In this document: piece after piece, positions 1 through 64,000 of the stretch | Layout of the letters: every line of letters begins with the position of its first letter | How positions within the stretch are numbered: the stretch's first letter is position 1 | Assembly: GCF_000372725.1 (NCBI RefSeq) | Contig: NW_005201202.1 | Location: forward strand, 186,001 to 250,000 | Origin: Emiliania huxleyi CCMP1516 | Taxonomy: Eukaryota | Length of the DNA stretch: 64,000 nt | Direction of reading: 5' to 3' | Notes under the pieces: generated by a model | What the model was told of the DNA's origin: nothing | The model's database searches: none | What the model saw: only the letters and a program-made list of their open reading frames with translations | Program-made: the position numbers and the translations under genes

Positions 1-329
1 TTGCGCCTGAGCTGTCAACCCTCACCGCACTCGCCATCCCCCCTCAATCATGAATGGCGAGTAGGGCCGGTCGCGGCGGCAAAGGAGGCGGTGCTCCCCG
101 CGAGCCGCGAAGTGGTCTGCACTTTGAGCGTGTCATCAAAGCCAGTTACGTGGCTCTGCGGGTGCGCACGGCCGGCCCTGACATGGCCGCGTGTGTGAGT
201 GTGTGTGGAGACTGGTGTGGAGTCCCGCAGACGCACATGAATCTCTCCCCTCGCTGCGCTTACATTGTGCCGCTCATCCCCTTGTCCTCTCACCGATGTT
301 TTCGCCCTCCCTGTGCACTCCTCTTGCAG

Positions 330-447
330 GCTCCTCGCCGTCGCCCTCGTCCTGGTGCTCTTCTACCCGCCGCGCGCGTACCTCCGCGCGGCAGACGCGG
401 CGCGCTTTAGGTCGGCGCGGTCTGTCAAGGAGGGCGACATGCTGTGA
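330..447 (+). CDS. Probable last exon of a gene starting upstream of the window (hydrophobic C-terminus)
   Basis: Pyrimidine tract and CAG acceptor at about 329, then LLAVALVLVLFYPPRAYLRAADAARFRSARSVKEGDML*. Confidence 0.4.
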
Positions 448-1439
448 GCGGTCATGTGGGCTGGTATAGGTAGTGTGTAGCATGAGCGCGCATGTGTCCA
501 TGTCCATGTATCATGGCATGAATGTGTGTTGGGGGGGAGCCCTATGTGCATGTCAGAGTGCTCGACCACAACGTAGTAATGCTAATGGTACGCTTTAGGA
601 GAGAATAGCGTGTGTGAAATAACCCCAGTCCACCCACGGCGCCACGCCCCCAGCCCCCAGCCCCCAGCCCCACCGCCACCCCCACATCCCTGCCGCGGCG
701 GCCTGGCTCGCTGTCTCTTGCAGGACCAACAGTGCAACAATAACCTTTTTTTCGATTAAATGACACTCCGCTCCACCCCGTTCACGCGTTCTGCGTCCTG
801 TGCGTCCTGCGAGTGCGTCCTGCGTCCTGCGTCCAGCTAATCGCCCGCCGCAGGTGGCCGGGTCGCGAATTCTTTACGCCGCCGCCGGGCTCCGAGACTT
901 GCGTTGGGACGTGGGCGGCTGGAATCGCGAGCCCAGAAAGATGATGCTAGTACGACTCGGACAGGGACACGGCCATATGGAGATATCCAGAATGAGGCTT
1001 TCCGGGCCTGCCGCGCGTCCGGCTTAGGCGAGCAGTTCAAGGCTGCGGTGGAGGACGACAGGACGAGGGCACCCCTTCGGCGAGTGTGGCTCGACGAGCT
1101 ACCGTTCGAGAGGTAGCTGCGGCTACCGCCCGGCTGCTCAAGCACCACACGCGCTCCGGCGCGTGGGTCGAGATCACGCCCGGCTTGAAAGTGCCTCACA
1201 CACACAGCACACAGCACACACAGGCCTTATTGCAACACACACACAGGATGTCGCGCACCGCCTCCGCCTCGCGGGGCGCATGGCGGGCGTCTCGGGATCC
1301 AGCCTAGGCGATCCAGCGCCACAGAGGACAGCTTCCCAGTAGCAATCTTGTAGTGTCGGTCGGCGCGGAGGTGAGAGCGTTTGGCGGAGCGGAGGCGGAG
1401 CAGCTGGGCTCTCCCCTGCCAAGATTGCTCAGGCTTTGC

Positions 1440-1712
1440 GCAAGAAAAGAATTTTACAACAAAACTCCCTCGCACACACTAGGGACGGGACTGCGGCGCG
1501 CACTGGCACTAACAAGGTACACCTGTGCAGGAAAAGAATTTTACAACAAAACTCCCTCGCACACACTAGCGACTAGGCACGGGACTGCGGCGCGCACTGG
1601 CACTAACAAGGTACACCTGTGCAAGAAAAGAATTTTACAACAAAACTCCCTCGCACACACTAGCGACTAGGCACGGGACTGCGGCGCGCACTGGCACTAG
1701 CACAGGTACACC
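1440..1712. repeat. Three tandem 87-94-bp units of dispersed repeat family A
   Basis: Unit gcaagaaaagaattttacaacaaaactccctcgcacacactag...gggactgcggcgcgcactggcactaacaaggtacacc starts at 1440, 1527 and 1621. Related single copies at about 22395-22475, 32545-32595, 35990-36060 (reverse) and 43040-43120. Confidence 0.9.
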
Positions 1713-1983
1713 ACGGGAGCCGCCTACGTACGTACGCGGCGACTCCTGCCTGCGAGGACGGCGAGGCAGGCACCTAGCTCCGTGCACTCGACCGCCCTCG
1801 CCGCAGGCAAGCTCATTCACAATCTGCTCTGCGATGGCCGTGTGAGAATGTCTGAGATACGCTGCTTCTGCAGCCCTAGCCAATTCTTGGTGGACCAAGT
1901 AGAAAAAAGACGCCCGCACGATGGCCTCCGATGTACCCCCCCAGTTGTGTGTCGCACAAAGCCATCGCTCAACCCGCTTTGAG

Positions 1984-2155
1984 ATGCCCAAGACGCTCCT
2001 CTCCGTGAACCCGAAGAAGCTCCCGTGGGAGCAGCCAGGACCCTCCCGTGCACAACCGCTGGCACCCGGACATCCCGCCAACCGCCACGGTCGCGGAGGG
2101 CGACGTCTTCCGCGTCGAAACAATCGGTGACGAGAGACGGGGTGCACCGCGCTGT
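1984..2155 (+). pseudogene. Truncated, frameshifted copy of formamidase exon 1
   Basis: MPKTLLSVNPKKLPWEQ, then a 4-bp insertion (gagcagccagga vs gagcagga) relative to the gene at 3738. The copy stops inside intron 1. Confidence 0.85.
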
Positions 2156-2172
2156 ACTACTAAAACCTCCAC

Positions 2173-3099
2173 CCACACTTCATAAGGTGCTCACCTCAAC
2201 ACCTTGGGTGCAGTCCCTCTGACCCTACCCCCCGGTGCCGGTGTGGGCGCTGGCCGGCACACTTAGGTAGAGGTACAGTAAGGTACAGACATTGGGCCAC
2301 TTACCTAAGGTGGAGGTGTATAGGACACCGCGCGCTACCTCGGTAAAGGTACGGGTGAGGTATGGGGGGGGCGCCTCGCCGGACACACGCTCGCCCCTCC
2401 CGACGGCCCCGCCCGACACGCGCTACTCACTCATGCAGCATATGGCGTGTTCTGGAGAACACCGGCGCGCTGGAGCAGTGACATGTCGACGTCACGGAGC
2501 GGGTCGGCGGAGGGTGAGTCGGAGGTCGACGGGCGGGCCGAGCCCGAGCGCCGAGGATGGCGCAGCCGAAGCGGCAGCGTCGGAGCTCGATGGGTCCGGC
2601 GAGGTGGAGGAAGGTGCAGCCGAGGGGGCGGAGACGTTGCCGTGCTTCAGCATGTAGCGCGCGCGATGATCGCCTCCTCGGTGGGCCGCAACCACAGGTA
2701 CTCCTAGTTGTTGTGCACCTTGACGATCTGCCGCAGGCTGCGGGAAGTGCTTGCCCGGGACGTCTCCACCTTGACGGCCCTCGAGACTGTCAGCGGGCCC
2801 GGGTACTGCTTGATCACGTCCATGCCCAGGGTCTGGAGCGTCGTGTTCTGCGTGGAGGAGGGCTTCTTGGGCGCGCCATGAGAGGTTGTTGTGTTTCGCG
2901 CGACGGGCCGTTATTCGCGCGCACCGCCGGTGTGAACGTCTCGAGAGTACCCCAGGTGCCGGTGTGGACATGTGGAGGGTACCTCGGTATAAGGTGCGCT
3001 AAGGTAGCACTCACTCACACACCTAGGTAGCAGGTGTGGGCGCTGCGCGCCTACCACTGTGTCGGTACAAGGTGTACACCTGCACCTTATGAAGCGTGG
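2173..3099 (-). mobile_element. Non-autonomous hAT-like DNA transposon
   Basis: 18-bp TIR CCAC(A/G)CTTCATAAGGTGC; 8-bp TSD ACCTCCAC at 2165-2172 and 3100-3107; AGGT-rich subtermini; decayed minus-strand peptide LRQIVKVHNN*EYLWLRPTEEAIIAR/YMLKH that may be a transposase C-terminus. Confidence 0.85.
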
Positions 3100-3737
3100 A
3101 CCTCCACCCCGTCCTGCGGTCCTGCGTCCAGCTAATCGCCCGGCCGCAGGTGGCCGGGTCGCGAATTCTTTACGCCGCCGCCGGGCTCCGAGACTTGCGT
3201 TGGGACGTGGGCGGCTGGAATCGCGAGCCCAGAAAGATGATGCTAGTACGACTCGGACAGGGACACGGCCATATGGAGATATCCAGAATGAGGCTTTCCG
3301 GGCCTGCCGCGCGTCCGGCTTAGGCGAGCAGTTCAAGGCTGCGGTGGAGGACGACAGGACGAGGGCACCCCTTCGGCGAGTGTGGCTCGACGAGCTACCG
3401 TTCGAGAGGTAGCTGCGGCTACCGCCCGGCTGCTCAAGCACCACACGCGCTCCGGCGCGTGGGTCGAGATCACGCCCGGCTTGAAAGTGCCTCACACACA
3501 CAGCACACAGCACACACACACAGGCACAGGCCTTATTGCACTCGACCGCCCTCGCCGCAGGCAAGCTCATTCACAATCTGCTCTGCGATGGCCGTGTGAG
3601 AATGTCTGAGATACGCTGCTTCTGCAGCCCTAGCCAATTCTTGGTGGACCAAGTAGAAAAAAGACGCACGCACGATGGCCTCCGATGTACCCCCCCAGTT
3701 GTGTGTCGCACAAAGCCATCGCTCAACCCGCTTTGAG

Positions 3738-5530
3738 ATGCCCAAGACGCTCCTCTCCGTGGACCCGAAGAAGCTCCCGTGGGAGCAGGACCCTCCCGTG
3801 CACAACCGCTGGCACCCGGACATCCCGCCAACCGCCACGGTCGCGGAGGGCGACGTCTTCCGCGTCGAAACAATCGGTGACGAGAGACGGGGTGCACCGC
3901 GCTGTGTTTCCTGAGCCTCGCCCCGACTGCCCGTTGCTCTCCCCGATTTGACAGACTGGACCGGCGGCCAAATCAAAAATGACGACTCCGCCGACGACGT
4001 CAAGCACGTCGACCTGACGCAGGCGCGAGTTTGTGGCGCCGATCCCCTCTCTGCGCCCCCCCAGCCATGGCTGCCTGAAGCGCGAATCATCGCCGCAGGT
4101 GCACTACCTGAGCGGGCCGATCAGCGTGCCCACCGCCCAGCCGGGCGACCTCCTCAAGGTCGCACGCCACCACGCCTCCCTTTCTCGGTGCACACGCCCC
4201 GCGCGCTGATTGCACTCGACTGCCGCAGGTCGAGATCCTGGACGTGGGCCCGCTGGCGGGCGACGAGTGGGGCTTCACCGGCACCTTCCACAAGGACAAC
4301 GGCGGAGGCTTCCTCACGGACCACTACCCGGAGGCGACCAAGGCTTGCTGGGACTTCGAGGGCGTCTACGCCCAGTCGCGCCACATCCCCGGCGTCAGAT
4401 TCGCGGGCCTCATCCACCCGGGCCTGATCGGGACCGCGCCGTCGCAAGAGCTGCTCGACATGTGGAACTCGCGGGAGTCCGCGCTCCAGTCGACGGTCGA
4501 TACGCCGAAGATGACCACGACGTGCGCGCGCGCGCGCCCGCTCTCGCGCTCGCACCGTGGGCTCTCCTCACGGCCGCAGCTGTGAGTAGGTGCGCGCACA
4601 TGCACACGCGCCCGCTCGCCACCTGGCCGAACCCGACGGGCGCGATGCTGGGCAAGGTCGGCCACTTCAAGCACGGCCCCAAGGAGGCGGGTTGGGAGAG
4701 GATCGCGGGCGAGGCTGCGCGCACCGTGCCGGGCCGCGAGAACGGCGGCAACTGCGACATCAAGAACCTGTCGCGCGGGTGCTCCCTCTACCTCCCCGTG
4801 TTTGTGCCCGGCGCTAACCTCTCGATGGGAGACATGCACTTCTCGCAGGGCGACGGCGAGGTGTCCTTCTGCGGCGCCATCGAGATGAGCGGCGCCGTCG
4901 ACCTCGAGCTGACTGCACAGCCACGTCTGTGCACGGCGTCTCTTCACGCCGCCAGCTGTGAACAGGCTTCCTTGACCTCAAGCTCACCGTCATCAAGGGC
5001 GGGATGAAGCTGCTGCCCGTCGTCGGCCCGTCGCCGCTCAGCGTCAACCCGATCTTTGAGATCGGCCCCATGGAGCCCCGCTACTCGGAGTACCTCGTCT
5101 TCGAGGGCGTCTCGGTCGACGAGAACGGCGCGCGGCTCTCCGCCGCCGCCTCCAGCTGGTGCCTCTCTCACGGCCAACGAATTACGAGTACTCAGGCGTG
5201 CAGCACTTCCTCGACGCGACGCTCGCGTACAAGCGCGCCGTCCTCAACTGCATCAAGTACCTCGCCAACTTTGGCTACACCGAGGAGCAGATCTACCTCC
5301 TCCTCTCCTGCTGCCCGTGCGAGGGGCGCATCTCCGGCATCGTCGACGTGCCGAACGCCGTCGCCACGCTGGCGATCCCACTCGCGATCTTCGACCGCGA
5401 CGTCCGCCCCAAGGCTGGCGACGCGCTCGAGGCGCTGGCAAAGGGCATCACCATCAAGAAGGTCTTTCCGGACTGCGCCCACGAGTCGACGCCGGACACC
5501 GCGCCCGCGCCCCTCGACCCGCGCCTGTAG
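3738..5530 (+). CDS. fmdA: Formamidase (acetamidase/formamidase family), multi-exon
   Basis: Spliced motifs HNRWHPDIP, DWTGGQIKNDDSADDVKHVDL, VHYLSGP, GGFLTDHYP, GLIHPGLIGTAPS, RENGGNCDIKNLSRG, GDMHFSQGDGEVSFCGAIEM, EGRISGIVDVPNA; TAG at 5528-5530. Confidence 0.95.
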
Positions 5531-6040
5531 AGGCCGACTGCGCCAAGGCGCCCGCTCCCGGGCTGCCCCGGGAGCCGCTCCCGAGGGGCCGCAGCGGACG
5601 GCGCGCGCGCGGCTCCCTCTTCTCTTCTTCTCGCTGGCGCTCCTGGCGGGGCGCCGGCCGGTGTACAGGCATGCGATTCGGGGCGGGTAGGGTATGGCCA
5701 AACCTCAAAGATGAGGTTTGACAGAGGCTGGGCGGAGAGAGCAGCGTCGACGACGCCTCGGGCGGCGCGGCGTAGGGCCCGCGAGATGAGGTTTGATAGG
5801 ACGACGCGCGGCTCTCCACGCTCACGGTCACGCTGATCTCCCCGAGTACGGAGGCGAGGGAGAGAGGCGAGTACGTTATCGGTGTACCATGTGATAGCGC
5901 CTACGCGCTACGGGCGGCAGCCACAGAGGCAGAGCGACGCGGGTTGGGGGCGCGAAATCTCTTTTCGGGTTGTGTCTCGTTTTCGCGGGCTTCTCGGCCC
6001 CTCGAAAAGCTGTGTCAAACACGTTAACTTTTTGGGCCTA

Positions 6041-6596
6041 GAGGGAGCGGACCCTGAGTTGAGGAAATCGGGGGACGCGACCCACTTCGCCACAGACGGT
6101 CCCGCGCCTCGCCGCTATGACGGCCACACGACCGCAGCTCGTGTGCGTGTGGCCGTCTTTGTCCGGAGTGAATACTCCAACGCGCTCGTCGGTGACGGCG
6201 TCCCCCGATTTCGCCGCGCTCGGCGAACCTCGACAGCGCTTTCGGTGGCATGCAGCTCTTTGCGCCTGAAGCCTGGAGAGCAGCTCCTCTGCTGCTCATA
6301 CGCTCTGCACAGTTGGCACAGCCTACTGTGCGGCTGCCACAGCTGTGACAGCGATGGGCTCGCCCTCACTGGCCCTCAGTCACTCGTGCTGCGGCTTGTG
6401 TGAGCGACACTGCTCGGCGACTGCCGGCACACTGTGAGACCATGGGTGTGAGGTAAAACCACGCTACCAGCGCTTGGTCACATCAGCCCTGAGGTCATAT
6501 CCTTCTCCTCTGTTGATGGTAACACTTGTCTACTCGCTGGAGCCGAGCAGGAGGGCTTGGCGCACAACCCCTGTTCAACTCAGGGTCCGCACCCCG
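6041..6596. mobile_element. MITE, Tc1/mariner-like
   Basis: Inverted ends GAGGGAGCGGACCCTGAGTTGA and TCAACTCAGGGTCCGCACCCCG, flanked by TA at 6039-6040 and 6597-6598. Confidence 0.7.
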
Positions 6597-6725
6597 TAAC
6601 AGTTGCACACTATTGTTAGCTGAAATCCTCAACGTTGTTCAAGTGTTCTCCCCAGCCCAAGCTGTTACTGTTTGTTACTGTTGTTACTCTTGTTCAGTGG
6701 TCAGCAAGCAGAAAATGCCAGAAAA

Positions 6726-6783
6726 CCCGGGTAATACCCGAAAATACCCGGGGGTTTCCAGGTATTTTCGGGTATTACCCGGG
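6726..6783. repeat. Perfect 23-bp inverted repeat (hairpin)
   Basis: cccgggtaatacccgaaaatacc (6726-6748) and ggtattttcgggtattacccggg (6761-6783). Confidence 0.9.
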
Positions 6784-7084
6784 GCCCTCGCGAGATCGCC
6801 GCGCGCTCTCGCGTCTCGGCGTCGCTACACGTATACCGCTCTCGCTCGAACTCTCGACTCCCATCTCTTCTAGGAGTCGCTCTAGCCTTTAGGTGTGGCT
6901 CCCCCGAGGCTGCCGTGGTGGTTATGTGTCCGACGCTCCGACCGTGCCGTGCCAGCGCTCCGTCCGTACGCATTTATGTGCGGGGGAGCGGGAGGCGCCA
7001 GGGAGAGAGTCTGTCTCGCGTGATGCCAAACAAACTGCAAAAACTTCGGGTTCGTACAAACATATGTTCGAGTAAGAATCGGGT

Positions 7085-7145
7085 CGCTCCTCATAACCCT
7101 GTCAGCAGTCCTCCTAACGGGAATGTACGTAAGAGCTACATGCAC
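7085..7145 (+). repeat. Terminal fragment of repeat family A
   Basis: gtcagcagtcctcc..cgggaatgtacgtaagagctacat is the reverse complement of about 22135-22200; part of it recurs at 32007-32033. Confidence 0.8.
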
Positions 7146-7153
7146 TGAGAGAG

Positions 7154-7712
7154 TGAGAGAGACAAGTTCGCGGCAACACCGAAGAGCGCGCCCGCCTTGC
7201 AACATGGGCTGCAAGCAACGCGGGTTCCGTGGTCAACGGGCGTTCGACCACACCACCGCCCAAGGCTACGTCAAGTCACAGCGTGGCCACTACCATGACG
7301 GGATCTTCGGCAAACGAAACAAGTTCAACCTGCTTCTTCACGAGACATTCGGCGGTGGCTTATCACGCCAGCAGTTGCAAAGATCAACCGCCTTGCGCGC
7401 AAGGCTCAACGCTCGGGCGTTGACCGCACCGCGTACCCTCCCCACTCCCGCCTCTCATTCATTTGTGTCACACCACGCGGAACGCATCTCCATCGCTTCG
7501 GTGAAGGGGGTGAACCGCGCCATCCTCGATCGCCGTGCAAAGCTCGCTTCCGAGCTCTCACGCCGCGCGAGGGCCCTTAGGGGCCTAGATAGAGAACACA
7601 ACCCCCTCTCTTAAACCGGACCCTTTCTCTTTTCCCCCATTCCTCTTCTCCCCTTTTTCTCCCACTGAGCTAAAAGTACGTACGTTTTCTCCCAGTAAGC
7701 TAAAAGTACGTA
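7154..7712 (+). mobile_element. 5'-truncated non-LTR retrotransposon (CRE-like, restriction-like endonuclease C-terminus)
   Basis: Peptide GHYHDGIFGKRNKFNLLLHETFGGG...VDRTAY...SFVSHHAERISIASVKG with frameshifts; duplicated tail ttttctcccagtaagctaaaagtacgtac; candidate 11-bp TSD cactgagagag at 7143-7153 and 7713-7723. Confidence 0.7.
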
Positions 7713-7729
7713 CACTGAGAGAGAGAAGT

Positions 7730-7829
7730 NNNNNNNNNNNNNNNNNNNNNNNNNNNNNNNNNNNNNNNNNNNNNNNNNNNNNNNNNNNNNNNNNNNNNNN
7801 NNNNNNNNNNNNNNNNNNNNNNNNNNNNN
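7730..7829. other. Assembly gap (100 N)
   Basis: Run of N. Confidence 1.
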
Positions 7830-8131
7830 CCGAGCGCATGACCGGGGAGCTGGCAGACTGTCCTCACGGACCAGACCTTAGCTGAGAGGGCACCTCCGAC
7901 GCTCAGCCACCAGTAGCTGTGTATCTCTCAGCTGAGCCTGGAGTTGAGGCTCGGGCCGTCACGGGAGGGGAGCACGGTTTCATCGGAACTGTCGCGCAGA
8001 CAGGAGCGGCAGCACGCGCCAGCGCGGTGGCAGGGGTCGAGTTGCGATGGCCTATGCGTTGAACAGAGGAGTACTGGCTCCTCTCTGCCTAGAGTTTGTG
8101 CAGTGGCAGTGTGGAGCCGCGGCATGCCGCC

Positions 8132-11067
8132 CGCTCAGACCAGCCGCAGTGACTGCGCCGCGAGCGCCGCGAGCGTGTCCAGGCTGACAGACAGGCGCAG
8201 GCAGCGAGGGCCGAGCGCAGGCGCAGCGGCGCACGCAGCGAGGCACCTGTCAAGCAAGATCCGCACGCCGGGAGCGTCGCTCGGCGTTCGTTCAATTGAG
8301 GCGCGCCAGATCCTCGCGAGATTCTCTGATGACGCAAGCTTTCCTACATATCTATTTTTGTACTCTCTGCTGTACTTTGGGGACGTTATATATTGTAAGT
8401 ACCCGTCCTCAAAGTACAGAAGAGAGTACAGATTTCCCCTCTGCGAAGCCTGCCTTTACATAGTAAAAAAGAAAAGCAGCGCTTTTCCCCTCTTCACGCC
8501 CTCACACAGGCCAAAGTTGGACCCGCGCGAGATCGCCCCCTCGCGCCGTCCGTCGGGCCCGAGCTGTATGTCTGTGCCAGAGGCCTCTCCCGCCCATCGA
8601 TCGCCTCTGGGCTGACTCGTGCGAGCGGTTCTCCGTGTATCGATGGTGGCCAGTAGCCGGCACTGGTTTGCCGGAGGTTGCAGCACACGATGGCTGTGAC
8701 GCGACAGATACCCCTCGGTGCTGCTGAGCGGGTGCCCGACGCGTGTGCGTGGACGAATTCGACCCGCGAGGAATCATTCGAGCCGTTGGTAGCGCACCAC
8801 CTCCGACTGGACACGTCATCTGGCCCTGCGTTGAGGCTGCTGCGCACGCATACCGCCAGGGTGCTCACCACGCAGATGCCAGAGACGCGCCGATTGCGGC
8901 TGCCTCGCTTGCACACGTGTCCACAGACCTCTCCGGTTGACCACTCGGAGATCGGCAAGGCGCGAATTCGCATTTCGGTTCTTCCTCAGAGACAGAAGGC
9001 CCACTCGGCATGCTGCGAGGCAACGCCATCATGTGGCATAAAAGTGCATTCCCTGCCACAGAGAGCCACTCGGTGCAGCCGCGCAGCGGGCTCGTGGCAT
9101 CACCCGTTCCATGTGGAGTGCACGAGGTGCTCGGCGACGGGTGCAGCCCTGATGCGAGTCGTGCTGGCATGCTTACGCTGTGCGCCAAAGGCTCGCCACC
9201 GCCAGGGTCACAAACCTGATCCGCAACGCGATTGTGGCCCTGGTAGGGTGGCTTCCTCGATGGCTTGTGACCACGGCGAGCGAACATTTAGCGACCGGCT
9301 GCGCAGCCCGACGCCGACTTGGCTCACGGGACCCACAAAGCAGCTATCGCGCAGCGCCCGTCGCTGCACGTAGACACTAAACACTGGATACGTCCAACGG
9401 CGTCCAACTTGGTAAAATTCGGTCCAGCTGATTAACCCTGGTACGTGGACAAAAGTATGCGTTTTTCGGCCTCCCCTCCCTAACATTAGCCGGCCAAAAT
9501 GTGCTCCTACCGGCTAATATTAGGGAGGGGGGGGCGGTCGGGTGTCAGACCTAGCGCTAGGCGTGCGAGGCTGACGTATTTTGGACAATCCACCTACCAC
9601 GCTCAGACCAGCCGCAGTGACTGCGCCGCGAGCGCCGCGAGCGTGTCCAGGCTGACAGACAGGCGCAGGCAGCGAGGGCCGAGCGCAGGCGCAGCGGCGC
9701 ACGCAGCGAGGCACCTGTCAAGCAAGATCCGCACGCCGGGAGCGTCGCTCGGCGTTCGTTCAATTGAGGCGCGCCAGATCCTCGCGAGATTCTCTGATGA
9801 CGCAAGCTTTCCTACATATCTATTTTTGTACTCTCTGCTGTACTTTGGGGACGTTATATATTGTAAGTACCCGTCCTCAAAGTACAGAAGAGAGTACAGA
9901 TTTCCCCTCTGCGAAGCCTGCCTTTACATAGTAAAAAAGAAAAGCAGCGCTTTTCCCCTCTTCACGCCCTCACACAGGCCAAAGTTGGACCCGCGCGAGA
10001 TCGCCCCCTCGCGCCGTCCGTCGGGCCCGAGCTGTATGTCTGTGCCAGAGGCCTCTCCCGCCCATCGATCGCCTCTGGGCTGACTCGTGCGAGCGGTTCT
10101 CCGTGTATCGATGGTGGCCAGTAGCCGGCACTGGTTTGCCGGAGGTTGCAGCACACGATGGCTGTGACGCGACAGATACCCCTCGGTGCTGCTGAGCGGG
10201 TGCCCGACGCGTGTGCGTGGACGAATTCGACCCGCGAGGAATCATTCGAGCCGTTGGTAGCGCACCACCTCCGACTGGACACGTCATCTGGCCCTGCGTT
10301 GAGGCTGCTGCGCACGCATACCGCCAGGGTGCTCACCACGCAGATGCCAGAGACGCGCCGATTGCGGCTGCCTCGCTTGCACACGTGTCCACAGACCTCT
10401 CCGGTTGACCACTCGGAGATCGGCAAGGCGCGAATTCGCATTTCGGTTCTTCCTCAGAGACAGAAGGCCCACTCGGCATGCTGCGAGGCAACGCCATCAT
10501 GTGGCATAAAAGTGCATTCCCTGCCACAGAGAGCCACTCGGTGCAGCCGCGCAGCGGGCTCGTGGCATCACCCGTTCCATGTGGAGTGCACGAGGTGCTC
10601 GGCGACGGGTGCAGCCCTGATGCGAGTCGTGCTGGCATGCTTACGCTGTGCGCCAAAGGCTCGCCACCGCCAGGGTCACAAACCTGATCCGCAACGCGAT
10701 TGTGGCCCTGGTAGGGTGGCTTCCTCGATGGCTTGTGACCACGGCGAGCGAACATTTAGCGACCGGCTGCGCAGCCCGACGCCGACTTGGCTCACGGGAC
10801 CCACAAAGCAGCTATCGCGCAGCGCCCGTCGCTGCACGTAGACACTAAACACTGGATACGTCCAACGGCGTCCAACTTGGTAAAATTCGGTCCAGCTGAT
10901 TAACCCTGGTACGTGGACAAAAGTATGCGTTTTTCGGCCTCCCCTCCCTAACATTAGCCGGCCAAAATGTGCTCCTACCGGCTAATATTAGGGAGGGGGG
11001 GGCGGTCGGGTGTCAGACCTAGCGCTAGGCGTGCGAGGCTGACGTATTTTGGACAATCCACCTACCA
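8132..11067. repeat. Tandem duplication of a 1468-bp unit (8132-9599 and 9600-11067)
   Basis: Sequence and ORF track repeat with an offset of 1468; no differences seen by eye. Confidence 0.95.
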
Positions 11068-11070
11068 GGG
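10904..11070. mobile_element. 167-bp piggyBac-like MITE (near-complete second copy at 9436-9599)
   Basis: TIR CCCTGGTA(C/G)GTGGA; TTAA at 10900-10903 and 11071-11074; internal inverted repeat ctccctaacattagccgg / ccggctaatattagggag. Confidence 0.85.
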
Positions 11071-11149
11071 TTAATAGTGCTCCCCGCGATCCGCCGACGA
11101 AAGCTGCGTCAGACAACCACCACAGCCACGTGCATTTGCTTGCAACCGG

Positions 11150-12133
11150 ATGTTGCAGACGAGTCTGCCAACGGTACGCTCAGAGCTGGGGCCCACGACC
11201 ACCCTCCCCGCGCTGTTCGAGTGGCGATTCTCGCCCTCCACGCATTTGAGCGCCTCGCGGCACCCAGCGTCAATCTATCTGAGCCCGGGTCACGGTCCGA
11301 GCAGTTTGCTCAGTCAGCACATCAAAAACGGATCGCAGAGATTCAACCACACGATCGTCGCCGTGGGCGGCTCTGATCGCCGCCTTTCTCAGGCGGCCCA
11401 CTTCGGACTGCATGTCGACGTTCTGCTGAGGACGTTTCGCATCGTGTATTGGGAAACCATTGACCACGTCGTCCCCGGCCTCCGACCACTACCCACACTG
11501 TTCACCGACCGATACCTCCGCGACGCTGGCCCGTCGGTGGCGGAGGCGATGCGTGGCGCGAGCCTCGACGACACGTCAAAGCCGCTCTGGCTCTTTGCGT
11601 CCTGGGGCCGCTACCAGCCGCAGCTGGATCGCAGCCCGAACTGCCGAGATCGGCAGGCAGCCGTGAGGTGGCTGCAAGGCATGGCGAACGCCTCGTGGAT
11701 CTCAAAGGGCAAACGGAGTCCGAAAGAGTACTGGCCCATCCTCGCGCGCCACCGATTCGCGCTCTCCCCCTCGGGGCTCGGCATCCAGAGTCCAAAGACC
11801 TACGAGGCGCTCGCAGTGCTGACGATCCCCATCTGCCACCGGACCAACCTGGCGTACGCGCAGCTGGCCGCCGAGGGGTGGCCGATTGTCCTGGTCGACA
11901 GTTGGGAGCACGTCACGATTGCAAACATGCAGCGCTGGTGGGCATCTCTCGCCCACAAGCTGAGGGGAGCGCGTTCGTGCTTTGCCGACAAGGGCCGCAT
12001 GTACCGGATGCTCGTCTCCGGGGAGACGATGGGCTCCTGCATCCAAACGGCAGAGCACCTGCATCTGAGGCCGTCTCATGATACAAGAGAAGGCGCCCGC
12101 CTCGCTGCTTCTCCGGGGCGTAGGCGGCGATAG
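11150..12133 (+). CDS. Exostosin/GT47-like glycosyltransferase domain protein
   Basis: 327-aa ORF with YWPILARHRFALSPSGLGIQSPKTYEALAVLTIPI...WPIVLVDSW, matching the GT47 C-terminal signature. The true 5' end is uncertain. Confidence 0.7.
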   Translation: MLQTSLPTVRSELGPTTTLPALFEWRFSPSTHLSASRHPASIYLSPGHGPSSLLSQHIKNGSQRFNHTIVAVGGSDRRLSQAAHFGLHVDVLLRTFRIVYWETIDHVVPGLRPLPTLFTDRYLRDAGPSVAEAMRGASLDDTSKPLWLFASWGRYQPQLDRSPNCRDRQAAVRWLQGMANASWISKGKRSPKEYWPILARHRFALSPSGLGIQSPKTYEALAVLTIPICHRTNLAYAQLAAEGWPIVLVDSWEHVTIANMQRWWASLAHKLRGARSCFADKGRMYRMLVSGETMGSCIQTAEHLHLRPSHDTREGARLAASPGRRRR

Positions 12134-12357
12134 CAACAACAGAGAGCACACACATTCCCCTCTGGGGGACATACACACCGACCGGATACTTACAACTTAG
12201 TTCGCATACTCCATGGCCATCGGCTGCATGTGTCCATGTGCACCATTGCTGAGTCTGAGGCATCACCAGGTCACACACCCACAGCTGGTCTCTGGTCAGC
12301 TCTCCGCAAGACGGACCACACACACACACACCTCCCGCGTCGTCCACCGGGCACGTA

Positions 12358-12440
12358 AAAATAAAAACGGTCAAACTCTGAGACGAGATGGGATTTAGGG
12401 ACATGTGTCCCCGCCCTGCACGATCTTGGTGTGAGGGATC
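12358..12440 (-). repeat. Repeat family B ((TTTA)n-tailed, retroposon-like 3' end)
   Basis: Reverse complement of about 27510-27605; diverged relatives at about 32445-32525 and 34375-34452. Confidence 0.75.
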
Positions 12441-12906
12441 TTCAATCCGTCCCCTCACCCCTGGTCACTACCCGACACTAGAAGAGCAGCAAGAGTTGGG
12501 GCTGCGGCTACGGCGGCGGCTGCGGGAGGGGCTAGAGTATGCGGTCGCGGGAGAGCCGCTGCGCCGCGTGGGCGCGCCTACACCGCGCTTGCTCCGCTCG
12601 CCACCTCTCGCAAAGGTTCAAAGTCATAGCCATCACCTCCTCCGGCAAGTCCTTTTCGCCTATCTCGCCGTCCCTCCATGCCTGGTATAGAGCTCGTCGT
12701 CATAGCCATATAATGATTTAATGCCATATTGAATTCGATATTGTTAAAGCCGTATATTGCGGGGAATGCACGCGACACGCGAGACGGAGTTTATTTATAT
12801 TCGTGGAGCTCCGCGTTGTGTCGTATATTCAAAAGCTTTGAGGGAGAGACAAGGCGGTCAACGTAGTACGCCAGGCACGTCGGAGGGTACTCGAAACGGA
12901 GACGCG

Positions 12907-13767
12907 CTACATGAAATCGAAATCGTCGTTCGCCCGCCAGCCCCCGCCTCCGCCATCGCCCTCGAGCCCTCCAAAGTCGTTGTCCACGTCCTTGCCCATG
13001 GCGATCTTGATCTTGCCCTTGGTCTTCTTGCCCTTCTTGTCCTTGTCGCGGTCCGCCTTGACCTTGTCGTTGTACAGCACCGACGCAAAGGTCGAGAGCT
13101 CCTTTGCCTCGTCGGTCGACATGCCCGCTGCCGCCTTGCGCAGCAGGCACTTGAGCACGCTCATGTGGCCGGTCTTGCCCTCGTACGGGCGCAACCGCTC
13201 CGCCAGCGACTCGGCCAGCTTTTCGTAGTCCTTCTCGCTCTTCGCCACAAAGTCCGCGCCCAGGTCGCCAACCTTTGGCGCCGGCCGCACCGCCTCGGAC
13301 GGCTTGGCGGCGGCGGGCTTGGCGGCGGCGGGTTTGTTCGGCGGTTTGGCCGCGGGCGCGGGCGCGGGCGCGGGCGTGCCGACACTCGTCTCCGCCATGT
13401 CGAGGCCGAACGCCGCCGCCGCGTTGTCAAAGTCGGACGCCTCCTGCTGCAGCTTCCTCAGCGCGCGCTCGCGCGCTTCGCCGGTGAGGCTCGGGTCGAT
13501 CTCGGTCGAGACGCCCGCCCTCTCCCGCAGCGCCGCCATCCGCGCCGCCTCCTCTGCCTCGCGCGCCTCGCGCGCCTCGATCTTCTTCTCCAGCTCGGTC
13601 TTCTCACGCGGCGCCGCCCGCGGGGCGGCCACCGGCACGCTCGCCGGCTCCGCCTTGTCCGGGTCGTGCGCCTCCTCGTCGGACCACTCTGCCTTGTCCT
13701 CCTCGCCCTTCTGCGGCAGGGACAGGTCCGCCGCCTCCCAGTCGTCCTCGCTGTCGTCCCAGGCCAT
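12907..13767 (-). CDS. EIF3J: Eukaryotic translation initiation factor 3 subunit J
   Basis: Intronless, 286 aa. Acidic N-terminus MAWDDSEDDWE...WSDEE, RKLQQEASDFDNAAAAFG, basic KKGKKTKGK, terminal DDFDFM. Confidence 0.9.
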   Translation of the reverse strand: MAWDDSEDDWEAADLSLPQKGEEDKAEWSDEEAHDPDKAEPASVPVAAPRAAPREKTELEKKIEAREAREAEEAARMAALRERAGVSTEIDPSLTGEARERALRKLQQEASDFDNAAAAFGLDMAETSVGTPAPAPAPAAKPPNKPAAAKPAAAKPSEAVRPAPKVGDLGADFVAKSEKDYEKLAESLAERLRPYEGKTGHMSVLKCLLRKAAAGMSTDEAKELSTFASVLYNDKVKADRDKDKKGKKTKGKIKIAMGKDVDNDFGGLEGDGGGGGWRANDDFDFM

Positions 13768-14535
13768 GCCCTCGTGGGAATGGTTACGCCGCCGCGCAGT
13801 CTCCTGAGCCAGGCAGCTGTGAATAGCACGTATTTTCTTCTCAATAACAAGCCTGGTGTAGAGCAAGCCTGCTCTAGCCTCGCATGTCACTTCCTGTCGT
13901 CTGTTGTGTCGTTGTGCCCTTGTTTGTACTCTTGGCACCGTGGAGTGCTGGGGGGGGCGACAGGGAGGATATGGCCTTGAGTTATGTGTAAGCCGACTCA
14001 GGGTGTGTGGCAGCCCGCTGGCTGTGTGTCTTGTGAGCTTGTTTGTGTCTGTGTGTCGCTCGTGCGTGCCGTCATCATCTGTCCAGCGTCCACCCATACC
14101 GCGTTGGTGTCCAGTCCGAGCCTGGCTGTTCTTCACCTTTCTACCTACCTACCTACCTGGTGTTAATTATTAATAGTCTGTATTCCAGAATTCCGTTGGG
14201 GGGAGGTATTCAGTCGGGGGCATTAATAATCGTCGGGCGGGGGCGCGGCGCGGCGGCGGGCGGGGCGGCGCGGCGCGCGGGGCGGCGAGACCATCTGTAC
14301 TGAACGGGCCAGCTAGCCAGGGTTGGTGGACTAACATTAGCACACCTCCAGGGGCAGCACTGACTACAGATCGTGCCAACACTTGGCGCAAAGGTCGGTG
14401 TTAGCACAGTCGAACGGCAGTCCCAAAACAAGCGTTAGCACAGCCGTTAGCACGGTGTTGGCACACCCTCCGGGTAAAACCCGGGTATACCTGCAAAAAA
14501 CCAGGTATACCCGAGAAATACCTAGGTCCGCGTCA

Positions 14536-15015
14536 ATGTGCCGCGCGCGCCCACTCCCAGGGCCCCTGCGCCAACTGCGGCTCGCACCGCCTGCTCAAGT
14601 ACGCGCACCGCACCATGTGCGCTCGCTACAAGTGCTAAAGGCAGCATCGGCGCTGCGCCAGGCGCGGCTGGCAGGTGGCGGTGCGGACGATGCGGTCGTG
14701 CCGACATTCTGCTTCAAGATTGAGGCAGTGCTCGGCATGCGCTTCTGCGAGCCCGAGCAGCTCATCGCAACGAAGCGGCGCAACAGGCTGGCTGCTGCCG
14801 ACAAGGCCGTGTGCTACCTCACGCGAGGCACCTTCAAAGAGGACAGCAATGACGCTGGATTCACCGACACGCGCTGGGTGGAGCTCGAGGAGCTGTACGA
14901 GAACTGTGGCAAGACGCCACTGAAGAATGCGCTCAAGAAGTACCGAAAGGCGGAAGAGGAGGATGTGGATGCGGCGATTGCCGACTTTGAGGAGGGCGTC
15001 GAGCACGAGGGATAA
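14536..15015 (+). CDS. Transposon-borne chromodomain-like ORF (5' part possibly frameshifted)
   Basis: FKIEAVLGMR...YLTRGTF...DTRWVELEELYENCG...LKKY follows the chromo-fold pattern (Y/F)xVExIL..R..YL(V)K..W..EE.L..C. Confidence 0.5.
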   Translation: MCRARPLPGPLRQLRLAPPAQVRAPHHVRSLQVLKAASALRQARLAGGGADDAVVPTFCFKIEAVLGMRFCEPEQLIATKRRNRLAAADKAVCYLTRGTFKEDSNDAGFTDTRWVELEELYENCGKTPLKNALKKYRKAEEEDVDAAIADFEEGVEHEG

Positions 15016-15242
15016 TCATAAATAGGCGCATTTGGGATGCGGATGGCTGGGGACGCCCATGGGACATGTTCGCAATCGCAGCTGCAGGTGTGAAGTGAAT
15101 ATGACCAGATGCGCGTTCTTTACAACTAAAACCAAGGGCAGCAACAGCCCCTCCCCTCCCCAGACAGACGGGTCCAAGGTAGATGACTCACGCACACAAC
15201 GAGACGAGCGCGCCGTACACCAACCCCGACACACGCACCTCT

Positions 15243-15710
15243 CTAGAGGCAGTCCTCCGCCTTGTGCTCATACTTGATGGGTGCGGCGGCCGGGTGGGCC
15301 TGGCGACCGCGCTTGCTGCCCTTGACGAGCTGCCGCCCTCGCCGCCGCCCTCGCCGCCGCCGCCCTCGCCGCCGCCCGCCCTCGCCGCCACTCTCGCCGC
15401 CGCCCTTGCCACCGCCCTCCTCGCCGCCAGCCTCCTTGCCGCCGCCACCCTGGCCCGGGGGCTCCTCAGGCGAGTCGACCCGCTGGCGGAGCGGCAGGGC
15501 GCCCTCGCTGCGCACGCCGCTGGCGTTGTACGCCTCGAGGCAGGGCTTGCCGCAGAAGTACTCGCCTTCTTGAGGCATCCACACCATATCGCACGCCACC
15601 CACGAGTGCACCGGCAGTTTGCATTGCTTGCAGCTGTGTGCCGCTGCATTCTGGTGCTCGAAGACCAGCTTGCATGCAGCACAAGCACGCGGCTCGTCGT
15701 TGCCGTTCAT
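15243..15710 (-). CDS. Transposon-borne PHD-like zinc-finger ORF
   Basis: C-x2-C-x13-C-x2-C-x4-H-x4-C-x12-C-x3-C (CAACKLVFEHQNAAAHSCKQCKLPVHSWVACDMVWMPQEGEYFCGKPC), followed by a Gly/Arg-rich tail. Confidence 0.6.
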   Translation of the reverse strand: MNGNDEPRACAACKLVFEHQNAAAHSCKQCKLPVHSWVACDMVWMPQEGEYFCGKPCLEAYNASGVRSEGALPLRQRVDSPEEPPGQGGGGKEAGGEEGGGKGGGESGGEGGRRRGRRRRGRRRGRQLVKGSKRGRQAHPAAAPIKYEHKAEDCL

Positions 15711-16652
15711 CGCGCTGCGGCCAGTCTCAGCACCGCCCAGCGAGCGCGTGGGCGTGTGGTCGCGTGACAACTCTGGACTCTGGTAGCGCTCCTTCAAAGA
15801 ATTCGCGCCTAGCCTCCCCACCCCTCTAACGGAGCGTGCCAACACCTCCCGAGTGGCAGTGTTAGCACGTTCTAACACCTCTGCGGCTGTGGTGTTAACC
15901 GTTAACGTACCAACACCGTTCTAACATTAGTCCACCAACCCTGCAGCTAGCTGGTCTTTGAGTCAGGGCAATGGTCGCGCCGCCCTCGACTCACGGGGCT
16001 GCCTTCCACCCGTCGCTGCTCAGGCCGGGGGAGGCGGGGAGGGGGGGCGGGGGGAGACCTCCTGTTCCGCGGATCGCGAGCACAGGCCCCTCCTTGCCCG
16101 GTCTGCGAAGCAGGACGGTGGTCGTGCCATCTTCGCCGTCGTACTCGAAACCACCACGCCGCAACCGTCGCCGGCGCGCGACACGTTCCCGTAGGCCGGA
16201 CTGTCCTCGTCGAGAGTGTGTGCCGCCAAGGCAGGACACACTCAGGGGCAGTGCCGACGCGCCACCCGCCCGTGTGCTGCTGCAGCCGCCTCCGCCGCCG
16301 CCGCCTGCCTCCGCAGCGCCCTCGCGCCAGCGGACAAAAGCAGTCATATCTCATGAGCTGCCTTTCCAGAGCGCACAAGACTGCATGGCTCTTGTGGCAC
16401 GGTCGTTGGACCAGCGTTCGAGCCGGCGCTGTTATGCTGCAACCCTTTTTTTTCCTGGGATCCTGGCTCACAAGCTAAAGATGTTCACGGGCCCCCACAC
16501 GCATGGGGACCCGGGTACTCTTTAGCTGTACTCGTCTAGGCAGGGGTTGGTTATGCTGCCAGTTCGAATCCCGCTGGTCGCATCCCTCGCGGAGCGACGC
16601 GGAGCGCGCGCACGCGTGCGCGGATGCGCCAATGCTCCAACAGCGACAGCAA

Positions 16653-16690
<38 letters not shown>

Positions 16691-16890
16691 ACTGTCTTTT
16701 TACGCCTCGACGCGGTCCACACTAAGTTTCAGAGTGTCGACCACAAGAATTGGGCCAAAAAAAAGGCGTCGGTAATAAGCTGATGGCTAAGTTTCAGAAG
16801 TTGTCGACAACTAAGAACTGGGCAAAAAAAAGGCAAGAAGCTGATGGCCTCGCGGCCACAACCTCATCCACTGGTCGAGAACCAGGTTGA

Positions 16891-18449
16891 ATGGGCCTAT
16901 TCGCCAAGGCGAAGTCGGCCGCCGCCCCGCCTGCGGCCGGCACAGTGCTCGCCGCCCCACGCGGGGCGGCCGGAGGGCCGCCCGCGGCGCCCGCGGCGGC
17001 GCCCGTCAAGCCGCGCCCCTCCACGCCCACCACAACCAGCGGCTCTACGGCCGGGACGTCGATCGGCTCGACAAGCAGCGCCGGGAGCCTCGTCGAGGGC
17101 TCTGATGCGGGGAAGCCGAGTGCGCTGAGCGCGTCGTCGCTCAAGCTGCGCGCGCAAGCGGTGCGGCTCGGGCTGCCGCCGCAGCTGCTCGTCGCGCCCT
17201 GCTCCGAGAGGGTCGAGATTGACCTGCTCGAGGACACGGTTCCGCTCGGCAGCGGCGAGTTCTGCACCGCCCACTCGGCGAGACTGCGGGGGGAGCGAGT
17301 CGCGCTCAAGATGCTGCGGCCTGCGCGCGAGTCGTCCGAGCTCGCGATCTCGGACCTCCGCAGGGAGATCGCCGTCCTGTCCCAGATGTGCCAAAACGGC
17401 GGCGGACACCCGAACATTGCGCGCGCGGCTTGCGCGGTCTGCCCCTCCTCTGCACCGCCTCTGAAGTTGACGCACTTGGCAGGTGCGGCTGGTGGCGCAC
17501 GGGTACACGCCGACCGGCTCGCCCTTCTGCGCGCTCGAGCTCTTCCAGGAGCCGCTCAGCGCCGCGCTACCGACCAGCAAGGCGCAGCGCAAGCTCTGGC
17601 CGGCCAAGCGCGGCGTGAGCATCGGGCTCCAGCTCGCGAGGGCGCTTCACTACTGCCACGACAGGCGCGAGACTAGCCGAGACTAGCCGAGACTAGCCGA
17701 GACTAGCCGAGACTAGCCGAGGCTCGCCGAGACTCGCCGAGAGTGCACGCTTGCCAGGGGCCCCCGGGCAGCTCCGCTGGACGCGCGGCTTGCGCCGAGC
17801 GCCCCCCCCCCCCCCCCCCGCTCCCGCTTCTGAGCCTTCTCGCAGCCCTCCCCGCAGGCCGCATCGTCCTCGCCGACTTCGGGCTGCTCAAGATCTGGAA
17901 GCGGGGCGAGGACGACACAGAGCGGCGCCAGCTGACCGGCCTGACCGGCCCCCTCCCGCTGCGTGGCTGCCGAGGCGTGAAGAGCGGCGTCCTCTCACGG
18001 CTGCAGCTGTGAACAGGCTCGCTCCGGTACATGGCGCCCGAGGTTGCCCTCTCGCAGCCGTACAACCACAAGGCGGAGGTCTTCTCCTTCACCTCGCTGC
18101 TCTACCATGTCCTCTCCCTCGAGAAGCCGTTCGCCGCCATGGACGCAAAGGCTTTCGTCACCGAGGCGTGCGCCGCAAAGGGAAACCGCCGCTCGGTGTC
18201 CCGCTCCTTCCAGCTTCACGACTCGCGCCCTCCTTTTCCAGGCGTGCCACAAGGGCAGGCGCTGCCCGCTGGCAAAGGCGCGGCCAGCCCGAAGCACTCA
18301 GTACTGCCGATTCCCGTCGCGAGCTCAGCCGCTGCTCGGGTTAGGCGTGGCCGGCGAAGCTCCGCCGCCTGATGACGGAGGGTTGGGCCGCCGACCCGAC
18401 CGACCGACCCGACTTCGAGGAGGCCGTGCGCGTGCTCGAGGCGCTCTGA
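16891..18449 (+). CDS. TKL-type protein kinase, multi-exon; catalytic-loop exon not visible
   Basis: LGSGEFC, VALK, GHPNI, ARALHYCHD, LADFGL, TGSLRYMAPE, EVFSF, WAADPTDRPDF; TGA at 18447-18449. Confidence 0.85.
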
Positions 18450-19899
18450 CGCGGTGCCGCGGCATTTCTGCGACCTTTTTCCACCCCCCCCCCCCCTCCT
18501 CCCGCCGTGGCTGCCCCCCTCGAGGCCTTTCCGCCGCGGGCCTGCCGTGCCGTACGAATATGATCGCGCATCTCGTGTGTCACACGTATCTCGTGTGACT
18601 GTTGTGTTGCAGCACTGTTGAGTGTTGTGTTGATTAGGTCCAGCCCTCGCTGGGTGGCACGGGTTGTGACATTTGGCGATTCCGCGGCTTACTGGGCCCC
18701 TGAGCCGCTCCCGTGTTGGCCCAGGCATGGTACTGATAGTAGACGGTTCAGAACCGGCCAAACACAGGCTACAGCCCCACACACGCGCCCGCCATAGGCC
18801 GATAGCTCCACTGCGTCCTGGAGACAGGAGAGATGTGTGAGGACGCGCAAAAGTCAAACAAAACAAAAGCCGCGAGAGTCGCATCAAAGAGGCAGGAACG
18901 ACGTGCTCTTGCTGCACCTCGCAGCTGCACCGAGTGTGCTCGCAGTGTATGCTACGGCCGCCGCCTACTGGCATTGCTCTCGGCGTGCAGCTAGGCGACG
19001 CAGGTCCATCAGCAGGGCTCATCCAATGCGAGCGCACATTGTGCGTAGCCGCGGGCAGGTGTGGCAGTGCACAGCCGCACACCGGCTCTGGCGGCTCGTA
19101 TGCCCCCGGCAGTGCTGCTAGTCATTAACTTGCGTAATGGGGCCGCAGCAGGCTGCTGCTGTGGCAGCAGCAGCAGCCTGCTGCTGCCTGATTCAGTCAA
19201 GCCAGCGGCGCAGCGAGGCGTGCAGAATTCGCGTGGTTTTGTCCCTCGGCCTCCCTCCTGAGGCTGAGCGCATTCGAGCCCATCGACCGGAGTTGGATGG
19301 TACCACGCTTCTCCCTGTCATGCGTTACCCAAATGCGCCCGCCGTTTTTCGTCATACCCCCCCCCTCCGAAACCCGCCGACTTTGATTGGGTCCGGTTCA
19401 ACCTCACTCCCATCTCTATACTTTCAGATACAAAACGTCAGATCTGTGCCACCCTGGGCTGGACCTAGTCTCGTGTTGCAGGCTTGCAGCGCACGTGCTG
19501 TGGTCTCGAGTCCTCAGCAGTCAGCACATGCTTCTATCTCTAGCGCACTGTAGTCTGTGTACACCTCTGTGTGTGACGTCTGACGACTCCCCCGCTCTCC
19601 GCACTCCCCGGTCTCCGCTCGCGAGACGCGACGCGCGAGACCCGAGAGACGAGAGAGTCTCAAAATTTTGAACGAGACCGCAAGAGTTGCGGCTGCGGGC
19701 TGGGGCCGGTGGCCTCCATCAACCGTATCAAGGCGGGCATCCAGCGGCAGCGCCTTCGCGACGCCCGACGCATGCGCGATGCGGCACCGCGTGGAGATAC
19801 GTGCTGCCACCCCACCTCGATCCTCGTGCTCGAGTGTATCGTTGAGGAGCCCTTGCCCGCGGCGGCGGGAGCCTAGCCCGCAGCAGCGCTCGTGCACGC

Positions 19900-20949
19900 T
19901 CAATCCCCCTTTTCTCTCCCAGCTGTCGCCGGCCGGGTCGATGGCGTCATGGAGAAGCAAGTGCTTCCCACGAGCACCGCCGCGGCTCCGGCCCAGAGCG
20001 TGGGCGACGAGCGAAGCGAGGTGTCGGGCGAGAGCAGGAGCACAGAGGCGACGAATGCGAGGAACTTTTGGAGCGTGAGAACGAGGGTGGTGTGGAGCGC
20101 GCCGGAGCGCTCAATCAGTCGCGTGCAGATTAGCTTGCAGCAATAATCAAAGACGAGGTTTGCCGCCAGGAGCACCCACATGCCCGGCCATTGAACGCCA
20201 CCAACGTGAGGGCCGGACCAGCTGGAGGCATGCTCGAGGGCGCGTCCACCACCGCGCAGCAAGAGGATGGGCAAGCCGAGGATGTTGCGAAAGAATATCA
20301 TCTCCTCTGCGCTGGCGCGCGTGCCGCCTGGGAGGCGCGCAAACGCCCGCTCCTGCATGCAGCCCGTGACGGCGCGCAGCAGCAGCGCCACCGGAAGCAG
20401 CGCCACCCCTGTCCAGAGCCCTCCAGCCACGTCGCTGCGTGTTGGCGCTGACGCCCCTGCTGTCCCAGACATGGCCGTGAGCACCAAGCCGACGCTGGTG
20501 AGGCCGATGCTGAGCAGCTGCGGAGCAGAGTAGCGCCTGCCGAGGAGGAGGGTGCCGACCACGGCGTTTGCCACGAGCGAGCCATTCTTGAGGGTCGTGA
20601 TCACCACGACGGGAAGCGGCGACGCGAGGGCCTGGTTGAGCAGCAGCGGGTAGCAGACGGTGATGAGTGCCAGCAGCAGGTGCGTCTGCACCGGCACCGT
20701 CCACTCGGGCTGCCGCAGCGCGGTTGGGGCAGCGAGCAAGAGGCCAAACGTGGCTTCGCTGGTCGAGATCAGCCCTCCGCAGCCCCTGTCTACCGAGTTG
20801 AGGGCGTCGTACGGCCACTGGCACAGGCAGGCGCAGAGCACGAGCGCCCCGGAGAGCAGCAGGGAGCCGGAGAGCCAGGACGAGGTCGCCGCCTCCTCCG
20901 CCGCCACCTCTGCCTCGTCGGCCACCGCGGACTGCGGCTCCTTCTCCAT
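19900..20949 (-). CDS. Nucleotide-sugar transporter (UAA family, SLC35B4/YEA4-like)
   Basis: Intronless multi-TM ORF from MEKEPQ with LLNQAL..LPV....LKNGSLVAN..G..LLGRRYS..Q, GCMQE, EMIFF, TLVLTLQKF. Confidence 0.85.
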   Translation of the reverse strand: MEKEPQSAVADEAEVAAEEAATSSWLSGSLLLSGALVLCACLCQWPYDALNSVDRGCGGLISTSEATFGLLLAAPTALRQPEWTVPVQTHLLLALITVCYPLLLNQALASPLPVVVITTLKNGSLVANAVVGTLLLGRRYSAPQLLSIGLTSVGLVLTAMSGTAGASAPTRSDVAGGLWTGVALLPVALLLRAVTGCMQERAFARLPGGTRASAEEMIFFRNILGLPILLLRGGGRALEHASSWSGPHVGGVQWPGMWVLLAANLVFDYCCKLICTRLIERSGALHTTLVLTLQKFLAFVASVLLLSPDTSLRSSPTLWAGAAAVLVGSTCFSMTPSTRPATAGREKGD

Positions 20950-21551
20950 TGCAAACGCCCGCCGCAGCCTCCCGCCGCTGGGAAGGGGCGAGGAGAGGCG
21001 CTGCGTGGCCCGCAGAAAGGCAGGCGACGGCACCAGCTCGTGCCGCCCATCCAGCAGGTCGACGGCCAGTGCCGCCGCCCGACGCCACCGCTCCCACGCC
21101 TCGCCATGCAGGCTCCCCAGCTCGCCGCGGCTCTCGGAGCCGATCACAGAGGTGGCGTGGAGGAGCGTGGGCGGCGGCGGCTTCCGCCGCGCCTGGGGTA
21201 CGAGACCCACGGAGTGGCTGTGGCGGAGCATTGGCCAGCCCTCGCTGGGCGACCCAAATGGCGACGCCCAGCGCGTCGGCCGGCGCGTCGTACGTCCTTT
21301 CGAAGTTCAGCGGGAAGAACTCTTGCCGAAAGTTAAGGCGTGGTCGACGTTCCGCGCTGTGTGTCGCGCCTGAGCTCGCCCTTGCCGCTCGAGGCTACCC
21401 GGGAACCACAGACAGCATCAAAGGACACGCTAGATGTGCTTGTGACTGACGCGTCTCTCGTGAACGTGATTGATCGCGGCCGGCACGAGCAGTGCTGTGT
21501 GCGGCGCTCGCCAATGGCGATTGTGCTGGACGGCGGACGGTGTGGTTGCTC

Positions 21552-21844
21552 AGATGGCCTTATGACGACCCCATTTCGACATCGTCCCTAAGACAGGTAC
21601 CCATGAGCTCCATCCATGGGCCATGCGGGAATGACTGGCTCAACCAATTGATCACAAATTCCCTCGGTGCTCACATCGAGGTCGTCAAATTATGCTGTCA
21701 CGAGGAAGAATTTTACCGTTTTGAGAGATTTTGTGGGAATTTGTGATCAGTTTCGGTTGAGCCAGTCATTCCCGCATGCCGCATGGAGCTCATGGGTACC
21801 TGTCTTAGGAACGATGTCGAAATGGGGTCGTCATAAGGCCATCT
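21552..21844. mobile_element. Fold-back MITE with inverted arms of about 110 bp
   Basis: agatggccttatgacgaccccatttcgacatcgt...tgatcacaaattccc is mirrored by gggaatttgtgatca...acgatgtcgaaatggggtcgtcataaggccatct. Flanks TCA/TTA could be a Harbinger-type TSD. Confidence 0.85.
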
Positions 21845-22094
21845 TAGTGGCTACACGGCCTGCCACGGGTTGTGAGCCGCGACTCTGGACGACTCTGAAC
21901 CGGCGCTTGATGCGGGCGTAGCTTGCGATCCCGACCTTGCGCGATGAGCCTCTTGATGCATTCTACATGTACCATCTACTCGCACACGGCAAGCATGGCG
22001 ACGCCTCACGCCCCATGCCGGCCATCCAAGATATGCGCGCGCCAAGGGTTTGCTACCACCTTAAACAAAACAACGGAGGGAAGAATTTCCTTGT

Positions 22095-22475
22095 CGTACT
22101 ACTTTTAGCTTACTGGGAGAAAAGGGAGAGGGGGGTATGTGGCTCTTACGTACATTCCCGGACGGAGGAGGACTGCTGACGGGGTTTGCGATGAGGGAGC
22201 GTCGAGCGATCCGAACGTGGCATTTGGGTGATCAGATCACTCCGACCGCCGAAACGCAAGAGCACTGCGACGCATCGGGCTCATGCTAGCATCCACCTCG
22301 CGGGCCGATCTTCTTGCCCAGCGAGGCTGCCGCTGCGGGGACACCCGCGGCGGCTCGGTTCGCTCCTCAACGCACAACGCAAACTCGGTCGAGCAGAATT
22401 TCACCACGAAACTCCCTCTCACGACAACACGGGGCACGGGACTGGCGCGCACTGGCACTAACACAGGTACACCGC
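22095..22475 (-). mobile_element. Longest copy of repeat family A, fused to a CRE-like 3' tail
   Basis: About 22165-22450 is the reverse complement of about 36030-36345; 22097-22134 is the reverse complement of the ttttctcccagtaagctaaaagta tail at about 7685-7712. Confidence 0.75.
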
Positions 22476-22559
22476 GAAAGGAAAGAAACACTTGGGGGCA
22501 ACCAAGGTCTGATAAAGAGAAAGATAGCCATATTTAAAGAAACACATGGATTTAAGAGG

Positions 22560-22613
22560 AAAAAGAAAGAAAGAAAACGGACAACCCAAGGGAGGGATGG
22601 GAGGACGGCACGG
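22560..22613 (-). repeat. Repeat family C (GTGCCGTCCTCCCATCCCTCCCTTGGGTTGTCCG plus (TTTC)n tail)
   Basis: Other copies at about 30756-30808, 31951-32003, 51906-51945 and a partial one at 55738-55760. Confidence 0.85.
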
Positions 22614-22744
22614 CTTAAGAGAGACCCTGACCACGCAGAGCTTTTTTCTTTTTCTCAAATTGCCGAGCTTAGGAATCCCTCTACGCGAGACTAGAGTGGG
22701 GTCTCACGCCCTTACTAGAGGCCTGCTCGCCGAGCTCTTGGCTC

Positions 22745-25700
22745 ATGGATCATGACCCAGTCCGCCGCCCATCGCTGAGCATCGCGGACTTTGCCTTCTG
22801 TGGCATGCTCGGGGAGGGTCAGTTCGGCCGCGTCATGATGGCGAGGAACACCCGAACGCAGGACATCGTCGCAGGCAGCTACACACGACTGCCCTCACTG
22901 CCAGGCCGTCCCTTCCCTGTGCTAACTTTCGGTCTTCCCCTTCCCTGTGCAGTCAAAGTGCTGCGCAAGCAGTTCCTCGTCTCCAAGGGCGCCCGCACCA
23001 TCTCTGCCGCCATCTCGGAGAAGCAGGTGCTGCAAGAGATGGCGTCGAAGCGCCACCCGTACATCGTCTCGCTGCTGCACTCCTTCCAGGACGAGGCGCA
23101 CCTTTACCTCATCATGGACTTTGTCGGCGGCGGCGACCTCTTCTCTCTCATCGAGAAGAAGGGCCGCCTGCCCGAGGCGTGGGCCATCACTTACTCCGCG
23201 GAGATCGCGCTGGCGCTGGCGCACGTGCACTCGCACGGGATCGTGTACCGCGACCTCAAGCCGGAGAATGTGATGGTCTGCATCAGCGGCCACCTCAAGA
23301 TGACCGACTTTGGGTTCGCCAAAAAGATGGAGGGAGCCGCGACGCGCGGCAGCTGCGTGGGCACGCCAGAGTACATGGCGCCGGAGCTGCTCAAGGGCGA
23401 GGTGTACGGCGTTGGAGTCGACTGGTCGCGCGCTGCCTGGCGCGAGGTTGCAGCCTCGGGCCATCTTGCGTGATCTCGGCGGCACCTGGCGGGTAGGTGG
23501 ACGCTCGGCTGCCTGCTGTACGAGATGGTCGTCGGCCGAGGGCCGTACTCGAACGACGACCTGCAGCTTCTCGTCAAGGCGATCACGACGGAGGAGCCCG
23601 TCATCCCTTCCGGCGTCTCGCAGCCCTGCCGCGACGTGCTCGGTTGCTTTTTGCAGCGAGACACGCGGAGCCGTTCTCGGAAGCGTGGAACTTTCCCATA
23701 GGTCGTCGGCGGCTTGATGCAGCGAGACACGAGCGCGCGCTGGACCGGCGGCCGGCCGCGAGACGAGCTTTGCCGGCAGGTTGATTCGGAATGACTCCTT
23801 CTCAATCATTGCGACTTAGGCGATCGGCTGCGGGGCGAGCCTTTCTACCGCGAGCTCGATTGGGAGGCCCTCTACCGCATGGAGGCGCCTCCGCCCACCC
23901 TGTCCTTGTCCCTGACCCTGACCCAACCCCAACCTATGGAGGCTCTATACTCTGTCGCATGGAGGCTCTATACTCTGTCGCATGGAGGCTCGATACTCTG
24001 TCGCATGGAGGCTCGATACTCTGTCGCATGGAGGCTCGATACTCTGTCGCATGGAGGCTCGCCCCCACACTCCGGTCCAGGAGGGGAGCCTCCCGGAGCC
24101 TGCTCGGAACCTTCCTAGGTGCCTCCGCCCTACACGCCGGTCCAGGACGAGGCCGCCGCCTCCCGATTTGCGGTCGAGCTCTGCTCCACACAACAGTTGA
24201 CCGACGCGATTACTTCGTAGGCCGCGCCTCTCGACTTGCGGTCGAGCGACTCGGCGGGCGCGGCGCGGCTACAGGCGGAGTTTGGCGGCGTCTGGTCGTC
24301 GGGCGAGGGGGGCGCGGGGGGCGTGGGAGGCGGCCAGGCAGCGAGCAGCAGCGGCGGCAGCAGCAGCTTCGGCAGCAGCGGCGGCAGCAGCGGCGGCAGC
24401 AGCGGCGGCAGCAGCGGCGGCAGCAGCGGCTGCTCCGGTGCCGTCAGTTCGAACCCGATGGTTGCCGAGCAGAGCGCGAATTTGGCGCTCTCGCTCGAGC
24501 TGACAGCGGAGGGGGACATCTGGCGGTGCTCCAACCCGCTCGCCCTCCTCCTCGGCACACCGCGAGGCCAGCGCCACCTCCTCTTTGGACTCCGTTTGCT
24601 GCAGCCGACGCGCGACACTCCGCCCTTTGTCGACCCGGAGACACTTGCCCCCTTCGCCGCCGCTTTCGAGGCGATGCTGCGACGGCTGCGGCACGAGTCG
24701 TCTCGCGCGGGCGCAGAGAGTCAGACTCCGACCGAGGGGCTGCTGCGCGTGCATGTGGGCCGCGACGAGCCGCTCCACTTGCGGTACTCGTTCGAAGAGA
24801 CGACCCGGCTGACGGACCACTCGGTGGCGCTGCAGCCGATGCACGAGGGGCACGCGGCGGTGACGGTGCTCTTTACGGACGTGAGCGCGGGCGAGGCGGC
24901 CAAGGAGTTGGTGCGGAGGAGGTACGAGCTGAGCTACAACTTGCATGGCGAGCAGCGGATGCGCGGCGACGACGCGCAGGTTGCGGCGCTCGTTGGCTCG
25001 TTGTCCGTGTGGTGACATGTCGGTGAGGGAGGTGGTGGAGCGCCATGATCAGGTCGCGGCACTCTTCGGCGACGACTTCTCTTTCAACCGCGCCGGAACG
25101 CAGGCGCCGCTGCACGAGGGCAGCGCGAGCAGGTCCGGCCTCGCAAACCACCTCGAGACTGAGAGTGCACTCTGAGTCACGAGTCATTGATTGCTCAGGT
25201 CCGGCCTCGCAAACTACCTCGACCGGCGCGCGCTCTTCGTTCGAGCTTTCCCCGACATCCACTTTCAGATCCTCGAGCTCTCGGCGATGGGCGAGCGAGT
25301 CGTCACCTCCTTCCACTGGACCGGACCGCACACCCCGGACCGTGCCTCGCCCGGCCATTCGTTGAGCACTCACTCATGAATGGTCAGTACTAGGCACTCA
25401 CACCGGCCCGTACCATGCCGAGATCGACGGCGAGTTCCGCGACATCTCCCCGACCGGCGCGCGGGTCTTCGTCTACGGCATCGCCAGCGACACCATCCGC
25501 GGCACCAAGATCGTCGACCACGCCGCCTACTACGACGCGGCGGCCATCGTGCGCCAGCTGCTGCCGAAGGGGTCCAAGGGTGAGGGTGCGCCACCGAGCC
25601 CCGCCAAGCGGCCGTCGACGGACTCGGACTTTGCCGAGGCGCGCGGGATTCCGACGAGCGACCAGGCCGACGAGACGGAGCGGGCGGCGAGGGAGCAGAT

Positions 25701-27182
25701 GCAGCGTTTCTTCGCCGACAAGGCGCCGCAGCTCGAGATGAACCGAGATTGGCCACCGAGATTGGCCGAGACTACCCGAGATCAGTAGATGCAGCGATGC
25801 TTCGCCGATTGTGGCGCCGCAGCCCCCTCTCTGATTAATCGATACCCAATGACTGATCAGGTGCCGCAGCTCCTCGCGACGGCGAGCGACGTCGGCATCG
25901 CAATCTGCGGCAGCGGCGGAGAGGGCGAGGCGGCAGGCGAGGGCGGAGCTCTGCCGATCGCAGTCGGATGTGTGTCTTGCGCGCGGGTGCTCGGGGGCTG
26001 CAGTCGGCGGAGCAGTGCCTCGGCGTCTGTCTAGCCAGTTGAGCAATACTCCACTAGGCGCTGGGGCTGCAGTCGGCGGAAGAGTGCCTCGGCGTCTCCC
26101 TCGTGTCGCATTTGGGCGCCAGCGCTGCCGCGGACGTGCAGCCCGACGTGGCAGAGTGCCTCGCCGCGCTGGCCGGGGCCGCTAAGGCGGCACGTCCGGC
26201 ACAGCTCCTGATCTTCGCGCGGCACCCGCTCGCAAGTGGGCTGACTGACGATCCTTGTGTTGGCTCAGGCGCAGCACTTGATCGCAACGCGGCGGGCGAG
26301 CGGAAGCACCGCTCTCTTACTGGCCAGCACAGCGCCGTTCGAGGTTGATGGGATGCGCCTGACCGCCGTGCTGCTCGTCGACGTGACTGCCGACCCGAGC
26401 TCGCCTCACGCCATCTCGGAGGCGGCTGCCGCGGTCTCGCACCCGTACTGCATGCGTGGTGCGCTGCTCCACGCCCCTCCCCGCCTCTTCACACTTCCGA
26501 ATGATTCAGACCGCGCTCTCTCTCTCTCCAGGTGCGCTGCTCAACGGCCTCTCCTCGCGACCGGGCTCCGCCTACTCCCCTCTCCTCTACTCATTTCGCC
26601 AATCGACTGATTAGGCCTCTCGCGATCAGGCTCCGCCTCGGCCTTCTGCGCGCGCCTGCTGACCGCGGCGGTGCAGTGTTGGCGCGACGTGGGCTTCAGC
26701 CTCGCCGACAACGCCACGCCCAATAAGGCGATGGTGTGGGTGTCGGACGGCTTCGTCGCGATGACGGGGTGCTCACGCTCGCCGGTTGTAAACTGATCAC
26801 CGGTGGGTCATGATTGAATGTTGAGTGTGTTAGGTACCGGCGCTCGCAGATCGTCGGCCGGAGCTGCAAGCGGCTGCAGTGCGAGGCGACGGACCCGCAC
26901 TCCATCCTCCGCCTCGGCGAGGCCATACGCGCGGGCCGGGGGGAGCGGGTGACGCTCTGGAACGCCACCGCGAGCGGCGGAGGTTTTTGGAATTGCGTAT
27001 CGGTGCATCCGAGCCGGAACGGGCGGTACTTTGTCGCGGCGCAGGTTCGCGTCGGCGCGGCCCTCAACCGACGGATGGCGGAGCTTTTGCGCTCGATCGA
27101 CCGGAGCCGCCTTCTTGCCTCGGGCAAGAGAGGTTTGACGCTTGGTTCTAACTTGGGGAACTGCATGGGCCGCCTTCCATGA
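22745..27182 (+). CDS. Multi-exon AGC Ser/Thr kinase - PAS-like - SnoaL-like - PAS - LOV protein (candidate blue-light receptor kinase)
   Basis: Kinase: LGEGQFG, AVK, YRDLKPEN, DFG, GTPEYMAPE, DWWTLG, AGC tail LDWEALYRMEVPPPYTP. SnoaL: KELVRRRYE, AFPDIHFQI, WTGTHTGP, PTGARV, KIVDH..YYD. LOV: FSLAD...VWVSDGFVAMTGYRRSQIVGRSCKRLQ..TD..LWN..FWN..YFVAAQ. TGA at 27180-27182. Confidence 0.8.
23935..24061. repeat. Intronic 23-bp tandem repeat
   Basis: (atggaggctc(t/g)atactctgtcgc) about 5 times; resembles the preceding exon end cgcatggaggc. Confidence 0.9.
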
Positions 27183-27740
27183 CATGAGCGTTACTACGGC
27201 CCTTTAGAGCCTAGCGTATGGGCCCCGCTCCCGGATGGCGATATTGTACGTTGCATGACACGAGTGTAGAGCCGTGTAGCATGGGGAAGCAAAGCGGGGT
27301 GGAACTGGTGATAGCTGATAGCGTAAAGTGAAGCGTTCGTATCTCGCAGCTCGCGTGTTGTCTTTTTTCGTGTGACTGTGTGTTCTCTCTCTTTTACCTC
27401 TCGTGTCTCGACGAGAAAGGAGAATACACGCGACGCGATCGACTGGGAGGTGGGACTCCAACAAGTATGTTGGCGAACTATATACATTGCCGGAGCGCCA
27501 AGCTCCAAAACATCACACCAAGACGTGCAGGGCGGGGACACATGTCCCTAAATCCCATCTCGTCTCAGAGTTTGAGGTTTGACCGTTTATTTATTTATTT
27601 ATTTATCCACTTTTTTGGAGGGATCGCCCCGGGCCGGCACGCGGCGGGTCTCACACACAATCGGGTGTCTCTCGGGCGCCGGCGTCTCTCCGTCGTGCCG
27701 CCCTAGGACGAGAGGACGCAGCGTCGAGTCAGCGCCAGTT

Positions 27741-30133
27741 TTAGACGTAGGCTTGGTTGTCGCACACGCCGCCGGAAAAGGAGCGGAACTTGTACATGTG
27801 GATCCAGTAGTTGACGCCTACGCGCCATGGCTCCGGGAGGCGTCCGGGGAGGGTCTGTCGGGACGCGTGCCTGTGCGATCGGCGCAGTGGACGCCGAACT
27901 TGACGCCGGACGTCACTGGCAGCGACTCGTGGTCCGTGCGGTCGTCGCGCTGGTACGGGTCCGAGTCGAGCACCTGCGGGAAGGTTCCGAGAAGGTTCGG
28001 CTCGGGAAGGCCCATGTGCGCGGTGGGTCGGAGTCGAAGTCCGAGGCCAAGACGCAGGCGGCCCCCTCCTTGGGAGTCTCGGAAGTGTCTCGGAAGTGTC
28101 TCGGAAGTGTCTAGAAAGTGACCGAGGTCCAGACGCAGGCGGCCCCCTTCTTGGCCGGGATGGTGATGTTAAGCCTAGGGTGAATTGCCCGCCGTAAGGG
28201 CTCCTCCTCCGCCCTTGGCGGGGATGGCGACGCCGAGCCTCGGGAAGTGGGTCTCTCCGCCCGTGTAGCTGTTGTGGTCGCCGATGTACATGAAGACGGT
28301 GAACATGCGAGGCCCCCAGGCAGAGGAGCGCGGAGAGTTTTGGTCGTGGTGCACCCTGTAGTACTGGCCCGTCTCGTAGCGCAGCACCTGCCCTCGGGAA
28401 GAGGAGATGTAGTCGCCGAGATGAGCCGAGATGTTGCCGAGATGTAGCCGAGATCGAGCCGAGGTTGCCCGTCAGCACCTGCATCGGCTCCGCGTTGTCC
28501 ATCGGTATCCCGCCGAGCAACGACGACACGCGCTTCTCGATCGCTTGCACGGTTGGGTTTCGGAGGCAAGAGCCCTTGCACCTAGCAGGAGCCGACTCGT
28601 TGACGGGTCCGCAAACTCGAGGGTGAGTCGAGCCAGGAGCACTCGCACCACGCGGTGGAAGAGGTGCGGGCCGACTGCACGCCGTCCCCCGCCTGAGAGC
28701 GCTCGAAGCCGGAGCCTGCTAGAGCCCCGGCCTTGAGGATCTCGTCGGCCTGCAGGCGAGGGTTGGCCATCGTGAGGACTCTCTCTCTGACGGGCGTGAG
28801 GGCTGCGGCAGCCTCGTCGGAGGTCATGAAATCCTCGATGAGGAGCACCTGTTCACGGCGCGAGGCGTGAAGAGACGCCGCTCACAGCCGGGGCTTGCCA
28901 ACGCCTCGCTGAGGAGAACCCACGGCTCGCGAGATAGCATCGTCGTGCCGGGCTGCTCCGCCGCGATCCTCCCGAAGATGCGATCGACTGAGCCCGGCAC
29001 CGCAGCGGGCTCGGCGTTGACCCCGCGCGCGCACTGCGGCCGATCGAACCGATGCTCCTAGCGATGCATCAGCAGCGGGGTCCACTGGCGGAGCCGCGCG
29101 CACTGAGAGGCGGGTCGAGCCGGCCCTCCTTGCACGCGCCGCACGTCCACGCGCAATGCTCCACCAGCTCGGGCATGGAGTAGCAGTTGACCTAGCGGTG
29201 CAAGCCCTCGCTGACTGGTTGACTCGTGCTCCGCCAGCGCGAGGAGGGGAGCAGCAGCGGGGAGCGGCAGCGAGGAGGGGGGCGGCAGCGAGGAGGGGAG
29301 CGGCAGCGGGGAGGAGAGCGGCAGCGGGGAGGGGAGCAGCAGCGGACCGACTCGCTGTAGTTGGACTCGGGTCCGCCGCGGCACCGCTCCGTGCAGTCCG
29401 CCCACTCGTCGCGGCACGTCGCCGACTGGCACATCTTGCATGTGACTGGGCACTGTGTCAGCATGTACCTGAGAAGAGAGTAAAGGATCAGAATCATAGT
29501 GGCACATCTTGCACTTGTTCGGGCATGAGTATGGTACCCAGGGTTGGACTGGCACTCGCCGATGGCAGCCCACGTGGCGCACATCCTGTTGACGTCCTCG
29601 CACGCCTCCGCCTTCCGAGGCTTTGGCTTGCCTAGGGCCAGGGCCAGGGCCAGGGTCAGGGTCTGCTCAGGGTTTGCCTGCTCTTGCTTCGGGCTGCCTC
29701 CGTCGCAGACGTGGCACGACGCGCGGCAGCGCTTCTGCATGTACTGCTCGTTCTTGAAGCACTCACCGCTCTTCGCCCACGTCTCGCAGTTCGAGTCCTC
29801 GTCCACGCACCCGGGATCACCGCCCCTGACCGCGCCTCGCCGCGCCGCCTCAGGCACCTCGATGCCGTCGCGGTCGAGCGCCGCAATCACCGCCTCGTGC
29901 GCAGACTTTCCGCGTGCGCCCGCGGAGCCGTCGCCCTGGCCGGCGACCGCGCCCTCTCTCCGCTCCGGCGGAGGCTGCAGCGGGTTTGAGAGCCAGCCCG
30001 GCAGAATCGTTGCCGCGAGCGCGCTCGAGACTGCCGCCGCGACCGCGATGGTGGTAAAGTGCTTGTCGGCCTTGCGCTTCGCCGACGGCGGCTTGTGCTG
30101 CTGCGCCTTGCTGCCGCCCTTGGATTTGCCCAT
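27741..30133 (-). CDS. Prolyl 4-hydroxylase with N-terminal TM segment and ShKT domains, multi-exon
   Basis: ShKT: CVDEDSNCETWAKSGECFKNEQYMQKRCRASCHVC and CEDVNRMCATWAAIGECQSNPGYMLTQCPVTCKMC. P4H: RTSSTAW, EPMQVLRYETGQYYRVHHD, GGETHFP, HESLPVTSGVK. Confidence 0.92.
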
Positions 30134-30986
30134 GCGGAGCACACTCCGCTCGACTTCCCTACAGCGGCAAACTAGCCTGCGTAATTTTTTTCTTTCTCTT
30201 GTCCCCTTTTTTCGTGTCGAAACGGGTAGTTTCTACGGAAGTGGGCGCAATAAGTCGCTTCATGTCCGTGTGTGTGCTCCCGAGGAGTGTGGACAGGCGT
30301 TGCAGGACGCGCCGCGCCGCCGCGGGGCTCACGTGCGGACCGCCGTGAAGCGGGTTGTTTGACTAATGTCGCACATGTTGGGAGACTGATGGGTCAAAAG
30401 CATAGATCGTCAATCGACGCGTCGCGCCTTTGCCGATCCGCATAGTGAGGTTCTTGGGTGGCGCGCCCCAGCTCTTCCCAGCTCTTCACAACGAAACCTT
30501 GTTCTTTCACGCGAGCCTATCCGCCCGCCGCAGACGAAACCTTGTTCTTTCACGCGCTGGCCTATCCGCCCGCCCCCGATGTCCGCCGCGAAGCGGCCGC
30601 GCCGCGCCGCAACCGTTCCACTCCATTTTCAGGACCAGGCGGTGCCCGACACCACCGCCAATGCAGCCAGCAGTGGAAGCGCGGAACACCGGCATCAAGG
30701 CGACGTGCCGGTTCTGCAACCTCCGCAACTTGGTGGTCAGCTCCGTGAGCGGAGCGTGCCGTCCTCCCATCCCTCCCTTGGGTTGTCCGTTTTCTTTCTT
30801 TTTTTCTTTGGCGCATCCCTCCCTTGGGTAGTCCTATCGTTTATTTCTTTTTTTGGCGCGCACTGGCACTACCGGCTAACCGGCAACACAGGAAAGAGGA
30901 AAACCGAGGCGGCAAAAATCTTTCTTGAAGGGTCCTCATTCTCTCGAGAGCTTTCTACTTTTCATTCGTCCCCTCCGGGCTGAGGC

Positions 30987-31733
30987 TCAGCGTCCCCCAA
31001 CCGCGTCCAAGCCTCGGCCTACGCACAGTTCCGCGAGGTTATGCCGGGGTGTGCTGAGTTTAGCGTCCGGGACCGTGCCCTCTGGGGGCGGGGCGGCCTC
31101 AAGCTGCGCGATGCCTCCAAACTCGCCGATGGTGAGGAGCGACTCGGCGGTGGCGTCGCCCTCCGCCTGGGACGCCTGCGCCCCGTCCACCTTGGCCACC
31201 CCGCCGACCCGCTGCACCATCCCGTTGACCAGCCGGTCCTGCGGGTCGTCCTCCGTCGCGGGCCGAAGCTCGGCGCTCATGTAGAGCGTCCGGTCGAAGA
31301 GGCCTGGGCACGAGAAGCGGCCATCTGGGCGGAACCGTGCTCACGGTTAGGGCGGGCGGGCCGCACCCTTCGGCTTCTCGATCACGACAAACGCCTCGCG
31401 CGCTTGCCAGGACCCGCGCTCCTCCGAGTCGGAGAAGCGGCAGCCGCCGCCGTCGAGGAGCTCGACCGAAAACATCGTCCCGCCGCCCTCCGCCATTTTG
31501 AGCAGCAGCGACCACGTCGTGCCCTCAAAGGCCTGGGCGCCCCGCGTCGGCCGCCGCTGCTCCTCCAGAAAGGCGCGCCGCGATGCCGAGGCATCTGCGC
31601 AGCAGCGAGGCGCCGCTGCGCGCAAGACGGCAGGCGAGCCGTCGGCCGGCACGGCTCGCCTCAGCGGCAACAGCGTCGAGGACACGTGCAGCAGTACGGC
31701 GGCCATGGCCGGGAGCAGTAGGGCTGCGGCCAT
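30987..31733 (-). CDS. Uncharacterised protein with signal/transit-peptide-like N-terminus (two exons)
   Basis: MAAALLLPAMAAVLLHVSS...FEGTTWSLLLKM...VIEKPK, then an intron, then GLFDRTLYMSAEL...*. Confidence 0.6.
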
Positions 31734-32820
31734 CGAGACGTTCGGCCTGTGTGGAATATGGCGTTATCCGGTCTCTAACGCACCGACCCGCTCGTAGGCA
31801 CCGTGCACGCTACCCGGCCGACAGGCACGCGCAGAAGAATCAGCCAGGCACGAGAGACTGCGAAGAGAGATAGGAAGAGGCAGACTCCCTAGGGTGGGCG
31901 ACGGCTAGCGCACCACACACCTCTCCTTAAAATCCCTGTGTGGTGGCGGCGTGCCGTCCTCCCATCCCTCCCTTGGGTTGTCCGTTTTCTTTATTTCTTT
32001 TTTCAGTGTATGTGGCTCTTACGTACATTCCCGTAGTATTTTTGCTTGGGCGGGCCTGATGCTGAAATTCTGCAAAAACCTGGCCGGCCCCTGCGGTGCC
32101 CCTACCTACCTACCTACCTACCTATCTTACTTATGGTAAACTAAAAAAGAAATCACTCGATCGGTGAAGGTGGGGTACTATACCAACTAGAGTGATGGTT
32201 GGTGGTACTCTCCTGCAACCACAATCCTTCTTGTGACATGGCAGGCCACTCTCAAGCCCTAAAAGCATCAGATCACCCATTTGGGGAGGGTTGACATCGT
32301 GATTTCCGCGGAAAATTTCTGTTTTTGAAATTCCAGCTTGAAGAGAGGGAAACCCCGACGGGAGGGCCCAGACCTACCCTACCTACCCCGGCATCAGGCC
32401 CGCCCATGCAAAAATAAACTACACCTGCCTGCGACGGGATTTGCCTTCCAAGATCCTGCTCGTGCAGGTGGGGGCCCTGTCCTTCTCCCACCCCTCGTTT
32501 TGGCGTGCCCGTTTTATTTATTTATGACGGGGTTTGCGATGAGGACTGGCGCGTACGGAAGAATTTTACGACGAACTCCCACAACACTAGGCAGGAGGTG
32601 GTTTGGCGCCGACGGACCGCGCGACCGCCCTCTCCACCACCCTCGCCCAGGGATCTACAACGCTGTCTTAAGGTCCGACCTGTGGGCTCCGGCCTGCGCT
32701 CGGCACCGGGCACCGCCTCGGTGTACAAAATGCGCCTGCGGGCGGACCCTCACAGATCACAGATCACAACGCTAGGCACGGGATCCATCCCTCCCCGTTG
32801 AGTCTGTTTTCTTTGATTCT

Positions 32821-33053
32821 TTGAGCACTTGAGCACTGGATAGGGTCGATTCCGCATGGTACGGGACCCCTCGATCGCCTCGCCCTCCCTCGCTGGTGTG
32901 CTCATGGGGGGGGTCATAACTTTCTTTCTTTACTAGGCGGGAGTGGCGCGCACTGGAGAAGTCAGAAGAAACACCAGCGAGGGAGGGCGAGACGATCGAG
33001 GGGCTGTACCACGGTCCACGCGGAATCGACCCTATCCAGTGCTCAAGTGCTCA
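32821..33053. repeat. Fold-back of repeat family D (direct copy at about 35083-35175)
   Basis: 35-bp perfect arms ttgagcacttgagcactggatagggtcgattccgc / gcggaatcgaccctatccagtgctcaagtgctcaa, extending imperfectly to about 75 bp. Confidence 0.85.
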
Positions 33054-33374
33054 ACGGAAGAAACCACCGTGGACTGCACTCCAAGTGCTCCAAGACCAAG
33101 TGCACCGTGACCTCACACGGCGTGCCGTCCACCCATTTAGTTAGTTATAAACCCGACCCACTGTGATTGGGCGGGAGCTCTCTATCTCTGCCGTGAAAGA
33201 GAGCGATGGGTCGTCCAGAGTATCGACCTCTGGCTTGTCGGCCAGCCCCACCCACTCTGCGGGCGCCATGAAGTATTCTCTTGACGCGCGAATGTCATGG
33301 GTCCATGTAGACGCTTCCGCATCCTCCGTCCGCATCGATCGCCCTCCCTACCTACGACTGTACATCAATCAATC

Positions 33375-33494
<120 letters not shown>

Positions 33495-33582
33495 CCCCTC
33501 CCCCCCCCCAACAACATACCTTCAAACACTCCCCCCCTGCCCCCCCCCCCCCGCAAGAGCGAAACGAAACGTCTGCAATGAA

Positions 33583-33761
33583 CGTGTACGTACTTTTAGC
33601 TCTCTAACGTGTACGTACGTACTTTTAGCTTACTGGGAGAAAAGAGAGAGGGGGTTGTGTTCTCTAGGCCCCTAAGGGCCCTACGCGCGGCGTGAGAGCT
33701 CGGAAGCGAGCTTTGCACGGCGATCGAGGATGGCACGGTTCACCCCCTTCACCGAAGCGAT
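33583..33761 (-). mobile_element. 3' end of CRE-like retrotransposon (same family as 7154-7712)
   Basis: Reverse complement of about 7493-7714, including a duplicated gctaaaagtacgtac tail. Confidence 0.8.
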
Positions 33762-35239
33762 CTCTCTCACGTGTACAGTAAAAGACCGCTCGCTAATTGA
33801 ATAAACGGCCAGGGCCGACGGATCGCGGGGCTCTCGGCTCGTCGTCGTTGGGCAGTGCATTTAATTCTGTCAAAAATCCAAATGTGGTCCGTGGAGCTTA
33901 TTGGGCTAGGATCATACGTCCGGGAGGCCCCCCATGCGTGCCGTAACGATCGACAGCGATCTGGCTACTCTGTTCACGTTCACACCTCGTAAACCCCCCA
34001 TAACCCCGATACAGGGGGTACGACTCGCACGAACTCTCGATACGGGTGAGGGGCTCCCCAGGGGCTCCCCCCCCGGGCTGTTCACAACTCGATCGCCGGG
34101 CATTCGTTTCACTCAGTGTGCTTTCTTTATTTAACGCCCCCTCCGTCTGACCGTTCCCCCTCCTACTTCCTCCTCCTCCCCCCCCACCGCCGCCTCCCCC
34201 ATCACCCCCCTCGCCACCCCCTCCGCCATCGCCTCCCCCTCCGCCGCGCCCTCCTTCACCGCCTCCTCCTCCGCCGCCTCTGTCGCAGGAGGTAGGGTAC
34301 GAGGACTCGCGCAATGACCACAGTAACTCGACCTGCATCGAGTAACTCCGATTCGTAACTCCACCTCTACCCCATAAATAAATAAAACGGACACCTCTAC
34401 TAGGAGATGGGTAAAAAGGAACAGGTCCCCGCCCTTGCGATCTTTGTGCAGGGTTCTTTGTGCCCACACCCATCACTATGTTTGTGCCCCCCCAGTTTGT
34501 CTCCTCTCTCCCCCTTCAGTGTGAGTGGGCGCCGAGGAGGCGCCCAAATGCCCCCAGAGTGTGGTGGTCCTAACTGCCCAAACCTGGGGCTAGTTTGAAA
34601 TGTGTTCCCTTGACTGCCTGCGTCGCGCGGTGCGCGAGGCAGCTGAAGTAGTCACCCAGATCCCAGTTGCTGCGGCAACACTCCCCGTCGTGCGCGACAC
34701 CATTCTACTCCAAACCACTCAGATACGAGTTCGCCTTTGTACTTGTATGGTACCCACAACACTTATGAGATGTCGGACGACGAGACCCGCTCTGCGGATG
34801 GGTCAATACAGTCACCCGCGACAACACAACAGGGCCGCGCACGCGGCCCACTCACCCTTGCTGGACACCTACCTTCGGGTCCAGATGATCATCCCTCTCT
34901 TCAACGAGAGGAGAAAGAGACGTCTCTTGAGCCTACTGGGGGACCTCGACCACAATTCACGGTCAGATCTCGCCAATCCCCTGCGACACCACGTTGGGAC
35001 AAGTTGAAATCGTGCCCAAGGGCGGCAGGGTTTTCAAAAATCTCTCTCACAGTCACACACACGGAATACTGTTGCACTGTTGCACTGGGATGGGGTCGAT
35101 TCCGCATGGTACGGGACCCCTCGATCGTCTCCGCTCGCCCTCCCTCGCTGGTGTGTTCATTGGGGGGGTCATAACAAACACGGTACAGGATCGAGGTGCA
35201 CGCTGCGGAAGCAGTGTCGTCCCCCCCTCTCCATCGTCT

Positions 35240-35982
35240 CCCAGAGAGACGTCAGCACAGTGGTGGGCGGCGTTGTTGAGGAACCAGTCGCCATGGTAGT
35301 CCTTTGCACCACCGACTGTGTCCCCAAGTTCGAGTGCCCGCGTGACAGTCGAGCGGCACTGCGAGAGGTGAAGGCCGTTTCGGCGCTGAAGCTCGCCGAT
35401 GAATATGTCGTCTGGAATGCATGTGGCATTGCTGCCGTCGAGTTTTGTGTCGAGCCACCGCCCCGCGTAAGGCTGCGCAGTTGAGACGTAGCGGATGGAC
35501 TCGCGTAGACGTATTTTGGTGTCGCCTGGCTGCCAGTTGGCTGCCGTGTAGTCGTCGAGGGCGCGCCACTCCTTCTGCAGATCGAACCAGTTCCAGATAG
35601 TCTCGATGGCAGCAAGCGCCCGCGCATACGGGCTTCCTGATTTGCAAGTGCCATCGATGACTGACTCCGGTGTTGGAAGGGACTCAGAAGTGGGGAGGCT
35701 GACGCCCTTGGGGTAGAACTCAGAGATCTTGCCGCCGCGCAAGGTGTAGTAGATGTTGTCGTCGCGCGCGGCTCGGATGGAGGCCACCTCGTCTCGCCTC
35801 GAGAGCGCGGCTCTGTACGAGTTGACGGCGGCGTCTCGTGCACCGTACCCGCCGGAGCGCTCGGCTTCGGCGAGGTCCGGGCTGCAGGCCACAAGCTTTG
35901 ACCAGCATTTGAGGAGGGAGATGTAGTAGGCCTCGGCGGGGCCGCGCACGCCCGTGCGGCCCCCACCCGTGTCGTTGGGCAC
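35240..35982 (-). mobile_element. Fragment of a CRE-like retrotransposon ORF (region after the RT core)
   Basis: GGGRTGVR..AEAYYIS...YVSTAQPYAGRWLD...IPDDIFIGELQRRNGLHL...DYHGDW resembles the GG.G.R / AG.WL / F...L..R.G / D..GDH series of RLE-type non-LTR elements. Confidence 0.65.
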
Positions 35983-35987
35983 GCCGA

Positions 35988-36345
35988 CTTAGTGTTGTGT
36001 GGGAGTTCGTTTTGGTAAAATTCTTCCGTACGCGCCAGTCCCGTGCCTAGTGTCGTGTGAGAGGCCCTTGTAAAATCGACCGAGTTTGCGTTGAGGAGCG
36101 AACCGAGCCGCCGGGTGCCCCCGCAGCGGCCTCGCTGGGCCAGAAGATCGGCGCCCGCGAGTGCTCCCCTCCGCAGCAGCCTCGCTGGGCCAGAAGATCG
36201 GCCCGCGAGGTGGGCTAGCATGAGCCCGATGCGTCGCAGTGCTCTTGAGGTGCTCTTGCGTTTCGGCGGTAGTGATCTGATCACCCGAATGCCACGTTCG
36301 GATCGCTCCTCATCGCAAACCCCGTCAGTCAGCAGTCCTCCTCGC
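35988..36345 (+). repeat. Repeat family A copy
   Basis: Reverse complement of about 22165-22450, with an internal duplication of gcctcgctgggccagaagatcggc. Confidence 0.8.
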
Positions 36346-36536
36346 AAGCAAGAGCGCGTGCTGAAATTCTTCTCCGCGGTCGGGATGTCGGGGGGGTGGG
36401 GTGGGTGGGGTGGGCGCCGGAGTGGGAGTGGTGTGACTGCTCCTGTGGTGGGCGCGACGGCTTCTGAGGAAGCCATCGGATGCTGTGTAATTCTTCCCCG
36501 GGGGCCCAAGTTCGTGAGTTAGCAAGCGCGGTGGCG

Positions 36537-36687
36537 TGCGCACAGTGCCTACGAGCGGGTCGGTGCGTTAGAGACCGAATAGCGCCATCTTCCACACAGG
36601 CCGAGCGTCTCGATGGCCGCAGCCCTACTGCTCCCGGCCATGGCCGCCGTACTGCTGCACGTGTCCTCGACGCTGTTGCCGCTGAGG
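36537..36687 (+). pseudogene. Inverted copy of the 5' end of the gene at 31733(-)
   Basis: Reverse complement of about 31659-31808, including the upstream sequence and MAAALLLPAMAAVLLHVSSTLLPLR. Confidence 0.85.
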
Positions 36688-37947
36688 ACCGACGCGATCG
36701 ACGCCTGCGACTCCCTCCTTGCCTTCCCGGCATCGTACGCGGACGTGCGCGGAGCCTTGACCGTGTCCATCGGAGTGAACATCGCCCCTACCGACGCACG
36801 TAACATGGCGACACGGCCGACGGCCCACTTGTCTCGGCTCGTTTCGGCGAATTCATTACGTTTCATTCGCGCCTTGTCCCGCCGCTTTCTGGCTGGGATC
36901 TTGCGATCGATCGAGTGCTCGGCCGCTCTCCCTCCTCCTGTCTGACCTCCCTGGCTGATGCGCGTTCGCAGACCAGGCGATGGAGGTTGTGGCGGTATCC
37001 CGGCATCAAACGCATCATCGGAGAACAGATGGGAAAGAGCAGGTCGATCGAGGCCAGGTCCCAGGAAGGGAGGAGCAAACTGCACTCGCTCGTCACCAGG
37101 AGGGAGGGGCAGCGCGACGAGCGCGCGAGCAGCGGGAACCCAGTTTCCTGGTGGTTGCCATTGCTTTCACCTCATCGGCCTGCGAGAATCAAAGCACGAG
37201 CCGTGCTACCAGCGGAGCACGACATGGAGAAGGCATCGCGGCTTTGCACGCCCCCAACATTCCCCTGACAGCAGCGCCCCACGGCGTGGGCTGCGAGGTC
37301 ACTCGGGGTGACCCAGGGGGCGGCGGGGGAGCACTCTCCCGCCGGAGTAGCGGGCGGTCTTCCCGCTACTCGCTCGTATTTTGAGGTGCATCCATGCCCC
37401 GCCCACCACCTTCCCGGCAGCTCCACCCCCTCGGTGACGTCCTCATCTTCTCCCCCCCTGCCCCGCCCCCCCTTCAGGCAAGGCCCTGGCCACCAAAATC
37501 GCGCTCTGCGCTCCGGGAACGGGCAGCAGCGCGACGCAGAGTTCGACCACGAGAGCGAGCGGCGGCGGCGGCTTAGCACCAACCATGTCAGTGCATGGGC
37601 TGGCTGCGTGGCCCCCGCCACCAGACTCCGTCGGGCTCGCGTCTCCCTGCCCGCTGAGGGGAGCGCAGTGTGTGTGTCTATGTCAGTGTCTGTGTCGGTG
37701 TCCCTGTCGGCTCGTGTGTGTCGTGTGTGACTCTCGCAAGCTCGCCTCCCATCGTCCATCGACCGAGTGCGAGCCATGCAGCGTGATCGCAGTGCCGCTC
37801 GCAACGGGTCGTCCAAGGATTCCTCTAGGGCCGACGCACGAAAAAAGAAAGCGGTTCTCAAAGGTACACGGGTGATTAAATCCATTAAAAGCGAACGCCG
37901 AAGCTGTGGCGCGCCAACCTTGCCCGCCCAACTCTCCGTCCACCACA

Positions 37948-40900
37948 ATGTCCATCCCATTTTCACTCTCCGAGGCGGGCTTCGAGGGATCCAGGTCGCT
38001 CGTGAGCGGCCTGCACAACGTGGCCCTGCAGACCGACAATGGCGGCAGGGCGCCGACCTCCTCCAGTGACGACTCTGACGGAGCAGACGTGGTGCGTGGT
38101 GCAGCTGCACGCGCAGAGGCCCCGCTCGCGGCACCGCGGCTCACTGATCGGGCCGACTCGCTGCCACAGGTGGAGCAGCGGCCTCAGTTCTCGCCCAGTG
38201 CCATGGCGTACCCGTCCCCGCCGCACATGCACGGCCCGATAGTTGCCGTCAGCTGCTACACGTGCTTCGCGGACCTGGCCCACGGCCCTCGCGGCGTCGA
38301 GGCGCAACGGTCGTTCTGGACGTTCCGGCTCAACCTGAACGACGGCACTCTCACCCTCCTCTCAGCTGTGCCGAAGGGCTTTGCCCACAACCCGGTGCGC
38401 CAGCGGCCTGCGCAAGCCTTCCTTGACAGGCCCAACGCCACCCTCACCCGGACCCCGCACCCCAGGCCTTCACTCGGTGCCACCCGAGCCTCAACGTCGT
38501 CTACTCGTGCACCGAGTCCGTCCGCCACGAAGGGCAGGTCCCTCTCCCCCCCCTGGTCCTCTCACGTCCCTCCCCTCCCCTCCCCTCCCTCCCCCTCTCC
38601 TCTCTCCCTCTCCTCTCTCCTTCACCTGCTCTGCTCTCTGCTCCTCCTCGTCCACCCCTGCCCCACCCCTCTCCCCCTCCTCGCTCCTCTCCCCCTCCGC
38701 CCTCACAGGTCCTCGCGCTGCAGCTCGACTCGCGGAGCGGCGAGTTGACCGAGCTCTGCCCGCCCGTCTCTGCTGGCACGGCTGATCGACGTGCCGGCAC
38801 CCACACGCTAGAAGCATCCGAAGCGCTCTCTCCCACATTCCCGCAGGCGGCTGGTCCACCTGCTACCTCACCATCCACAAGTCTGCCCGCCGGCTGCTCC
38901 TCGTAAACTACTGGGACTCGACCATCTGCACGCTCGAGCTGCTCCCGAGCGGCCAGCCCTGCCGCCGCTCCTCGCGCCACCCGCACAGGACACGCCCAGG
39001 ACACGTTCAGCATGTCCCGTAGGCAAGCTCGGCCGGCGGCTCTGCGTCTACGACCCGAAGGGAGGGCGCACGATGAAGGCGAAAGCTCGCCGAGATGTAG
39101 CCAGCCGAGATCCAGCCGAGATCCAGCCGAGATCCAGCCGAGCGACAGCCGAGAGACAGCCGAGAGCCAGCCGAGAGACAGCCGAGAGCCAGCCGAGAGA
39201 CAGCCGAGAGCCAGCCGAGAGCCAGCCGAGAGCCAGCCGAGAGACAGCCGAGAGACAGCCGAGAGACAGCCGAGAGACAGCCGAGAGACAGCCGAGAGAC
39301 AGCCGAGAGACAGCCGAGAGACAGCCGAGAGACAGCCGAGAGACAGCCGAAGGGAGGGCGCGCGATGAGGGCGAGCGCGGCCCCACCAGTTGCGAGCAGT
39401 GAATGTTGCAGGAACTGTCCGAGAGCCTTGTCGGGGCCTCTCTTCAGGCGAGCGCGGACCGGCACGTCAACCACTCGATGAACGACGAGCGCGCGCAGGT
39501 GGAGCGACACTACGGCTGCACCTCGGCTGCACCTCGGCTGCTCCTCGGCTGCACCTCGGCTGCACCTCGGCTGCACCTCGGCTGTTTCTCGCAGGCGGAG
39601 CGGCAGAGCGACCCGCACTCGCACGCGATTGTGGCCGAGCCGGCTGCTGGGACGGACACGTCCGCGACACGTCCAGGACGTGTCCGAGACATGTCCCATA
39701 GGTGCTCGAGCCGTCGGCGGGGACGATCGCCTATGTGCGGCCAAGTTCGGGCATGGATGTGCTCCGAGACGTGCCCCGCCGCGGACGTGTCGAAATCACG
39801 TCCCATAGGTGCCTGACTTGGGCATGGACGTGATCCGCCAGTTCCACTTCGACGAGGAGACCGGCGTGGTGACTCCTTGCGGCGTGATTCGTTCGGGCGT
39901 CAAGCGCGCCGGGCGAGGGCTCGGGCCGCGATACCTGATCTTCGCGAAGGCGTTGCCCACGTGCTACGTCGTCAACGAGCTCTCTTCGCAGGTCCACTCT
40001 CTCTCCCGGCCATCCTATCCCGGACACCTCTCGGCCACCTCCCGGCCACCTCCCGGCCACCTCCCGGACACCTCCCGGACACCTCCCGGCCACCTCCCGG
40101 CCACCTCCCGGCCACCTCCCGGCCACCTCCCGGCCACCTCCCGGCCACCTCCCGGCCACCTCCCGGCCTGCTCGCAGGTCGGCGTCTTCACGTACGACGC
40201 AGGGGTGGCCGCCAGCATTGAGAGCGCGTGGGCGGGCGCCGGATCGGTCGAGGCCAAGCAGGCGGCCGGTGTGCCGTTCATACTCCATTAGCTCTCACTC
40301 TTTGACTCACTCTCTGGTCCTTCAAGCAGGCGGCGGTGTGCGCCGCAGCGGAGCCGACCCTCACCCTGGTGCAGACGGTGGCCACCATCCCCGACGCCTT
40401 CCCCGTCGAGATGAACACGCGCGGCCGCGTCGCTATTCGCCGACCGGTTGTCCTTTGTGCGTGCTGCACTCATCCGCCGCCACACAACCCCACAGGTGCG
40501 GCCGCATCACCATCCACCCATCGGGCGACTTCGTCGTCACCTCCAACCGAGGCCACGACTCGGTCTGCTATTTATTTATTTATTTATTTATTTATTTATT
40601 TCTTTCACCTCCAACCGAGGACTCGATCTGCGTGCACCGCTTGCACACCTTATCGTCACCGTCACCATTACTCTTCATTGTCATCGCTGCTAGGTTTGCG
40701 TGCACCGCGTGCACCGCGACTCGACGCCGCCCGGCCTGCTCTCGCTCGCCGGCATCTTCCGTAGCCGCGGCGAGGCGCCTCTCTGTGGATGTTGCCGATG
40801 ATTCGAATCATTGACGAATCAGGCATCTTCCACACGCGCGGCGAGACGCCGCGCCACTTCCAGTTCGACCCGTCGGGGCAGTGGCTGCTCGTCGCGAACC

Positions 40901-41013
40901 AAGACTCCAACACTTGCGCCGTCTTCGCCTTCAACACCGCCACCGGCTGCGTCACCTACACAGGCAACACGTACAAGGTGCCGTCGCCAAACTTTGTGAG
41001 CGTGAGAGCGTAG
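37948..41013 (+). CDS. 6-phosphogluconolactonase-like 7-bladed beta-propeller lactonase, multi-exon
   Basis: NPAF, STCYLTI, LLVNYWDS, DPHSHAI, YVPDLGMDVI, GPRYLIF, YVVNELSS, TSNRGHDS, GETPRHFQFDPSGQWLLVANQDS, VPSPNFV. Confidence 0.9.
39088..39349. repeat. Intronic 11-bp satellite (cagccgagaga)n
   Basis: About 23 units. Related 10-11-bp arrays at 17668-17741, 39513-39583, 40020-40167, 46353-46411 and 60559-60637. Confidence 0.95.
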
Positions 41014-41360
41014 CGGCCACGGCGGAGCGAGGCCGAGGGGGGCGATGTCTTCTGACGCCGCCCTCTCTCTGCCAACTCGCTGCTGCCACTTTTGTCGGAT
41101 CTCGCTGTAAGGGATCGGGAAAGGAGGGTAACGAGGGTGTGCTGGGTATTGGGATGGCACGCGCGGCGTTGGCGCGGCTGCGGCCGCCCTGGCCTGAGTG
41201 CGTGGGATGGGTGTGGTGGGCTACGTACTACGTTAACCCCACGCTGCCGCGAAAGCGCCAGGGCAAGGCGCTTGGGGGCGTGCGGAAAAAGTGATTGCGT
41301 TTCGTCGCACTCAAAAGGCCCGGAACGACGCCCGACTTGTGTGGGCCCCCGATAGCCTCA

Positions 41361-41929
41361 ATGCTGAAGCTCCTACTCGCGTCGCTCGCCGTGTCCTCCG
41401 CGTCCGTCGTCGAGCCCAAGAAGGCCGCGCAGCCCGCACTTCGACTTCGCGGCGGCGGTGGCCTGGGATCTGCCATTCTCACCATGTCGGCGGCTGCAGC
41501 CGGCAGCACCGGCGCCCTTATGTGAGCGCCCGCACAGCATTATGGTAGACGAGCCCGCACAGCATTATGATAGACGGTGCTGCACGCGGCTTCGGCCGCA
41601 CCATCACGGATGCAGTCGCCTGCGCTGTCAACTCGGTCGCGCCGGCTGGCGGCAGGTACATTGGCAAGGAGGACCTCGCGTCGCTGCTCTGGCTCAACCT
41701 GAACCAGTGGCCGGCGGACAAGATGCTGGGCTCGGCAGTTGTGGGCTGGGCCGTCGGCAAGTTCATCTGCGCGAGGAACGGGCTCGCCAAGGAGTACTGC
41801 CAGCTCAATATCGTGCCTATGCTCCTCATGATCCTCGCGAACGTCATGGGCGGCGGCCCCATGACAGCCAACCTGCTACCCGCATGCTTCACTGCGGCAT
41901 ATGTCTATGTCGGCTTCGTCGAGGACTGA
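41361..41929 (+). CDS. Small membrane protein with signal peptide and LRLRGG motif (two exons)
   Basis: MLKLLLASLAVSSA...ALRLRGGGG; GT-AG intron 41522-41655 joins in frame (GALM|YIGKED); several hydrophobic segments. Confidence 0.75.
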
Positions 41930-42313
41930 GCACGGCGAAGGAGCAGCAAGCCTGATCCGGGGAGCGACAGGGCATTGGCCCCCGTGCGCACGGCCCATGT
42001 CCATGTGCGGCCCAGGCCTGCCAAGGTCGCCAGCGCCCAGCGGGGAGGTGCATACCTCGCGTGAGAGAGAGAGAGAGAGAGATTTTAGAAAACCAACACA
42101 AGAAATCACGACTCTCACAGTGATTTGGGCTCGGCAGCTTGTCAGCCCTCAGCCGAAGCTGGGGCCGGTCCCGTAGCCGAGAGAGCCCGCGCCGATGAGT
42201 TCGACGCGGGCGGTCGGGGGGCCTTGCGGAGAGACCAGCGAGGTGGCGATCGCTGTACTTCATGGTGCCCTCGGTGGGGCGGCTGACAAGCCAGAGGTAC
42301 AGAGGTCGATACT

Positions 42314-42558
42314 TGCACCCCTGACACAGTTATTGTTATGGTGTTAACTGTTATGGCTCTCGGGGCATAGCAGCCCATAACATGTTATGCGGGGTGTTAT
42401 ATGGGTGTTATGGGCCCGGGCATAGGGTGGGCATAACAGCCATAACAGCGATGGAGGTGTTATGAGGTGTTATGAGGTGTTATGGGGTGTTATGAGCAGC
42501 CAGCCATAACAGCCATAACACCTGTTATGGCCGCTCCCATAACCTTGTCTGGGGTCAA
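42314..42558. mobile_element. MITE-like element rich in GTTAT/ATAAC repeats (related end at about 63816-63905)
   Basis: Imperfect inverted ends cccctgacacagttat / ataaccttgtctgggg; cacagttattgttatggtg recurs at about 63820. Confidence 0.65.
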
Positions 42559-43173
42559 GATACTCTAGACGACCCATACAGGATGCCACGAATGCCTGGA
42601 GGAGAGGGAGGCGAGGCCAGAGGCAGACCGCTCAGCTGCTCTTGGGTGATCTCGCTTTGGTGGCTGAAGGACCCGATGGTCCTGTCACAATTCGTGTTCC
42701 AACTAGTATTCCCTCGTATATAGGGTGTGGTTTCAGCAGTGGCACAGTATCGCCCATGTGCGGCGGCAGGAGCTGCACGCAGCTCGTTCGAGCGGCCACT
42801 TTTTGCGTTTTGGCAGGTTCGAGGACAGGTCGTTCGCGTCTTCGCGGTAAGCGAACGTGCAAGTGCAACAAACAAATCGAACGAAAGACACGCCAAAAGC
42901 CTTACCCGTCCTCCGATGAAACTTGGATCCGCGGCGGGGCGACCAGTCCCGGCGTTCGATCCCGTGGTCGAGAAGGCGTGAGAGCTGCACCGTCGCCGAG
43001 CCGGACGGAGGCGGGCTTGCTTCTTTGCGTCTCCATGCCAAAAAAGAATGTTACAACAAAACTCCCTCGCACAACACTGGGCACGGGACTGGCGCGCACT
43101 GGCACTTACACAGGTACACCAAAAAAAGAATTTCGCCGGGTCGGCTGCGTCTAGCCTTGCGATATATATACAT

Positions 43174-45594
43174 ATGTTGGACGACGACCCCCCGCCGCCC
43201 ACCCTCGGCGCTTACACGCAGCCTGTTTCGACCACTGTCCGAGAATGCCAGCTCTTGTTCGACCGGGGCTGCGTGTGGGCCTTCAGCCTGCACCGCGAGG
43301 AGGCGGTCGCCTGCTTCCAACGTGCAGCTGAGGCGGACTCGGCGTGTGCAATGGCGCACTGGGGCGTCGCCTTCGCGAATGGGCCCGATTACAACTGGAA
43401 CGAGAGCGCCGGCTTCTTCGCGGCGGCCGCGCAGCACGCGGGCTATCCCAGCTTCAAGGTTGCCGCCGATGCTCTCGAGCGGGCGGCGGCGGCGCTGACC
43501 GACGAGAGCCCTCAGCGCGAGCGAGATCTGGTCGGCGCGTTGGCCCTGCTGTTCGAGTGGCCAGTGACGCCGACCGCGGCGCAGCGCAAGGTCGCCTATG
43601 CCGACGCGATGCAGGCTCTCGCCGAGAGGCCGAACTATGCGGCAGACGCAGACGTGCAGGCGCCGCTGCACTCCCGGCTCTCTCTCCCGACTCTCTCTCC
43701 TCTCCCCTCCCACTCCCCCATCCATATCTCTGCTGCCCTCCCAGACGAGCTTGCTCCTGCCGTCTGTCCGGCAGGCGCTCGCCGCCGACGCCGTGATGTC
43801 CCTCGCCCCATGGGCGCTGTACGGGGCGGACCAGGCGCCGACCCCGGTGGCCGTCCGTGCCAAGGCGCCGCTCGAGCGCGGGCTGGCGGCAGATCCGGCG
43901 CACCCGTACCTCTGCCACCTTCGCGTACACCTCGACGAGATGGGGCCCAGGCACAGCTCTGCAGCGTCGCCGCAGGAGCAAGCCGGCGGCCGCCCACTCA
44001 CCCGCCGCCCACGCGTCCCTCGCAGGGCGCGGTTCCACTGGCCCTCCGCTGAGGCGCGCCGCAGCCGCGACATGTCCGCGACATGTCCGCGAACTGTCCA
44101 TGACATGTCCTGTACCTCTGCCGAGGCGCTGCGCCGAACCGACGCCACCGACGCGGGGCCATCCCTGCACATGCCCTCTCAACGATTCATCATCACTGAG
44201 TGGTTCAAGAATTGCATAGGCGGGCCACCTGCTGCACATGCCCTCGCACCTCGACATCCAGGCGACGCACTCGCTCGTCAGCAACCAGTGGTCAGTGGCT
44301 CGTCCTCGTGACCAATGCCCTCCCCCCCCCTCGACACCTCAGGTCGGCGACTACTCTGCAGCGATGCAGGCGAACAGGGAGGCCATCTCTGCCGACTTGC
44401 GGCAGCTCGCACGCGCGCCGCAGCGCTTCTCGATCTACTCCGGCTACGTGGTGCGCAACACGGGGCCGCTCGCTTGGGCGGCCGCCTCTTCACGCCTGCA
44501 CTCGCGAGCAGGTGCACAACATGGAGTTCCTCGCTTGGGCAGCCATGCTCGCCGGGAACAAGGGCGCCGCCCTCGCCGCCGCAGGCCAGATCGAGACCTT
44601 CCTCGACGAGGCGCGCCTCGGATTGAGGAATGAATGAGTCGACTCTCAAGAGGGCCCTCCTCGACCAGGCGCGCCTCGCCTCGAACCCGATGCTGCCGGC
44701 CTTCTTCGAGTCGTACTTGGCCACACGGCCGATGGTGGCGTCGCTCTCGGCGGCTGGGAGGAGCGAGTCGAGGAGACCTCAAGAGGCGTCCGTCGCTCGC
44801 TTCAGGTGCTCGTGCGGTTTGGGCTCTGGGAGGAGCTCCTCTCGCTGCCCCTGCCCGAGGACGCGCAGCTCTACCTCTCGCGCACCCTCTTCCTTCGTTT
44901 CGGCCGCGCCCTGGCCTTCGGCGCGAAGGGAGACGTAGCGGCGGGCCGGGCGGAGCAGGCGGCGTTCGCGGCTCTGCTCACGCCGATGGAGCCGGAGACA
45001 CGCGCCTCGGCCGGTCGGCGGGGTCGCATTGGGCGCTCTCCGGACCCTTCTCGGACTTGCCCCCCACAGGACACGCGGCGGAAGCACAACACGACGGTCG
45101 CGGAGCACTCCGGCCCGATCGCAGCTGCGGTGCTCGAGGCGGAGCTGAGCTGCGGTGAGGGCCGCCTCAAGGGGACGAGGGGTGAGGCAGCGGACGGACT
45201 CGTGTAGGCGGAGCTCTCCTACCGCGAGGGCCGCCTCGAGGCGAGCTGGGCCGCGCTCGCAGACGCCGTCGCAAGGTACGACGCGATGCCGTACGACGAG
45301 CCCGCCGGCTACCTGATGCCTCCGCGCCAGACGTACGCCGCGCTGCTCGCCGAGCAGGGCCGCCTCGAGCGCGCCGCGCGGCTGTACGAGGAGGACCTCG
45401 GCACCTTCCCCAAGAACGTCTGGTCGCTCGCCGGGCTGCGGCTCTGCCTCGCCGGGGAGGCGCACGCGCCGCGGCTGAGGGAGGTCGAGGCGGCGCTGGC
45501 CGCGGCGGAGGCGGCGGCAGACGTCGAGGTGCGCGCGAGCTGCGCGTGCGCGCTGGAGAGCTGGGGCTCGGGGAGGCGACCGGCGCCTGAATGA
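43174..45594 (+). CDS. TPR-like all-helical protein, multi-exon
   Basis: FDRG...HREEAVACFQRAAEADSACAMAHWGVAFANGPDYN, HPYLCHLRVHLDEM, GHLLHMPSHLD, HNMEFL, YDEPAGYLMPPRQTYAALL, PKNVWSLAGL. Confidence 0.85.
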
Positions 45595-46061
45595 TATTGT
45601 TGATGTGCTACGCCGCGTTAGCAAAGAGACGCACTTGCCCCGCCAGCACCGTGCCAGCAGCGAGAAGAAGGGCGCGCGCGCGCGGGAACACATGCACCGC
45701 GGAAGAAAAAACGACACGGCAGAGAACTGAGAGAAGAGCCGTGTGTGGGAGAACGACCGGTCCGACACACCTCCCCGACAAATACAGTAGAGCGGATCGG
45801 TGCAAACAGCACCCTAGAGATACTGGCTAGATAAATAACATTACACTGGCGGCCGCGGGGACTCAGGGCTCGCCTGCCCCCCCCCCCGCCCCTCGCTCGG
45901 TCGCCAGGGTGCGAGGCGAACAGCGGCGCGCGGAGAACGGTCGGGCCGCTCGCAGTCTCGCCGCCCGGCAGCTGCTAGCCCACTTGGGGGGGGGGGGGAG
46001 GGGGGCTCAGCGGCGGTGTCGGCGCCGCTAGCGGCCGCCTCGAAGCCGCCCAGTCGGCCGC

Positions 46062-57367: not shown

Positions 57368-59212
57368 ATGGCTGCGCGACCAGTCTACCTGCCCATCACC
57401 TGGTCGGAGCAGTGCATCTTCTTCCCGGACGGCAAACGGCATACTCACGATGAAGCCGGTCGCTTCAAGCAGCGCGGCAACCAGATGCGCATAAAGCTGC
57501 TCCAGGACGGCGCTGCGGCGCACGCCCTCAAGCACGGCCGAAGCGGGAGCTCACGCTGGCGCATGAGCTACATCTCCTTCGACCCGCACGCCTGCCGCCT
57601 CAAATGGGAGGACGGATCCCACAAGGGGGGCACCATTGACCTCGCCCCGGCTGGCGTGGGCCTCTTTGTCAGTCGACTCGACGCACGCCACCTCGGCCTC
57701 ACCTTTGGCGGCTCGAGGCTGCTTCTGATGGACACAGCCGACCTCGCCGTGGCGAAGGAGTGGGCCGTCGGCCTCTCCTCTGCCCTCTTCTTCCGCTCCG
57801 ACGCCTTCTCTGCCGTCTCGGACGAGTGCTTGCAATGCTTCGCTGCTGCCCTGTCGCTGCGCTCCGGCTCACGACGACCGGCTGCGCTTCAACTGGGCGG
57901 CGCCCGGCTCAGCGCTCGCGAGGTGACCCTCCTGCTCCAAACTATGCTGCGGCCTCTGAGCGGATCGGATATGGTGGCGTTGGAACAGCGGCTCAGCGAG
58001 CCAGGCGGCCTGGGACCTCAGGGCTTCACTGCTCTCTACCGCCACCTCGCTTCTCACGACGACCCCGTTGATGCGCTAGCGCGAGCCCTCGCGCTCGTGG
58101 GCGACACCCGGAGCAAAGGAGAGCCCTTCCCCAACAATTGCCTCGGGGCGGCGCTGGTCGTGCTTCGCCGCTTCCGCCTGCCCGACCACGCCATCGACAG
58201 GCTCGTTGAGACGGCGAATAGGGCTGCTGCAAACTCGTCGGAGCCCGTGACGCCAGTGCACGTGGCCAGCACCCTCTATCCACGGCTCGCGGCGTTTCTG
58301 GACCGCTCTGACGAGGGCGCGTTCGCATTGGAGGGCAGCCCATTGCGCGCCGTCTCAGATGTGCTCTTGCACTCGAGCGCGATTGAGGGTCCCGTGACAG
58401 CGCAGCGCCAGCTTCCGGAAGCTTTCGACGCGCGCTCCATAAACCTGACGATGCGCTCACGCTTCATCGGCTACCAGATGAAGGCACAGCGCGAGGAGCT
58501 GGGCACCGACACAGTGGAGGGACAGCCATCACCAGAGACATACAAGCGGCGGATGGACAGGGTTCACTCGCCGCGGTCGCCGCGTTCGATGGCCCTTACG
58601 TTGCGCTCGCGCTTCATCCGCAGCCAAATCAAAGCGCAGCGCGAGGAGCTCAGCACGGATGGGCAAGGTCCCACTCGAGAGGACTACAGGCGGCGCCTCG
58701 ATCGGGCGCACGCGCGCGGCACTAGCACGAGGGAACGAGACCGCCAGGCCGCAGCGGCCACGTCCGGGCGCACCCAGCAGCTCCGGGTCGGGGAGACGCT
58801 ACGGACTCGGCATATCCGCGAGGACATCGCCGACCAGCGCTCCCAGGGTCGCTCGACGACCACTGCGCTCTACCGAGCGCGCGTAGAAAGGGCAAGGGGC
58901 GACTTGGCTGTTGACAATGCTGTTCCGCCCGAGCCTTCGGCTTCGCGTGTGTGGCGCACCGACATCCGCAATCACCAGCCGCCTCCTGCGAGCGTCTATC
59001 AGGACCGGATGGAACGGGCGCGCGAACGGACTTGGGCGACGCGCGTTGCCGTGCGCCGGTCTCCAAGGCCGGGGGCCTCACCACGGCCGGGCGCCTCACC
59101 TAGACCAGGGGCCTGGTCAAGGATGGGAGATGACTATCTTGATGCGGCCTGGCTTGGTGAGATGTCCAGGCGGTCGTCGTCCAGCCTCGCGAGCGTCGTG
59201 GAGCGTCTCTGA
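57368..59212 (+). CDS. PH-domain and EF-hand-like protein (phospholipase C-like N-terminus) with C-terminal repeats
   Basis: Intronless ORF: LLQDG...KHGRSG...RLKWE...LGLTFG...LMDTADLAVAKEWAVGL; ARLSAREVTLLL; LGPQGFTALYRHL. Confidence 0.65.
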   Translation: MAARPVYLPITWSEQCIFFPDGKRHTHDEAGRFKQRGNQMRIKLLQDGAAAHALKHGRSGSSRWRMSYISFDPHACRLKWEDGSHKGGTIDLAPAGVGLFVSRLDARHLGLTFGGSRLLLMDTADLAVAKEWAVGLSSALFFRSDAFSAVSDECLQCFAAALSLRSGSRRPAALQLGGARLSAREVTLLLQTMLRPLSGSDMVALEQRLSEPGGLGPQGFTALYRHLASHDDPVDALARALALVGDTRSKGEPFPNNCLGAALVVLRRFRLPDHAIDRLVETANRAAANSSEPVTPVHVASTLYPRLAAFLDRSDEGAFALEGSPLRAVSDVLLHSSAIEGPVTAQRQLPEAFDARSINLTMRSRFIGYQMKAQREELGTDTVEGQPSPETYKRRMDRVHSPRSPRSMALTLRSRFIRSQIKAQREELSTDGQGPTREDYRRRLDRAHARGTSTRERDRQAAAATSGRTQQLRVGETLRTRHIREDIADQRSQGRSTTTALYRARVERARGDLAVDNAVPPEPSASRVWRTDIRNHQPPPASVYQDRMERARERTWATRVAVRRSPRPGASPRPGASPRPGAWSRMGDDYLDAAWLGEMSRRSSSSLASVVERL

Positions 59213-59732
59213 GCAGCCACGTACCGGCCAGGTTGGGCGGTGCGACAGGGGACCACCGCGCGGGAAACCTGAGGTCCCGGGGCCACTCGGGCTCAGCCTC
59301 AGCCGTCACCCTCCGTGCTCCGTCGCACCCAACGCACCGGTGTGCAGGAGCCGTTGTGTGTGTCCCACCAGCCACCGGGACCCGATCGGCTTGCGCCGAC
59401 CCGTCGAAAACTGCACCCATCGATCGCGAAGTACGACGTCCGGTCATGACTGCCGTTCGGTTGACTCAGTATCAGATTCTCTCCATCATGTTCTTTCCAC
59501 TTTCGAGCGCGTTTCGAACACAGTGTGGTCACACATTTGTTTGACATACGTATTGATCATTGTCAGTTATTGAGCGTTTGTGTGCTGCCAGGTCTTTCTC
59601 CATGCGTACATACACATCCTGATGTATTCAATACCTGGACGCTATAAGTGGACTGCGCTGCTATCCCGCGTCCCGGCCAGATAAACAGACAGCGCGCGCG
59701 ATCTGTATACGACGGCGCACCGGCCCGCTGGC

Positions 59733-61522
59733 TCACGGTGACGCTGTGGCATCAGCCGCGTCGCGCATCGTCGGTCGTACCCAGACCTGCGCACGCTCCG
59801 GGCGCTGCAGCACGAGCATGAGCGAGTCGAGGTAGAGCACGCCGTCAGTGCCGCTCTCGGCGGGCAGCGGCAGCGGGCCAGCGCGGCACTCTGAGCCGCG
59901 CCACTCTACGATCAGCTTCGCACCGTCGCTCGAGTCGCGCACCTCGTACCCGCCCACCGTAGTCGCGAGGGCGCCGAGCAGCGCGGGGAGCCGCCGCTCG
60001 AAGCGCTCGTCGGCGGCGAGCGTCATCTGCGCCTGCAGCGGCGCGAAGCTCGGCTTGCCGTCACCGCCGACCGTGAGGCCGAGCAGCCACTCGCCGCGCA
60101 GCGAGGGGAGCGCCTCGGCGGCGCGGCCGCGCACGCACTCCTCGCGCCGCAGCGTGCGCAGGAACTCGAGCGACTGGCCGACCCGCTCGGGCGTGCCTAC
60201 AATCTCGGCCAACCTCGGGTAACCTCGGGCAATCTCGCGAGACTGGCCGGCCCGCTGGGGAGCGCCCCCCGCGTCGCGCCGCACCGCCGCGGTGCGCAGC
60301 ACCATCCGCGCCTCCGAGATCGACTCGACGGGCGGCCTCCGCGCAGAGGTGAGGAAGCCTAAGACACGACCTTCCGAGCGAGTCCCGAGAAGGTTCCGAC
60401 ACCGGGTCTCGGCGCAGAGGCGAGGGACGCCGTCGGTGGTCGAGTACGTGCGGAACTGGCGCGCCGCCATCAGCGTGGGCGTGGCGAGCTTGGCGTACTC
60501 AGCCTCGCTGCCCGCCCCGCTCGCATCCACCTGCAGGAAGGTAGCCCGCCTCCTGGAGGCGTCTCGGCAGCGTCTAGGGGGCGTCTCGGCAGCGTCTCGG
60601 CAGCGTCTCGGCAGCGTCTCGGCAGCGTCTCGGCAGCGCACACCTTGAGGAACTCCGCCGCCTCCTCCTGGAAGAGCATCTGCTGCGCAACCTTGCGCGT
60701 GTTCTTGTCCTCAGAGGACTGGAGCTTGACGAAGAGCTTGCGCGCCTCGTCCCGCCGCCCGTCTGCATCGAGGGCGATTGCCAGCTCGAGCAGCGTCGAG
60801 CCGCCGAGTGGCGTGTTTGAGGTGCACCACTCAGTCACCGCCTCGAGCTGCGAGATGGCGCCGCGCCGGTCGCCGAAGCGCATCAGCTGCCTAGCCTCCT
60901 CCTGTGCGGCTGCGATCTCGTCGGCATGCTCCAGCTCAAGCGTTAGGTCCATCCCGCGCGAGCGGCGGTACTGCCGCAGCAGCTCCTCCGTCTCGGCGCG
61001 CTTCTTCGCTCGCGTCTCCTCGTCCTCCTGGTACCCGCCGAGCCCGACCCGCTTACCGCCGCCGTACGCCTTCGAGATGTCGGCCGGCCGCTCGAACACG
61101 CCCCACGTCCCAACCTTGGGCTTGTAGCCGCTCTCGCCTTCTTTCGCGGCCTCCGGCGTCCACGCACCGCCAATGCCGCTCGTGCGGCCCGGAGGAGCAT
61201 CGAGCGGCGGCGGCGACGGCGCTGGCGGCGACGGCGCTGGCGGCGGCGCTGGCGGCGGCGGCGCTGGCGGCGGCGGCGCTGGCGACACCCCGAGCTCGGC
61301 CATCGAGTCCGTCATGATAGAGTTGGACGCGACCTTACCCTGCTCCCTCAGCTGCCGCATCTTGTCCTCGATGGCCTTCTTCCGCGCGTCGCTCGGCCCA
61401 ACTCGGTTGATATCCTTCATGGCGCGCTCCGCAAAGTCACCCGGCTGCCGCTCCTCGGGCGGCTGCGCGGCCTGCATCGTCAGCCGCAGCGCGCGAGCCG
61501 AGCCGAAGCCTGCGAACAGCAT
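59733..61522 (-). CDS. Putative plastid protein with TPR-like helices, multi-exon
   Basis: YKPKVGTWGVFERPADISKAYGGGK, a motif recalled from uncharacterised plant/algal plastid proteins; LGGSTLLELAIALDADGRRDEARKLFVKL; introns with an 11-bp repeat. Confidence 0.75.
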
Positions 61523-61746
61523 CTTCTCGATTCGCCGCAAAAAATAGGTCCGGCGGGGCCACTCGGCGCCAGGTCGAACGGCGGTCGGCTCGGCCACTGC
61601 GGGGCGACGCATGATAGAGCATGCTGGGCGCCGCATCATCTACTTACTACTACCGCTCCAGCGCTCCACGCCGTCGGCGCTCGCGGCGCTTCGGTGCTCG
61701 GGCGCGCTCACCATGTGGTCGTTCAGGGCGGCTTGCACAGCGCCTG

Positions 61747-62008
<262 letters not shown>

Positions 62009-62204
62009 ATGACCTTAACAGCGGGGCCTACGTCTCTTCCGTCCTAGTAGCGATGAGCTCACTAGCTAGAGCTCACACTAGAGGCCATCATCGCATTCGC
62101 CCTGGGACCCAGCGCTGACTTCTGACTGTCGTTGCGGTCTATCCCTTTCTCGATTGTCTGAGCTTGTGCGTCTTGCCTTGGGTCCGTGGTTGTGTTTTTG
62201 TGTG

Positions 62205-62540
62205 AAGGTCGGCAGCCCGAGCGCCGTCGACCGCACCGACTACGGCACAGCCTCCGGCAGCGCCCGGGGCTTTGTCCAGCACCACTCGCAACAGCTCTCG
62301 CGCGCCGCCGTCTGTGGCGACGCGCAAAACATCAACAACGCTGCTCGCAACATGCGTGTCGCGCACTCATTCATGACCGGTCTCAATGTCCCACCCCCCT
62401 GCGCGCGGGCCTTCTAGGCCCGCGGGTAGTCTCACCCCATCCCCAGGGCCTCCAGGGCTCGCACCTCAACCTCTCACAGACCAGCGCACAGCGCCATAGG
62501 ACGTATTTTCTTGTCAATAACAAGGCTGTGAATAGGACCT
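62205..62540 (+). mobile_element. 3' fragment of a second CRE-like retrotransposon subfamily
   Basis: AVDRTDYGTASGSARGFVQHHSQQLSRAAVCG aligns with VDRTAY...SFVSHHAERISIASVKG at about 7420-7510; its tail acgtattttcttgtcaataacaag / gctgtgaatag recurs at about 13816-13852. Confidence 0.6.
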
Positions 62541-62592
62541 AGCGTCCATTGCTGCGCTGCAGACGGCAGCACCACACCTCCACCTTTGCCTA

Positions 62593-63651
62593 ATGAAACG
62601 AGGGACGGCCCCTCTCCTCCTGCTGCTGCTATCTCAGAGCTTTGAGAGCTCCGCTGCGTTCAACGCCTCTTTCCACGCTGTGCCGCTCGTCGACCTGGCC
62701 GGGAGCTTCGACTCGACCGCGAGCACCGTGCGCACCGCGCTCAGCACGTACGGCTTCTTCTACATCACGAATCACGGCGTCCCGCAGGAGCTCATTGACC
62801 GGCAGTTTGAGCAGTCGCGGCTGCTTTTTGAGCAGCCCGCGGCCGTCAAGGCGGCCATGCCGTTCAACGGGACGCTCGACATCGGGTACCTCGGGTCGGG
62901 TGGCCAGGCGTTGGACGCGGAGGGCCGCGCGCGAGACACCAAGGAGGGGTTCATGCTGACCAATAACGGCGTCTTCGACCCGAGCTTTGTCCTCTCCGCC
63001 GACGACCCGCTCGCCGGGGCGACGCTCCACTGGCCTCCGGAAGATGCGCTGCCCAAGTACGAGGGGGTGCTGCGTGCGTACACCGCCGCTCTGAGCCGGC
63101 TGAACCGCCGTCTCAATCAGTTCCTCTTCGCTGCGGTCGGCCTCGGCGAGGCCGAGCGGCTCGAGCTGGCGCGCCAGCCGTTCCACGTGACCAAGCAGCT
63201 CAGATACGTGCCTGCCGAGGGCTTTGTCGACGTGGACGCCGGCTCGCTGGGCGCCGGCGCGCACGCGGACTGGGGCAGCCTGACCATCCTCGCGACGGAC
63301 GGCCAGCCGGGGCTCGAGGTGGAGCACTCGGAGGCAGGCTGGCTGCCGGTGCCGCCTCGCGACGGCTGCCTCATCGTCAACGCCGGCGACCAGGTCAAGC
63401 ACTGGACGAACGGCGAGCTCAAGTCGGCGAACCACCGCGTCGTCGTCAAGTCGGCCCGCCCGCGCTTTTCCACCGCCTTCTTCGCCTACTTTGACCTGTG
63501 GGCAAGGCTGGAGGCGCTGCCGCAGTTTGTCTCGAGCGCGCGGCCGCCGATGCGGCCGCCCGAGACGACTCTGGAGTTTTTTCACTTCAAACTGGGCGAG
63601 TCGGTCGGCAACGCACGAGAGAGGGGCGGCGCGCTGAAGGAGGAGACGTGA
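62593..63651 (+). CDS. 2-oxoglutarate/Fe(II) dioxygenase (IPNS/DIOX_N family) with N-terminal signal peptide
   Basis: VPLVDL, YGFFYITNHGV, DTKEGF, LRY, HADWGSLTIL (HxD), GLEV, VNAGD, SANHRV, RFSTAFF (RxS). Confidence 0.92.
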   Translation: MKRGTAPLLLLLLSQSFESSAAFNASFHAVPLVDLAGSFDSTASTVRTALSTYGFFYITNHGVPQELIDRQFEQSRLLFEQPAAVKAAMPFNGTLDIGYLGSGGQALDAEGRARDTKEGFMLTNNGVFDPSFVLSADDPLAGATLHWPPEDALPKYEGVLRAYTAALSRLNRRLNQFLFAAVGLGEAERLELARQPFHVTKQLRYVPAEGFVDVDAGSLGAGAHADWGSLTILATDGQPGLEVEHSEAGWLPVPPRDGCLIVNAGDQVKHWTNGELKSANHRVVVKSARPRFSTAFFAYFDLWARLEALPQFVSSARPPMRPPETTLEFFHFKLGESVGNARERGGALKEET

Positions 63652-64000
63652 CAAGGGGGAGGAGGACAACCCTTGTCTCGGAAACGGAGGGCGGGTGTAC
63701 ATCTTGAAATGCCAGGAAATGCCGTGTATGTATGTATGTACAATGTGAGACGGTTCGAGATGTGTTCGAGATTTGGGGCGGTCTTTGGGACCCATATGTT
63801 GCTACTGTTCATATGCAGGCACAGTTATTGTTATGGTGACCCATAAGGCATAACATGTTATGGGCTGCTATGAGAGAGCCGTCCCGGGTCCACGGTGTTA
63901 TGGCCCCGACGCCCGAGAGGATCTGAGTACTGAGAGGCCACCAGGCCACGCCAAACAGCTCGCCGCTGGAATGTTCGCTTCTTTTATATTTGAAACACAC

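What the first reader, a model, noticed from the sequence alone, without database searches (positions are those of the whole stretch)
22745..27182. Candidate new photoreceptor: AGC kinase - PAS - SnoaL - PAS - LOV in one spliced gene (reversed phototropin)
Seen: the ORF track fragments this locus, but manual splicing gives an apparently continuous frame. It runs from an intact AGC kinase through a Ser/Gly linker, a degenerate PAS (about 24490-24890, ending TVLFTDVS), a SnoaL/NTF2-like domain (about 24895-25560) and a second PAS (about 25860-26395, ending LLVDVT) to a C-terminal LOV domain. The LOV is split by intron 26769-26833 (VSDGFVAMTG|YRRSQIVGRSCKRLQ) and keeps the Cys (26865-26867) plus Gln, Asn (LWN), Asn (FWN) and the terminal Gln (AAQ). 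Established: LOV domains use GRNCRFLQ, with the Cys forming a flavin adduct in blue light; phototropins are LOV-LOV-AGC kinase and aureochromes are bZIP-LOV. Inference: kinase-first, LOV-last with an embedded ligand-pocket domain is an architecture I do not recognise. It could integrate blue light and a small-molecule signal. A few internal junctions are uncertain.
Basis: partly seen in the sequence, partly recalled or inferred. Interest (0 to 1): 0.9.

Follow-up and report, generated by a model that had tools for sequence, protein, structure and literature searches.

The report
Haptophyte kinase-first blue-light receptor family
A spliced algal gene joins a protein kinase to two PAS domains, a pocket-forming SnoaL domain and a LOV domain in one 1,050-residue protein that is shared across haptophyte algae, and it likely acts as a so far undescribed blue-light-switched kinase.

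Summary
Observation confirmed. Transcript-type contigs define 15 introns that give one stop-free 1,050-aa frame at 22745-27182. One contig runs from the kinase exons across the Ser/Gly repeat into SnoaL. Five other protein clusters carry kinase+SnoaL+PAS_9 in one ORF, the closest at 51% identity. Both 'degenerate PAS' calls hold: PAS-A by fold, PAS-B by predicted topology and profile match to the LOV. The LOV model matches EL346 LOV at 1.2 A. It keeps Cys, Gln, Asn, Asn and Gln but has lost both phosphate-binding Arg residues, so photoactivity is likely but unproven. It is not a rearranged phototropin: the kinase has DFG, a short activation loop and its own clade. The SnoaL domain lacks three SnoaL catalytic residues, so a binding or scaffold role is more likely than cyclase activity. 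The public Emiliania huxleyi model starts at Met375 and omits the kinase. In the papers searched, the full architecture appears only as unlabelled rows in a 2021 supplement; SnoaL+LOV was noted as uncharacterised in 2026. Verdict: a new, haptophyte-wide variant of LOV Ser/Thr kinase; light control of the kinase is inferred.

The parts
22745..27182 (+). Whole gene: 16 exons, 15 introns, 1,050-aa ORF (kinase-PAS-SnoaL-PAS-LOV)
   Evidence: joints; translation
22790..23848 (+). AGC-type Ser/Thr kinase domain, aa 16-272: Gly loop, Lys45, Glu66, YRDLKPEN (Asp144), DFG (Asp162), Ser177 in the activation loop, APE
   Evidence: Pfam Pkinase E 7.6e-47 and 2.3e-5 on two pieces; motifs; tree
23849..24301 (+). 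AGC C-terminal tail (aa 273-322) with a PxxP stretch and a conserved F-x-x-x-W hydrophobic-motif-like end (Phe316, Trp320)
   Evidence: conserved in relatives; reading it as a hydrophobic motif rests on recalled AGC knowledge
24338..24430 (+). 12-bp tandem repeat (7.7 copies) coding the Ser/Gly linker; most assemblies break here; copy number differs in whole in-frame units
   Evidence: contig of run X3 is 24 nt shorter; P0305 and P0310 are 12 aa shorter
24458..24460 (+). Met375, where the public model EMIHUDRAFT_440938 (XP_005788094.1, 684 aa) starts, leaving out the kinase
24482..24883 (+). PAS-A, aa 383-516, no flavin motif; no Pfam hit
   Evidence: AF2 pLDDT 80.5; VIA Z 12.2, rmsd 2.7, 102 aligned to RpfR PAS; PAS chains fill the Foldseek list
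24896..25560 (+). SnoaL/NTF2-like domain, aa 521-672; the most conserved part of the sensory tail
   Evidence: Pfam SnoaL E 1.6e-7 and 4.3e-6 on two pieces; 43 of 155 positions at least 80% conserved
25678..26388 (+). PAS-B, aa 712-855 with N-terminal helix; degenerate LOV-like PAS without the Cys motif
   Evidence: PAS topology in AF2 model; profile match to the family's LOV, probability 91.6%, E 8e-7; Pfam PAS_4 E 0.0047
26532..26546 (+). 15-nt micro-exon between PAS-B and LOV
   Evidence: resolves joint 26472-26614 and reproduces P0001
26677..27059 (+). LOV domain, aa 905-1010, split by intron 26769-26833; Cys946 (26865-26867), Gln950, Asn978, Asn988, Gln1005 (27042-27044)
   Evidence: Pfam PAS_9; EL346 LOV E 4.9e-18; rmsd 1.2 A to 4r38; Z 19.7 to 1n9l
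27063..27161 (+). Predicted C-terminal (J-alpha-like) helix and tail; the tail after aa 1027 differs between alleles
   Evidence: helix predicted on P0001; 4-base insertion after 27110 in 2 of 4 runs gives the tail of P0001/P0311

Best explanation
The locus encodes one 1,050-residue protein, an AGC-type Ser/Thr kinase followed by PAS, SnoaL-like, PAS and LOV domains, that likely works as a blue-light-regulated kinase. Inferred steps: (1) the LOV binds a flavin, possibly riboflavin or loosely held FMN because both phosphate-binding Arg residues are gone; (2) blue light forms the Cys946-flavin adduct and moves Gln1005; (3) the flanking helices shift and rearrange the SnoaL/PAS-B/LOV unit, which is predicted to be compact; (4) the change passes through PAS-A and the flexible linker to the kinase, whose activation-loop Ser177 and tail motif set activity; (5) the SnoaL pocket likely binds a small hydrophobic molecule or dimerises the protein and so tunes the light response, rather than acting as a SnoaL-type cyclase.
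For: Shown: one stop-free spliced frame; a contig bridging kinase exons to SnoaL; whole architecture in single ORFs of five other clusters, P0280, P0282, P0285, P0007, P0297/P0040, and in three named MMETSP rows (two Isochrysis galbana, one Gephyrocapsa oceanica); all catalytic kinase motifs intact. Cys946, Gln950, Asn978, Asn988 and Gln1005 are kept in 7 of 7 closest relatives whose LOVs are only 51-63 of 105-106 identical. Predicted: LOV fold 1.2 A from EL346; pTM 0.84 over SnoaL(part)-PAS-B-LOV. EL346 has Ala at the second Arg position (alignment), holds riboflavin and forms a Cys adduct (PMC13690264, passages). Established: Cys adduct and Gln relay (PMC8086140, passages).
Against: Four departures from the LOV consensus: Ser945 (Asn in 156 of 174 other LOVs), Lys947 (Arg 162, Lys 4), Arg948 (Phe 159), Gly963 (Arg 115, Gly 11). 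EL346 keeps the first Arg; this protein loses both. More distant relatives lose the terminal Gln (P0007, P0285) and P0147 lacks the Cys, so the family tolerates photochemical decay. About 630 residues and three domains separate LOV from kinase, unlike the roughly 50-residue linker of phototropin. Only 1 of 7 runs laid bridged the repeat. No biochemical data exist.
Confidence: 0.55

Rival explanations
1. One protein, but this copy's LOV is photochemically weak or dead. The kinase is controlled by a ligand in the SnoaL or PAS pockets, by redox or flavin occupancy, or by dimerisation.
For: Both phosphate Arg lost and Phe replaced by Arg. SnoaL is the best conserved tail domain, 43 of 155 positions against 29 of 136 for LOV. 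Some relatives lost the Gln or Cys.
Against: Cys, both Asn and both Gln are kept in 7 of 7 closest relatives while neighbouring positions drift.
Confidence: 0.25
2. The main product is a kinase-less PAS-SnoaL-PAS-LOV protein starting at Met375, as in the public gene model; the long form is minor.
For: EMIHUDRAFT_440938 and P0311 start at Met375. 6 of 7 runs showed no contig across the repeat. Some relatives (P0141, P0291) show little or no kinase match.
Against: The kinase contigs run in frame into the repeat with no stop. Run X3 bridges it. The named E. huxleyi MMETSP fragment begins inside the repeat, upstream of Met375. Five clusters are full length.
Confidence: 0.1
3. The SnoaL domain is a light-regulated enzyme and a second output; the kinase acts in parallel or controls it.
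For: Conserved polar residues (Arg584, Arg585, Asp649, His659, Asp664) could be catalytic. IdmH lacks the SnoaL Asp and His yet is proposed to be an enzyme (PMC6830212, passages).
Against: By transitive alignment through P0264 and IdmH, SnoaL Gln105, His107 and Asp121 map to Gly645, Ala647 and Ala661; only His119 (His659) is kept. The neighbours seen are a UAA transporter and a 2OG-oxygenase/ShK gene, not polyketide genes.
Confidence: 0.1

Closest known systems
Phototropin (LOV1-LOV2-AGC kinase of green plants and algae)
   Same: LOV plus AGC-type Ser/Thr kinase in one chain; a tandem LOV-like pair (PAS-B resembles the LOV); nearest ESM Atlas clusters, score 0.96.
   Different: Kinase first; one Cys-bearing LOV; extra PAS-A and SnoaL; DFG instead of DFD; 27-residue activation segment against 57 in Arabidopsis phot1 (PMC8086140); separate clades for kinase and LOV.
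EL346 LOV histidine kinase (Erythrobacter litoralis, PDB 4R38/4R3A)
   Same: Best solved match to the LOV by sequence (E 4.9e-18) and rmsd 1.2 A; also lacks the second phosphate Arg; binds riboflavin.
   Different: Bacterial histidine kinase with an N-terminal LOV and a canonical GRNCRFLQ motif.
Haptophyte LOV clade C.4 ('C-LOV') of Coesel et al. 2021 (PMC8017926, Datasets S3C and S6A)
   Same: This is the same family: it holds the 684-aa E. huxleyi fragment with motif GRSCKRLQC and full-length Isochrysis, Phaeocystis and Gephyrocapsa relatives.
   Different: Labelled only 'LOV'; SnoaL has 0 occurrences in the main text and the section on domain structure does not describe it. The two extra PAS domains are not in the domain rows read.
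SnoaL+LOV (PMC13737086) and 'LOV-NTF2' (bioRxiv 2025.06.20.660589)
   Same: Both note a SnoaL or NTF2 domain with LOV in algae; the 2026 row is a Phaeocystis metatranscript.
   Different: No kinase or extra PAS mentioned in the passages read; no function tested. Whether the preprint's protein belongs to this family could not be checked (table is an image, supplements closed).
PAS kinase (PASK) of animals and fungi
   Same: PAS domains regulating a Ser/Thr kinase; next ESM Atlas clusters, score 0.95.
   Different: N-terminal PAS, CAMK-group kinase and no flavin photochemistry (recalled).
SnoaL polyketide cyclase
   Same: Pfam SnoaL above the curated cut-off (59.4 against 28.4 bits for P0001); His119 position kept.
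   Different: Gln105, His107 and Asp121 positions are Gly, Ala and Ala; embedded in a signalling protein.

Membership tests
Phototropin | Two LOV domains N-terminal to a C-terminal kinase | tested here: not met
   Order is kinase-PAS-SnoaL-PAS-LOV with one Cys motif
Phototropin | Kinase with DFD motif and long activation loop, in the phototropin clade | tested here: not met
   DFG in 10 of 10 family rows, DFD in 11 of 11 phototropin rows; separate clades, SH-aLRT 92 and 100, quick tree of 44 rows
Phototropin | Blue-light-activated autophosphorylation | not testable with these tools
   needs a kinase assay
LOV domain | PAS fold of LOV type | tested here: met
   rmsd 1.2 A over 104 columns to 4r38; Z 19.7, rmsd 1.3, 104 aligned to 1n9l
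LOV domain | Adduct Cys and ring-binding Gln, Asn, Asn, Gln | tested here: met
   Cys946, Gln950, Asn978, Asn988, Gln1005
LOV domain | Exact GxNCRFLQ motif and the two phosphate-binding Arg residues | tested here: not met
   GRSCKRLQ and Gly963. This lowers 'canonical FMN LOV', not 'LOV': EL346 also lacks one of the two Arg
LOV domain | Flavin binding and reversible photocycle | not testable with these tools
   needs spectroscopy
AGC kinase | Intact catalytic motifs, nearest relatives AGC, C-terminal tail | tested here: met
   motifs; named hits are mostly S6K/RSK, with SGK, PKA and PKG; no Pkinase_C hit for the family, so the tail assignment is by eye
PAS domain (PAS-A) | PAS fold | tested here: met
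PAS domain (PAS-B) | PAS fold | tested here: met
   topology, profile match 91.6%, tandem-PAS chains aligned over both domains; not folded and searched alone
SnoaL-type aldol cyclase | Catalytic Asp121 with Gln105, His107, His119 | tested here: not met
   transitive alignment via P0264 and IdmH keeps only His; 1SJW itself was not aligned
Aureochrome | bZIP before the LOV | tested here: not met
   no bZIP hit in Pfam scans

The most novel reading that the evidence does not exclude
Haptophytes independently built their own blue-light Ser/Thr kinase receptor family. It is wired backwards relative to phototropin, a built-in SnoaL pocket makes it a light-plus-metabolite gate, and the Isochrysidales branch uses a phosphate-free flavin. 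This would be a missing kinase-type light input of coccolithophores and Phaeocystis, hidden because the reference gene model cuts off the kinase.
Probability: 0.3. Interest if true: 0.88.

Novelty: new variant of a known kind. Interest (0 to 1): 0.72.

Why it matters
A 2026 review lists LOV kinases for Chlorophyta only (PMC13436692, passages). An E. huxleyi EST study proposed that phototropin-like proteins are the main light sensors of coccolithophores but had only partial clusters (PMC2784329, passages). A conserved, expressed, full-length LOV Ser/Thr kinase gives bloom-forming haptophytes a concrete candidate that can be tested directly. It is a second, independent way of coupling LOV to an AGC kinase, a natural template for a C-terminally light-gated kinase in optogenetics, and a correction to the reference annotation.

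Tried and rejected
No whole genome is held, so paralogues in this genome were not counted; no second copy lies in the window. No holder run is on record as RNA. Contig depths differ between the kinase and 3' parts in some runs, but contig depth cannot rank parts of a gene, so it was not used. Pfam found nothing for PAS-A or PAS-B pieces of the window, and PAS-A did not match the family's LOV or PAS-B by profile; its fold decided the call. Direct searches for solved SnoaL relatives were weak (best E 0.022; 0.036). ESM Atlas gave generic bacterial SnoaL clusters at 0.86, leads only. Whether LOV touches the kinase directly remains untested. The careful kinase tree did not finish; the quick tree is quoted. 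In one search the last three LOV columns were misnumbered and were redone. One search used a wrong start and two wrong junctions and was redone. Diel data for clade C.4 (Prymnesiales RAIN p 0.0018, 6 am peak; five other haptophyte rows p 0.019-1) miss the paper's 0.001 threshold and mix other LOV genes, so they were not used. Glantz et al. 2016 is not held and may list kinase-LOV orders. Three look-ups of earlier scan findings returned nothing.
Full report
Observation. The window holds kinase, SnoaL and PAS_9 pieces on the + strand in the stated order (Pfam on 12 ORF pieces: 2 kinase, 2 SnoaL, 1 PAS_9, 7 without hit). I laid four runs from four studies on 22300-27700; they are guessed to be RNA, not recorded as such. 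They show 13 joints inside the gene, 11 in 4 of 4 runs and 2 in 3 of 4. Two joints hide a short exon each, because the introns start with near copies of the following exon; the predicted mismatch counts (6 and 1) equal those the tool reported. The 15 introns are 22875-22952, 23425-23496, 23636-23701, 23748-23819, 23885-24118, 24152-24220, 24980-25052, 25133-25198, 25324-25393, 25723-25860, 25987-26057, 26199-26268, 26459-26531, 26547-26614 and 26769-26833. All end in AG, and they give one 1,050-codon frame from ATG 22745 to the stop at 27180-27182, with GC3 0.88.

One transcript or two. Most contigs break in a 12-bp repeat at 24338-24430. The kinase contig of run X6 ends about 24399, in frame and without a stop; its partner starts just after. 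In run X3 one 1,882-nt contig carries 821 nt upstream of 23819, exons 5 and 6, the linker (24 nt shorter, in frame), PAS-A and the start of SnoaL. Its upstream part lay outside the laid stretch and is inferred from its length and its loose-end sequence. This is 1 of 7 runs. A contig alone does not prove one mRNA, but homologues agree. P0280 (1,034 aa, 51% identical over aa 10-1023), P0282 (1,103 aa, 42%), P0285 (1,255 aa, 36%), P0007 and P0297/P0040 each hold Pkinase, SnoaL and PAS_9 in one ORF. P0274 and P0278 hold part of the kinase. The public model of this gene, E. huxleyi EMIHUDRAFT_440938, shares the window's C-terminus but starts at Met375 and omits the kinase. I put the single-protein reading at about 0.9.

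Domains. The kinase keeps every catalytic motif and is an RD kinase with Ser177 in the usual activation-loop position (position by recalled PKA comparison). Its named hits are mostly S6K/RSK, with SGK, PKA and PKG. In a quick tree of 44 rows, the 10 rows I grouped as family form one side (SH-aLRT 92) apart from 11 phototropins (100). Six of the nine other family rows (P0005, P0008, P0009, P0011, P0013, P0047) were grouped by kinase likeness only. All family rows have DFG and all phototropins DFD. PAS-A folds with PAS topology (pLDDT 80.5) and matches PAS chains (Z 12.2, rmsd 2.7, 102 aligned). A model of P0001 (part of SnoaL, PAS-B, LOV) has pLDDT 87 and pTM 0.84, which suggests a compact unit. 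PAS-B has PAS topology and matches the family's LOV profile (91.6%), so the C-terminus is a degenerate-LOV plus LOV pair. The LOV matches EL346 best (E 4.9e-18; rmsd 1.2 A). In a FastTree of 200 LOVs on 108 columns, the 12 SnoaL-linked rows fall on one side (93), apart from 23 phototropin LOVs.

Is the LOV photoactive? For: Cys946, Gln950, Asn978, Asn988 and Gln1005 are present and kept in 7 of 7 closest relatives. Against: Ser945, Lys947, Arg948 and Gly963 depart from the consensus of 174 other LOVs. In those seven relatives the two Arg positions vary freely (N, D or R; S, G or R). Roles of these positions (ring contacts, phosphate binding; oat LOV2 equivalents) are recalled. Keeping ring and adduct residues while losing phosphate residues fits a riboflavin-type pocket (inference). 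EL346 binds riboflavin and still forms the adduct (PMC13690264, passages). More distant relatives have the canonical motif but some lose the terminal Gln, and one loses the Cys. I estimate 0.65-0.7 that this copy photocycles.

SnoaL domain. It is the best conserved part of the tail (43 of 155 positions). Aligning through bacterial P0264 to IdmH, and using the residue equivalences in PMC6830212 (passages), SnoaL Gln105, His107 and Asp121 fall on Gly645, Ala647 and Ala661, while His119 falls on His659. So SnoaL chemistry is unlikely. Invariant Asp649 and Arg585, with near-invariant His659, suggest a specific pocket. No ligand is known.

Mechanism. Most likely (0.55): blue light, Cys adduct, helix movement, rearrangement of SnoaL/PAS-B/LOV, change of kinase activity, with the SnoaL pocket as modulator or dimer interface. 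Only the anatomy is shown. Rivals: a light-dead LOV with ligand or redox control (0.25), a dominant kinase-less form (0.1), SnoaL as enzyme output (0.1).

What is in print. Nine searches found no description of the full architecture. 'SnoaL' with 'LOV domain' gave one paper, PMC13737086, which lists SnoaL+LOV as uncharacterised (passages and one supplement row). bioRxiv 2025.06.20.660589 names a 'LOV-NTF2' (passages and part 2 of 4 of the text; its table is an image and its supplements are closed). PMC8017926 (passages, section 8, supplement look-ups) holds the family as clade C.4, labelled 'LOV'. I saw 7 of its 10 NTF2-like rows and checked 5 sequences: 3 carry a kinase, and the other 2 are 5'-partial. 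Named members or fragments come from Isochrysis, Phaeocystis, Gephyrocapsa/Emiliania, Chrysochromulina, Imantonia and Scyphosphaera. Two dinoflagellate rows have a kinase followed by PAS with no NTF2 hit, so kinase-first order alone is not unique. Its Fig. S3 carries several 'pkinase' labels whose clades I could not place. Subscription papers, including the 2016 LOV survey, were not available.

Verdict. Real, expressed and conserved across prymnesiophyte haptophytes. It works like a phototropin if photoactive but is not a member. New variant of a known kind; interest 0.72.

Noticed in passing
window 25324-25393: The only AG-ending reading of this joint (4 of 4 runs) has a GA donor (GA-AG intron); the public model uses another donor and adds residues. 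The runs may come from other strains.
   Followed up: partly
window 23636-23701, 23748-23819, 25133-25198, 26199-26268, 26459-26531: These introns begin with near copies of the next exon (19-24 of 30 bases), which suggests intron gain by tandem duplication.
   Followed up: partly
window 22875-24220: All six introns of the kinase part have lengths divisible by three (8 of 15 overall); intron 1 has no in-frame stop.
   Followed up: no
window 27110: A 4-base insertion in 2 of 4 runs shifts the frame after the LOV and gives a different, 9-residue-shorter C-terminus (1,041 aa), matching P0001/P0311.
   Followed up: yes
window 23936-24061: 23-bp tandem repeat (5.5 copies) inside the 234-nt intron; short contigs of run X2 cover it, suggesting some intron retention or pre-mRNA.
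   Followed up: no
window 19900-21306 (-): Divergent upstream gene: UAA nucleotide-sugar transporter (Pfam E 4e-33).
   Followed up: partly
window about 27740-30232 (-): Convergent downstream gene with ShK-like and 2OG-Fe(II) oxygenase domains, probably a prolyl 4-hydroxylase.
   Followed up: partly
window 22300-22620: Very high contig depth and many loose ends upstream of the gene: probably a dispersed repeat.
   Followed up: no
proteins P0007, P0285, P0147, P0040/P0297: Relatives vary the photochemistry: canonical motif without terminal Gln, no Cys, or a more LOV-like second PAS. A Gephyrocapsa oceanica row with a different kinase N-terminus suggests a paralogue.
   Followed up: partly
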